Shown: one piece after another, positions 1 through 64,000 of the stretch
How positions within the stretch are numbered: position 1 is the stretch's first letter
Layout: each line of letters begins with the position of its first letter
Assembly (NCBI GenBank): GCA_052426225.1
Contig: JBNJNM010000010.1
Location: 1,116,001-1,180,000, forward strand
Reading direction: 5' to 3'
DNA: 64,000 nt
Origin: Zancudomyces culisetae HAW-14-8
Taxonomy: Eukaryota > Fungi > Kickxellomycota
Translations under genes and position numbers: made by a program
Notes under the pieces: generated by a model
Seen by the model: only the letters and a program-made list of their open reading frames with translations
Database searches by the model: none
What the model was told of the DNA's origin: nothing

Positions 1-287
1 TCATTATTATGCATTATATTAATTAAATAAGTTTATTAGGTATAAATATTTATGATATAATTAGATTTAGATTTAAAATTAGTTGTATTACAAACATAGT
101 TGATAAAAGGGTATACATTTCCCTTTATGAACAACTAAGTTTAACAATCTCATTTATTACTTATTAAGTTTATTAGAAATTCTAAATAATTACTGTGTGT
201 TAAAAATATTTTATTAGTTCTTTCAAAAACTATCTGTGTGATAGTTAGTTAATACCATAAATTTGTGTATAATATCGGTATTTAACA
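1..287 (+). repeat. LTR (3' part, truncated by window edge), same family as LTR at 11746-12185
   Basis: Colinear similarity with 11990-12185 (ataaaagg..ataca..tgaacaa.taagttt; attactgtgtgtt; tagttaataccat..ttgtgtataatat.ggtatt), ending in TAACA at 287 versus CAACA at 12185. Confidence 0.75.
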
Positions 288-1611
288 AATAGTTGATTAT
301 TCATATTAGTTGATACCTAATAATACTAGTGGTTCATCGGCGAAAGGGTAAAATTTTCACATTTATACACTCAATGAGGAATCCTTAACTTTTTATTGGT
401 TTTAAAGATACAAGTAAAAGAAAGTATAATATAGAATCATTTGAACAATAAAAGATCGTATAATAAGGTTTATTAATTATTCCTTATATTAATGTTTAGA
501 CATATATGCGAAGATTACATCCATTAAAAAATAATTAAATCTATATGAAGGTCATATAGCAACTCCATTCAGTTATATTGTCATGATTTATTGTTCCATC
601 TGTTTTTAAATACATTTTTTGTAATTAATTACTAAATTAATGCGCTATATTCTCAAATATCATTTAGGGAAATATGATTTTGTTGATTGCGCAGTAGATT
701 AGGTAATTACGTATCGTGTTAAAATTACGACATTTTGTAGCGCAATATACATGATATACATTATTAATCTATTGATTAGTAATCATTCTTGTATTCTAAC
801 ATTCTAAAATACTCTAGTTAGTTATTACACCGTTTTATTTAGTTTAAGTAGTTTTGGAAAAGTATGTATAGCTATAGATTATATTGAAAGTGAATCTTCA
901 GCAATTTAATAATTCTCAAGATATTTACTACTAGTAATAATTAAATAAACATAATAGAAATATACCTAGTTGTCAGGCCCTGACAATCATTCAACAGTTA
1001 AAGGATAATAACGCTATTCTTTTGACAGTGACCGTTGAGGAGTATTCAATATGAATATAGAACCTGAACTGTCACGGAATCCTTTCCATGAGTTAGGGGA
1101 GATAGTTAACAGGATTTATAACTATTAGAAACCGACCAATGAATTGCACTACCCGGTCACGTCCGACATTAAATACTTTATTATAACTTTTTGTCACGAC
1201 TTGATCTCAGTACTATAATTAAAACTTGATTATGGTATATTTATATTATTACTATGGATTTATAAGTATCATATTATTATTCATATTTCCGAAGCGTAAA
1301 TTTTTTTACTTTAACGTTTCAAGTTTAATAAATACTTGAAAAACCTACAAAAGTTTAATTTGAAACTTTATACTTTTAAATAATGTATAAAATCATGTTG
1401 ACACCACAGTTTATATTAATTATATTTACTATAAGTTAAATAGTAAAATTAGAACATTCTCTATAATTCCAAATTTATGGATTTAGATATGTGAATAATA
1501 TTATTATATTATAAAATTTTGATAATTAAAAGTGTTTAAAAATATAATAAAATATCATGAGTATATAATGTCAATAACCTTAATATTATAATATATTACC
1601 TGGATTTGTAC

Positions 1612-4600
1612 TTATTTACCGATTATGTTAATTTGAAAGCCTGATGTACTTGGTTGATCCTGGCGTTCAGGGTGTTTATAGTTTTGCAGTGGGATAAACA
1701 TAGGTCGACTCAGGAAAACTGCTACGGGATTATCCTTTCCCTTGCGGTGATTAAGGTTGAAGTCTAACTCGGCTAACTTTGCAATACATTTGGCTACACG
1801 GAGTGTAAAATCTGGCCGTGTCATTAGATATTTAGCAGCCGAATCGTCGGTATAGACTGTAAAATCGCTGTAAGCTAAATACGAACGCAAATATTTGATG
1901 GCTAACACTATAGCCAGACACGATCGTTCGTATGCCGAATATCACGTCACCGTGTCGCTAAGTTTATGTGAATAGTATTTACTGGAATTAGGGAATCTCC
2001 GTTTCTCTGATCTAACACTGTGCCTACTGCCACGGCCGAGGCGTCTGTAAATAATAAACAATTTTGATTCCGGTTTGGTTGCGTTAGAAAAGCTTGTAAG
2101 CTCGAATTGTATTTTTGCGTTCCAACTGTCTATATACCCTTTATCCCAGTTAAACCTTGTGTTGAAATTTAAAAACTTTTATATGGGGGCATGAATTTTC
2201 AGCGTACAATGGTAAAAATTTACGAAAATAGTTTTCAACTCCTAGTATGGATCATACCTCCTCACATACTTGGGTTGAGGTTTTAGTTTCAGTCCCTCCA
2301 TGCTATTTGCATTAGGTTTAATAGTCTATCTTGACCCACTATGTTCCATATTATTAAATTTGATTTTCATAAATTGACACTTATCGAAATTTAATGATAC
2401 AATATTTAATTTCAAAACGTAAAATATTTTTTAGATGGATTAGATGTGAGTTTTCGTCTTAGAGGAAATTAGCCACGTCATCCTAATAAATAACGGCATA
2501 TTCATACATATAAGGAGTTAGTATTCGTTCCATTAATCTCGAGAAATGAGCCGGAAAATTTGAGAGCCCAAATGGTAAAACGTTAAATTCGTAAAACCTT
2601 TGCGTGAAATGAAAGCGTTGAAATTTTTTTAGTTTTCCTCTACCGGTGACTGCCAAGATCCACTAGCACAATCCAGGGTGGAGATAATTGCTGCACCAGC
2701 TAGTGATAATAAGCAGTCGTCTAGTCTGGGGATGAGGAAACTGTTATAACTTGGTTTAATATATTTTATTTAGTATAACTTGGATTGGAAAAATATTAAC
2801 TTTATTAAACTAAAGAGAATATTTTTCACTGACGATTTCCACAACGAATTTCGTTGGGTTTAATACTTTTTTGTCAGCGAAAATTTCATGAAAATAACCA
2901 AGGTCGCAAGACTTTGTTTATCGAAGAAAAAATATTTTCTTACTTCGATAAACATTCAAGGAGTTTGACCCTTGATTAGTTTCATGATTTTCAATGTTGG
3001 GGTTTAGTTCAACATTGTGTTGTTTTGGTAATGTAAAATAATTCAGTTACTAAAAATCGAATTGGTAATAAATTATTTCATGATTACCTAAATCAAGTTA
3101 TATAACTTTACTATAAAGTAAATACAACTTACTAACTTAATTAAACTAAAATAGAAATAAAATTAATTAAAAATAAATTATAGAACTACGTTCTATTCAC
3201 AACACTTGTTATTTCACTGCTTTCCATATCATGTACATGGGTCAGAATTTCTTTCCATTTTTCCGGTGGATACCTGCGCAACTTTGCGGTAACGGCTCTG
3301 CTTCCGGTACTACTTTTATTTTGAACTCCGCATTTCTAATAAATTTTGTTCCTATTTCTTTTTTAAATATTTTTATGTATCCCGTTAAAGTGGAGATATT
3401 TTCTCGAAACTATCTATCGACTTCACTTGGCTTCCTAAACTATATTCTATGCACTCAGGTCATCCCTCGTCTGATAGCTCGGCATTTATACTACTATAAT
3501 AAAATGGGACCGTATTGTATTATTCCTTGTCTTCGATCTCTGCTGACCCACTCACACTTTGGTTATCGTTTTCATCGCTTGAGCTGAATGTTCCTCCTCA
3601 TCTAATGACACTATCAATTTTTGGTTTAGTAACTGTAATTTGTTTTAATTTTTCCTGTTTTCAACGTTAATAATTGTTCTTTAAATTTATAACAGCTTCC
3701 AATTCCTGTAATATGTCTATCATAAGGTTGAACGGAACTATGCAAATACGAACTAAAATATACTTAATAAATACTTTTTCCCCATCTTCAAAAGTGACAT
3801 GGAGTTTCGTGGATTCAGTAGATTTTAGTGCCTCTCCTCCCATCTGCTGGAAAAATATGGGGCTACTTAACTTCTCTATCGAGAGGCCTAGCTTAAGGGC
3901 CAACGAGTGGCGGACCAACGAGTAACCTGCTCCGGTATCAATAAACATGGGTGCGCTTTGTTCGCCAATATATCCCATTATCTATGATAGGTCTTCGCTG
4001 GTTAGCGGTTTTGACCCTTGGAATTTGAAAACATCAGGGGTTTATTTCCCTGGGTTGGTATCGCTTTGAGTTTTCGTATCATATCGTTGGCTAGCCGGGG
4101 TCTTGTCTGAATTAACTCGCTAATGGTTATCGGAGCTGTTTGTGACAACACTTGTTCAGCCAATTCAGACGGCGGTTGTTTCCTTTGTGGTTTCCTTTAT
4201 ATCTGTCCTTGCTGTCGTAATTTCGTGTAAATGACCGAATCTTTTCTTGGATGCGCTATTACTCGCTGCGGGTTCAGAATGTTCCCTATGGTCATCGCGG
4301 TCTCTTATGAGCTAACTCAGTGCTTTCTGGAGCTCTTGAGCTAGAACTGAGTTATTGGGCTCGGAACTTCCCGCTTCCCGGTTTGGTTTCTTTCTACACG
4401 TTCTGGACGTGTGTCCTTTCTCATCATAAGTAAACAGGTGAGAGGTTCCCTTCTCCTATCCTTTATCTTTTGCATTGCTAATGCAAGATGTTTTACTTCC
4501 CCGGTTAACGCATCAATGCCGGTATCTAGTCTCAGCGGTGAGGCGGCTCTTTCCAGCTGCTTTTGGGTTTCGTGAGCAAAGTTCTTCATAGCCTTTCGTT

Positions 4601-4759
4601 GCAACTTCTCCGTCTGTTCTCGCTGGGAGCTCCCAGCGTAAACGTGCCGTACTCGTTGAGGTGTTTTGCGGCTTTGACACCTTTGTCATCACCGTCGAGA
4701 TGTTGTCATCCTGGAATATTTCTGCTATAGATAGCATCCGGTGTGGATCCTTTCTGTCC
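1612..4759 (-). mobile_element. Degenerate Ty3/Gypsy LTR-retrotransposon internal region (gag, protease, RT, RNase H remnants)
   Basis: Protease MFIDTGAGYSLV (3667-3978); RT remnant LIPRLDD..STLDCASGSWQ..VLPFGLSN (~2560-2740) with stops and frameshifts; RNase H FTVYTDD..HRKGKDNPVAVFLSR (1612-1908); gag-like fragments 4341-4737. Confidence 0.88.
2742..3204. repeat. AT-rich LTR-like insertion interrupting the RT remnant
   Basis: Begins TGTTA exactly where RT homology stops and ends CAACA; ~460 bp, very AT-rich; flanking 5-mers differ (gaaac / cttgt), so no intact TSD. Confidence 0.5.
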
Positions 4760-5246
4760 TGTTATCGAATATGTTTATAATTAATTATACTAATTTAAAA
4801 TTTATTACATACAGTGACACAAAATATCTTATATTTATTATTAGATTGTGAAATAATGTTTTATCTCTAGAGATTATAACCGTATTTATAATTCTTACTA
4901 TAATTTTATATAGGTTAATTCTCGAACATATTAAATAGAAATTAGATTTTTTAAATAACAGTATAATATTAATATATAAATATAAACTCCCAAATCTGTT
5001 TCAATGTAAGTTAGATATTTAATGATAATCATAATTAATCTTATAATATACTTAGTATTATAAATCAAATCATAATATTATGTCGTTAATACTAAAAAAT
5101 ATTTTATATAAAATTGGTATACTAATTTTTGATTATTAATAGTAAAAATATAATACAAATTAATAGGTATTAGATATAAAGATATTTTTGCTTTAATATT
5201 GTATTAAATATTAACCTGTATTATTAATTTAATTATAACGTTAACA
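4760..5246 (-). repeat. AT-rich LTR-like segment truncating the gag remnant
   Basis: TGTTA at 4760 coincides with an abrupt GC-to-AT switch; TAACA at 5246; the reverse strand shares AATACAATATTAA with the 5' part of the 11746 LTR. Confidence 0.4.
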
Positions 5247-5574
5247 CGCAACGTTAAAATAGCAAAATTAGTGAATTATGCTAACATTATTAATTATGTT
5301 AACATCATCTAAATGCCTAAGTGTGAGTGTCCTCCTGAAACATCACACAATGTTGCTAAACTTTTTGCACATGAAATTTTACGTCTTAATTTTTTACATG
5401 TCTCTTCAAGGATTTAAACCCCTAAAAAAAAGTCGAATAGAAGGGAGACAAAAAAAATTTACTTAATTTAGTAAGAAAAAATATATCAAAAAATTTTTAT
5501 AATAATCTCTACAGATATATAATTAAATAGTATTTTAGAAATTTTCAATTGAAAACTTAATATTATTTTCAACA

Positions 5575-6940
5575 TTCCTTCAGACTTGATAACTGACTTA
5601 ACGATTTTGAAATTAATATCTATAAGACCAAGTATTGTTTCCTCTGTAATTGTTTTCCATTCCGATTCAATTCGCTCCCATAATTCGATCATCCCGGATG
5701 GTGGTTTACAGTATCTATTTAGGCGTCTTTTGATGATTGCCCATATAGTTTCATTGGGTTTAAGTCTGGAGATTGTGGCGGCCAGTCCAATGTATTATAT
5801 TCCTGGTTTTCAAGCCAGCTGGTAACTAACTTTGAGGTATGTTTAGGATCATTGTCATGTTGAAATATTATTGACTTGGGATCCAACTTGTAGTACTTTA
5901 TTGTATTGCTAAGCTCGTTTTTTAAAATGTTTAAATAACCTTTCTTGTTTAACATTCCTTCTATTCGGCACATGTAGCCAGTTCCAAATGCTGTGATGCA
6001 TCCCCAAATCATTAATGATCCTCCACCGTGTTTTACGGTCTGGTTAATATTGTGCGGCTGTAGACTCACACCATCACGAACCCAAGTCCATTCATTTCCA
6101 TCAGATCCAAATCGGTTGATTTTAGTTTTGTCGGACCAAATTACTCGCCTCCATTCATCAGTAGTCCAGTGGCGATGAGATTTTGCGAATCTCAACCTTT
6201 TTGCAATATTTTTAAGGCTCAGTTTCGGTTTGGATGCCTTCTTTTTTGCAACGGCTTTAAGATCATTAAAAGCCCTATATATTGTAGACTTACTAGCACT
6301 AACAATATTATCCATTTCTAACTTCTTTTGTATCGAAGTAGCAGATCGATACTCTCCAGATAATATCATCCTAGTACATATTCGCTTGCTTTGGGGTGAA
6401 AGCTTCGCTGGACAACCGCGTTTATTAGCCGGTAAATTTATATTCATAGCTGCTTTAATTCTGTATATTTTTGCTTTACTAACTCCATTTTCTATAATGA
6501 TTTGGTCAATGCTTCTGCCTTCAAGTAACGCGTTTTTAATATCCAGTTTACGTTGTTCAGATATCATTTTTTGTTAACGATTAATTTTATAATTATTAAA
6601 ATAATTATAATACTATTATATGTAATTGTTTTAATAATTTAAGATTGGAATTCATAATGTTATGATAGTTTAAATTTTGCTTTTGTAAAATTCCAAAAAT
6701 TGTCTCATTTTGTTATGGTTTTAAATTATATGAAACCTTTGTCTCCACAGGACAATGTTTCATATAATTTATCAATTATAATAATAACATTTACCGACCT
6801 CCACATTATTAATTTAAATGTTTTAGTTATGTTATAGTTATGTTTTAAATTAGTATATTTTTAACATTATCGTCCCATCATGAAAAGTATATAAGATATA
6901 CGATTATCATGATGGAACGATAAGTTTTACAACGAGTGTA
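5575..6940 (-). mobile_element. Tc1/mariner-superfamily DNA transposon (DD34E), defective
   Basis: Transposase 5719-6567 with HTH_Tnp_Tc3_2-like region, WSDKT, VKHGGGSLMIWGC, QHDNDPKH and WPPQSPDLNP. A 1-nt deletion at ~5752 shifts the frame just before the catalytic Glu; restoring it gives NP(I)ETIWAIIKRRL, 34 residues after the second Asp, continuing into ORF 5486-5692. Putative right end TA-CACTCG at 6940; no matching left TIR found. Confidence 0.9.
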
Positions 6941-7311
6941 GTTTCGTTTAGTTTATTCACTAATAGTCTAGTTTATTAATAAATATATTTTATCCAAGTC
7001 CAGACCCTGATACATTTTTAAAATTATATCAATATCAATTTCTTAATGAATTTTTAGCCAATTAAATTACAAAATTATAATTTTATTATATCGATTGTGC
7101 ATAAAATAATATAAATCTTATATAATATCTGGATAATATTGAGCGAGATATTACTCTTTGAAAATTAATTTCAATATTCTGAGACATTTTTGAAACTCAC
7201 ATTTTTAATTAACATCATGGTAATAATTAATCAAATGTGAATATATTAAGTACATTAGTATTTAATTAAAATAGTTAAATTAATGTTATATGGTGTACGT
7301 GTGTTATAACA
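6941..7311 (-). repeat. LTR-like segment truncating the RNase H/integrase junction of the adjacent Gypsy element
   Basis: Minus strand starts TGTTATAACACACGTACACCATATAACA, resembling the 11746 LTR start TGTTATGAATACACGTGTATCATAACA; the pol reading frame loses homology exactly here. Confidence 0.55.
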
Positions 7312-10300
7312 ATGTTGTTGTAGGCGACCTTATCAGGTGTGTGATTGGGCAAACGAGAAAGAGCGTCAGGTTTGCCTCTTTGAGATCCAGGCCTGTAGGT
7401 TATGGTGAAGCTGAATCTACTGAGATCAAGAGACCACCTTGCGTGTCTTCTGTTGAGTGACTTCAGATTTTTAAAGGTCTCCAGATTCTTATGGTCAGTA
7501 AGAATCTTGAACGGGATGGAGGAGCCTTCCAGATGATGTCGCCATTCTTTGAGAGCCTTGATGATTGCCAAAAGTTCCTTGTCATAGATATTATAGTTGG
7601 ATTCGGCAGTGTTGAGTTTGTAAGAGTAGTAGGCACAAGGACGGAGATCACCGTTTTCATCTTCTTGGGACAGAGCAGCCCCAATAGCGTAGTCTGAGGC
7701 GTCAGTTTCCAGAATAAATTGTTTTCCTGGGTCAGGGTATCTGAGAACGGGGGAAGTGGTGAGATCCTGGATAAGAGTATTAAAGGCTTCACCTGCCTCC
7801 TTACTCCAAACGAACGGTGTATCCTTTTTCAGAAGTCTTGTGATTGGCAGGGCTTTCAGCGAGAAGTATGGGATAAACTTTCGGTAGTAATTGGCAAAAC
7901 CAAGAAACTTCTGGACCTCCTTGACATTGGTGGATGGTAGCCATTCTTTTACACACTTGACTTTAGCAGGGTCGGTGGCTATTCCATCTGAAGACACAAC
8001 ATGGCCTAGAAATTCAACTTCCCTGATATGAAAGTGACATTTTTCGGCGTTACAGTACAGATCATTTTCAAGCAGCTTTTTCAGAACAGATTTCACGTGA
8101 GAGATGTGAGTGTCAGTGTCATTGGAAAATATCAAGATGTCGTCAAGGTATGCAATTGCATAGAGATCCAATACATCTCGTAAACACATCATTGATAAAG
8201 TGCTGAAAGGTGGCAGGAGCATTTGTCAAGCCAAATGGCATGACCTGGTACTCAAAGTGGCCATATCTGCACCTAAATGCAGTTTTCCACTCGTCACCTT
8301 CCTTGATCCGCACCAAGTTGTAGGCACCTTTGAGATCCAATTTTGTAAAGACCTTGGCTGTACGCAGCCGATCGAACGCCTCATCAATCCTAGGTAATGG
8401 GTACCTATTCTTGATGGTAGCTTCGTTCAATCGGCGGTAGTCAACACAAAGGCGCAAGTCACCAGACTTCTTCTTTACAAACATGATTGGTGCACCGGCA
8501 GAGGAAACAGAGCGTCTGATGAAGCCATTGGTGAGGTTTTCACGGATGTAGCCTCTTAGAGACTCTAACTCTACTTCAGATAGCGGGTATATTGGCCCCC
8601 AGTATGGGGTGTAACCCTCTTTGGTGTTGACAGGACAGTCATAACGGCGGTGAGGAGGAAGTGAAACGGCAGACTTGGGATTGAACACTTCCTTGAATTC
8701 AGAGTATATTACTGGTAGTTGCGGAAATTCTTCCAAGTACTCTAGTGGGGACTCAGAAACGGCAAAAGTTACAGGATCTGGATCCAAGGAATATTCTGGC
8801 TCGGGGGTGGTGACTGGGGTATTTTTATGAAATGGCCGGGATCTGACGACTGGTTCTCTTGGCTCAATTTTCTTCAGGATTGCTTTGGGAAGTTCAGGTC
8901 TGAGTGGTACTTTTGAAACAGGGGTTACTGGACGACGGGGCTCAGGAATTCGCTTGACAACATGGTTATCTACTGGATTCTCAATAGCTGCGGGTTTGGG
9001 CAAACTTTGGGTTTCAGGTTCTGGAGTGACTGATTGGACTGGTGCAGGAACAGGTACAGGAAGAATCTCTTCAATTCTGGCGTATGGATTTGGCGGAGCT
9101 GGGCTGGGGAGATCAGGAGACGGAGGCGGTGAAAATAATTGATTTTCAGTGTTTGAATCGTCCAACTTGACCGATTCGAGCAACTTGGCACTGTGTGGAA
9201 GCAGGGTAGTTGATAATCTATTCAACACCCTTTGGAGGATAGTTGAGTTTGTGGACGTATTCTGGCTAATATTTTGTTCTACTGGATCTGGTTCTGGTTC
9301 ATCAGGTGACTTGAACACGGCCTGGATGGAGTGGGTATCAACACAATTTGTACTGCAAAAGTCAGAGTCGAAGTGGATCTGGAGGTATGGCCAAGTTATA
9401 CTAGGATTGTGTTTGCGTAACCAGGGTAATCCAAAATAATGTCAGCGTGATTGGTTGGAATCGGGATAAGGTCTAGGTGTTCAGAGTGGTTAGGACCGGA
9501 CTTGATATGAGCATTATCAACCTTGACATTTATGCCTCCTGGGTATATCTGGTGTCCATCAACGCTTTCTAGGACAATGGTTTTTTCTGCTTCAACGGTT
9601 GGGAGGTTTAGTTTTTCTAATAAATCTTGACGAATAAAGTTGGCTGAAGCACCGGAGTCCACTAATGCAACAAGTTCGTGTAGATTATTTAAAACAACTT
9701 TATTATGAAATTTATGACTAGAAATATTAGAATTATTTGCTACGCTCAGGAGTAACTCCCGGACTACATCTGAGCACTGTCTTTTGGCACCCCAGGTATA
9801 GGGGGTCTTGGCCTGCGGAGCGGACAGTTACGGAGAATGTGGTTCGGCTGACCACAGTATAGACAAAGATTATTGGCTAATCTTCTCTGGCGTTCGGCTG
9901 TATCTAGCGGTGCTCTTGGACGGGAGGTGACGGCATCAACGTCCATTGGTTCAGAAGTCTGGTGATCTGGGACAGGCATGGCTGGACGGGGGAAGACTGG
10001 TGGAGCCGGAGTACTCCAGTTGCGGAATGGGACGCTTCACTTGAGCAGGTAGGCACTGCGGGCATTGATTCTGTTCTCAAGCTCAATCACCTGATCAATG
10101 AGCTGATCCAAGGTGTTTGGTAGCGGTTCAGTGGCAAGGCGCTGGACAAGGCTAGTATTCAATCCGATGTAAAACAGGTGGATTTTGGCTGGCTCGTTGA
10201 ATCCACTGAGAGAGGCGAGGTTTCTGAACTCGGTTGCAAATTCCAGGACGGAACGCTGGGACTGGCGGCAACTATGAAGCTGGGTGATAGCTCGGGCTTG

Positions 10301-10738
10301 GTGGCCAGGATCTGAGAATCTCTTTTGAAATTCATTCTCAAACCCTTTGAAATCTGAGAGCAACGGTGATTGGGTATCGATAAGGTTATCGAACCACAGG
10401 GCAGCATGACCGGCAAGGTGAGAACTGATGAACCATATCTTGTTATGGTCACTCTGGAACACGTCTGGTCTGGCCCAGAACTGGCGCTTGATCTCGGCGG
10501 TGAAGGCTCGGAACCTTCCTGATTCTCCTGAGTATTTCTGGATTTCTGGTATTCTGATACCATCAATCCTTGGCTGCGGATTTGCTGCAGGCAAATTCTG
10601 CAACTGACTGGGGACTTGAGCGGGTGTCTGGGCTTGCGCCTGGGCTTGAGCTTGACTTTCTTGCAAGGCTTGTTGCATAACTAATTTTGCGATCATATCT
10701 AATTGGTGGACCATCATTAACTCTTAACCAATAATTAG

Positions 10739-10750
10739 AAGTTTCCCAAA
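10739..10750 (-). promoter_or_regulatory. Putative self-priming primer-binding site
   Basis: Minus-strand TTTGGGAAACTT, 1 nt after the LTR, is the exact complement of AAGTTTCCCAAA inside the LTR (10775-10786). Confidence 0.7.
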
Positions 10751-10751
10751 A

Positions 10752-10870
10752 TGTCAGGAATCTAATTTATTTAATTTGGGAAACTTAATGTTCCCAAGTT
10801 AGGATTCAAATGTAATTAAATAGATTAAAAATAAATTTTAAAACTATGGGTAAATAATGCGATATTGACA
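10752..10870 (-). repeat. Short 5' LTR (119 bp, TGTCA...TGACA)
   Basis: Perfect 5-bp inverted termini, located 35 bp upstream of gag; a diverged second copy lies in opposite orientation at 13143-13260. Confidence 0.85.
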
Positions 10871-11745
10871 GGAAGCGTTTTTACGAACTATTAAACGTAA
10901 AAATAAAACTTTCAAGTGCTTATCACCCTGAAACTAATGGTCAAACTGAGCGTACTAATCAAACATTGGAGCAATATTTAAGGTGTTATAGCGACTACAT
11001 GCAAGATAACTGGTGCAAACTACTGCCATTAGCTGAATATTCATACAATAATGCTTATCACAGTGCAATTAAGATGTCACCATTTAAAGCTTTATATGGT
11101 TTTGATACTACATTTTCATCACAAATACCAACTATTGAGTTAATTCCAAGTGCTGAAAACCGTGTAAATGAACTGGAAAAACATCATCATGACATCAAAA
11201 AAGTGTTACAAAATGCAATTAAAACTGATAAAAAGTTTGCTGACAGAAACCGAAAACGACATCCAAAGTTCAAAATAGGTGATAAGGTATGGTTAATACG
11301 AAAAAATATACAAACTACAAGGCCTACAAATAAGTTGGACAACAAAAAGATAGGTGCATACAAGGTTATAGGAATAATAAACGACGTCACATTTAAGCTA
11401 CAATTCCACCAAACATGAAGATACATCCAGTATTTCATGTATCATTATTAGAAAAATATCACGCATCAGAATTAGTGATACGACCAGACATCAGACCACC
11501 ATCACCAGTAATCATCAATAATAAAATAGAATATGTGGTAAATAAAAATTTGGATACAAAAGAAATTGATGGTAAAACATATTATTACATTGATTACGAA
11601 GGATATGGACCTGAAGAGCGAAGTTGGGAGCGTGAACAGGATGTTAACGCTCATGAAAAAATACAAGAATTTTGGCTCAGCAAGATCGAAAACGAACGCG
11701 AATCTGAATAAAAAACATCGGTAAGTACCCTTAAGTGGGGGGTAG
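10871..11745 (+). mobile_element. Chromovirus 3' remnant: integrase C-terminal half, chromodomain and polypurine tract
   Basis: SSAYHPETNGQTERTNQTLEQYLRCY, W..LLPLAEYSYNN, GDKVWL, KKIGAYKV (GPY/F), IHPVFHVSLL, chromodomain EYVV..YYIDYEGYGPEERSWE; frameshift ~11405; PPT AAGTGGGGGGTAG at 11733-11745. Confidence 0.92.
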
Positions 11746-12185
11746 TGTTATGAATACACGTGTATCATAACAATATTGTATATTAAATACAATATTAATT
11801 AATTTTTAGTTTATATTATTTAATTATTATTTAATAATTAGTTTAAAACATTTATATTGATACACTTGATCAATATTAAATGTATCTTCATTAATATTGT
11901 GTATATTAATGATGTAGGCTTAATAATTTATTATTATTAGTTTTATACTAGTTTAAGTTTTATAATAATATTTATAAATAACTTAATTGTATAAAAGGTG
12001 ATACAAATCCTTTTCATGAACAATTAAGTTTGTCAATCTAGTTTAACAATATAAAGATATTATTAAATAATATTATATTATTACTGTGTGTTTTAAACTA
12101 GAATAATTTATAATAACTTTTATAAATTAACTGTGTGTTAATTAGTTAATACCATCATTATTGTGTATAATATTGGTATTCAACA
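11746..12185 (+). repeat. 3' LTR of the chromovirus (440 bp, TGTTA...CAACA)
   Basis: Starts directly after the PPT; ends CAACA at the switch into another element's coding remnant; homologous to 1-287. Confidence 0.85.
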
Positions 12186-13142
12186 CAAATTGGACGGAAG
12201 TTGCCTGTTTTAACTATGGAAAAAAAGGGCACCGCCCAGATTCAACAGAGTAAAATAGAACGGAAATACACAGATATGTACTATGACTAAAGAGGGAAAC
12301 CAAGAGAATCCCACACAGGTGTTTGCAGTAGCCGCTGCGGCACCAGCGCATTCATTGGACCCGCCGTATCGGGAGACAATTGAAAACTCTCATAACAATC
12401 ACCACTGCCGGTATCAAATCTACTGAATCCTGAAGAAATAAGTCAAAGAATAATCATAGAACATAAGAAACCATCTGCAAAGAAAAAGAATAAAAAGGTG
12501 AGACCGTCATTGAAGAAAACGATAGAGACAGAGGTATTAAATAGGCTACTATCCGCCCCGGCACCGATCACCTTGGATATATATTTCGAAGCAAAACCAA
12601 AGAAAAAAGGGAATTTTATAATGGGTTTAGGAGATACATACAGGACGGAGGTAGGTAACCGTTACTGTACGCAACCACCGATATGAATGCAGAGGATGAC
12701 TCGAGCTACATTATAGGACATATTGGTATTCAAGCAACACCAATTTTTGTAGACTCTGGAGCTTCGTATTCTTTAATAAATAAAAAGTTAGAATTAGTTC
12801 TTTAGTTAAAATTTCGGAGACTACCTAAATCAGTTTACTTCAAGCTGGTTGGAGAAGACCTATTGAAATCTGAAGAATACGTTTAAACTGAAGTGATATG
12901 GGCAGAGGAAGCAAAAACGATCTTGGAATTTATTATTGTCGAGGAATGCGCAGTCCCGTTGATATTGGGTATTGATGCGTGTCAAAGACTGAAACACAAA
13001 TATATTACAAGGACCAGATTGTGGATTTATGGGTTAACGGAAAGTCTTACAGATTACAGCTATTACTAAAAATGAAATACTACAAGAGGAAATAGTTGAG
13101 GCTTCCAGTACTTCAGAATAAGAAGGTGACGAAGCCGCAGTG
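12186..13142 (+). pseudogene. Degenerate Gypsy gag-protease remnant
   Basis: EDDSSYIIGHIGIQATPIFVDSGASYSLIN (~12690-12785) and ILGIDAC; resembles the protease region at 3667-3990; many stops. Confidence 0.75.
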
Positions 13143-13260
13143 TGTCAGAAACGATTATTTACCCATAAGTTTAACATTAATTTTTAGTCATATTTAATTA
13201 CCATTGAATCCTAACTTGAAAACATTAATTTCCCAACTTAAATAGATTAGTTTCCTGACA
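13143..13260 (+). repeat. Solo-type copy of the short LTR (118 bp, TGTCA...TGACA)
   Basis: Reverse complement aligns end to end with 10752-10870; flanks cagtg / cttca differ. Confidence 0.85.
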
Positions 13261-15714
13261 CTTCAATAACAAACAAAATGAAACTCATGGGTTTACCCTT
13301 GAAGTTTCAACTACAACTTAGTTTAACAATGTTTGAGAAAAAGTACAAACTCAAAATAAGATTAAAAGGGACAGAGTATTAAAAAATGTGGACGGGCAAG
13401 GATTATATTTAAGAAATAGTATTTAGTCAAATAATAATTATTTAGTTTTTTACAAATGTGATATCCTAGTTTAATAAATAAACCAATTAATTGAAGATAA
13501 GAATAGTCTTACAAAAAACCACAATTTACGTTCTATATAGCTTTTGTGCAATATTTTACTTCTTAATTTTTTTCTTTTAATCTTTTTAGATATCAGTGTT
13601 TTAGTTTATGTTAATTTTTATATGTAATCAGACATTATAATAGTTTAAAATTATTACAAATCTATTCTACTCAAACTATAACTATTCGAAGAATTTTTTT
13701 TTTTGTATTGACTGGCTAAGTCACTACTAATCTTACCCTGCACCAAAAATGTATTTATTTTTTATAATAGTTTGACACTTTTTGTATTACTCCGCTTTAC
13801 AATGTAATATTAAATTATATTGAATATTTTATTTTGAATAAAACTTTAATGTTTTTACACAGAGACTTTATATCATTGATCCAAAATATACTTTTATATA
13901 ATTTCAGATTTTAAACTGGTATTTTAATATGAGTATTAATTATTTACTTTAGGTGGATGATCTATAACTCTCATACCTGTCTATAATTCATGCAGTCTTT
14001 TTGATCCTAATCTTGTGTTTTATACTTCAATTGTAATCTACCCCTATTTAGTAGAAAGTATATACTTAATTTTATACCTTGGTTAATATCATATATCTTT
14101 TACAAACCTTTCAGTGTATGTTCAAATTATCATTCATGTGAATATTATTTCGATTGTGATACAATTTAATTAGCTTTTTTTAGTTCATTAATCATAGTTT
14201 TAATTTATAGGTGATGAGTACAAGTTTAATTATTTTTATTCCACCATTTTATTATCACTCAGGTCTACAAATTATAATTTACTAGCTAAATATTTTAGAA
14301 TAATGATAACGAATATAATTAATTAACACTTTCAAAAATCAATTATGTTAGTGTACAATATAAATTCTGGCTGAAAAGTTAAATTTAAAAATATATTTTA
14401 ACTTCAATGAGTAACTACTAGCCTTTTAATACTAAATATTATGGTTCACTAATTATTTCCACTCTAAAGAAACCAATTATTTAATAAATTTGGAATTAAA
14501 CTTATAAACAGAAAGGTTGATGTCCAATCTATCGTTTATCATAGAATTGATGTTTAATAAATGCATTTATTGTGATATTCAACATTTTAATAACGGAATA
14601 GAATTTATTAACAACATACAGTTATATTAATCAGTAATCTTTTTCGTCTTTAGACCTTAACGGTAGTATCTAACTCTATTGTTAATTAGTGAAAATTGAA
14701 AGAAATCGACAATATACTTAAATTTTAACATACCTTGCTAAAAAAGTGTCATGTATCTAAAAAAACTTCAATTATTCAAAGGTTAAAACATATAAATGTT
14801 ATTAGGACTATAATTTATAGAACTCAATTACAATTACGAATGAAATATTTTCAATAAATGAGATTTTTGTAGAATTATAAATAACTTGCAAGTACAAGAT
14901 GAAAAGCACAAGTTTATGATCAACAGCTAGCCACTAGCTGAAAAAACGTGAAAATATAAAGACAATTTTACCAATACAATGAAAATGTTGTAAAGTATCA
15001 CCTTACCGACTGAAATCTAAAGTTTAACGCTTTAAGTTTAACGAACAATGGCTACGTAGTTTAAATATTGGGGTTTTTTATAGTTATTTTACAGATAGTT
15101 TTAACAAGTAGAATATAGCAAAATTATCCGATAGCTATTAGGTTATCTTGGTCTAGCCATGAATATATACCAGCTACTTCTTTCTAACTTTACTAGCTGT
15201 ACCTATTCACATCAATATATTTTTTTTATTATGTTTGATTTATTTACAATCTATGAACTATACGATATTAATCTAGTGAGAAAAAAATACAGGAAACAAC
15301 AAAAGTAAGCGGAGTTTGAATATTAGAGCCTAAAAATAGCTTGAAAGTAGTTTGTACATAATCCATAAAGAGTAGCTCTAGTAATTTCCAAATGTTAAAT
15401 GTTTAATTACTTTGTAATTTTATACTTGTTCTTCTTTCTGGTGCATCTTTTTCTAAATACCAAAATGTCACTTTTCCCCCTCTTATCACTATATTAAATT
15501 GTATGAGAAGCTCAACTTTCAACTATCTGTGTTATTTTAAAAAAGCACACTTTTATTCACTAAAAAATACCTCATTTAAACCAGTACTTTAAGATTATAA
15601 GTGATTTCAATACTAGACTAATTAGTTATTTTTAATTTTACTAATAGCTACAACAATAGATAGCTAATAGTAGATAATTATCTAATTTTTAACTAAAAAA
15701 GTATTATTAAAAAG

Positions 15715-17229
15715 TTAAGCAGTTTCGGTTTCATAGGAAATATAAGTGGATGCATCAGTTTCAAGATCTACTTCTCTAGCCCTTTTAAACTTTGTTCTTT
15801 TTATAATTTTGTACCCTATGAACAGGAAAGCAAAAAGAGGAAGCCCTGCAAGGGTAGATATTTTTCCTACGACATCCTGGTCTCGTGTAGAAACAATCGC
15901 TACCTGGCCGATTATTATAACAGCCAGGAGCAAAAATGCAAAGTAGGAGCCAAATGGATACAAAGGTGCCCTGTAAGGAAGATTCTTAACGTCGTAGCCT
16001 TGTACTTTGTATGCCCTCCTAAAAGCAATATGGACTGTCACAATAGTTACCCAACTCACCATTCCAAAGATACCACCCATATTAACTAAAAATACGTAAG
16101 CATTCTCCAAAAGTGCCGACAGTAAAACAAAGAGAAGTCCTAAAAACACTGCAAAGATTAGAGAGGTATATGGAACTCCACTTTTTGATACTCTAGCCAG
16201 AAATTTTGGAGCTTGTCCATTGTGGTACAATGCATATACCATCCTTGAAGAAGAATACATACTTGTGTTGCAGGATGATAAAACGGATGATAAAACAACT
16301 GCGTTGACTATGTGAGGAGCGGCAGCAATACCAGCCTTGCTAAAAACCTGGGTGAACGGCGCAACTTTGACGGTAGCGAGGCCAAGAGAACTGAGTGAAG
16401 GATCGTTGTACGGCAGCACAAGACCCATAATGAATATTGAAAGAACATAAAAGAGTACGATTCTGTAAACAAGATTAAATATAGCAGCTGGAACGTCTTT
16501 TTTTGGATTTTTTGATTCTCCAGCGGCTAGTCCAATAGTCTCTGATCCTCCATACGAATAAACCGAAAATATAAATGCAAATAAGGTACCCTTTGCACCA
16601 TCTACAAATGGGGCTTCACCGATTTTCCAATTTGAAACTCCATACTTTACACCTCCGAGCCATCCAAATACAACGCAGACACCGATTATGAGAAATGCGA
16701 TAATCATGATGACTTTTATAAGCGCAAACCAGAACTCTGCTTCACCAAAACCTTTGACGTGGAAGATGTTAAATGTAAAGACAATCACAGCACTAACAAG
16801 ACCCCAGATGTATTGCGGGGTATTTGGAAGCCAGTAGCTCACCAATACGCCAGCTGCAACAAACTCTGTTCCCGCTGCTTGAATCCAACCAAACCAGTAT
16901 GTCCATCCGATAGCAAATCCAAGAGCCGGATCAACAAAACGTTCGCAATATGTTGCGAATGCACCAGTGACAGGCATATACGTTGCTAGTTCTGCCAATC
17001 CGCACATAACAAAGTACATCAAAAGTCCTGTGGTAGCGTAGGCTACCAAAAGCCCTCCGGGGCCAGCTGTGACAAGACCACCGGCAGATCCCATAAAAAG
17101 GCCTGTACCAATTGCACCACCAAGGGCAATCATAGACATATGTCTCTTCTTCAACCCTCGATTTAGCTGGCTATTCATTGCACTCTTTTGTGCTACGCCC
17201 TTCTCTGAGCCTGATTTGGGTTTCTCCAT
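15715..17229 (-). CDS. Amino-acid permease, APC superfamily (LysP/YAT-like), paralog 1
   Basis: 504 aa, intronless; LKKRHMSMIALGGAIGTGLF, AGPGG, GFGEAEFWFALIK, AGESKNP, ~12 hydrophobic segments. Confidence 0.95.
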   Translation of the reverse strand: MEKPKSGSEKGVAQKSAMNSQLNRGLKKRHMSMIALGGAIGTGLFMGSAGGLVTAGPGGLLVAYATTGLLMYFVMCGLAELATYMPVTGAFATYCERFVDPALGFAIGWTYWFGWIQAAGTEFVAAGVLVSYWLPNTPQYIWGLVSAVIVFTFNIFHVKGFGEAEFWFALIKVIMIIAFLIIGVCVVFGWLGGVKYGVSNWKIGEAPFVDGAKGTLFAFIFSVYSYGGSETIGLAAGESKNPKKDVPAAIFNLVYRIVLFYVLSIFIMGLVLPYNDPSLSSLGLATVKVAPFTQVFSKAGIAAAPHIVNAVVLSSVLSSCNTSMYSSSRMVYALYHNGQAPKFLARVSKSGVPYTSLIFAVFLGLLFVLLSALLENAYVFLVNMGGIFGMVSWVTIVTVHIAFRRAYKVQGYDVKNLPYRAPLYPFGSYFAFLLLAVIIIGQVAIVSTRDQDVVGKISTLAGLPLFAFLFIGYKIIKRTKFKRAREVDLETDASTYISYETETA

Positions 17230-18389
17230 TTGGTATATTCAAAAATACAAGTATAACCGTTATATAAATTAAAATTAACCTAGACCAAGTGTGTATGATA
17301 TAATGTATAGCCCTCGGCTTTGCTAAAATTAGTTTGTTTTAAAAGACTACTTATGCTGTGTGATTTAATCGTCTCAGAGTATTTGAGCAGCTTTATATTC
17401 CCATTTTTTAGGAAGAAGGAGGGGGAGGTGGAGAGAGGGGTATAGTGACCATTTGTTTTAATTTTGATACTGTAGTCAGTCTTGTTCTTTTCATGCACCG
17501 GGTTGCTATAAGGGGGAGTAGGAAATTCATAGATTTAAAACTATGGTTTTTTTTACTGTTTTTTGGTTATTAGCTATATATACTGTTTCATAGTTGTGTT
17601 ACACCTGAAGGATAAAATACTGAGTTTCATGGACCAGTTGCAAAATTTTTGAAAGTTCGGTTTAAACGTTTTGTAACTTTAACAATTTGGAATTTCAATT
17701 TTCAGAACTTGACTTTTTGGATATAAAGAAACATAATAGCGGGGTTTTTAACGTGACCCAACACAAATAAAAAGGGAGTTAGGATGATAGTCACTAGTAC
17801 CGCATCAGTTAATTTGATTGAACTGGCTATTATTGAGATGTAATAACTGTATAAGCCATTTTAACTAGATCAATTAACGTTTGTGTTTATTCATACCTGA
17901 AACTCATTAAATTAAATTTTTAATGTACACCACGCCTCAACAAAAACCAAACAAAGTATTTTTTTTTTACTTATCACTGTAAAGCTTGAATATTAGCCTC
18001 GTAAAAAGCCGGTTAAACGAAGGAATGGGAGGGGAGAATCCATCGAAAAAGTCCGTAGATTTCTAGTGGACGTTAATCATAGTCTTTAAACTTGTAAACA
18101 CGAAATTATACCTTTAATTTCCCCTGTCATTATATTGTATAGAAAAATAAAATTGGTGCTGATAATCTGTAATAAAAAGGATGTGAAAAAATCAATCAAT
18201 CACTTGAAATTAAAGTGAATTATTATAGATCAATGTAAAGCTGCTTATTTATTTTATTGTGCTTATTTCGTTTCACAGACATTAAACTTCGCAAATCTAC
18301 ATCTCTCTAAATTAACAAAAACTAAATTTTCAGCTGCAGCGATCAAGGAGGAATACAAGTTTCATATATATTGCAGCTTCAAATATTCG

Positions 18390-18826
18390 AAGATTATCAA
18401 ATTGATGGTGCTATACAGTAAACTATTTGCACAAAATATAATAAGCGCTGGTACATTTCTTCAGCTTTAACAATTCGACGTATACTTTAGCTTTCCAGTT
18501 ACAATTTTACAAAAAAAAACATACAAACATACAAACATACAACCAGTTATCCAGTGTAGCACGGCTGGAATTCCCTAGTGTCTCAAGTCGCCAACATCAA
18601 ATCTTGAACCATCACAAATAGATGTTAAATGTTCATTGCAGTCACACTACAACCTTGGGTTTCATTTGTTTAAGCTTTGTCACATTCCGAAACGCACATA
18701 GATAGTTGAGTTGACACTATCATTAGTATTACCAAAATGAACCAATAAAACAAAAAAGCCAAAGCAAAACAAAGCACATCAAGTGAAAAATACCATTAAT
18801 TAGAATTGATAGATATGGTAAAGATG
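18390..18826. repeat. ~435-bp non-coding direct repeat, copy 1
   Basis: Near-identical to 22131-22564 (roughly 8 differences by eye). Confidence 0.95.
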
Positions 18827-19527
18827 ATGTTTATGTGATTTGAGCTGAAGGCTCAGCAGCTAATGAGTGAACAGCTAGCAGTTTATTTTTATTATTTTTA
18901 TTTTCATTTACTTCTAAGTATCTCAAGATAAATAAAGCCATACAGGTGGCTGAAATACAATCGCATACCATCAAAAAAATTATGTGTTGTTTTTCGAGTC
19001 AATCAAGGTCTGCAAATAGAGATAGTTCCTCTGTGGCTTATGCTATTTGTTTGTATCGCATCTAAAATAGATGCACCATTCCGGCTAGATTGAAGAAGAT
19101 TAAAGATAAGAGTTATTGATACAATATTAAAAACATATAATTTACATGGAACATCCGTAATTTATACATCCGTTGTTTCAAATTTATTCACCAACTTTTT
19201 GCTGAAAGCTATTGACAACGAATATGAAGATATATAAACTATAGGTTTTAGCTCAAAGTGTATTAACTGTGGACGTAGTTCAACGCAATGCTAATTTCCT
19301 TCTGATGCAGCATCCTCTTTGGCATGGTATATGTACCTTCATCTTAGTTGAAAAACATGAGATCATTTCTTGTTAGCTGAAACCAGTATGTAGTCGGTTC
19401 TTTTTGGGTTTGTACTTTTAGGTAAATAAATATCCAGTTTTTATTACATCTAAATATTAATTAATGTTTATTAAGAGCAAGTGTATTGATTAACTAATTC
19501 CAGAAAGAAAATAATAGACAGAGTCAT

Positions 19528-21042
19528 TTAAGCATCGGTAGCAGTATAGTCAATGTAGTTAGAAGAGTCCGTTATTAGATCAGCTTCATAAGGGTTTACA
19601 AACTTTGGCCTTTTGATTATTTTGTAGCTCAAATAAAGACCAAGGAAGATCGGAATACCTATAAGCGTGGATACCTTCTGAAGGACAGTTTGCTTTTTAA
19701 TTATAACAGCATAAACCTGACTTCCAATAATAAAGGCAATAAATGTGAGACAAAAGTATGGTCCAAATGGATACAATGGTGACCTGTATGGGAGGTCCTT
19801 CACTTTGTAGCCCTGCAGTCTATATGCTCTTCTGAAAAATATGTGAACTATCGAAATGGTAGTCCAACCCATCAATCCAAAGATGCTGCTCATATTCACC
19901 AAAAATAGGTACGCGTTATTTGAATACTCAGCCAAGATAATGAACAAAAGCCCCAAACATTCCGTAAGAATCAAGGAAATAAATGGAACCCCGTTTTTTG
20001 TTGTTTTTGCCAGGATCTTTGGAGCATGTCCAAAGTGATGTAATGAATACAACAGCCTTGATGATGTATACAAGTTTGTGTTACAGGCAGATAGCACGGA
20101 TGACAACACAACAGCATTGACTATGTGAGGAGCGGCAGCAATACCAGCCTTGCTAAAAACCTGGGTGAACGGCGCAACTTTGACGGTAGCGAGGCCAAGA
20201 GAACTGAGCGAAGGATCGTCGTATGGCAGAATAAGGCCCATGAGAAAAATGGATACAACGTAGAAGAGCATAACTCTATAAAAAAGAGTAAGTATAGCAG
20301 CTGGAACGTCTTTCTTGGGATTCTTCGATTCTCCAGCAGTAAGCCCGATAGCTTCCGAACCTTCATATGCATAAACAGCAAAGACAAAGGCAAACATGGT
20401 GCCTCTGAATCCGTCTACAAATGGTCCATCTTTGTAGTGCCATAACGAAACTCCATATTTTACATCTCCGAGCCATCCAAATACAATACATACACCAATC
20501 ACGATGAATGCGAGAATCATGATGACTTTTATAAGCGCAAACCAGAACTCTGCTTCACCAAAACCTTTGACGTGGAAGATGTTAAATGTAAATACAATCA
20601 CAGCACTTACAAGGCCCCAGATGTATTTAGGTGTACCAGGGAGCCAGTAGCTCACCAACACACCAGCAGCAACAAACTCTGTTCCAATTACAAGAATACG
20701 ACTGAGCCAATATGTCCATCCAATAGCAAATCCAAGAGCTCTATCAACGAAGCGCTCACTGTATGCCATAAACGTACCCGTAACGGGAACATAGGTTGCC
20801 ACTTCTGCCAAACCACACATTGTGAAAAACATCAAAAGTCCTGTGACGGTATATGCTACCAAAAGCCCTCCGGGGCCAGCTGTGACAAGACCACCAGCAG
20901 AGCCGATAAAAAGACCTGTACCAATTGCACCACCAAGGGCAATCATAGACATGTGTCTCCTCTTCAACCCTCGATTTAGGTGGCTATTCATTGCACTCTT
21001 TTGTGCTACGCCCTTCTCTGGGCCCGAGTTTTCCTGCTCCAT
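19528..21042 (-). CDS. Amino-acid permease, APC superfamily (LysP/YAT-like), paralog 2
   Basis: 504 aa, colinear with paralog 1 at a constant offset of 3813 bp. Confidence 0.95.
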   Translation of the reverse strand: MEQENSGPEKGVAQKSAMNSHLNRGLKRRHMSMIALGGAIGTGLFIGSAGGLVTAGPGGLLVAYTVTGLLMFFTMCGLAEVATYVPVTGTFMAYSERFVDRALGFAIGWTYWLSRILVIGTEFVAAGVLVSYWLPGTPKYIWGLVSAVIVFTFNIFHVKGFGEAEFWFALIKVIMILAFIVIGVCIVFGWLGDVKYGVSLWHYKDGPFVDGFRGTMFAFVFAVYAYEGSEAIGLTAGESKNPKKDVPAAILTLFYRVMLFYVVSIFLMGLILPYDDPSLSSLGLATVKVAPFTQVFSKAGIAAAPHIVNAVVLSSVLSACNTNLYTSSRLLYSLHHFGHAPKILAKTTKNGVPFISLILTECLGLLFIILAEYSNNAYLFLVNMSSIFGLMGWTTISIVHIFFRRAYRLQGYKVKDLPYRSPLYPFGPYFCLTFIAFIIGSQVYAVIIKKQTVLQKVSTLIGIPIFLGLYLSYKIIKRPKFVNPYEADLITDSSNYIDYTATDA

Positions 21043-22130
21043 AATAGTATACGTCCGGATACGTTTAAAGCAATCTTATATTCTGATACAAAATTTTTTG
21101 TTTTTCAAGATGTATAAAATAAATAATATAATAACAAAAGAACCGTTCTAAATGCAGACCGATGACAATAGAGGATTACTTCCCCCCCCCCCCCCCCCTC
21201 TCTTTATATTCCAATTTTTGAGAATTTCTAATGGATGGTTTTTTATCACAGAGTTGTCCTCACCAAAAAAGATTTTCTCTTACATCCCCATCATTAATTC
21301 GCAAATACTCGCTACTAACTCATTTTCATTTGTTTTGGGTAATAGAATAGTAAAATAAAAACCAGCAGACGTCCGTGCGACAACTCCAAAATTGCAATTT
21401 TGTGGTCCGTACAATGATTGTTTTCTCGACCGTTGGTTTTTTGTATTTCTTCAAATCAGCTATAACCCCATTCCGTAAAAAAGTTCAGTTACCACTATTA
21501 CGTCCTGGTTATACACAGTGCAACTATGAGAAAATTTTTTTTTTGATTAGAATTGTTTGGAAATATCAAAAACTAGCCTCCTGGCAAATCAACTTCCAGT
21601 ATTATGTGTTATAGGTTATTGTACAAGAAAGGGGTAAGATCAGTTTTTTTTTTCCCAATGCAACTAATAAAAATTTTATCTATTAACTGCACCAAATAAG
21701 AAAATAATAAATCCTTGGTAAATAATTCTTAGCTGATTTGCAGTTGTATATATCTAAAGAAAGGATAATAATGAAATTTTGGAGCATGATTTGATAAATA
21801 TGTCTGAAACAAATTACAAACCCTATCAAGTAATTGACTAATTTAACTTGAGTTTGAGTTGGCTTGCGAATAAAAACATTGGATTAAATACTGGCAATAA
21901 AGCCAACTACAGCCACAAGTCTGAAAAGACACAAAAGTAAAAAGCTCGCAAATGCGATAGGCTAACATAAAAAAATATCGATTTTTCTTGAGGTTGATTA
22001 CATGGCTTTGTCTTTGCTGCAATTTCTAGCCTTATCGACCAACCGCCTCAATTCAAATACCTAAAATGGAACCATATTAGATCTAAACGGAATCCGCCAA
22101 TTTTGTATTAAGCGTATTTTCTAATTCTCA

Positions 22131-22564
22131 AAGATTATCAAATTGATGGTGCTATACAGTAAACTATTCGCACAAAATATAATAAGCGCTGGTACATTTC
22201 TTCAGCTTTAACAATTCGACGTATACTTTAGCTCTCCAGTTACAATTTTACAAAAAAAACATACAAACATACAAACATACAACCAGTTATCCAGTGTAGC
22301 ACGGCTGGAATTCCCTAGTGTCTCAAGTCGCCAACATCAAATCTTGAACCATCACAAATAGATGTTAAATGTTCATTGCAGTCACACTACAACCTTGGGT
22401 TTCATTCGTTTAAGCTTTGTCACATTCCGAAACGCACATAGATAGTTGAGCTGACACTATCATTAGTATTACCAAAATGAACCAATATAACAAAAAAGCC
22501 AAAGCAAAACAAAGCACATCAAGTGAAATCCCATTAATTAGAATTGATAGATATGGTAAAGATG
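22131..22564. repeat. ~435-bp non-coding direct repeat, copy 2
   Basis: Near-identical to 18390-18826. Confidence 0.95.
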
Positions 22565-24363
22565 GTGCTTAAGCAGTGTGAGATGAAAATCTAAAATCTA
22601 ATTAACCCAGCAGCCAGTAGTTTATTTTCTTTTTTTTGCAGTACCTTTTTGCTAAAATTGGCAACATTGGTTCGAGCAGGTGTGGACCATATATAGACTT
22701 GAAGTTTTAATTTCAATTTCAAATCCTGTTGTTTAGTTTTAACTATGTGTTGACTACTTAAAGCGAAATCAGCAGGCATGCTTGAAGCCATTTGATTTGC
22801 AACATCAACCACCCTCCCCAATTATTTTTTCTGGCTTCTAAAATTCTCCCTGGTTGTGCATCTTGAAGTTAGAGTTGAAAAAGTTGCTGTCACATTTATG
22901 CATAACTGGATAAACCTCTTGTTAGCTAAATTATTGGATCAGCTATAAGCCCGTGCAAATACAGATATATATGATATGACAAACCCAATCTATATGCATC
23001 GCACTACTCGTGTAGTTACATTCACTTTTTTTGTTCCACTCTTATTTGTCACTGGGTTTTATCTTTGATGATGAAGCATTGAATGCTTTTTTCACTATTA
23101 GCTAATGATATTTATACTACCAATTATTTGTCAGAAACGTTCTGGATTGACCATGTAATTCCTTTAGCCGATGCCTTTATTGCTCTAGCATTTAACAGCG
23201 CATTTTTAATACTTAAAAGGTAATCTCTACTATAAACGCACTCTGATTCTACTTGTATACTCCAGTGTTAGGGATCCCGAAATATAGAAAAGGATCTGTA
23301 CCACTTGACACCAATTCAAGGTGTATTCATTAGTTCACTTGTTATATATCAGCAACGGGTAGTTTATAAAAATAATACCAGTGATACTGAACTATTAATC
23401 GGTGGTTTTATCTTTTTTTGTGATATGATATTTTCTGGCCATAGAAAACACTAAGCCTGTCCACTTGTTTCTTGAATACTATTTTTCAACTCTATTAGTT
23501 TAATCTTTATAAATTAATCTTTATTTAACCTTTCTTATTATGTCTATTAACATACTAAACTTAGTCTACGACTAGTGCTAAAATGGAAAAAAATAACGTA
23601 AAAAAACGTCACAAAACTTTGAGTAGATTAAAAATGGTATGAACAGAGTCTTTTTTCCCCTGGCTTTTTGGATAATCAGGCATGTATATTCTCAAAAAGG
23701 AATATTCTAAAGTCAGTAAACGCTATTACCAACATTCTGTACAGCTCTTGAAAATGGAACAAACCCCATTTCTTTAGCTATTTACCATAGATAGGTGTAT
23801 TCCGCTATAACTATTTAGGGAATAGTGGTGAACATGTGTTTTCTAGTTTATGTGATTTGTCTTGTGAATATTTATATTCAATAAATTATCTGACCATTCT
23901 AATACTAGTTTTGTGTTGTTTTCATAGAAATTTACTCCACCTTGTACTTCATTTAAGGCTTTATATACTTGGGTTAAAATATTACTTCAAGCTGCCCACC
24001 AATGTCAATTTTTTTTAGCAAACATATAAACACTAGCCTAGGAAAACAGAAAAAATAAATAAAAATAACCAATAGTTTATTGATGAATTGAACGATGGAG
24101 CAAAATAGTTTTAGCAAATAAAAACGCATCCTGTGCTAGTGTAAACAATAATAAATTTATTTAGGTCAACTAATGGTTAAATTTTTTCTTTCACTGCATT
24201 GTATTTTTGTCAGCTTGATTGATACTTTTTACTCCACATATCACTACTTGTAAAGTTTAGAATACTAATAAGATCGTAGGATACTAAAATATATATTCTA
24301 GATATTTGTAAAAATAAATATAAAAGTAGACAACCAAACAAGGCTATAATAATCAGATAAGGC

Positions 24364-27276
24364 ATGGATAGTGACAGAAACGGAATTCCCTCAAGCCTGG
24401 CAAGCGAGTTTTTATTGAATAGGGAAACTCAAATAACTAGTGGTGGGATGTCACCACCACCAACATCAAATGCTGGGTTGCTGACATCTGCACCAAATCT
24501 ACTTGGAACAGATGAACCAAAAAGTAATTCAGAAAAGGAGGATGTAGGAAAGTCAAAAGACGGCGAAGGTACTGGGGAGGTCCAGACAGGAAAAAGTGGG
24601 GAAACTATAAGTGAAGTTCAGGCTGATCGATTACGGAGGCTTAAAGCCGAACTAAGACAACCAGACTATCGTGCAAAAATTAAAGATGAGGCTGCAGAAA
24701 AAATTCGAGAAACGTTTGAGGTTTTTTTGGAAAATTTTACTAGCTCGGAAAGTGTTGGAGAGAAAGAGTATGGTGGCGAAGAGCATGGCGGGTTTGAATC
24801 TACTCTGAAGGAAAAGTATAAGGAACGACCTTATATGATGCAGCTTATTGAGAACAGGTTAAATGAGACCAACACCGTCCATGTTAAATACCAAGATATT
24901 TTTGACTATGAGGAGATGCTCGGAACATATATTAGTGAAAATTACTATCGTTTAGAAAAATACCTCAACGAAGCAGCAAAAAGAGTCCATAACAGACTAT
25001 TTCGGACAGAAAAACGCGATTCTTTAAACTTTACAAAAGTGGAAGCGGAAGGTGCAGGACTGGTAGTGTCCATTTATGGGTTGCCTGGAATTCATAGAAT
25101 CCGTGAACTTCGAACAAAGCAAATAGGAAAACTTGTGTCAATAGTTGGAACAGTCACACGCACGAGTGAAGTCCGACCAGAGTTGGTTTTGGGTACATTT
25201 TCTTGTGGGCTATGTCAAGCAGTAGTATCCAATCTTACACAACAATTCAAGTACACAGAACCAACTATTTGTACCAAACCTCAATGTCAAAATCGTGTAA
25301 TATGGAACCTGATAGCAGAGCAGAGCGTATTTGCAGATTGGCAGCGAATCCGTGTTCAAGAAAAATCTAATGAGATACCACCGGGCGCAGTTCCAAGAAC
25401 GATTGATGTCATTTTACGCTATGAAATGGTGGAAAGCGTGAAACCAGGTGATACGGCATTATTTACTGGCGTTTTGGTGGCAGTACCTGATGTCGGACAG
25501 TTAGGGTTGGCCAACTCAGTAGAAACTCGGCGGGGGACAGACTCGGGCGAGGGAGTTGGTGGGTTAAAGGCACTTGGGGCACGCGAGTTGAGCTACAAAA
25601 TGGCATTCTTGGGAATTCATGCAGCAGTAGAAGGGGGGGAGACAAACAGGTATGGGCAGAGCATTGGTTCAAATGAGGCTGATTTGACACGGGAAGAAAA
25701 GGAAGAGATCCTTGAAATGGCAGCAATGAAAAACACAATTTACAACAGACTTGTCCAGTCATTAGCACCAACCGTGTTTGGGCACGAGGAGGTAAAGCGA
25801 GGCATTCTCCTACAATTAATGGGTGGAGTACACAAACGTACAGCCGAAGGAATAAAGCTCAGAGGTGATATAAATGTGTGTATTGTAGGCGACCCTTCTA
25901 CTTCTAAATCTCAGTTCTTAAAATATGTATCCACTTTTATGCCACGTGCAATTTTTACTTCGGGTAAGGGATCTTCGGCAGCTGGACTAACTGCAAGCGT
26001 GGTCAAAGATGAAGAGACCGGTGAATTTACCATTGAAGCTGGGGCTTTGATGTTAGCAGACCACGGAATCTGCTGCATTGACGAGTTTGATAAAATGGAT
26101 CTATCTGACCAAGTTGCCATCCACGAAGCGATGGAGCAGCAAACAATTTCAATTGCCAAAGCGGGGTTATACGCCTCGTTGAATGCCAGAACATCTATAC
26201 TTGCGGCTGCAAACCCGGTCGGTGGTCGCTATGATCGACGACTTACACTTCGCCAGAATATTGCAATGAGCGCACCGATTATGTCTAGGTTCGACCTCTT
26301 TTTTATAGTTCTTGATGATTCCAACGAAACCACCGATTATAACACAGCTAGACATATAGTATCCATCCACCAGTTGCGAGATGAAGCGATTGATCCACCA
26401 TATACAACTGCTCAGCTGCGCAGATACATTAGATACGCACGCTCTATCAGCCCAAAAATATCTCCAGAGGCTGGTACCTTAATGTGGGAAACTTACCGTA
26501 ACCTGCGTCAAGAAGATGCAGGTGGAAATGGTGGCTCTGAATCCTACCGTATTACTGTTAGACAATTGGAGTCTCTTATTCGTCTAAGTGAGGCCATGGC
26601 TCGGGTTTATTGTGAGGATTTCATCACTCCACGCCATGTGAGGGAAGCTGCAAGATTACTCAAGAAATCTCTGGTCAGTGTCGAAATGGATGACATTGAA
26701 GTCGCAGATGGCACTGAAAATACCACCCACCCGACCTTCGGAAATTTGGATCCATCAAATAACAACAAAGTCATTTCTGGTCCTAGCGCCAATGCGGGTG
26801 TCGATGTTGGTACTGAGAGGCTAGTAGATACTTCTGGAGCCCAAATTCCTCAAAGCAAAATCAAAGTCAAACGCGAAGATTTCGATAGAATTAGAACAAT
26901 GGTTATATTCAAACTTCGTCAAGTGGAGGAGTTTATTGATGCCGCAAATGCCAGCGATAGATCAAAAGACCCTGAATCTGAATCTCAACCTCAACAAGAC
27001 CCTTCTCATGACTCAGAAGCTAATCTTGGTATGAGAATGTCGGACCTAGTTGATTGGTATCTGAGTCAGCGTGAAGAATCTCTGGCCTCCGAAGAGGACT
27101 TTACCCATGAAATGGTCCTTGTAAAAGCTGTATTGAAATATCTCGTGGATGTTGAGGGTTCAGTGATTACACTGAAGGCTCCCACCACTAAAATGGATAT
27201 TGATGAAGAACTGGATGATGGGTTTGGCCAAGAAAACCCAATACTGATACTGCACCCCAATTTCAGTCTTGAGTAA
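24364..27276 (+). CDS. MCM6: DNA replication licensing factor MCM6
   Basis: TVTRTSEVRPEL, zinc motif CGLC..EQ/QQFKYTEP..C..C, Walker A GDPSTSKSQ, Walker B IDEFDKM, arginine finger MSRFDL, YRITVRQLES, GLKALGARELSY. Confidence 0.96.
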   Translation: MDSDRNGIPSSLASEFLLNRETQITSGGMSPPPTSNAGLLTSAPNLLGTDEPKSNSEKEDVGKSKDGEGTGEVQTGKSGETISEVQADRLRRLKAELRQPDYRAKIKDEAAEKIRETFEVFLENFTSSESVGEKEYGGEEHGGFESTLKEKYKERPYMMQLIENRLNETNTVHVKYQDIFDYEEMLGTYISENYYRLEKYLNEAAKRVHNRLFRTEKRDSLNFTKVEAEGAGLVVSIYGLPGIHRIRELRTKQIGKLVSIVGTVTRTSEVRPELVLGTFSCGLCQAVVSNLTQQFKYTEPTICTKPQCQNRVIWNLIAEQSVFADWQRIRVQEKSNEIPPGAVPRTIDVILRYEMVESVKPGDTALFTGVLVAVPDVGQLGLANSVETRRGTDSGEGVGGLKALGARELSYKMAFLGIHAAVEGGETNRYGQSIGSNEADLTREEKEEILEMAAMKNTIYNRLVQSLAPTVFGHEEVKRGILLQLMGGVHKRTAEGIKLRGDINVCIVGDPSTSKSQFLKYVSTFMPRAIFTSGKGSSAAGLTASVVKDEETGEFTIEAGALMLADHGICCIDEFDKMDLSDQVAIHEAMEQQTISIAKAGLYASLNARTSILAAANPVGGRYDRRLTLRQNIAMSAPIMSRFDLFFIVLDDSNETTDYNTARHIVSIHQLRDEAIDPPYTTAQLRRYIRYARSISPKISPEAGTLMWETYRNLRQEDAGGNGGSESYRITVRQLESLIRLSEAMARVYCEDFITPRHVREAARLLKKSLVSVEMDDIEVADGTENTTHPTFGNLDPSNNNKVISGPSANAGVDVGTERLVDTSGAQIPQSKIKVKREDFDRIRTMVIFKLRQVEEFIDAANASDRSKDPESESQPQQDPSHDSEANLGMRMSDLVDWYLSQREESLASEEDFTHEMVLVKAVLKYLVDVEGSVITLKAPTTKMDIDEELDDGFGQENPILILHPNFSLE

Positions 27277-27689
27277 AACCACATCTCCCCTCCCATTTAT
27301 TTGTCAATTGATATTTATGTGTTTTTCCCTTTTATTACTTATTACTTATTGTTTATTACTAATATATAGTTTACGTATGGTATTGTCATAAACACCATTA
27401 ATCTACTTTTACTTTAAGAATTTATTTTTCTACAAGCTTTTTGCTGGAGTCACGATCGCTAAATAATGTACAGATATACTTTTACAAGAGCTATACAAGC
27501 AATTTTACATCATTTTTTTATTCACGAAAAGTATAAAGGAAAGGCGTTTATATCTATCAGAGTTGTCTAGTCAAGGATAAAATGGTAAAACGTATATTAG
27601 GAGTTATCAATCAATAGGGTAATGGGGATGAACTTATCGCTGAATATAGAAAACTACATATATTGTAGTTGGTTATACAACATAAACAA

Positions 27690-29303
27690 TCAGCTCTGTT
27701 TCTGACCGATTTTTTCGTTTAATTTATGAAAACTTTTTTTACATTTTGACAAAAACGAGGTTTTGGTGCTCTTGAGGTTTAAGTCAAGATTTTGTAAGTG
27801 TTGCGCAGTATGATCAATGCTTTTAGAATGTTTCCTTTTTCTAAATAGCGGCTTGTTTTTTACAAGCGTGGTGTCGGTGTCACCGACTTTGCGCGTCTCT
27901 GCAAATAGTGAGGAGCCAGTTTTTTTGACACAGCTGGCTGCACTGCGCATAAAGTCAGTAACGCTTTTTTGGTGCTGTACAAACCCGTTTTTGAGTGCGC
28001 TCTCAAATCCACCTTTATTATCATCACATTCATCAGACAAATCCAAAAAACTTCGTTGGTGAACTATGCTTCCTGCTCTTTCATTTAGCTTATTTAGCCT
28101 CATATCAACATAGTTTTGCTCAACATCGCTTAACCTGTTTCGAATCGAATTTCCCACCCTCAGACCCACTTTTCCATATATTCCGGAGTTGGCTTCGATA
28201 AGTGTTTTACTATTGGCTCTTACGTATGGATTTAAACATGAATTACTTCGTTCAATGTTGCAAAAAGATACCTGTGGCGATGGAATATCAGTAATATCCG
28301 TAATTATGCTGTGGTTCGCATGTAGCATTAAACTTGATGCGTATTTGTTACCAGTTGCCATATTTTCAGAATAAACACTAGCTGTATCACACATTTCGCC
28401 AGTATAATCTGAAAAGCTGTCTTCAAGATTGTAGGAGCCAGAGTTAAGCCTAGAGTACCCTAACTTGTTGTGTACAAGCTTTGAATGCTCCATCACTCCT
28501 GGTTGTACTTTGTTCAGAACACCAGTGCCCATATAAAGATTATTTATCAAGAAATTTGAACATTCCTCATGAAAGTCGTTAGTATCTTCGCTTTGCGGTA
28601 GGTCTGAAATACAAGGGCTATTGTTTGCCATTGTTCCGTAATGTGAGAGTTTGATGTTCGTTTTCTCCGTGGAAGTTGTCGAATTGTCGCTTCTCACAGA
28701 AACAGAGTACACGAGCTCTGATTTGTTTGGAGAAACTAGTGTAGCACCAGATCCTGAAACATATTTTGAGGATCCTTCATCATTTTGTGTTCTGGAATAT
28801 GTTATGTCGTTGTGTGTGCGAGACCGTTCATGTTTTGGAGCACGAGAAACGTATCTGTCATCTAGTTGAAGTTTTTGGGTGCATGAGGCCGTTTTTTTCA
28901 GACTGTCTTCTACAAACTTTTCCCAGCTTTCCAACTCACCACTTGCCGATGAGCCATGATCTTGGTTTTGCTCCGTGTATGACCTTGGATAATTTCTATT
29001 CATTGGCTTTCTTGCCTTGATTTTGGTATTCAATAACCCCTTGTCAATCAAGTTATTGTACATGTTCTCATCAAAAAGAGTGCTAAACTTTGTCTCTGGA
29101 GGAAGCAACACTTTTCCCAAAGTACTTTGAAAATTAAAACTGTCTAGGTCAAGTGTTCCACTACTAACATCTTCGATACTCTTGCAATGTAGTAATTGGG
29201 TATGCACATCTAATGGTGGTAATGGAAACTCGCTTTCTCGCACCATTGCAGCTTTTCCCGAATTATTTGAAAGAGCATCACAATCTTTAAGTGCTCGGTC
29301 CAT
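27690..29303 (-). CDS. Hypothetical Ser/Asn-rich protein (537 aa) with basic C-terminus
   Basis: 1.6-kb open frame in AT-rich DNA; RKRKH NLS-like motif; no domain recognised. Confidence 0.75.
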   Translation of the reverse strand: MDRALKDCDALSNNSGKAAMVRESEFPLPPLDVHTQLLHCKSIEDVSSGTLDLDSFNFQSTLGKVLLPPETKFSTLFDENMYNNLIDKGLLNTKIKARKPMNRNYPRSYTEQNQDHGSSASGELESWEKFVEDSLKKTASCTQKLQLDDRYVSRAPKHERSRTHNDITYSRTQNDEGSSKYVSGSGATLVSPNKSELVYSVSVRSDNSTTSTEKTNIKLSHYGTMANNSPCISDLPQSEDTNDFHEECSNFLINNLYMGTGVLNKVQPGVMEHSKLVHNKLGYSRLNSGSYNLEDSFSDYTGEMCDTASVYSENMATGNKYASSLMLHANHSIITDITDIPSPQVSFCNIERSNSCLNPYVRANSKTLIEANSGIYGKVGLRVGNSIRNRLSDVEQNYVDMRLNKLNERAGSIVHQRSFLDLSDECDDNKGGFESALKNGFVQHQKSVTDFMRSAASCVKKTGSSLFAETRKVGDTDTTLVKNKPLFRKRKHSKSIDHTAQHLQNLDLNLKSTKTSFLSKCKKSFHKLNEKIGQKQS

Positions 29304-31791
29304 TTACAACCTTTTATTTTATTTTTGCCTTATTTTTACTAGTTCTTGAGTTTTACACTATTGGATTTTAGCTTTTGATGTAACAATGTTTTTTTCGTTC
29401 AGTTACTTATATAGGTGTTGACATCAAGCTAGTACTATTAATTCCGATTTCTGGTGTTGACAAATATTATTAAAATAATATATATACTGTTTCATAGGTT
29501 AAGGTATAGATTATAAAGTAGCGATAGAGGCCTTGATGGTATCAAAGACTGTGAGGAGTAGTATTTATTTAAGGGGGGGGATATTCAGTAAATTTCTTAG
29601 TATAGAGTATTTTTTTTTCTGTAAGGCTAAAGGTTTAGTTTTTATTAATATAGACTATGTTTCCAGTTTTTGATTATTAGTTTAATAATATTATTTTAAA
29701 TTATAATACCTGATGTTGCTTAGCAAGAGTACGTTTTTGTCATTATTTTTGCTCTTCAAAGGTTTTAAAGCATTTAGGCCAAATAATCAACTTTCAATTA
29801 TAACCAAAACGTTTTCATTAATAAAGGAATTTATTGTTCTTTGAAAAAAATTTTAAAAAAATATCATTTACCCCCAACCTACCTACTGATAATGGTGTTG
29901 TAGTATTCAGTGGTGTGGTTTAAGTTGGTGTTCTAAAACTAGTACAATAGGCATTAACAACACAGGAAAACGTCTATTTAAAGAATAAAAATCTTATAAA
30001 GCAATGGAACGTTTTTAGTATTTAGTATTTAGTTTTTTTTTCGGTCTATTATCATGAGAAACAATTCACCATTGAATGCATAAACCCTGAGTTATATTCT
30101 AGTAGCTCTATCTTCAAACGCTTCCACCACAATCGAGTTAAAAACACAGTGATTAGCGATTAGTGGAATTGTTGAGCGTTTTTGTCGAACTTACCTTAAA
30201 TAAGCGTTCGCAGTTTCAACTATATCGTTTTTTCAACAAAAGGGTATCTAGCCCTGTACTTTCTTTCTTCCTTGCTACAAAAAACTTAGACAACCTCCTC
30301 TGATTTTTGATGGCAAATAAGTTCCATTGATAAGATGAGTACATATTGCACCAACAGACAAATGACCCTAGTTATTGAGATCTAACAGCGTGTTGTGATA
30401 CGACGTATATATTTTTCTGTCATGGTATCTCCGATTTAAAGCCAATGCAAATTTGTATTGACAAAACCATTGATCTCATTTTTATTAACAGTATAATCTG
30501 GTTATTTAGCTATTTCAATGTAAAATTCTAAATGTACTACATTCTTCGTTTGATTCGATTGTGTATCAAGCAACAGTGACTGTACAGCATTATACTCTGT
30601 AAGCTGAATGTGTCTATTAGTGTTCCCGACCCTGTACAATTTTTGATAGTGGGTTTATTTCAAATTTTATGAAGAGAGGAGAGGGGGACGGGGGGGGGGT
30701 CAAGGGAGTTGAGTATTTTGCAAACTAAGTACTGGCATGGGCTAATTAATTGCGTCAAGCCCATCTGCGTACAATACGTGGATTTGATTCTGTATAGTTT
30801 ACCATAGACATGGAACCTAAAGGCGGTAAAAATTAAAGGAAAGGGTATTCTTTTCCATGTTTATTTGCTTCAGCTGAAGAATGAGTACCTTAGAGTATAA
30901 TCGAGATTAAAACCACTAAAAATGTCATTTTAAGGTAACCACAAAAATTTTTAACGAAAGGAATTTGTAAAAAAAAAGTGTATAAAAACCTCCCCATCCC
31001 TCCCTGTAAGCTACTGGATATAATCTATTCATAGATTGGTAATCTATGAGTTAGAGAGCTAAGAACAGCCTGATTTAACAACTAAAAATACAATCCTGCC
31101 TCTTATGTGTTGGAAAAGCATCTTACACAAATTACGAGTAGGGATGAGGTTCAAAACTCGAGATGTACTTATGTATAAGCAGTTACATGATTAGCATCAC
31201 GTGTACTGCTTGTTAGTGGTAGAAAGCTCGGTTAGTGATTTATGCCACCATCTCGCTAATAATCGCAAGTCCAGTAAAAATACATGCTACTGGTTAGTCA
31301 TTTTGTATGATTAGTACCGTTTTTTCTAGTTAATCACTAGCCCATAGTTTTGGAACAGAAATTTATCTTTAAACAAATGTCAGTTCTCTGGGTATCTTGA
31401 GACAGAGCTCAGGAATAAATTCGCAGTAACGCTCCGTGTTTCACTATTTTGGTTGTTTAGCAGCCTCCAAGCTGGGGGGGGGGCATGCAAAATATATTTT
31501 TTTTTTTTCGTATAGCGAATTTTGGTGTAAATGTGGTGTCTTTGGCAAATTAGCCTTGGAAACGTCAAATCCAAGTAAATAGGAATTGTTTAATTTTCAC
31601 CACCAATCAATGTGGATTAACCCTAATTATTTGCAAATGTATATACACTATTTTAATTCCAGAAAACCCAAAACTTGTAAAAACATAATAATCACAAGTA
31701 TACAGGTACACGAGTTCTTTGAGTAGCGGGAGAATGTTTAAATTCTGAAAGCTTCTATCTATAAAGAACTACACAGCGAATAACCATAGAA

Positions 31792-34700
31792 ATGACTGAA
31801 AAAAATAAAAGATGGAACGATGGTATAGTCAATAGCTTAAACATATGGAAGGATACTATTGATGGCGAAATAAGCCGGGTGGTAATGGAGATGAGGAGAA
31901 ATGTGAAGTGGCGAGAGGTAGCCGAACAGGAGGGGTTGGGTTCCTTGTGGGTTGGAGGAGATTCATTACCTAGAGCAACCGCTGGATTATCAAGCAAAAG
32001 CGATTCCACTTTGGAGACACACAATGGTCTTTTGTCCAGGGGGCTAGCGGGAATCGAGAAAGAAAACCAACAAGCTATCTTTGACTTACGTACTTTTGGA
32101 AAAGCAGGTGTAAAGTTGGGTCTAACCGCATTTACCCTCGGCGAGGAGGAGTTTGGTGAAGAAGAGAGTGAAAGGCTACAGGGAACAGATGCAGGGTTGC
32201 TTTTTGGTTTTTTAAGTTTAAAGAAAAAGGTCAAAGCTGCATCGAGACCGAATTTACTGGGAACATGTGAAATTTTGAGGCCATTTCTTGCAATAGTCAA
32301 AAGCGGAAACACCACAGGTTTAATAATCAAAATAGCTCTGGAGAGTATAGAGCATCTCATAAAGCTTGAGGTTATAGATTTTGAAAGTGCGGAAGGTTTA
32401 AAGGCACTACACGAGCTGAGTATGACAGTTACACAGTGTAGATTTGAGGCTACAGATCTAGTTGCGGATGAAGTAGTGCTGTTACAAATTCTTGAGGTAT
32501 TGAAGCTTATTGTCAGGTCAAAAAACGGTGAATTTTTGACAGATACAGCGATTTGTGGGATGATAGAAACAGTGCTGGGAATTACGTGCCAAATGAGACT
32601 CAGTGAGATTTTGAGAAAATCTTCAGAGATGACGTTGCTGAGCTTAGTGGAAGCTATCTTTAAAAGATTTAACGAATTGGAAACCGAGGGGAAAATAAAT
32701 GCAAAGCCTGTAGAGCTGGAACCGAAGGAAGAGGGGGTGCTCGGATGGCAGCCTTATGGGTACGGGTCAGCCCATGAGCTTTTGAAAGTGTTGGTTACGC
32801 TAACAAACATACAAAACCTTCAATACACGGATACCATGAGAGTATTGGCACTTAAATGTCTGCGAACCATAGTTCAGGTGTCAGGAATTACGATATCGCA
32901 TCATCCAGAACTGCAGAGTTTAGTCTTGCATGACCTCTGCTATAATCTGTTGGTGATAACTGCAGGAAGTAATTTGGGGCTAATGTTTCCAGCGTTCAGA
33001 CTATTACACGAGATTATATTGACACAGGGAGAGCGTAGTAAAACACAGCTGGAGTTGTTTGTGTGTCAGATAGTGGGCAGGGTAATGACTCCGCTAGCAG
33101 ATGAAAGGGAGGGCGAGGTAGGGGGTGATGGCTCGCCTAAACAACAAAAACAAGACGGCATGGATGGTGACGAGAATAAAGGTATGGAAAAGAAGGCTGA
33201 GGGAACAGATGCGAGAAACAAAAATATAGATGTGAATGGGGGAGGCAAGGAAAGTGGATTTTCAGAGCATGGTGAGTCCGAAGGTAACTTTGTTTCTTCG
33301 ATTGAAGTTTCAAGGAATAGCGATGCACCAAAAAATGCACACGAGGTTGAGCTATACAATCAGATGTGCATGCGACCGGGAGTACGTGGGCCGATGGCCA
33401 TAGGAGAAGTCAGAAGAGTTCTTTTGGAAGAGCTTCATCGAATCTTGACACTTACAGGAACCATAATGAATTGTTTATGGGCGAATTATGATTGTGATAT
33501 GCAACGGAGTAATATATATGACTTTGTAATATCGTTTGTGACACTGAAGGCTGTTCCATGGCCAGGAACAAGACACGAAATCGAATCGCCAGCATATTTG
33601 GATATTCTGCTCCACTATATTCATAATATGGCATCTAGAGCGGGGGTCGAGCAACCGGTAGGTAGTTGGGCCAAGCTACTCGGGAAGGACGAGGATGTTG
33701 CTGTTGGAACGGGAGGAGTAGGAGTAGGAGTAGGCGAGGGGACAGAAGACGAGCAGGAAGGGGGAGTAAGTATAAAAAATCTGTTGCAGAGACGTAGGAG
33801 AAAGGTAGCAATGTATAGGGCAGCACTTCAGTTTAACGAAAAACCGAGTAAAGGAATAGCGTATCTTCAGAATGCGGGTTACCTGCCATCAGACAGCAAT
33901 ACTGAAATGATAATGAAGCTGGCTAGATTTTTACGAACAACGCCAGCATTAAACAAAAAATTGGTGGGAGAGTATTTATCCAAGCCATCCAGTTCAGAGG
34001 TGCTACACGCATATCTTGGTCAGTTTGATTTTAAACACAAGAGACTGGATGAGGCAGCGAGAATGCTATTGGGAACATTTAGACTTCCAGGCGAGTCGCA
34101 ACAGATTGAAAAAATTATGGGGGCATTTTCAACAGCGTACTTTGCGAGCGAGCCAGAAGAAATAGCTTCAAGGGATGCAGCTTTTGTGCTGTCATTTGCG
34201 ATAATAATGCTGAATACAGATCAGCATAATCCAAGGGTTAAATCGCGGATGAAATTTGAAGATTTCTGCAAAAATCTGCGGGGAGTTAACGATGGACAGG
34301 ATTTCTCTACAAAACTGTTGAGAGATATTTACGATGAAATACGGAAAAAGGAGATAGTATTTCCAGAAGAACATGAGGGGGAAGCAGGGTTTGAGCATGC
34401 ATGGAAGGAAATGGTGGGGAAAGATGAAATAACAGACGAAGGAGAGGGAGAAACCAATGGAATGTGGCTTGAAAGCAAGGCATTGGACAGATGTGATCGT
34501 ATATTGTTTAGTGCAATATGGCCACGGCTACTACAGGTAATAGTAAGAGTTGTGGTGCACTGTAGCAATGATTATGCGTTGCGAGCAGCACTCTCGGGGT
34601 TATATTCGGTGTTAGGAATAGCAGCAAAATATAATATAGTTGCATGTGTCGACGAGGCATTGATATATCTGGCCCAGTTGAGTGGAACACTGAATTCACA

Positions 34701-37700
34701 GGTGTTGGAAGATGTAGAATCGCCACAGATAGTGGAATGCAGGTTTACACAAATAACGCAGTACCAATTTGAGGAGTTTGAATATGACTCGGATAATTCA
34801 AGAATGCATGTGCAATTACAAACCGATTCACAACCGCAAGCTGAGCCGGAAAACAAAGCAAGAGTGGGAGTACTCGCAGAAATAAACGAGGGAATGCTCA
34901 TAAAAGCACAGAATGTATTTGCAGAAAGGATGTTGGAGGGTCTGAATAGCTTGCTGATAGAGAACTGTGTTAAGTTGGGAGATAGTTCAATGGAAGAGTG
35001 CACACCACAACGGTTGGCTAGGTTTATGGAGAGCGACAACGTGATGCAATGGGAGTTTGATGGAGACAGAGGACTCGTTTTGACGAATTTGGCGCTGCAG
35101 CTTGGGAGAGACTACTGCGGGCAAATTGCGCTGTTTTGTTTGTTTCAAACGGTGCAGCAGTGGCCAGAGGTTATTGGTGTAAATGGGTGGCGAGTTGTTT
35201 TGGCAGTTCTGCAGAATCTGGTCAATTCAGATTTGGTGTCACAAAAGAGTTTGAGAGTCAGACATCTAGTGCATGGAGTTTCGACCATCCCAAGGGTAGA
35301 TACGCTGAAACGATACAACATGGCGAAGCGTAAGGTCTATAAAGAAGCACTGGGTGATTCTAAAAACACAGAAACCGAAAAGGCACAGTCTGGCGGCAAG
35401 GGACTATTCTCAGCTCTAACGTCGTTTTTGGGAGGAGTGACGATGTCACCGGATAGCGATGGCACAGGCTATAGGCGGGATGCCAACAATCCTGAGTTAC
35501 TTTCCGAGTTGGGATATTTAGATTGGAGTACAACCATTCCAGGGGTGCGTAGAAGTAGCAAGGGGATGAGGCTGACGAGAATACTTGGAGTGGATTATAT
35601 ATCATCACTTGATGGAGAAAAGAGCGAAAAGTCGGCAAAAGAGAGTAGTGGCAGTAGTGTTGGTGATAAGCCAGGTGATTCAGGGGTTGCTGAAGGTACC
35701 AGGGAAAGTGTAATTAGCACCATCAAAGAAGTTGGAGATAATCCGCAGCTTACTGGTATTGTGGAAGAACAGGGGGCAAGGAAAAAACCTGAGGAGAAAT
35801 ACGATGGGTATAAAGACATTTCGGCAAGATTTATGGAGCTCAAACCATTCCGATTGCGGACAGTGTCAAAATGGCGAGAACCACTGGATTTGCTGGTACA
35901 ACTTGTGTTGAGCAGCAAAGATTGCGTACTTAGTTGTGAACTGGATCAAATGTTTAGTGGGGTCAGTGAAATTCCCGACAAGTCATTCCAGCGGTTTTTG
36001 ACAGGGCTATCGACGTTTTTTAGCGCAATGGAATCCGGGAGATTAGGGGAGACTAGAGCGAGTAAAAAAATAGGTGAAAAGCTTGGTGGGAAAGGAAGTA
36101 AAGATTTACAAGGTGGGAATGACAGCCACAGCATATCCAGTTCTTCTACTCATACGGCTACATCGGGTATGGCACAAGGGGATCAGCAAGTAAGTGGTGG
36201 ACAGGATGGGCGTGTTGTTGGAGCTGTTGGGAGTCAAGGTAGAGTAGGCGTAGAAGGTTTTGGTGGTGATGGTAGGAATAAATACAGACGATCCGAGTTA
36301 TTCTTTGTGGAGGTTGTGGGGTATTTATGCGAAAGCATGCCAGAAAAGATCCCACAGATTTGGAATGTGTTTGAAAGTCAGTTTAGAAGAGCGTTTGAAA
36401 ACGCAGATAGGATGGATTTGTTGTTGGTTGAGAGAATGACAAATGTATTGTTGCGGATTGCTATTGTTTCACTGATGGCAATTGCTGAAAACAACGAATC
36501 TTGCAAGGACAACGCCCGAAGGATCCAAAAAGCTATAGTGACAAGGCATCAAGACGTTGTAGAAAGAATTTTCCGGTGTGTAGCATTATTGAGTGACTGC
36601 AAGAGCGACACGCTTGAGAGCGCAGAAGAGGCAGTTGCAGCTGGACTGCGAGTCATAGCGATGCTGGACTACCGGATTTTGGTGGCAGCAAACAACTGGC
36701 CCGTTGTATCTCTGTTGCTGCGGTCGTTATCCAGACCAACCGAGTCTCAGCCGCAATATCCCAGCAAGGCGATGCAAGCCGGATTTGAAGTAGTGGTTTA
36801 TTTGTCGCATAAGCATCGACTTGATACAGCCCATCCAGAGGATTCGCTCTTTAAGCCTCCGACCAGTGTGTTTGTTACAGATATTCTTGATTTGTTGTTG
36901 GCGTTCAACCCGCCCGATCGTATGTATTCTGTCGTTTCTGGTGGAGGAGCACATAAAGCTCAACAGCTAAAAGTCAGTTCGGCAAAGCAAAAGGGTGCGC
37001 TTGCGCTTTCTCAAAGAATTCTTTCCGAGCTGGTGTCTTTACAAACATTTGCTAATCAGCAGTTGATTCGTCATGCCTACAATCCAGCTTCTACACAGAA
37101 TCAGCCCAACAGCTATGTATTCCGTTTGGACAACACTGCTTCTCAACTGTTCAACCAATGGCTAAAGACCCTTAATTCAATCACCGCTCTTGTTTCCTCT
37201 AAGAATAGAGACTTGGGGAGTGCATCATGTTTGAATTTGCAAAGATCTTTGATGCGCACTCAATGGCTCGCAGTTTCTGCTCCTGTTTCTGCTCAACAAA
37301 AATCCGATCACAGCGATAAAGATACGAAATCATCGGCCCACAAACAAGGCTCGCAGCAGGTTATACCCACACCTCCTTCCAGTTGGGTATATTCTATTCT
37401 TCAGCGCGTGCTGCTTCCCTTGATGTACACTCTGCTCCGGCCTGACACGATGGCTGACAGTAAGATGGAAGACATTCACATTAAGGCGCTAAACCTGCTG
37501 TCTTATTTTGTTCTTAACCACTCCAACGAACTGATCAACTGCGACACCACATCCTCGCTAATCAATACGCCAGGCAGCACGAGTATTTCCAGCAGCAGTC
37601 ATACTTTTGGTAGCAACGCTCCTATTTATGACTTTGTGTTGCCAAGCGCCGCAATTAATGTCCCTGAATCTCACCACCACCAATCCTCTCAGTCGCAGTC

Positions 37701-38400
37701 GGCATTTGATTTGGTTTGGTTGAGGATTGTTGATGTATTTGTGAAATACATGGCAACCAAAAACCCAGTTTCTCAATTTCACCAGCCTCGCACCTCTGCT
37801 ACTATGCCATTATCTTCCCCTGATCAATCTGTTCTTTCTGGAAAAGGACCCAATGTGTCTGAAAACAGTGCTGGCGGTACTACTGTCCCGACGACACCGC
37901 CAGCATCAGCAGCGAAAACAAAAACAAACGCAAACCAAATGTCGTTGGCAAATCCAGCTATGGGTTCAGTAACCAGTAAACAGAATCAAGGATTTAGATC
38001 CAACTTTGGATTGGCTGAAATAGCCCAGGAACAGTTGAAAAACCTGATTTTGGTAATTGATTCGTTTGGTGTGTTCAACAATACCACTACAACCGACAGC
38101 AATCCGTTAGAGAACGTAAAGGTACTGGCTCCACCTCCGCCTTCACCATCATCCCAAGCAGCCACAACAGCTGCAGCTGTTGACAATGTTGATGATGCTA
38201 CACATGTTGAGGGTAGTAGTAATGCTAGAGAGAATGATGCTGTGGGTGCAAATGTGACTGATGGAGAAGCTGTTTCTCCAAAGGAGCTATCTGATGCCAA
38301 TGTTGGTATTGATGCCAACAAAAACCATCTATGGGCCTCGACTTGGGCCTCAATTGACAACGTTAATGGTGATTTGAAGGCATTGTGGTTCAGCTATTAG
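31792..38400 (+). CDS. Sec7-domain Arf guanine-nucleotide exchange factor, GBF1/Gea1-2 type
   Basis: DCB (CRFEATD..DEVVLLQIL, LSEILRKSSE), HUS (LWANYDCD), Sec7 (FNEKPSKGI, LNKKLVGEYL, FRLPGESQQIEKI, IIMLNTDQHNP, EIVFPEEH). Confidence 0.95.
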   Translation: MTEKNKRWNDGIVNSLNIWKDTIDGEISRVVMEMRRNVKWREVAEQEGLGSLWVGGDSLPRATAGLSSKSDSTLETHNGLLSRGLAGIEKENQQAIFDLRTFGKAGVKLGLTAFTLGEEEFGEEESERLQGTDAGLLFGFLSLKKKVKAASRPNLLGTCEILRPFLAIVKSGNTTGLIIKIALESIEHLIKLEVIDFESAEGLKALHELSMTVTQCRFEATDLVADEVVLLQILEVLKLIVRSKNGEFLTDTAICGMIETVLGITCQMRLSEILRKSSEMTLLSLVEAIFKRFNELETEGKINAKPVELEPKEEGVLGWQPYGYGSAHELLKVLVTLTNIQNLQYTDTMRVLALKCLRTIVQVSGITISHHPELQSLVLHDLCYNLLVITAGSNLGLMFPAFRLLHEIILTQGERSKTQLELFVCQIVGRVMTPLADEREGEVGGDGSPKQQKQDGMDGDENKGMEKKAEGTDARNKNIDVNGGGKESGFSEHGESEGNFVSSIEVSRNSDAPKNAHEVELYNQMCMRPGVRGPMAIGEVRRVLLEELHRILTLTGTIMNCLWANYDCDMQRSNIYDFVISFVTLKAVPWPGTRHEIESPAYLDILLHYIHNMASRAGVEQPVGSWAKLLGKDEDVAVGTGGVGVGVGEGTEDEQEGGVSIKNLLQRRRRKVAMYRAALQFNEKPSKGIAYLQNAGYLPSDSNTEMIMKLARFLRTTPALNKKLVGEYLSKPSSSEVLHAYLGQFDFKHKRLDEAARMLLGTFRLPGESQQIEKIMGAFSTAYFASEPEEIASRDAAFVLSFAIIMLNTDQHNPRVKSRMKFEDFCKNLRGVNDGQDFSTKLLRDIYDEIRKKEIVFPEEHEGEAGFEHAWKEMVGKDEITDEGEGETNGMWLESKALDRCDRILFSAIWPRLLQVIVRVVVHCSNDYALRAALSGLYSVLGIAAKYNIVACVDEALIYLAQLSGTLNSQVLEDVESPQIVECRFTQITQYQFEEFEYDSDNSRMHVQLQTDSQPQAEPENKARVGVLAEINEGMLIKAQNVFAERMLEGLNSLLIENCVKLGDSSMEECTPQRLARFMESDNVMQWEFDGDRGLVLTNLALQLGRDYCGQIALFCLFQTVQQWPEVIGVNGWRVVLAVLQNLVNSDLVSQKSLRVRHLVHGVSTIPRVDTLKRYNMAKRKVYKEALGDSKNTETEKAQSGGKGLFSALTSFLGGVTMSPDSDGTGYRRDANNPELLSELGYLDWSTTIPGVRRSSKGMRLTRILGVDYISSLDGEKSEKSAKESSGSSVGDKPGDSGVAEGTRESVISTIKEVGDNPQLTGIVEEQGARKKPEEKYDGYKDISARFMELKPFRLRTVSKWREPLDLLVQLVLSSKDCVLSCELDQMFSGVSEIPDKSFQRFLTGLSTFFSAMESGRLGETRASKKIGEKLGGKGSKDLQGGNDSHSISSSSTHTATSGMAQGDQQVSGGQDGRVVGAVGSQGRVGVEGFGGDGRNKYRRSELFFVEVVGYLCESMPEKIPQIWNVFESQFRRAFENADRMDLLLVERMTNVLLRIAIVSLMAIAENNESCKDNARRIQKAIVTRHQDVVERIFRCVALLSDCKSDTLESAEEAVAAGLRVIAMLDYRILVAANNWPVVSLLLRSLSRPTESQPQYPSKAMQAGFEVVVYLSHKHRLDTAHPEDSLFKPPTSVFVTDILDLLLAFNPPDRMYSVVSGGGAHKAQQLKVSSAKQKGALALSQRILSELVSLQTFANQQLIRHAYNPASTQNQPNSYVFRLDNTASQLFNQWLKTLNSITALVSSKNRDLGSASCLNLQRSLMRTQWLAVSAPVSAQQKSDHSDKDTKSSAHKQGSQQVIPTPPSSWVYSILQRVLLPLMYTLLRPDTMADSKMEDIHIKALNLLSYFVLNHSNELINCDTTSSLINTPGSTSISSSSHTFGSNAPIYDFVLPSAAINVPESHHHQSSQSQSAFDLVWLRIVDVFVKYMATKNPVSQFHQPRTSATMPLSSPDQSVLSGKGPNVSENSAGGTTVPTTPPASAAKTKTNANQMSLANPAMGSVTSKQNQGFRSNFGLAEIAQEQLKNLILVIDSFGVFNNTTTTDSNPLENVKVLAPPPPSPSSQAATTAAAVDNVDDATHVEGSSNARENDAVGANVTDGEAVSPKELSDANVGIDANKNHLWASTWASIDNVNGDLKALWFSY

Positions 38401-39049
38401 CTACAACGCTCATATCTTTTATAAAATACTCAATATTCATCGTGTAAATCCATTAGTATATGATTTTTTCATTTTTATTATTATTTATTATTAATATTTT
38501 TCAGCATCTATCTACATTACATGCTAGCTGGCTAATATATCCAAAAAATATATATATAAAAAAACTGGCAAAAAAATTTTTTTATACTATACTTAACCAG
38601 CCAATAAACATACAGCATCAGCTCTAAAAAGTTGAAAAAAAAATGCAAGTGGAAATTTTGGATCCGAAAAGCTAAATAATGTAGACTTAGAATTAAACAG
38701 CATATTGAGATATTACAAAAGGCTAGAATAGTAAATGAAAAGCATACGGGACAATTAAAAAGATACTTTTTCCCCCCTTTAGTTTTAAATCAACAAGACA
38801 ACGACCGGTTTAACCTTCTAGTTTTATCTTTAGAAGTAGTGGATATCTACGGAGTTTTTTGGGCAATAAATAAGTTCACTGAATTTTGATTTACAATCAA
38901 CGGTTAAAATCATAAATACGTAAAAGTACATTGAGTAGAATACAGCACTAACAACAATAACAAGTAAAAAAAGAAAGAAAGAAACAAAGAAATTTAGAAT
39001 AAAGCAAGAGGATTAAAGGGATTAGCTGCAATCGAATATTATTTAAAGG

Positions 39050-42000
39050 ATGGCGCAATCAAAGAATATAAATCCAAAAACAGTATATATTACGGCTGAG
39101 CAACTCAACACAATAACAAATGTTGTCGATCTGACGCGGCTCGATCAGATACTCGCAGTATACAAACGCACAAGCTTGGATATACAGCACAAACTACTGT
39201 TGTCCTGGCTTTTATGGAGTGTAGACGCTTTTGGTAGTGGTAGTAGTAGTAGTAGTAGTGCTAAAGGATATAAGGGCATCACGGATTCAGGTAGTGGCGG
39301 AGGGATGAATGCAAAAAGTAGTGGAGATTCAGTGGCTGATCGATTGCAAAGGGTTATTTTGGCTACTAGTAGTGAGAATGGTATCGCTGATATGGACGTA
39401 TCCGATGATTCCTATACTTTGGAATCTAGAATGAAATGTAGTCTAGGAGAACCTACTGACGATCTGTTTAAATCATTCACTTTGCCCTGTAACATCAATG
39501 TTATTTTGCAAAATGTTGAGCTTGATGCGAAAAACGAGTTGGTTTCAGCTCTCAAGCATCCTAATTACAGCATGGCATCGTTTAACTTGGACGAGATCCT
39601 CTTGGATTGGATACTGTTTACATTAGGAAAAAACATGAATATAACCAGGGCAAAGAAAAATCCAGCTAAAAAAAACCAAGCTGCAGCTACAACTACAACT
39701 ACTGGTGCAACTGCATCAAGTACACCTGACAGTGCCAATATTCCACTCAAATACAGCATTTATGGGGACTATCGAGCTTTTTTGCTACTGAATGGGATCC
39801 TAAAAACTCAACTAAACCAACAAAGTAGTTATCAGCAGGTACAACAACTGAACAACACAATGACACTACTGTTTCCTATCTTATTGGAGGCATTCCACGT
39901 TATCTCATTTGCGATTGAAGGTGTAGATAGTCGACTGGTGGTAGAAATACTTGAACTCTTTGCAATTGTTTTGCATTTTTATAGCGATGCTAATGGTAGT
40001 AGTGGTAGTAATGGTAGTGGTGAAAAGACACGAGGGGTTAAAAAAATCCAACCTTGGAATATTTCACAATTTGAACTTGTGGCAGAAATGTTATCGAAAT
40101 GGATGGAAAAACTAACGAATGTTGCAAAATCTGTAGATTCAATCTCAGACACAAACCAAGGTACAAATATACTAATATATCAGGATATTGCTGGAAGGTG
40201 TATAGACATGATGATTATTCAGTTGCAAACACCCGTATATACGGATTCTTCTTTTATGAGCATCGGAAACTCTGCTGCAAATAAAGATGCTACCAAAGAT
40301 ACCAGCATGAGTGTTGCCGGTAGTGGGACGGGTTTAAACTCCAAAAAATTGTTTGGACTTGTTTGCGAAAAGTTGATACCAGTGTTTTCAGATTATTACA
40401 GCATCGTTAGCATCAATGGTAATAATAGTCAAGAAGTATCTAGCTATGGCTGTGAGTACAGTAATGGGCAATCTGGACTAAATACAAGTAAACTAATAGG
40501 CAAAATTGGTACCATTCTGCAACTCTCACTCTTTGGGATGGAGTTGTTGCCGTTATATTCCAGCATTCAAATTGCTGAAAAAATGGATGACACTTCACAA
40601 GATACTAGCAAACCACCAAAGAAAAGAAAGGCTTCAGGGAAGAATGAGAATGCCCAGGACGAACAACAAAAGCTGAAAAATCTAAATATTTATCAAAACC
40701 TACTTTTTGAAAAACTAGAATCAATCCACAACAACATGGCAAAATGGAAATTTATTCCCTTTGTATTTGAGCAATACACAACTTCAATGGTGAGATTTTT
40801 GCAAATAAACGAAAAGATCCGCAACAAAAGAAAAACTCAAATGAACTCGTTTGGATACCACCAATTTAATACCACCGGGAATCCCAATATTGATGGTGGT
40901 AGTAATAAAAAGCCAAGGTTGCTAAATGGCGATAATGGAACCAATCTTTACTCTGAGAATGGTCAATACACCAACACCAACACAAACACAAGCGCATTGG
41001 CTGATAAGGGAAATTATACACTAATGAATGTTGATTATACAAATGTTAGTACAGCTATGGGGTCTGATGCGGTAAGAGATTTGTACGTTGTGGTATTCAA
41101 CAAGATTTACAAAATGCTGGTATCTGATCTATTTTGCAACAATGGTGATGGTGATGACAAAAAAACAACGCAAAACATGGATGAAACCAAAACCAAAACC
41201 AAAACCAAAAGTAAAAGCAAAAGCAAAAGTAAAAGCGAAAGCGAAGCCAACTCTGAGAGCGAAAATGGAAACGTTTTTGACTTTAAACAGCACTTTTACA
41301 AATATAGTGGAATCAACAAATTTGTAGAGAATTACTTGATAAACCAACCATACTTTGGTTTTTGTGGTAAATTCACAGGGTCTATAAACGATAAGGCTTA
41401 CAAAGCACAAAATGAGATTATTGGACAATGGATAGAAATGTTTACCAAAATATTTTTGGAAAACAGCAATAAATCACAAAATGACAGCGACATCAATAAT
41501 CGCGGATTTAGGGTTTGTGAGGGTAATAGTGTTTGGTTGGAGGAATTTCTAACTGCCATCAGTGTTGCAGTAAAGGCAGACCAGTTAGCAAGTATCGAAA
41601 TACCTGTTGACTCTAATATTGATGATTGTGAGAATCTTGTAGAAAGTGAGGAAATGGATGAAAAGTCCGAATCAGAAACAAAGAAAAAATTGTTGATCAC
41701 CTTATTTTTGGAAAATTACAAAATACAATCAAAAAGAACACAAAGCGCAATGCTTGAGATAATAGAGCTTTACGGACAGAACCGCCACTTGGAATTATTG
41801 ATTGAACATATTATCAGCGCTTTGATGGTGTCAAACACGCATTTCAATCCCAATTCCACTACTTTCCAGAGCCATACTCAAAGTGATACGGCAGTAGTAG
41901 TGGGTAGTGGGTTGGTCGATACCCAAAATATTCAGAAACTTATTTCTGTGGTTAGCTCGTATAACATGCCAATATTTTTTGTCGTTGATATCATCAAGAA

Positions 42001-45000
42001 GTTTGATTCTGCGATCAGCAGCTGTTTTGAATCAAAAAACCCCAGCAATAATATCAACACTAATACCAATGCAGATGACTACGATAGTGATCAAAATAGG
42101 AATAGGTTATATGGCCTTATATTATATTTTGTGCACTTTTTAAAATCTTCATCAAGCATTCTACTCTTTACATTTGCAACATCAAACAGCAACAGCGAAC
42201 ATAGCATCAATGCTCAATATTTTGAAGCTATCAAAAGCAGTTATGTATCAGTTATCAATAGATTTATACAGCAGTACTACACCAATAGCAAAAAAGATGG
42301 ATTGATGAAATGGAAACTGCTGCCATCTCTACTACTGTTCCACTACACTGTCATCGATATCTGCTTGTCAATTGAATTCACTCAACAAAGTTTGTATGCA
42401 GAAACCAGAGAAATCTACCAATTCATTAATGATAATGGCAGTGCAATAGCTGCTTTTAACAAAAGGACGAATAATAACACCGAGAAATTTGATTACAAGG
42501 GTGAGGTACAATCATTAATTATGCTAGTCCTGGTATCTTTCCAAAACATGATGCTTTGTGAGAAAATGAACACTTCGTTGGTTACATCTAATGAAGATTA
42601 TGATGTAGAGCCGGAAAGTGGGTTGGTGATGTCTATAGAAGGATCCATTGTCACTAACCTAATCAATGCTCTGTTAATACATGTCGACTCTGTAAAAAGT
42701 TTTGGCCAGGACGATATGGTTTCTGATGCTTCAACTATCGGCAAAGTTAATGATAATCTAGAAATCACACCTTCCTGGGATGGGTTTTTGCATTCAATTT
42801 CGAGAAACTCAAAGAATCTGGATATTGTTGTTCTCAAAATCTTTTCGGACTGGATGGGAATCTTTTACGATCATTTGGATATGGTATCTTGGGTTGAAGT
42901 TATGTTTATAAACTACTCTTTATCTACTCTCGCCCCATCAGCAACGTCAGACACACCTCTTGCACGAGGAGCCAAACATTCTCAGAAAATAGACCATTCT
43001 GCTTTGCAGTCGCATGCTAGCTATCCCAAATCTTCACCGTTAATTAGCCACCACAGTATCTTTGAGGAGATATACAACAACCCCGAATTTTCCAATATTT
43101 TGTCTTTTAAATACCAACAACAAAGAAACACAACTAATGACAGTAAAAACAAAAACAAGAACAAGAACAAGAACCAGAACCAGGAAAAAACAGGTTATGG
43201 AAAAAACAGCGGGTTTGATACATTACTCTCTAGATCAATAACAACTATCCATTCCTTATACCCCAACCTATTTACTATTTCAGAGAATGGATGCGCTACT
43301 GTTTTATCAAACGATTCGGCGGACCTGTATATTCAGAATCTGCAATATAAAGCTAAAATGACACTGTTTGACAGGATCGGCAAAGCAATAAAACTGTGGA
43401 TCAATTGTAGGGATAGGAACTTGATCAATTTTAACGACAAGAATTCCATAAATACCTCGATCGACTTTGTGATAGGTGTACTAAATCTACTTTTATCAGC
43501 ACAACCATCAATGGCTGCTACTGAGAACATTGGTTCCGCTGAAGTATTCGATGTTGATGTTAATTTGGGAGCCTTACTTTTAAGTGTTGTAGATAACTGT
43601 TTGCAATGGTTGGTTTATACCAAAAACACCAAGTCACAAGGTCCAAAACGTCCTGAAATCCCACCTGTAATAATTGAGCGCCTGCTTACCAGCCCTGGTT
43701 ATATGCGATCGGTTTTCGAGCCTTTGTGCGACATGGTTAATGTCAAGCACACAACGTCGCTATCTGTTTTGATTGCCTTCATCCGACTCTACTATATTCC
43801 TGGGCATATTTTGAACTATGACGGCAAGGATAGTGACTCTGAGTTCTATAGCCGCACAGCAAGAATTCTAGATTTCTTGTTTGGCAATGGATATAACTCT
43901 ATTGTAATTGAACTTTTAGGCTTGCTATTGAGAACCTCTTCGTTTAGCACAGTTCAACAGAACTTATCTTCTCTTAAAGATGAAACCAAAAAAGACGATA
44001 TTCAGGTAATATCCTCATGGTTCCTCAAGATTTTCGATATAGTTAATTCTAAAATTGCTACGATCACAGCAGACTCACCACAAAACGCCGAAAAGACCAA
44101 ACAGATGACCGTTTCTAGCGACGACTTGGTGATCTATTACTTGCTATCAAGTCTACTCAACCGTTCTAGTGTCTCCGAGAGTATAGTTAGTGTTGAAAAG
44201 CTCTTTTCATATCTTCTACACACTTGTTTACCTGATACATCAGTTGTAGCTCCGGCTGTAATCACGAGCTTTGTGGTAAAAACTCTATTTCTGTTTAATT
44301 TGCAAAAAAAACATAGCTCTTTACTATTCCCACCCAATTGCGACAACGAACCAGGTAATAGCGGAAACGGGGTTATTTTCGATGAATGGGTAAACCAGCT
44401 CTTGATGCTTCTGCCTATGCTTGACAATTCGTACAATATCAATGAATTTAACTCGGTATTATTGCTGTTAAGCCAAGGGTGTTGTTCGTCTAATTCACCG
44501 TCGGGATCCTCGCCGCCACTCGTACCAACACAGTCTCTTCTAGGAAATTATGACGCCAACAACAAGCAATTTGCTGAAACTTTTTGCAAATCCTTTATTA
44601 GCTGCTTGAAAACCATACTAAACAAAGACGAGTACCAGAATATGAGTACTAGATTGCTTTTATCATTAATTGGTAGGTTGCCGCTGCTCTCTACCCACCA
44701 ATATCAACATCACTACGACCAACGTTCCATAAAAAGCATTAACGATCACCTCAGCTCTACTCACAACAACCGTGGCTTTTATGGATACTTGGTATTGATT
44801 AAAACTATTATTGAATCCAGAGATGACCACATATTCAACAAATATTTTACGCAGTTGTTGACTATACTACAGCATACAATAGCTATACTCGCTTCAACTG
44901 CACCACTCAGCTCCACAAAAAGCGATGCTATCGCCACCGAACCCACACGCCATTTAGAGAATCATGATGAGGTTTACCGCATTAAAGGGTTTAGCGAGTG

Positions 45001-45898
45001 TCTGGATATTATCACTTTGCTGATAAACAAGTCACCAAACCAATTCGTCACATATAGTAGAAACACATCTACCTCCTCATCCTCAAGTGGAGGCTTCAAC
45101 TTTAGCAAGCTTGCTATGGTTTATGACATTGTAAACTCCATAATATCATACCACAACCGAATCCCCACCAGTCAAATACCATCCCTTAACACCGGTTCTG
45201 TTCCCACCAACTCTGTCTTTTCCAAGTCTGTAAACATCTTGTCAATTACATACCAACTATTTCCAACCAACGTGGTCAGTTTGTTCCCCATCTTGCTTAA
45301 CATCTTGTATAATCTACTGGATCGCCTTTTAACCTTGTCCACAGCCAACGATAACGGTGGTAAGAGTTTTGATGCTGACATGACCAGGAACCGTACTATC
45401 CAAACTCATTTCTTGGACTATTCTATCTTGTTTACCAAGTTCATCCAACAACTGGCCTTCAAATCCCACCAAAAAACTGCCACTCGTGGCCAGCAAAAAT
45501 CACAGAAAGCAGACGAGGATCGTACTACTAACTTTAACAACCTCTCGTCCACCAGCGCCTCTGTAATTTCCAAATATCTTTCTCTCCTCATCCAGCATTT
45601 CTGCTTTGCCTTACCATCATTAAAGAACCCACCATCCACCACTGTTCTCAACAACTTGAAACCCTGTTGGTTTTCCATTCTTGATATTCTTTCAACCGAA
45701 GATCGCGACACCTTGGTTGCGAACTTTGCTACCATCATTAACTCTACCAGCAATACCATTAAGGGCAAGCCTAAAAACAGAAATCTATATCAATCTGGCA
45801 GATTTAATGCGCCTAACCTTTCCACTCCGATCGACATATTGAAAAATCTGAATTCTGATTATGTTGAGTTTTATAAGTTTAATCCTTCGTTCTATTAA
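39050..45898 (+). CDS. URB2: Nucleolar pre-ribosomal protein Urb2/Npa2-like (2282 aa, many low-complexity inserts)
   Basis: N-terminal DEILLDWIL and C-terminal LKPCWFSILDIL...LKNLNSDYVEFYKF match my recollection of the Urb2 C-terminal family pattern. Confidence 0.7.
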   Translation: MAQSKNINPKTVYITAEQLNTITNVVDLTRLDQILAVYKRTSLDIQHKLLLSWLLWSVDAFGSGSSSSSSAKGYKGITDSGSGGGMNAKSSGDSVADRLQRVILATSSENGIADMDVSDDSYTLESRMKCSLGEPTDDLFKSFTLPCNINVILQNVELDAKNELVSALKHPNYSMASFNLDEILLDWILFTLGKNMNITRAKKNPAKKNQAAATTTTTGATASSTPDSANIPLKYSIYGDYRAFLLLNGILKTQLNQQSSYQQVQQLNNTMTLLFPILLEAFHVISFAIEGVDSRLVVEILELFAIVLHFYSDANGSSGSNGSGEKTRGVKKIQPWNISQFELVAEMLSKWMEKLTNVAKSVDSISDTNQGTNILIYQDIAGRCIDMMIIQLQTPVYTDSSFMSIGNSAANKDATKDTSMSVAGSGTGLNSKKLFGLVCEKLIPVFSDYYSIVSINGNNSQEVSSYGCEYSNGQSGLNTSKLIGKIGTILQLSLFGMELLPLYSSIQIAEKMDDTSQDTSKPPKKRKASGKNENAQDEQQKLKNLNIYQNLLFEKLESIHNNMAKWKFIPFVFEQYTTSMVRFLQINEKIRNKRKTQMNSFGYHQFNTTGNPNIDGGSNKKPRLLNGDNGTNLYSENGQYTNTNTNTSALADKGNYTLMNVDYTNVSTAMGSDAVRDLYVVVFNKIYKMLVSDLFCNNGDGDDKKTTQNMDETKTKTKTKSKSKSKSKSESEANSESENGNVFDFKQHFYKYSGINKFVENYLINQPYFGFCGKFTGSINDKAYKAQNEIIGQWIEMFTKIFLENSNKSQNDSDINNRGFRVCEGNSVWLEEFLTAISVAVKADQLASIEIPVDSNIDDCENLVESEEMDEKSESETKKKLLITLFLENYKIQSKRTQSAMLEIIELYGQNRHLELLIEHIISALMVSNTHFNPNSTTFQSHTQSDTAVVVGSGLVDTQNIQKLISVVSSYNMPIFFVVDIIKKFDSAISSCFESKNPSNNINTNTNADDYDSDQNRNRLYGLILYFVHFLKSSSSILLFTFATSNSNSEHSINAQYFEAIKSSYVSVINRFIQQYYTNSKKDGLMKWKLLPSLLLFHYTVIDICLSIEFTQQSLYAETREIYQFINDNGSAIAAFNKRTNNNTEKFDYKGEVQSLIMLVLVSFQNMMLCEKMNTSLVTSNEDYDVEPESGLVMSIEGSIVTNLINALLIHVDSVKSFGQDDMVSDASTIGKVNDNLEITPSWDGFLHSISRNSKNLDIVVLKIFSDWMGIFYDHLDMVSWVEVMFINYSLSTLAPSATSDTPLARGAKHSQKIDHSALQSHASYPKSSPLISHHSIFEEIYNNPEFSNILSFKYQQQRNTTNDSKNKNKNKNKNQNQEKTGYGKNSGFDTLLSRSITTIHSLYPNLFTISENGCATVLSNDSADLYIQNLQYKAKMTLFDRIGKAIKLWINCRDRNLINFNDKNSINTSIDFVIGVLNLLLSAQPSMAATENIGSAEVFDVDVNLGALLLSVVDNCLQWLVYTKNTKSQGPKRPEIPPVIIERLLTSPGYMRSVFEPLCDMVNVKHTTSLSVLIAFIRLYYIPGHILNYDGKDSDSEFYSRTARILDFLFGNGYNSIVIELLGLLLRTSSFSTVQQNLSSLKDETKKDDIQVISSWFLKIFDIVNSKIATITADSPQNAEKTKQMTVSSDDLVIYYLLSSLLNRSSVSESIVSVEKLFSYLLHTCLPDTSVVAPAVITSFVVKTLFLFNLQKKHSSLLFPPNCDNEPGNSGNGVIFDEWVNQLLMLLPMLDNSYNINEFNSVLLLLSQGCCSSNSPSGSSPPLVPTQSLLGNYDANNKQFAETFCKSFISCLKTILNKDEYQNMSTRLLLSLIGRLPLLSTHQYQHHYDQRSIKSINDHLSSTHNNRGFYGYLVLIKTIIESRDDHIFNKYFTQLLTILQHTIAILASTAPLSSTKSDAIATEPTRHLENHDEVYRIKGFSECLDIITLLINKSPNQFVTYSRNTSTSSSSSGGFNFSKLAMVYDIVNSIISYHNRIPTSQIPSLNTGSVPTNSVFSKSVNILSITYQLFPTNVVSLFPILLNILYNLLDRLLTLSTANDNGGKSFDADMTRNRTIQTHFLDYSILFTKFIQQLAFKSHQKTATRGQQKSQKADEDRTTNFNNLSSTSASVISKYLSLLIQHFCFALPSLKNPPSTTVLNNLKPCWFSILDILSTEDRDTLVANFATIINSTSNTIKGKPKNRNLYQSGRFNAPNLSTPIDILKNLNSDYVEFYKFNPSFY

Positions 45899-46058
45899 AC
45901 ACATTTCCGTTTTGTGAACTATTATACCCTTTACTAGTTTTGCTTTGCCTAAAAGTTAGCTTTTCTTTATTATTATTATTCATAATGAAATCAATCACGA
46001 AATACCAAAATAACATTGATACTTGAAAACATAATAAGACGGGGGTAAAAAAAGTTGC

Positions 46059-47231
46059 TCATTCCACCTGCAATGGATCTTTATCAGTCTTGCTGACTAC
46101 TACATCTACATCTGTTAGCTCCTTTTGCATGTAGCCCTGCAAAACCTTCAAGTACCCTCTTTCGCTATTTGAGTGTTCAGTTAGTATGACACTAATGTTC
46201 TTGCTTTTAGCTAGTAGCACTTCGTGATGGCTCATCTCCCCAGTAAAATAACAGTCGACTGGCACTTCTTCCGCTCCTTCTTTCCCTGCATTACCAACTC
46301 CGGCATTTACAAGCACACTCGATCCGCTTCCTGCACATATTGCAATTTTTTGGATTTTCTTGGCACCACTTCCTAACTTGGAGTCGTGAATAGGAGCCCT
46401 ACACACTCTGAGATGTTTTAACTCAAAGTTCTTCTTCACACGCTGTATCAATTCATCTATTGCAATTGGAGTGGCTAGCGTCAAGATTCTTCCCATCCCC
46501 GCGCCCTCCTGGTTCTCTATTTAGATGGTATCATTGCTTTAATTAATATCAAAAGTGTTGAATTATCCTTATTTATTTTTTTACAATCATAATGAAAAGT
46601 GATACAATACAGTATAGTACAAAAGTAAACAGCAAGCTAATGTTTTCTTACCCAATCCCTGCAAGTCGGCTGGTTCAATCGGTTCCCGAACTCCGAATTT
46701 TCTATTACTATTGCTATTTCCATTATCAGTGCACTTGTCCTCCAACATATCACATATCCAGTCGTTGATCCCAAATCTACAGCTGTCAAGTGTTGTATGT
46801 GGTGAATATATACTGATTCCGTTTGCAATAGCTGTCAATACAAGACCCTGTTTGTGATTTCTAGTGGTTAATTGCCTATAGCCTTCAAAAATTGCCGGGT
46901 GGTATGCTACTATTACTCCCACATTCTCCTCCTTTATTGCTTCGTCCAATGTTTCCGTAGTAAGATCGATTGTCAAAAAAACCTTGTTTGCCGTTGGCTT
47001 AGTACATGGTGCCTCTATTTGGATTAGGGGGGGGGGGGGGGTTATGTATTGTTTGTTATCTCTTTTTTTAGTTGCACTTATTTTCTTGAGCCAACTGGTG
47101 CACACTGATAAATTTATATTGAAATACTTACCAACTAGGACGCCAACATTATCCCAACTCCCTGCAACGAGTTTTAGAGGTGCAAACTTCGTCATATAAC
47201 TCTCTACTCGGCTTAACAGTTGTTTGCTCAT
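46059..47231 (-). CDS. NIF3: NIF3/YbgI-family protein; exons 47231-47132, 47014-46652, 46516-46059 (306 aa)
   Basis: SWDNVGVLVE, LTIDLT, AYHPAIF, YSPHT.LD, GMGR, AICAGSG, TGEMSHH, EHSNSERGYL, DKDPL; GTAAGT..AG and GTAAGA..AG introns restore one frame (921 nt). Confidence 0.95.
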
Positions 47232-47359
47232 TTTTCCTTTAGTTCACTAATCTGAATTGGGTTGTTAGCTATATTTCCTTTTTAGTTAATCGCTAAGCTT
47301 CATATTTTTTTTTCATTCTGGTATTTAAGCTCGATTTTCAACAATTTTACTAGAAACAA

Positions 47360-47378
47360 CCACGCCCAGCCAATCAGC
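47360..47378. promoter_or_regulatory. GC-box (CCACGCCC) plus CCAAT box (AGCCAATCAG) upstream of NIF3
   Basis: Adjacent consensus-like motifs ~130-145 bp upstream of the NIF3 ATG; motif match only. Confidence 0.35.
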
Positions 47379-49615
47379 AATGTTTTTGATTCTAGCCTAG
47401 ATTCAAAACCCGCACATATTTTATAGACGTTTTTAGGCTCTAAAGTTTTGTCCAGCAACATATCTCACAACTTGAGAATGCAGTATCTACTATCCACTGT
47501 ACTGATTGATTTTTTTTATTTTAATTATTGCTTGAAAAATATATCATCATCTTTCCTCGTTGTAGCAGGTGAGATAGTATGCCTGTTTTATTTTCAGAGC
47601 GTTACTAAAACACGTATGGGTTGAAGAAACAAAAAACACAACATTAATCAAGCCTGGTCGATAATCAGAAATAAATCGATGGTACTTCGTCCAGATAACG
47701 AGTTTTCATGTATCAAGCTCTCTCGGATATGGTTTTTATTTTATCTAGTCTTTTTTTTGAGCATATACGGTTTTTTTGAAAACAATATCATCATTTGGTA
47801 AAGAAAAGAAAGGCTTGTTTGCTCGAATTCCAAAAAAAGCTAGCATTTCCCAAATATTTATAACGCATGTGGATATGTACTACAAACCTGTGGCTCTCAA
47901 GTGAAATCGACTCTGTTATACGATGGCTCAGTATACCATTATCAACTTAGAGCGTATGTTGGAGCGTATATTTAGTTTTTCTAGCTTCTTTCCAATAGTT
48001 AAACCTATTCAAAAGCACAATTATTGGATTGCATCCTAATGGAGTGTCGTGTAAAGTAACATGTTTTCGGCTTATTTCACAAATGAAATGTTTGCGTTTA
48101 CTACCTACCATATCTCATCTACCTCATTTTGATTCTCCTCATTCTTAGATAGCTATATTTCCACTCCTATCTTCTTATATAGTCTCAATAAATGATAGCC
48201 TCAACTTGGCGCCTCGTTTACACAAAATCCCACCTTTTCCCTTCGTGAGATATACATATTGTTTTGCTTGGTGTCATGCAATTGTACCCTATTATACTCT
48301 TTTTTTTGGATTTTCCCTCTACGCTTTCCGGCTTGGGCTTTCCCATGCTTTTATGACATTATTGAGATGGAGTGTACCTATTAGTTCATTTTTTTTGACT
48401 TAGTTTTGTTTTTGGGGATTGGATTTGGTTTACAAATATGGTCATGAGCTTTTAGTTTTTAGACATCACTGGTTAGAAAGTGGACCACAAAGCTATGTTC
48501 TTTTAGATTTACAAACAAAATTGAAATATATATCCTACAAAACACTAAAGGCGCTAATTTTTTTTTCTCGTGGATTATTCCAGGGTTTCGTACCCAAGAG
48601 CTCGTAGATCATCAAAAGGGAAGATGAGGGTTATATTTTTGTTTTCACATTGTGACATTTTGGTTATTTACGCAATAGATACAGCATAGGCTTTTCAGGC
48701 TTGGATAATTGTATTATAAATAAAGAGGCATGACAAAAGCTAGCCGAAATATTAGCTAAATAGTCACTCTAACCTTGTTTGTGTGAGTTACAATGACCGT
48801 TCATAATTTTGTTGCAAATACAAAAACAAGCATGTACTCCGAGGATTGCAGAGTTTTCTGAATTAATAGACTTAATCTTGCATTGAAAAATATTGGCGCA
48901 TGTTACATTCTCCTAACCTATGCTCAGTGAAAGCGAGTATAAAATGTATTTTTGCCTTAGTTTATTCGGATATGTTATACTTTGGCCCTATTAATCCATA
49001 TACCTTTCAATTTTTGTATACCTGCAAAGTAAAAACAATATAAAGAAATTAGCCATGATTTCACAGAAAAACAACTGACATGATACTTAACGCAGTATTA
49101 GAGTACCGATTGAATAAGTAGTCGAGGTCATCTATGAAAGTCATTTCCCCCCATACCACAGAACCGTATTTTTTAGACCTCCTGACGAACCTATAATATA
49201 TATGGTCGTGTAAAAAAGATATTAGCGCTACAGAGCTCATGTAGGCCGGAAGCCTGTTAGGGTTGCAAATAGCATACACCGTGATATATTACTTAGCTCC
49301 CAGAAACACACAAGCCTGCATGCTACTTTTTTAGGGAAATTATTTTTATTGTGATAGTGAATTTTACTTTAGTGGAGTTTTGTATGTTTGAGTAGCAATT
49401 ATTTTTATATATTTGGAATATATTAAGTCTGTTTTAGCAGTAATTATATCTGGTTAGTGATTTGAAATATATATATTTGAGTGTTTTAGCATTTGAGTTT
49501 GTTTCCAACACTTTTTCTAATCACTTATCAACTTATACTACCAATACTCGATTATTTAACTTTATAATTTCGTAGAGGTAAATAGGTAACTTAAGAATAA
49601 GTAACGATAATAAAC

Positions 49616-51547
49616 ATGAGAGGGTTAAGAAAAATAGCTGCAAATATCCACGTACTTGCAATGCTCTATTCAGCATCTGCAAAATCTAGTTTTAGCACTA
49701 ACACTAATCTTTTGGGCGAATGTACCAGTATTTACGGCGAAGATTTATTCTTCCTGGACAGAGGGTGCTCAGTATGCCATTGTGATGATGAAGGAATATT
49801 GTGTAATAGGTATAGACTGTGTAACCCATCAGACATCAACGAAGACTCTCTATTAAGCTACGATATTGCAAAAAAGTGGGAAGCATATAACAGCTGTGTT
49901 GCCAAATATGACTATGATGTATTCAGTGGAGAAGATGGTTCTTCAAGCTGTATTTGCACGTTAAACGGCCCTAAATGTAGTACCAAAGATTTTAGTAACG
50001 CTCATGAACTGTTGGATCATGTTACTCACAGGGATTTCAACTCGAAAACAGTGTCTAGATTCGATAATGTGCACCTAACCGAAAATAATGTAGAAAGGCA
50101 TCTTATGTGCGTTGATACATTTGGAAGTGGTAGCTTTTACAGAAATGATGGATGTTCGGTATGTGTATGTACACTACAGGGCAGACTTTGTGACAACAAT
50201 ATATGCAAATCATCTTCTGATACAAAAGCAAAAACTTCTAAGGGAAGATGGCACGTAAAACGAGCAGGAAAGCAAAGACAGGAAGAAACTGATCCCGGAA
50301 CTGGCGGAGGAACTGATCCCGGAACTGGCGGAGGAACTGATCCCGGAACTGGCGGTGGAACTGATCCCGGAACTGGCGGTGGAACTGATCCCGGAACTGG
50401 CGGAGGAACTGATCCCGGAACTGGCGGTGGAACTGATCCCGGAACTGGCGGAGGAACTGATCCTGGAACTGGCGGAGGAACTGATCCCGGAACTGGCGGT
50501 GGAACTGATCCCGGAACTGGCGGAGGAACTGATCCTGGAACTGGCGGAGGAACTGATCCCGGAACTGGCGGTGGAACTGATCCCGGAACTGGCGGAGGAA
50601 CTGATCCTGGAACTGGCGGAGGAACTGATCCCGGAACTGGCGGTGGAACTGATCCCGGAACTGGCGGAGGAACTGATCCTGGAACTGGCGGAGGAACTGA
50701 TCCCGGAACTGGCGGAGGAACTGACCCTGGAACCGGCGGAGGAACTGACCCTGGAACCGGCGGAGGAACTGACCCTGGAACCGGCGAAAGCTTACCCGAT
50801 TGTGACACATCTAGTCCTGCATATAGCACACCTAGCTCTGTATATAGTCAGGACAAAACCCAAGTACCTTCACCCAGTTCTACTGAAACTTCAAGTGGCA
50901 AGATAATACTCACAAGCACTACTACAACGATAACTATAACCAACACAACAACCAACGCAAGCACCATAGTTATTTCAATAACTAATACGAGTCTTCAAAC
51001 AGCTGTGGTCACTGTTACAAGTACAACATTCTTCACTATAACCAACGGGGATACCAATACAGGCTCAAATACATCTACTGGAGTGAGCAATGAAGATGCA
51101 GGCACAGGGACAGCACCAACTGTGACCGAGAGTACATCTCCATCAGTATTACAGATTGACAGTATTGTCATCGATAAGCTTGGGTTAAATACGGTTAATA
51201 TTAAAACTATCAAGACTGATGATACAAGCAGCACTGACGGAGAAACAGATTCAGCAACCCCAAATAGTGTAGCTGACGTTAAGGTAAATAAGGAAGCTGG
51301 TACAAAGTCATCCGAGTCATCCGAGTCATCTAAATCATCGACAAAATCTAGTTTTCATACCATTCCGCTAGTCACTGAAATAGCAAATTCAAGTGTGGAT
51401 ACTACTTTAAACAATGCATCCTTGGATTCAGTTTCCTCAAAAACAAACGAAAAAACACCCAAGATTCCTAGTGTAACAGCACTTCCTGTATCAGACAAGG
51501 ATGAAACACAAGCAATTCCACATGTTACTAAAATAGCGACCAGATAA
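49616..51547 (+). CDS. Secreted modular protein: signal peptide, 3 pacifastin/VWC-like Cys modules, KR site, (TDPGTGGG)21, Ser/Thr-rich tail
   Basis: 643-aa ORF; basic-hydrophobic N-terminus ending ASA; C-x14-C-x2-C-x-C-x6-C-x4/5-C modules; all repeat variants synonymous in this frame. Confidence 0.9.
   Translation: MRGLRKIAANIHVLAMLYSASAKSSFSTNTNLLGECTSIYGEDLFFLDRGCSVCHCDDEGILCNRYRLCNPSDINEDSLLSYDIAKKWEAYNSCVAKYDYDVFSGEDGSSSCICTLNGPKCSTKDFSNAHELLDHVTHRDFNSKTVSRFDNVHLTENNVERHLMCVDTFGSGSFYRNDGCSVCVCTLQGRLCDNNICKSSSDTKAKTSKGRWHVKRAGKQRQEETDPGTGGGTDPGTGGGTDPGTGGGTDPGTGGGTDPGTGGGTDPGTGGGTDPGTGGGTDPGTGGGTDPGTGGGTDPGTGGGTDPGTGGGTDPGTGGGTDPGTGGGTDPGTGGGTDPGTGGGTDPGTGGGTDPGTGGGTDPGTGGGTDPGTGGGTDPGTGGGTDPGTGESLPDCDTSSPAYSTPSSVYSQDKTQVPSPSSTETSSGKIILTSTTTTITITNTTTNASTIVISITNTSLQTAVVTVTSTTFFTITNGDTNTGSNTSTGVSNEDAGTGTAPTVTESTSPSVLQIDSIVIDKLGLNTVNIKTIKTDDTSSTDGETDSATPNSVADVKVNKEAGTKSSESSESSKSSTKSSFHTIPLVTEIANSSVDTTLNNASLDSVSSKTNEKTPKIPSVTALPVSDKDETQAIPHVTKIATR
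50288..50785 (+). repeat. 24-bp coding minisatellite, 20 full units plus 1 partial
   Basis: Unit ACTGATCC(C/T)GGAACTGGCGG(A/T)GGA; first and last units start 480 bp apart. Confidence 0.98.
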
Positions 51548-53649
51548 AACACTCACATGAAAAAAGCATTTGAAAATTTTCTTTTGTGAAGCCACTTAGT
51601 TATAATGAGAATACAGTGGGTATATACTCTTTTTTTACTACTCATAATGCGTTTCCGCACACAGTTTCTATATCTTTTTTATGTTTTTGAGTCCGTTTAG
51701 TCATTTACTTACTTTAACAGGGCTAAAGTTATAAAAATACAAAAAACTTGAATGAAGCCCAATTCTGTGCTAACGTTGAGAATCCAGTGCAACAACAGCA
51801 AAGGTCGAATCATGTAGTTTGGATTATTTTATCTTCTACTAGTAACATAAAGCTGGGTAAATAGTACATGGTCATGTAGGAAAAATGAGGAGTAAGAGAA
51901 TGATATTATTCAAGCTATAATTGTACCAACTGTCGAGTATTTTGACAGAAGGAGAGATCGGGGTAGTCATAAAATAGAACAAAACTAACTTCAATTTTAA
52001 TATTCATGTTACATGAATTCAAGGCAAAAGTACATTTCCAGAGCTTTTTTTTTAATAAACCAAAAGAGCCAACAATGAGCGACCAGCAAGTAGTATTTGC
52101 AAAACATTACTGAGAGAACCACTTCTATATTCCCGCATATTTTGTTGTACTGGTCCAAGAATAAATGTCTTCAAACAGAAATTAAGTATACATAGGTTTA
52201 TAGTCCCATATGCTTTTTTGCAGCCCACAATTCACTATGTAAATCTAGAGCAAATAGCCCTACATCTTATTAGGCAAAACACAGCCATTAGTGGAACAAT
52301 AAATTAAAGACTATCGAGGCATCTCCATTTTAAAAAGAAGGCCACCGCTATAGATGAAAGGAAGAAGCTCACTCTGTGCATTTCTGTGTGTACAGTGATT
52401 TTACTGTATCCCATATCTACATCCTGAACTATACAACTTTCACATCATAATCTGTTATTTTTTTGCCTGTAATAATTCTTGAACCTCCATCATGCCTTTC
52501 AGCCTGCAAACTGTGAAAATCACACATTTGTTTTTCTTTTAAAGAAAAAAATATATATTAATAAAAACTTAAATCCTGAGATCTAATACTCGGCAACTTG
52601 ATTAAACGCAAACTTCAGCTGATATTGTTTAAGCTGTTCTCAAGAAAAAAATGTAAAAGAGGTTCAATTATCTTCAAATAAATTAAATAAAATCAGCCTT
52701 CTGGGTTTTTTGTAAAAATGGAATGCATTCTGAATTGTACTTACCAAGAATTATTTCTATTTTACCCAAAAGGCAGATCACAAGAAGGTGAATACACTAC
52801 TAGGGCTATAACAAATTTTCCCTAAAAAAATGAATAAACTTAGCACCACGCAATCCAAATTCAAGTGGATACATATCATTTGTACATGAGTAACTACTTG
52901 CTATCAAAAATGAAAAAGAAACATATATTCGAGCCATTGTGAATTATGAGTACTGTACCTAAATTTGAATGGAAAGGCAACACTAAAAATCAGGCTCAAA
53001 CTTAAGGAAGCGGGCTAAAGTGCCTGGAATGATTGAGATTTATCTAAGCCTTTTGCTCAAAATGGCAAAAGTGAATAGATGGAACGAATAAAAGCTGTAT
53101 TTATCCAGCGTGTAATCCTCCAAGTACATAACTTCAAGCATTTAAAAAAAATGATGTAGAAGCTGGGAAATTCTTACTAAATAGAATACGCTAATATAAA
53201 AATCAAGATATATTCCCTTGTAAAAATACACAAAGGTCAGTGATTTGGTCTATTGTGCTTTATGTTCGTGTGTACCAAAGCGACTATTTTAACAAGGGTC
53301 TAATATAACTTACACGCCAAGTTAATACTCATTCAATATACTCCTGGCGTTGTTTGATTAATTTCGGTGGTAATTAAGTGAAAAATAGTAGAAAAAAAGG
53401 GAATAAGAAAAACATACCCGGTACGTGAATGATACAGAAACTTGCTTTATTTGTGTGTTTCTTCAATTCTGAACTACTAAAGTCAGTTTTGAAAAGTAAA
53501 GTATCAAGTTTCGATTTTACTTCAGATATATATAATCCCACATTTTCTTTTAACTTTTAACATACAAATATACCCTTCAAAAACAACACAATAACCATTT
53601 AAATAATTGTATATAGCGTAAAGGTGTAAACATCATTAAGAAAAACACA

Positions 53650-54897
53650 ATGAGACTATTTAGAACTGTATTTTCAAACATCCACCTACTCGCATTGCTA
53701 TACACAGCAAATGCAAGCAACGCAGCAAACGCGGAAGCAGGACCTGCTGAGCAGATGATGAAGAGAGATGGAGGCTACAATGCAGGCTCACCACCAATGT
53801 ACCAAAATGGAGGCGGCAACGGCAACTACGTGTCCAATAACCCTGTATACGGTGACAATAAGGAAACTACAACAGTTACCACAACTGCAACCAGCTTCAG
53901 CACCGAGACTTGCACCGTAACAACCACTGATGTGCAAACCACCACATCAACATGCACCTCCACTGTCACTGATGTTCAAACATCCGTTTCAACAAGCATC
54001 AGTACTGAAACTTGCACTGTGACCACAACTGACACACAAACAAGCACCACAACTTGTACCTCAACTGTCACTGATTTCCAAACATCCACTGTGACATCAG
54101 TAGAGACTTGCACCGTGACAACAACTGATATGCAAACCACCACATCAACATGCACCCAAACTGTTACTGACGTTCAAACTTCATTCGGAACTGTTACTAG
54201 CACAACAACATCAGTCTGCACCGTCACCGAGACTGAGATCCAAACTGCATTCGGAACAGAGACACTTGTAGTTACCCAAACAGCCATACAAACAGAAACA
54301 ATTGCAAAGACATGCACCGTAACTGAGAGCACAACAGTAACCGAAAAAACTTGCGAGTACAAGACACACGGTGGTTACCAAGCCCAAAATCAGTACAATG
54401 TACAAGATGGATACAAAGCATACAATGGATACCAATCACACGAATCAAGCGAATACACAACTACAGACTCCGAGTCTGAGTCTGACTCCGAGTCTGACAC
54501 TGAATCTGATACTGACATTGAATCTGACACTGACTCCGATGCCGGATCAGACACTGGCTCTGACTCTGATGCAGTCACCAACGGTATTGACGGTGCCAGC
54601 ATTGCAGCTGTCGATCCCACAAACAGTACCAGCACACTCAGCCTTAACACAGTTTCACTTGGAAGCGTCTCTGTAAACACACTAAAGGTAAAATCCAGCA
54701 GCAGCACCAGCAGCGCAGTCACATCTGTTTCTGATGTAACCAATGCCGCCGTACCAGCAAAGGAAAGCAGCAAATCATCAGCCAATGACAAGGACAGTTC
54801 AGTTCCCCGTGTTACAGCACTCAGTGATGCTTCAAAGGCCGCATCAAAGACTAGCAGCTTCCACAAAGTCCCAAGAGTCACAGCAATCTTCGGATAA
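53650..54897 (+). CDS. Secreted Thr/Cys-repeat protein (adhesin/cell-surface-like), paralog of 49616-51547
   Basis: 415 aa; signal MRLFRTVFSNIHLLALLYTANA; MMKR dibasic site; TCT repeats; Tyr hexad; Asp/Ser tract; C-terminal SSFHKVPRVTAIFG. Confidence 0.9.
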   Translation: MRLFRTVFSNIHLLALLYTANASNAANAEAGPAEQMMKRDGGYNAGSPPMYQNGGGNGNYVSNNPVYGDNKETTTVTTTATSFSTETCTVTTTDVQTTTSTCTSTVTDVQTSVSTSISTETCTVTTTDTQTSTTTCTSTVTDFQTSTVTSVETCTVTTTDMQTTTSTCTQTVTDVQTSFGTVTSTTTSVCTVTETEIQTAFGTETLVVTQTAIQTETIAKTCTVTESTTVTEKTCEYKTHGGYQAQNQYNVQDGYKAYNGYQSHESSEYTTTDSESESDSESDTESDTDIESDTDSDAGSDTGSDSDAVTNGIDGASIAAVDPTNSTSTLSLNTVSLGSVSVNTLKVKSSSSTSSAVTSVSDVTNAAVPAKESSKSSANDKDSSVPRVTALSDASKAASKTSSFHKVPRVTAIFG

Positions 54898-56990
54898 ATT
54901 CATCAATAAGAAAAATCAAACAAGTCAAGAGTAAAAACAAAAAAACGGCTGTATGGTGTATAGTGTAAATCATATGTTGCAAATTGTAATACTCGAAACA
55001 TTCCTAAAGACTCCTTCACTGAAATAATGTTGATAAATTTTCCCCTATCTTTTTATATTGATGAATTTTTAAAATAAACAACTTTCGAATCATTTTTGGG
55101 ATTTTTAAAGTAAACAGTCTTATGAAAACAAGAGTGACTTTCAAAAACTGTATCGTTGTGTTAAATGCACTCTGATCGTATCAAAACCATAGTAGCAAGA
55201 TTTTGGTTGAAAACCCCGTTAGTGATCCACATCATTGTACTTTGCTTTTACCTCTAAGAAAATTGTTTTTTTGGAGTATTTAAATAAATTTATTCGCCCT
55301 AATCTTGAAGTTCATAGATAGAATTAAATTTTTCTAGACAGTAGAAATTGATAGGAATTGAGAAGAGTAAACAAGTGGATGTGTCTATAAGCACGATATT
55401 GTAGTTTTACAGAAATATAGTCGATAAATTAAAGTGCATTGAAGCAGATTAATGCAGATTCGGATTAATACAATAAAGCACGCTCATTAGCGCCGAAACT
55501 AAATTAGCGATCCCAAATAATATCTGATAGGCTTCTGACATACTTTATAATTTGTGTTGGGTATAAAAAAAGATCTTTTTCAGTTGCTAAGGTTCCAGCT
55601 TTTGTGCTTGAAACTTTATAATTGACTCTATCACTTCTTTCGGATTGTAATCAAATATACCATGGTAAAATGATAGAGAATGTACAAGATAACAATTGTT
55701 GGTAGTCTAAAATAACACATTGTGTTACTTTGTTACAACCAGCTTACTACAAAAGCAGTAAAGTCAAATAATTACCTGGTGGTAGCAAAAGAGATAGTGT
55801 GGTAAAATCGTCGCATACCACCTACAGCATACATGGTTAAACACTGTTCTTATTTAAGACCGTGACCTTGTAAACAGCAAAAAATGATGTAAATAGACAC
55901 TAGGGTTTGGTGAGTCGGGAAAACTAGAATTTAAGAAAGGGAAAATGTTGAGCCACCAAATTGAGAATAAAGAGAATTATGTTTAGGAAAAATCAAAAGT
56001 TTACTCAACGAACAATGGGTGTTTATATCTGAATACTCTTGAAAAAAGTCAAAAAATTCATCTGTGAAATGTTAAAGCTGTTTTGATTGTTTAAGCGTGG
56101 CAATAGTTTAATAAACAGAGTTCATATATTCATTACAATCCTGCGAACTCTGCAAAGCTAGAACATTTCCCTGTTCGTGAATTTAGTGATCCAGGTATAA
56201 AAAAAAGATATGATGAAACATCAACAAATCAATACTAAAATTCGGGAAAATCATTGGGCGGGTATTATATTCGAGTATTAAATCCCACAGGTTGTAACAA
56301 AATTCCGGATCACACACAACTACATTTTGGTTACCGCAATTCTCATGCCCTCTCCCCGCCCCCTCCCCTCCCAGCCGTGTGGAACGACAAATACGTTTAA
56401 GAGTATTTTCGGTCGTCAGGTCAATACACTCTTGTTGATTATCATCAATATCCGCTGTCTTTTTTAATCGAATTTGTGTATTATCTATGTATTTGTACTT
56501 ATGAACTACCCACGCACTTGTATTCATTTGCGTACTAATTATGGGTTTGTGTTTGTGTTTGTGTTTGTGCTACTATTCTTATATTTGTATTCTTGTACTA
56601 CTTGTGAATTTGTGCTTGTGCCATTACAGCCTCGCTTGAAGACAACTTTGAAAATAAAATAAAACAATTTATTATTTAGGCTAATGTGTGTATACAAATA
56701 GATGGTGGGTAAATCAAAGCAAACGCACGAGAAAGTGTGTATACAACCTCGATGGCCATCAACCAAAAAACAACTAATCCAAACTTTGAACACAAAGTAT
56801 TTTATACCCATAAATATATATTTAAATACCCACTGTAGTATCCCAATTATTAGATTTCATATACAAACTTATCTTTTCTACTTTGCGTGTAGATATATTG
56901 GAATTGATTTTACTTTTGTTTTGCTAATACCCATACTTGCAAGGCCCATACAGGCAAATTGTGGAGACATTACCATATATTTTAACAACA

Positions 56991-57633
56991 ATGACAGTAT
57001 TAAAACAGTCAGTCACAAACGTAACTATGGCTGTATTGCTGTATGCCAGCTATGCACTCGGTACACAAAGTTTGGGTAGAGCTAGCGGTGAACATGATTT
57101 TGGGGTGGTGGTACAAAAGCACAACGTCCGTGATGTGGGGAATAGTGATTACAGTCCGCAATTACTGTCACAACAAGAGCCGGTACCATCACAGTTGCAA
57201 AATAACATCAATATTGGAGGTGAGAAATATACCTTATTACCAAATACGCATAAAATCAAATTAATTACAAGTTACTATATATTGTAATAAAAAATAAAAA
57301 TATTTCATCATAGCGGTGAAGAGTGAACTAAAGAAGAAAAATTCAGTTTTTGGATACATAATAGATCCAACAAGTACTGATGAAGTAACCACTGAGATAA
57401 TACCTGACGACGGATCAACCTTTGATCCAACAATCATTGACAACGTCGATTTTCATGAAGCATCTGACAATGCTGTGTTGCATTCAATTTCTGATAGTCC
57501 GCTCTCTTCTATATTTTTAAATGATGATGGAGACAAAGCAACGGATCGCAAAACAGATGAAAATCGCTCAAAATCAACAACTACTGCCCAACTTGACGAT
57601 TCTATCGAGTTGGTTACCTCTATCACACAATAA
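56991..57633 (+). CDS. Small secreted acidic protein (182 aa), probable third family member; exons 56991-57219 and 57314-57633
   Basis: Signal-like MTVLKQSVTNVTMAVLLYASYA; GTGAGA..CATAG 94-nt intron joins two ORF-track fragments in frame; ends SIELVTSITQ*. Confidence 0.65.
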
Positions 57634-58868
57634 AGAGGTTCACCCCCGTAAGCCCAAATATTATTCTCAACCAGTTTGGCGTGGGAGCTCATTCTTTACA
57701 GAGTCTACAAAACTATAAACTATGTGGTATCTACTTAGATCATACTCGGCTCTATTGTGGTTAAGGATATGTTATTTGATGGATCCACTTTGACAACCAA
57801 TACTATACGTTTATTGCAACCAAAATAGAAAGTAACACAATTTAGAGAATTCAAGTGCTGTAGGACATTGATCTGTAACTCGCCATGTAAAAAGAAAGGA
57901 TGTATTGTTTATTGTTTGTAAAAATGTGATTTTATAACTCTATTCGCACATTCCAACCTTCCCAATACTCAGTCCTTATTTGTACATTAATATGTGGTGA
58001 ATGGAGGGAGGTGACACATTCGACATTGGTTAGCTAGGATTCTTACATTTTTTGTTGCTTTACTCAAAGTGGTGTGCTTTTCCTGTATTTATTGGTGTGT
58101 GTTCGCAAATAATATAAAATCTAATACTTTTTATTTTCACGACTTTTATATATATTGTATATTGACGATACTTAGTTGAATAATAATCAATCCCTTTTGT
58201 TGCAAAGCGGTATATACCAATGTATGACAACTGGTGTGCAATCGTATAAAAATGTAAATACCTATATATGTTGCCAAAAATTGTTTAAATTGGGGTTTTT
58301 TAAATAGTATTATTTGGTAGTTTTCATTGTATCGATCTGGTTTGGTGTTTATTGTAGGATAATCAACATCAACCTTAACAAATAAAAGCAAACTTTAATT
58401 TTATTCAATTTCACATTATTTCAGTTATCATCAAAACGCTATCAGGTCCCACCCACCCCTTCATGCGAGAAACACAGTATAAAAAAATGAATACAAACGA
58501 AATATTTTTATTTTGCACATATCTATCGGCTAGGTTTTTTTGTTAATTAGAGTGTTGTGATATTTATTTAATGTATCTATTTAGTCAGAGTTAAAGTTCA
58601 AGGAAACAAAAAAAAAAAGGAAACTCACGCTTTGTCGAAAAAATAATTTAAATCAGTGGTCAAAGTAAATATCTGGTATCTGCATTTAAAGGTATCGGCT
58701 TGGCCCAATAAAATTTCACAATTGGTAGCAACTCTAAAAGCAAATACTGGATGCTAAAATCGGGAATTGTTTTTTTCATTTCAATGGGTTTGTTGCTAGT
58801 GTAATAAATTTATACATTTTCTCTCTCTATCACTTTCTGACACGGATAAAAGAATTGTAAAGTAGAGA

Positions 58869-60850
58869 ATGAAAAAACTACTTTTTGCTGCCCTATATTT
58901 GCTCCTAGATGCTGCAACACTAAACACACAGGCCAATTCGAACGAAAACATAAGGAGCACATTTGGAGTTTTTGATTTTTCCGGAATACCAAAAGATGTA
59001 AAGGAAAATCATACAAAGTATAGAACTGGGATAATTGTGGATCAGTTTGAGGTAAATTTGCAGATTAGGTTATTATAGCATCTCTGGGTCACTACTGCTG
59101 GGATAAATCCACTGTCGTTATCCACTTGTAATGAACCGAAGGATGTTTAGATGTGTTTTTTTATGAATAATTAATCCTTGGATGTTTCATTTAAAAATCC
59201 TCACAAAATTGGAGATAAAGTAATAACTTGTATTTCAACTGTAGGTTGAGGGCCTCGGGTCTTTAAATAAGGAGGCCATATCTAGGGAATTACTTGATTC
59301 GCAAATCCAAAGAATAAAGTTTGTTATTAGAGATTCAAACGGGGAACTGAATCGATCCCTGCTGGAGAAGGCTTTATTTCCCACTGAGGAGAGAAATGGA
59401 ATTCACATTGGAATTACTGGAAAGAGGTAAAATTTATACATTCTTTGCTTATTCCCTTCCATCCTTCTGCTCGGAAAATGTTTCTTTGTAGAACCAGTCC
59501 TGGAAACTTAAATGTATATATATCCATAGACTGGCGAAATCAGCAATTAAGAATGTGCAAAGCGAATGGGAAAACATAGCAAACAAGATCTTTGATGCAT
59601 ATGCGTTTGAGTCCACAGGAAGTGATGGAAAGTTTGTGGTCCTGGAAGATTATACTCAGATGCCCACTGACAGGAAGGGACCAATAAAACTGTATTACCA
59701 CGGAAAGCTGCTTGGAGAAAACAAAGGTGAATTAAAGAGGAAATTTTTGGAGCGGTTTCTAGGAAATGCATATAGCATGAATACGGGAAATTTGGTTACG
59801 CGCTCTGTTAGTAAGGAGGGCAAGGGTAGCATAACAGATATAGAACGGATCGAAATAGAGATTGATAATACTGGCAAAAATGGATCGATATACACAAGAG
59901 TAGTTATTGTAAAGCAAATAGCTGAATCTCAGTTATTAGGAACAGAACACGAGACTGGTAAACTCAGAATCGACAAAACTACGTCAGGGGGCGAAATGAA
60001 TGGCGAGAAATGGACAGGTGTTATTTACGATGGGGTAACAAAGCACAAAACGAAAGGCTCAGTAATATTTAAACATGATATGGGTAGCGAGTCAAATAAG
60101 TGTCTAGAAAGGAAAAATAGTAACAACACAATTAGCCTGGGGATTGAAAACCAAAATTCATTCCATCCCAGATTGATTTTTAAAAAACAAAAGACAGGCT
60201 GTGGGATTGAGGAGAAATGCCAACTGGTTATAGTGCAACAATTAGACCGAACCTACTTTTTTGATCCGTATCAAATCAAACAGATGAATAGCAAGCTAGA
60301 GAACGTAAACTTTAGGTACTTTGGTGACGTTGAGTTGGAGCTTCCGGCAGAAAGTGTCAAACTCACACAGTGGGGAACCCTGATCGAAATAACGCTCCCG
60401 GGAAAGACCAATGATTTTGTTCTGCCCATACACAGTAGATACAGATTAAAGGGGTCAACTGGACAAAAAACTGCAAAGAAGGAATATATACACGAGAGCT
60501 TAGCCAAACCGTACTGCTATTGGAGCTGTGATGGCCAACAGACCCCATCCCTTTTTTTGGAAGAGAATGTGTTAGGAGTTGGAATAGCTAGTGATGTTCT
60601 CGCCGAGTTATTACATGATAAACAGCATGAAATAGGTACAGCCATGGTACAGATGCACCAGAAGATTGGTGTTAGTATAGAGTTGGGAAAAGGCGTGGAA
60701 GGAGTCAATGGAGCGAATGTGGAAGAGCTAGTAGTAAGGATGCCCTTGCCGCTGGATGACCTTGATTCCTATGCCAAGTGGGTAACCCCGTTTGTGGTTT
60801 TGACTTCTACATTTGTTTTGGGTTTTGTAATATTAAAAAAGAGAGTCTAG
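58869..60850 (+). CDS. PBN1: PIG-X/PBN1-family GPI-mannosyltransferase I subunit; exons 58869-59051, 59245-59426, 59530-60850 (561 aa)
   Basis: Signal peptide; SFHPRL, C.L....L...FFDPYQI, GDVELELP, LPIHSRY; C-terminal TM followed by KKRV (KKxx ER retrieval); two GT-AG introns restore one frame. Confidence 0.85.
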
Positions 60851-60943
60851 AGAAAGACGAACGTAGATAAACTGCAAGATATGGAAAGAAGATTGCTGCA
60901 TTAACTTAAATTTGATAGTAACGCTATATGTTACAAACCTTTT

Positions 60944-63900
60944 CTACAGAGGGAGTATTTCGTAAAACAGACAGCAATTTGTACCCCCTCCCTCCCAGCC
61001 TCTGTTTCCGACTGCTGATACTAAAAAACGGCCTGATTCGTCAAGGTCTAAAAAGTGTAAGGACAAGCGGAGAATTAAAGTAAATGTTCAAAAAAATTTT
61101 TGTTTTACATTTCCATTTATTTTCCTGTTCTTTCTTTTTTGCCAAAGTGTTATAAAAAAAGTAAAAGCCAAAATAAATATATAAATATAAATAAAAACAT
61201 TGATTCTTACATAGCTGTGATATCGTAGCACCATGGTGTCCCGGTATAATCTGGAATGGAATTCCGCCTGTCTTTTTTTCACCTGTCTGATTGACATTTA
61301 GGTTCCACATTCTCAGATTATCATACGATGAGCTGATTAGGTTCTTGCCGTTAGCCAAGGCACACACTTGGGAAACCGGACCTGAGTTCAGCGGTAGTTT
61401 CAAGGTTCTTACTAGACTCCCTGACCTAAAGTCGAATTCATCGATGGTGCTATTTCTTCTCCCTACATACATCATATTTCCGTCCGTACCCCAGCATGAC
61501 TATTTTTTTTTACAGGATTAATTAAATGGAAGCTAGGCTCTATAATATATGGCATATTACTTCACATTTTTTTGAACATCCTGATTTCGGACTTTCTAAA
61601 GTAAAAGATAAAGTAAAAGACAAAATGTTACCGAAAGTGCCCAAGGTGGAGTTCTTTCAGGAGGTAAAAGCCTCCGAGGTATTTTTGTTTTGTCACGAAT
61701 ATCCCAGAGCAAGCTCATCCCATCAACACTTGTGGTTAATAAAACTGGCGCAGCAGAGTTGTTCGGCTGAAACTCCCCCGAACTCAGCTGGGATATGTGC
61801 CCTTCAAATGTCCGTGCTACGCCGCCAGTGTTCAAATCCCAATACTATCCATCAATTAATGTCACTTTGTTAGAGTTTCGCGCTCTTTCAGAACTCATAT
61901 TCTTATTATGTTTTTTCAATCGTCATATCGCTATCAAAGTATCTTTGCAAGTAAATATATAAAAGTTATTTACATTAACCGTACGATCCCAAGATCCACT
62001 AATTAAGCCATACCCATCTAGCGAAAGCTTTAGAACAGAAACGGGTGCTTTATGTCGCTTTAATGTCTGTAGCCTTCTACCCTCGTCGTGTCTGGTTGAC
62101 CAAAACCCTATATTTCCGCTCTAGAAAACAAATATCCCACGTTTACTCTCATTTGATGTCAAAATAACGCACCATTAACTGTCGAGCTATACTGAAATGG
62201 TATCCTTCAGTCTTGCGAATCGCGTTCTTGGTTGGTATATATAATATAATGGTTACCTTCATACCTGAAACCAACCATAGACCCTCTGGCTCTACATCCA
62301 TACTGTAAACAGGTGAAATATAATCCAAGTCTTTCCCACCAAGAGTATCTAGTTTAAATAGGTCATACATGGTCAAATCCAGCCTCAAATACTATCATAA
62401 TGCATGGCTTTTGTTTTATAACCTTAAACCCCCTCATCGGATAGCTATTAATTATTCTCACTTACTCTCATCTTCATGGTAAAAATACGAAACCATTACT
62501 CCTGACTACAAGTTAGTGTTTCATTATACATTTATGTTAGTAATATTCTATCCGCATCATATATAATGAATATAGTTACCAATGGCATGTTTATATATAT
62601 AAAATGAAAACCACAAGAATAAAAAAATGAAATTAAAAAAGCAGGAAAGCTACCTTTGTTACAGTTTCTACCATTTGGTGCCGTTGCCATTGTGTCAGCA
62701 TAGTCTTTCCATTCATTGATGCAAAAAAATCCCATTTATATACATACCCATCAGCCCCTCCTGTAAAAACCCATCTCATGTCTCTTGTCGCCGTAACCGA
62801 GTAAATCTGATGGTTTGATATCACTGAAACCTATAAATTTGCAAAAATTATCGCTTATTTATTTTGCCTTTTCCATACTACTATATGTATATAGGTCTAG
62901 ATTAGTGTTTCAGAGTTAATTGTGGTAGTATCTGTGAATAGGAACTTACATATGGAATAATATCATAACTTTTACACTCCCTAAACTTCCTTAACGGCAT
63001 TATTCTCTTTCGTGGTGGAAAATCAAGCATGGTTATTTTACTATATTGGTCAACCGTATATATCGGACTTTTCTTCTCTTCGGAAAGTAGCTTTGTTTCT
63101 TTATTCTGAAGTCCATCTTCGACCATTCCGTTAGTTAACTCTTCTTCCTCTTCTTCTTCCTCCTCCTCCTCTTCTTCTTCTTCCTCTCCCTCCTCTTCCT
63201 TTTCGCTATCCTCCACGCCTTTCTGTCGTTTGATCCCAGAGATCTCTGATCTTGATTTCTTAAGTTTATTTTCTATCTCTACTGAACCTATATTTAGAGC
63301 GGTTTTTTGTCCAGTATGATGATTTTTCTTAATAAATATTAAAATTATAGATTAATAGCATCAAAAATAACCCACCTTCCTCGGATTTTCCCCTCTTATT
63401 AGAATTATTTGCTTTTGCTAGAGTTTCTTTATCTGTTAGTAACATATTTTGCGACACATTCTCCTCGTTAGTATTCACGGTCCTGTTATTTTCTCCTTTG
63501 TATAAGGCCAATTCCACTCGTGGGGGATTAATCCGTTCTGTTTGAATCTCACTTTCATCTTGCTCCTTTTCCAACTTTTTAACGCCCATTGTACCACCGA
63601 TCCTGTCTCCGGCATTCATGCTTTCCTCGCTCTTTGATGTTTTTTCTTGAGAGACCCCTCCTATGCTTACTGCAGGCTCCCTCTGCTTTTTCTTTTCCTC
63701 ATGTAAATTATCTTGAAAAAAGCTAGAAATCACACCCTCACTGTTTTGTTCCTCTTGCTTCATACCCTCTTCCATTCCCATATCATTTCCCTCCTCCTCC
63801 TCCTCCTCCTCCACGTCCTCCTCCTCCTCTTTCTTTGGTGATTCCGAGCCAAACAAATTTGCAGAATCGAGCTCCCTTTGTTCTTCTTCTTCCGCCTCCT

Positions 63901-63979
63901 CATCCTCGCTGCTATCAGCTCCGCTGCTGCCGAAAAATTGTTTTTCTAAAATATCGTCATCCGATAGATTTTCGGCCAT
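60944..63979 (-). CDS. SPT8: SAGA complex WD40 subunit Spt8 (acidic N-terminus, about 8 introns)
   Basis: Exon fragments YDIIPY, WVFTGGADGYVYKWDFFASMNGK.MLT..QRH, SPVYSM, ISGSWD, PPWALS, YVGRRN, SGPVS, PFQIIPGHHG, GNRGW; stop TAG at 60944-60946; exon boundaries approximate. Confidence 0.88.
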
Positions 63980-64000
63980 CTTCCCTTGTTTTCTCGCCTA

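Follow-up and report, generated by a model that had tools for sequence, protein, structure and literature searches.

Introduction

The ALS, FLO, EPA and HYR/IFF types are Ser/Thr-rich, adhesin-like wall glycoproteins of fungi, and they are encoded in tandem or subtelomeric clusters. PIR proteins, also of the cell wall, carry short internal repeats which link the protein to glucan. Conotoxins form a gene superfamily in which the signal peptide and the pro-region are conserved and the mature part is hypervariable. Pacifastin-like domains of an “ancestral type” have been described in fungi and in other non-arthropods (PMC13388995).

The window considered here is a stretch of 64,000 nucleotides from Zancudomyces culisetae HAW-14-8, a fungus of the mosquito gut (contig JBNJNM010000010.1, here C10; positions 1,116,001 to 1,180,000, forward strand). 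A preliminary description, made from the letters alone, had recognised in it three genes for secreted “cassette” proteins with alike ends and interchangeable middles. The cluster is probably better seen as a young, fast-evolving set of secreted, non-anchored, Ser/Thr-rich, mucin-like glycoproteins, descended from a larger pacifastin-headed family and restricted to Z. culisetae as far as databases reach. With the fungal adhesins this group has in common a signal peptide, an N-terminal globular head and a long Thr-rich tandem-repeat stalk, as well as fast change in repeat number, recombination between paralogues and long upstream regions. Unlike the adhesins, genes 1–4 lack a GPI signal (two distant paralogues have a GPI-like one), genes 1 and 2 have a tail of an orphan [IV]PxVT type, and the head resembles pacifastins, not the PA14 or Ig-like domains of adhesins.

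The Locus and Its Gene Models

Gene 1 (positions 49616–51547 of the window, forward strand) is an open reading frame of 643 amino acids, in which a signal peptide is followed by three pacifastin-like Cys modules, a KR site, the array (TDPGTGGG)x21, a Thr-rich stalk and a tail. It corresponds to NCBI OMH84491.1 (AX774_g1980, a hypothetical protein of Z. culisetae), with 99% identity outside the array, which is collapsed in OMH84491.1; the supposition that the DNA came from an insect-gut fungus of the Harpellales was correct. The Gly/Pro octapeptide array reported for gene 1 was recovered by TRF at 50287–50786 (forward strand; 24-bp period, 20.8 copies, 95% matches). It comprises ~21 units in the C10 copy and ~15 in the twin of the gene on contig C6 (about 6 fewer), and the open reading frame is about 643–648 amino acids long here versus 600 on C6.

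Gene 2 (53650–54897, forward strand; open reading frame, 415 amino acids) also has a twin on C6, which is 100% identical. Its signal peptide is followed by a short pro-region ending in KR (residues 38–39), a Tyr/Gly/Asn-rich stretch, 34-amino-acid Thr/Cys repeats (102-bp period x2.9 by TRF), a Tyr block, an Asp/Ser tract and a tail. Genes 1–4 have a Ser+Thr content of 28–38%.

The coordinates, the quoted peptides and the spacer lengths of the preliminary description were all accurate. Spacer 1 (51548–53649) comprises 2102 bp of non-coding DNA in which no tRNA or Rfam match was found, and spacer 2 (54898–56990) comprises 2093 bp, the last 711 bp of which belong to a duplicated module of 928 bp. 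Meaning had been seen in these near-equal lengths, but a search for DNA similarity between the two spacers found none, so the near-equality looks coincidental. The promoters of the cluster genes yielded no common motif or word. As to the grouping of three genes, genes 1 and 2 are indeed related, but the group is larger, with a fourth gene 13.8 kb further downstream and another, the fifth, on contig C13.

Signal Peptides

The signal peptide of gene 1 (49616–49681, forward strand) is MRGLRKIAANIHVLAMLYSASA, of the type MR..[KR]...NIH.LA..Y. It matches that of gene 2 by BLASTP with E=3e-5 over 18 amino acids, and genome-wide this type was found only in gene 1, gene 2 and one gene on C13. The cluster genes have an N-terminal hydrophobic core with a KD of 1.8–1.9 and sites of the A-x-A type, after which cleavage is predicted. 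The proposal that the signals of all three genes are related holds for genes 1 and 2, but only weakly for gene 3, the signal of which shows modest likeness to the gene 1/2 type (P ~0.003 in region-preserving shuffles; 0/127 decoys reach the score) and was not retrieved by a signal profile built without gene 3. The signal type of genes 3 and 4 is only weakly related to that of genes 1 and 2.

Tails and the [IV]PxVT Motif

The tail of gene 1 (51158–51547, forward strand) contains the block DKLGLNTVNIK and three [IV]PxVTx[IL] motifs, at 51362, 51464 and 51515; that of gene 2 (54613–54897, forward strand) contains the block TLSLNTVSLGSVSVNTLK and two VPRVTA[LI] motifs, at 54802 and 54868. The residue x of the motif varies (L, S, H, R, R). 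The two tails are 35% identical, and their Smith-Waterman score of 90, versus 57.7 +/- 8.2 for shuffled sequences, was reached by 1/1000 shuffles and by 8/1000 windowed shuffles. The [IV]PxVT counts of three in gene 1 and two in gene 2 were equalled by 0/20000 and 1/20000 shuffles, respectively. In the whole genome (27 Mb), paired [IV]-P-x-V-T occurs only in genes 1 and 2 and their C6 twins (1 control match), and a genome-wide search with a tail profile (E<=10) found only genes 1 and 2. [IV]PxVT is an orphan tail motif.

The preliminary description had extended the likeness of tails to gene 3, and had proposed shuffled controls and profile searches by which it could be judged. Those controls uphold the relation between the tails of genes 1 and 2, but place the gene 3 tail at chance level: its scores against the tails of genes 1 and 2 were reached by 355/1000 and 467/1000 shuffles, and its alignment with the tail profile by hhalign gave P=0.28. 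Likewise, the tail profile finds genes 1 and 2, but gene 3 is missed by the tail and signal profiles alike.

The absence of a transmembrane or GPI-type hydrophobic stretch, previously reported for the three genes, was confirmed, and gene 4 likewise has no hydrophobic C-terminus: the top 12-residue Kyte-Doolittle mean in the last 30 amino acids is <=0.63 for genes 1–4, the top 19-residue mean is <=1.34, and no plausible downstream exon that could supply a GPI signal was seen. As in PIR proteins, a short conserved motif occurs two to three times in a low-complexity secreted protein without a GPI anchor. The motif itself differs: genes 1 and 2 carry [IV]-P-x-V-T-x-[IL], whereas Q-[IV]-x-D-G-Q-[IV]-Q, the repeat of PIR proteins, does not occur in the translations, and no Pfam PIR family was matched.

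The Cys Modules and the Pacifastin-Like Head Family

The three Cys modules of gene 1 (49715–50209, forward strand) have the consensus CVxxxGxxxFxxxDGCSxCxCTxxGxxCxxxxC. The six-Cys pattern of pacifastins, C1..C2-x-x-C3-x-C4-x3-G-x2-3-C5-x4-5-C6, fits modules 1 and 3 in gene 1 and in all its paralogues, and the alignment of the modules shows that the middle one lacks Cys2 and Cys6 together, i.e., one disulfide pair has been lost. Compared with the pacifastin family PF05375, gene 1 has no Pfam match at E<=1, whereas the paralogue L048 scores 50.9 bits (cut-off 27.9); residues 31–129 of gene 1 match L048 with E=2.3e-5, so the link between gene 1 and the pacifastins is transitive only. In a PDB profile search with the head, 9 of the 10 best matches were pacifastin inhibitors, but with E ~1. 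Against the von Willebrand factor type C families PF00093 and PF23333, gene 1 scored 18.5 and 12.7 bits, below the cut-offs of 27 and 27.6, and the paralogues gave similar sub-threshold matches. The AF2 model of the gene 1 head is poor (pLDDT 55). The Cys modules of gene 1 are best described as divergent pacifastin-like domains.

They resemble the ancestral-type pacifastin-like domains of fungi (PMC13388995) in having a six-Cys module with an extended N-terminal part within multidomain extracellular proteins. They differ in that gene 1 is too divergent for Pfam, the middle module is one disulfide pair short and the reactive site has not been kept. The Cys5–Cys6 loops of gene 1 are altered to C-NRYRL-C and C-DNNI-C, without the Cys5-Thr-P1 reactive-site pattern and with no Thr at P2, whereas L048 retains the canonical Cys5-Thr-Leu pattern. 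Since the gene 1 modules have neither a Pfam-level score nor the reactive-site pattern, their activity as inhibitors is doubtful.

The head family comprises about 10 paralogues, each with the head and usually with a Thr-rich stalk. They lie on contigs C6 (two), C13, C15 and C11 (several); Thr-rich stalks are present in those on C6, C13 and C15 and in one on C11, and two of the C11 paralogues have GPI-like tails. The C13 gene combines a signal of the gene 1/2 type, a head of the gene 1 type and TxT repeats like those of gene 2. KR sites fall at domain boundaries, in gene 2 after the pro-region, and in gene 1 and the C13 gene between head and stalk. The middles had been called unrelated; each of them, however, includes a stalk rich in Thr, Ile and Val, which makes them not entirely different in kind, and the modules of gene 1 can be assigned to the pacifastin-like type.

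A profile of the head recovered 12 proteins among 1.84 billion, the best five from Z. culisetae and the next from Smittium simulii, of which PVU89611.1 and PVU89088.1 are named “Pacifastin domain-containing protein” in UniRef. Close relatives of the triple-module head are found only within Z. culisetae, a further difference from the known pacifastin-like proteins. Word searches of databases gave no match for the head, the gene 2 tail or the second exon of gene 3. The suggestion of a lineage-specific family is upheld in that, as judged on annotated proteins and as far as databases reach, the signal and tail types appear limited to Z. culisetae.

Gene 3, Gene 4 and the 928-bp Module

Gene 3 can be modelled on the forward strand as two putative exons. 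Putative exon 1 (56991–57219) encodes the signal MTVLKQSVTNVTMAVLLYASYA and 54 further residues, and a putative intron of 94 nt (57220–57313; GTGAGA...ATAG, phase 1), read from the sequence only, separates it from putative exon 2 (57314–57633), which has 106 codons, is acidic and Asp/Ser/Thr-rich, and ends in SIELVTSITQ. Unspliced, the gene would meet a stop at 57285–57287 and give a product of 98 amino acids. The sole other genomic copy of exon 2 is the C6 twin, no relative was found in databases, and its codon-usage score of 0.32 per codon is coding-compatible but not decisive.

The promoter and first ~72 codons of gene 3 lie in the 928-bp module (56280–57207, forward strand), which is 99% identical to C10:1186095–1187010, the 5′ end of gene 4. 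The latter (C10:1186806–1187498, 230 amino acids) lies beyond the end of the window, where its positions would correspond to ~70806–71498. The identity ends abruptly, 12 bp short of the putative donor site. The best reading is that gene 3 would be a recent chimera, in which a copy of the gene 4 5′ end is joined by a putative splice to an orphan acidic exon. Of the cassette behaviour originally proposed, one case is borne out, that of a promoter-plus-signal module which heads two different 3′ parts, but there is no tail common to all three genes. As in conotoxin-type superfamilies, one conserved 5′ module heads more than one kind of downstream coding sequence; unlike in these, a single event is seen, the promoter is part of it, and it has the look of a recent partial duplication or conversion, not of a standing system of diversification.

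Proposed Origin of the Cluster

Members of the source family would have combined three pacifastin-like Cys modules with a signal peptide, a dibasic site and a Tyr/Gly/Asn-rich linker, and usually also with a long stalk rich in Thr; two of the more distant members end in GPI-like tails. The C13 gene appears to retain this full architecture, with a signal of the gene 1/2 type. Gene 1 would have retained the head and acquired the Gly/Pro array, and gene 2 would have lost the head; in both, a tail with two to three copies of [IV]-P-x-V-T-x-[IL] would have replaced the GPI signal. Gene 4 would be a short headless member, and gene 3 would have arisen when a 928-bp copy of the promoter and first ~72 codons of gene 4 was joined, via the putative 94-nt intron, to the orphan acidic exon. 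Comparison of the copies shows how the members change: domains are lost, the number of repeats shifts (21 versus 15 octapeptide units) and a 5′ module is copied or converted. The products would enter the ER via the signal peptide, be cleaved by a Kex2-type enzyme at KR, be O-glycosylated and then be released into the wall or matrix, where they may contribute to the coat that covers the thallus inside the larval gut. A possible task of the pacifastin-like head is to bind serine proteases of the host or to block them.

Other Interpretations

The alike ends could instead be functional handles, by which three cargos co-assemble into a single structure outside the cell, for example a trichospore appendage or the glue of the holdfast, with the tail motif serving to cross-link or dock them. 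Harpellales make a holdfast, the genes are clustered and of a secreted, anchor-less type, the tail motif is repeated and unique to genes 1 and 2, and the Tyr-rich and Asp/Ser-rich blocks of gene 2 suit adhesive chemistry. However, the tail is common to two genes only, the promoters share no motif, and common descent accounts for the alike ends without any function; moreover, signal peptides are cut off before any assembly and therefore cannot act as handles. This interpretation is unlikely, and a role in holdfast or appendage is pure conjecture; a literature search found no paper on the molecular make-up of the holdfast.

An improbable alternative is a shield against proteases, in which gene 1 and its paralogues would display inhibitors on a mucin stalk against the trypsins and chymotrypsins of the larval gut, and the headless genes 2–4 would provide mucin filler or decoy substrates. 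The pacifastin-like modules, the canonical reactive site of L048 and a protease-rich habitat are in keeping with this, as is the Val-Pro-Arg in the gene 2 motif: Val-Pro-Arg is the classic P3–P1 sequence for trypsin-like enzymes, and VPR/VT is a trypsin-type site. In gene 1, however, the modules lack Thr at P2, have altered Cys5–Cys6 loops and find no Pfam match, and the position occupied by Arg in gene 2 varies among the tail motifs.

It is also rather doubtful that the repeated [IV]-P-x-V-T-x-[IL] tail is a new element of Harpellales surface or holdfast proteins, for non-GPI retention, for cross-linking or for processing by host proteases, in a cluster whose secreted products diversify when a promoter-plus-signal module is transferred to new coding sequence, genes 3 and 4 being the example. 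Finally, that there is no real family, merely generic signal features, low-complexity Ser/Thr composition and coincidental spacing, is very improbable: the chance-level tail of gene 3, the unrelated spacers and the fact that signals are always somewhat alike agree with it, but it is refuted for gene 1 with gene 2 (by the signal E value, a tail alignment which beats 999/1000 shuffles and a paired motif unique in the genome) and for gene 3 with gene 4 (by a 928-bp identity that is certain), and it stands only for the gene 3 tail.

Significance

The proposed three-way “cassette family” reduces to one well-supported pair, genes 1 and 2, with looser relatives. The 928-bp module of genes 3 and 4 illustrates cleanly how a secreted gene may newly arise via a copied promoter and signal exon; in the remainder of the locus, fungal surface mucins evolve fast in the ordinary way. 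For the molecular basis on which Harpellales attach and survive in the insect gut, these secreted glycoproteins, which lack an anchor, appear limited to one species and in one case bear a pacifastin-like head, are concrete candidates.

Gene models and organism

The cluster comprises three co-oriented genes for secreted proteins (window positions 49616–57633). Gene 1 (49616–51547) and gene 2 (53650–54897), both on the + strand, are uninterrupted open reading frames (ORFs) of 643 and 415 amino acids, respectively. Gene 3 (+ strand) is not one ORF, but can be modelled with two exons: exon 1, which starts at 56991 with the signal peptide recognized in the preliminary description, lies inside an ORF with a stop at 57287; a putative phase 1 intron of 94 nt (GT at 57220, AG at 57312–57313) joins it to the open frame of exon 2, which ends at 57633; and the spliced model has 182 amino acids. 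In all searches with gene 3, the two exons were queried separately, not as the joined protein.

The octapeptide array of gene 1, (TDPGTGGG), exists as originally described; its 24-bp unit recurs 20.8 times with 95% matches. The record OMH84491.1 (“hypothetical protein AX774_g1980 [Zancudomyces culisetae]”) matches gene 1 at 99% identity, with the array collapsed there to only a few units, and the conditional guess of a Harpellales fungus was thereby right. A database look-up found no encoding contig on record for gene 2. The genome searched has 25 contigs totalling 27.09 Mb. For Z. culisetae, a PacBio-HiFi assembly of 27.18 Mb in 26 contigs, with 35.56% GC, has been published (PMC12611240).

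The shared ends of genes 1 and 2

The preliminary description had proposed that all three proteins share related signals and tails around different cargo. For genes 1 and 2, this holds at both ends. Their N-termini match with a BLASTP E-value of 3e-5 over 18 residues. Their tails align with 35% identity and a Smith–Waterman score of 90, compared with 57.7 +/- 8.2 in composition-preserving shuffles, a score matched by 1 in 1000 shuffles (8 in 1000 when shuffling was confined to 15-residue windows). Gene 1 has three copies of the motif [IV]-P-x-V-T and gene 2 has two, counts that were reached by 0 and 1 of 20000 whole-protein shuffles, respectively. When this motif was back-translated and two copies were required within 36–66 nt, matches across the 27 Mb were found only in gene 1, gene 2 and their second copies (“twins”) on contig C6 of the same assembly; the reversed control pattern gave one match. 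A profile of the two tails had no further match in the genome at E<=10, a word search with the gene 2 tail found no protein, and the ESM Atlas gave no usable match to the gene 1 tail. Taken together, the signal match, the tail score, the unique motif and the tail profile show that genes 1 and 2 truly belong together at both ends, and that their tails are of common descent.

The group has more than three members. Five loci were recovered with a signal profile, all of them with a C6 twin: genes 1, 2 and 3, a gene 4 that lies downstream of the window, and a gene for a 1220-aa protein on contig C13. A weak match on C21 falls inside a trypsin-mucin protein and can be disregarded. The signals of gene 1, gene 2 and the C13 gene may be regarded, from their sequences, as securely of common descent.

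Gene 3 and the 5′ module of gene 4

The three-way cassette family fails at the tail of gene 3. The score of exon 2 was reached by 355 and 467 of 1000 shuffles against the tails of genes 1 and 2, respectively, which is chance level, and hhalign against the tail profile gave P=0.28; the short matches noted initially are present and colinear, but without statistical weight. Exon 2 has no relative in the genome except its C6 twin, and a word search of the protein collection found no match. Its codon usage scores like that of coding sequence, but antisense decoy ORFs score nearly as high.

The gene 3 signal is in register with those of gene 1, gene 2 and C13 (N10, LLY16–18, A22), with P about 0.003 in region-preserving shuffles, and it outscores all of the 127 signal-like N-termini used as decoys. 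It was not retrieved by a genome profile search built from the gene 1, gene 2 and C13 signals alone. Homology of the gene 3 signal to these is likely but weak.

Genes 3 and 4 have a 5′ module in common. Window 56280–57207 is 99% identical to C10:1186095–1187010 (C10 being the contig of the window), 13.8 kb downstream. This 928-bp module contains 711 bp upstream of the gene 3 ATG plus the first ~72 codons, and its identity ends abruptly 12 bp before the putative donor site. The downstream copy heads gene 4 (C10:1186806–1187498), a single ORF of 230 amino acids in the order signal, Tyr/Gln/Gly-rich stretch, Thr-rich stalk, (GTNTS)x3 and the block EKLEINSISVNKVNVGDK. The 99% copy heading gene 4 and the abrupt break argue that gene 3 is a recent partial duplicate, or a conversion product, of the gene 4 5′ module placed before an orphan acidic exon. 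This module is the sole real “cassette” event at the locus.

The gene 4 tail block has a weak likeness to the LGLNTV block of genes 1 and 2 (hhalign P=0.018; 18 of 1000 shuffles reach the score against gene 1), and gene 4 is without the [IV]PxVT motif. Between genes 3 and 4 are housekeeping genes, including PIG-X/PBN1; a second ORF looks, by eye, Cdc6/Orc1-like. A Ty3/gypsy gag-like ORF (C10:1188700–1190000) starts about 1.2 kb past the gene 4 stop codon.

Spacers and upstream regions

The near-equal spacers are exactly as first reported, 2102 bp between genes 1 and 2 and 2093 bp between genes 2 and 3. Neither contains an ORF, blastn at word size 7 found no shared sequence in the spacers and flanks, and a tRNA and Rfam search of 46–64 kb found no match. 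Spacer 2 includes part of the recent 928-bp copy. Coincidence is the best explanation for the equal lengths. No word is shared among the regions upstream of genes 1, 2 and 3 and the C13 gene above the level of shuffled controls.

The pacifastin-like head and the wider family

The head of gene 1 (residues 5–203) contains three pacifastin-like Cys modules, and has about ten paralogues in this genome. Alignment of 31 modules gave the consensus CVxxxGxxxFxxxDGCSxCxCTxxGxxCxxxxC; in the middle module of every triple, Cys2 and Cys6 are both missing. A module profile searched against the PDB had pacifastin inhibitors as nine of its ten best sequences, though with E about 1. One paralogue, L048, exceeds the Pfam Pacifastin_I threshold (50.9 bits, E=1.3e-13); gene 1 reaches no Pfam threshold, and the Thr-P1 pattern is not kept in its Cys5–Cys6 loops. 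When 1.84 billion proteins were searched exhaustively with an HMM of the head, only 12 matched at E<=0.001, the best five being from Z. culisetae and the next from Smittium simulii, named “Pacifastin domain-containing protein” in UniRef; a word search with the head found no protein match. An AlphaFold2 model of the head with eight paralogues (pLDDT 55) was too poor for fold comparison. “Ancestral-type” pacifastin-like domains have been described in fungi, within multidomain extracellular proteins (2026; PMC13388995). The head of gene 1 can, on its sequence, be placed with confidence in a family of pacifastin-like paralogues.

L048:822–1946 (C11:3091121–3092245) encodes a secreted protein of 374 amino acids with five pacifastin-type modules (PF05375, 50.9 bits). 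Several of these modules show the canonical reactive-site pattern Cys5-Thr-Leu-Met, and no other protein in this genome is as good a candidate for an active chymotrypsin-type inhibitor.

The C13 protein begins with MRIFKSLVANIHLLAAVYSAE. After the signal comes a pro-region with KR at its end, and then three Cys modules that share 44% identity with the gene 1 modules. Beyond another KR, a linker rich in Tyr, Gly and Asn leads into TxT repeats of ~900 residues, which also match gene 2. The C13 gene appears to represent the full architecture; gene 1 would derive from it by keeping the head and gaining a Gly/Pro array, and gene 2 by losing the head. A Tyr/Gly/Asn stretch before the Thr-rich stalk is common to gene 2, gene 4, the C13 gene and the C6 and C15 paralogues; stalks of 700–1700 amino acids occur in paralogues on C6 (two), C13, C15 and, in one case, C11. 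Two shorter triple-module paralogues on C11, L019 (982–2136, − strand) and L049 (1312–2577, + strand), of 384 and 421 amino acids, have GPI-like hydrophobic tails. L019 has SVPTVTDSA just ahead of its tail, and its tail region resembles that of gene 2 (5 of 1000 shuffles reach the score).

The duplicated block and other repeats

The window from about 5700 to beyond 64000 (C10:1121700–1187500) corresponds to C6:1838300–1904600, inverted. The copies, of at least about 65 kb, lie inside two large contigs in opposite orientation, with 99.2–99.7% identity, and include the normally single-copy MCM6, 100% identical between them. Repeat numbers in genes 1 and 4 differ between the two assembly copies. 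Two explanations are considered for the block: an inverted segmental duplication of very recent date, or an artefact of assembly or haplotypes.

The 282-aa ORF at 5719–6567 (− strand) is one of about 140 copies of a repeat found across the genome; many copies have stop codons, and it is therefore taken as a transposable-element protein. A Gly-rich frame about 38% identical to the gene 1 Gly/Pro array lies within 0.5–2 kb of many contig ends (for example, at the starts C6:733–1227, C7:1069–1533, C8:750–1175, C11:511–1641, C12:1105–1572, C15:1099–1545 and C23:919–1329), and is probably a subtelomeric repeat.

Proposed processing and biological meaning

The signal peptide would be cleaved after A-x-A. 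Kex2-type cleavage may follow at KR, residues 38–39 in gene 2 and 215–216 in gene 1; the C13 gene and other paralogues have KR at corresponding sites. The proteins would then be O-glycosylated and secreted into the wall or matrix. A search for hydrophobic anchors in the cluster proteins found none, in agreement with the absence of a TM or GPI-type tail reported at the outset. A literature search found no paper on the molecular make-up of the holdfast. Neither the three-way cassette family nor the holdfast role found support in this analysis. What the cluster does contain is a well-supported gene pair whose tail motif is unique, a single pacifastin-like head and a single recent duplication of a 5′ module. 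The locus is real but of an ordinary kind: its genes form a young cluster, restricted to the species, that encodes mucin-like secreted proteins. In the larval gut, these may serve as a coat, in adhesion or as a protease shield.
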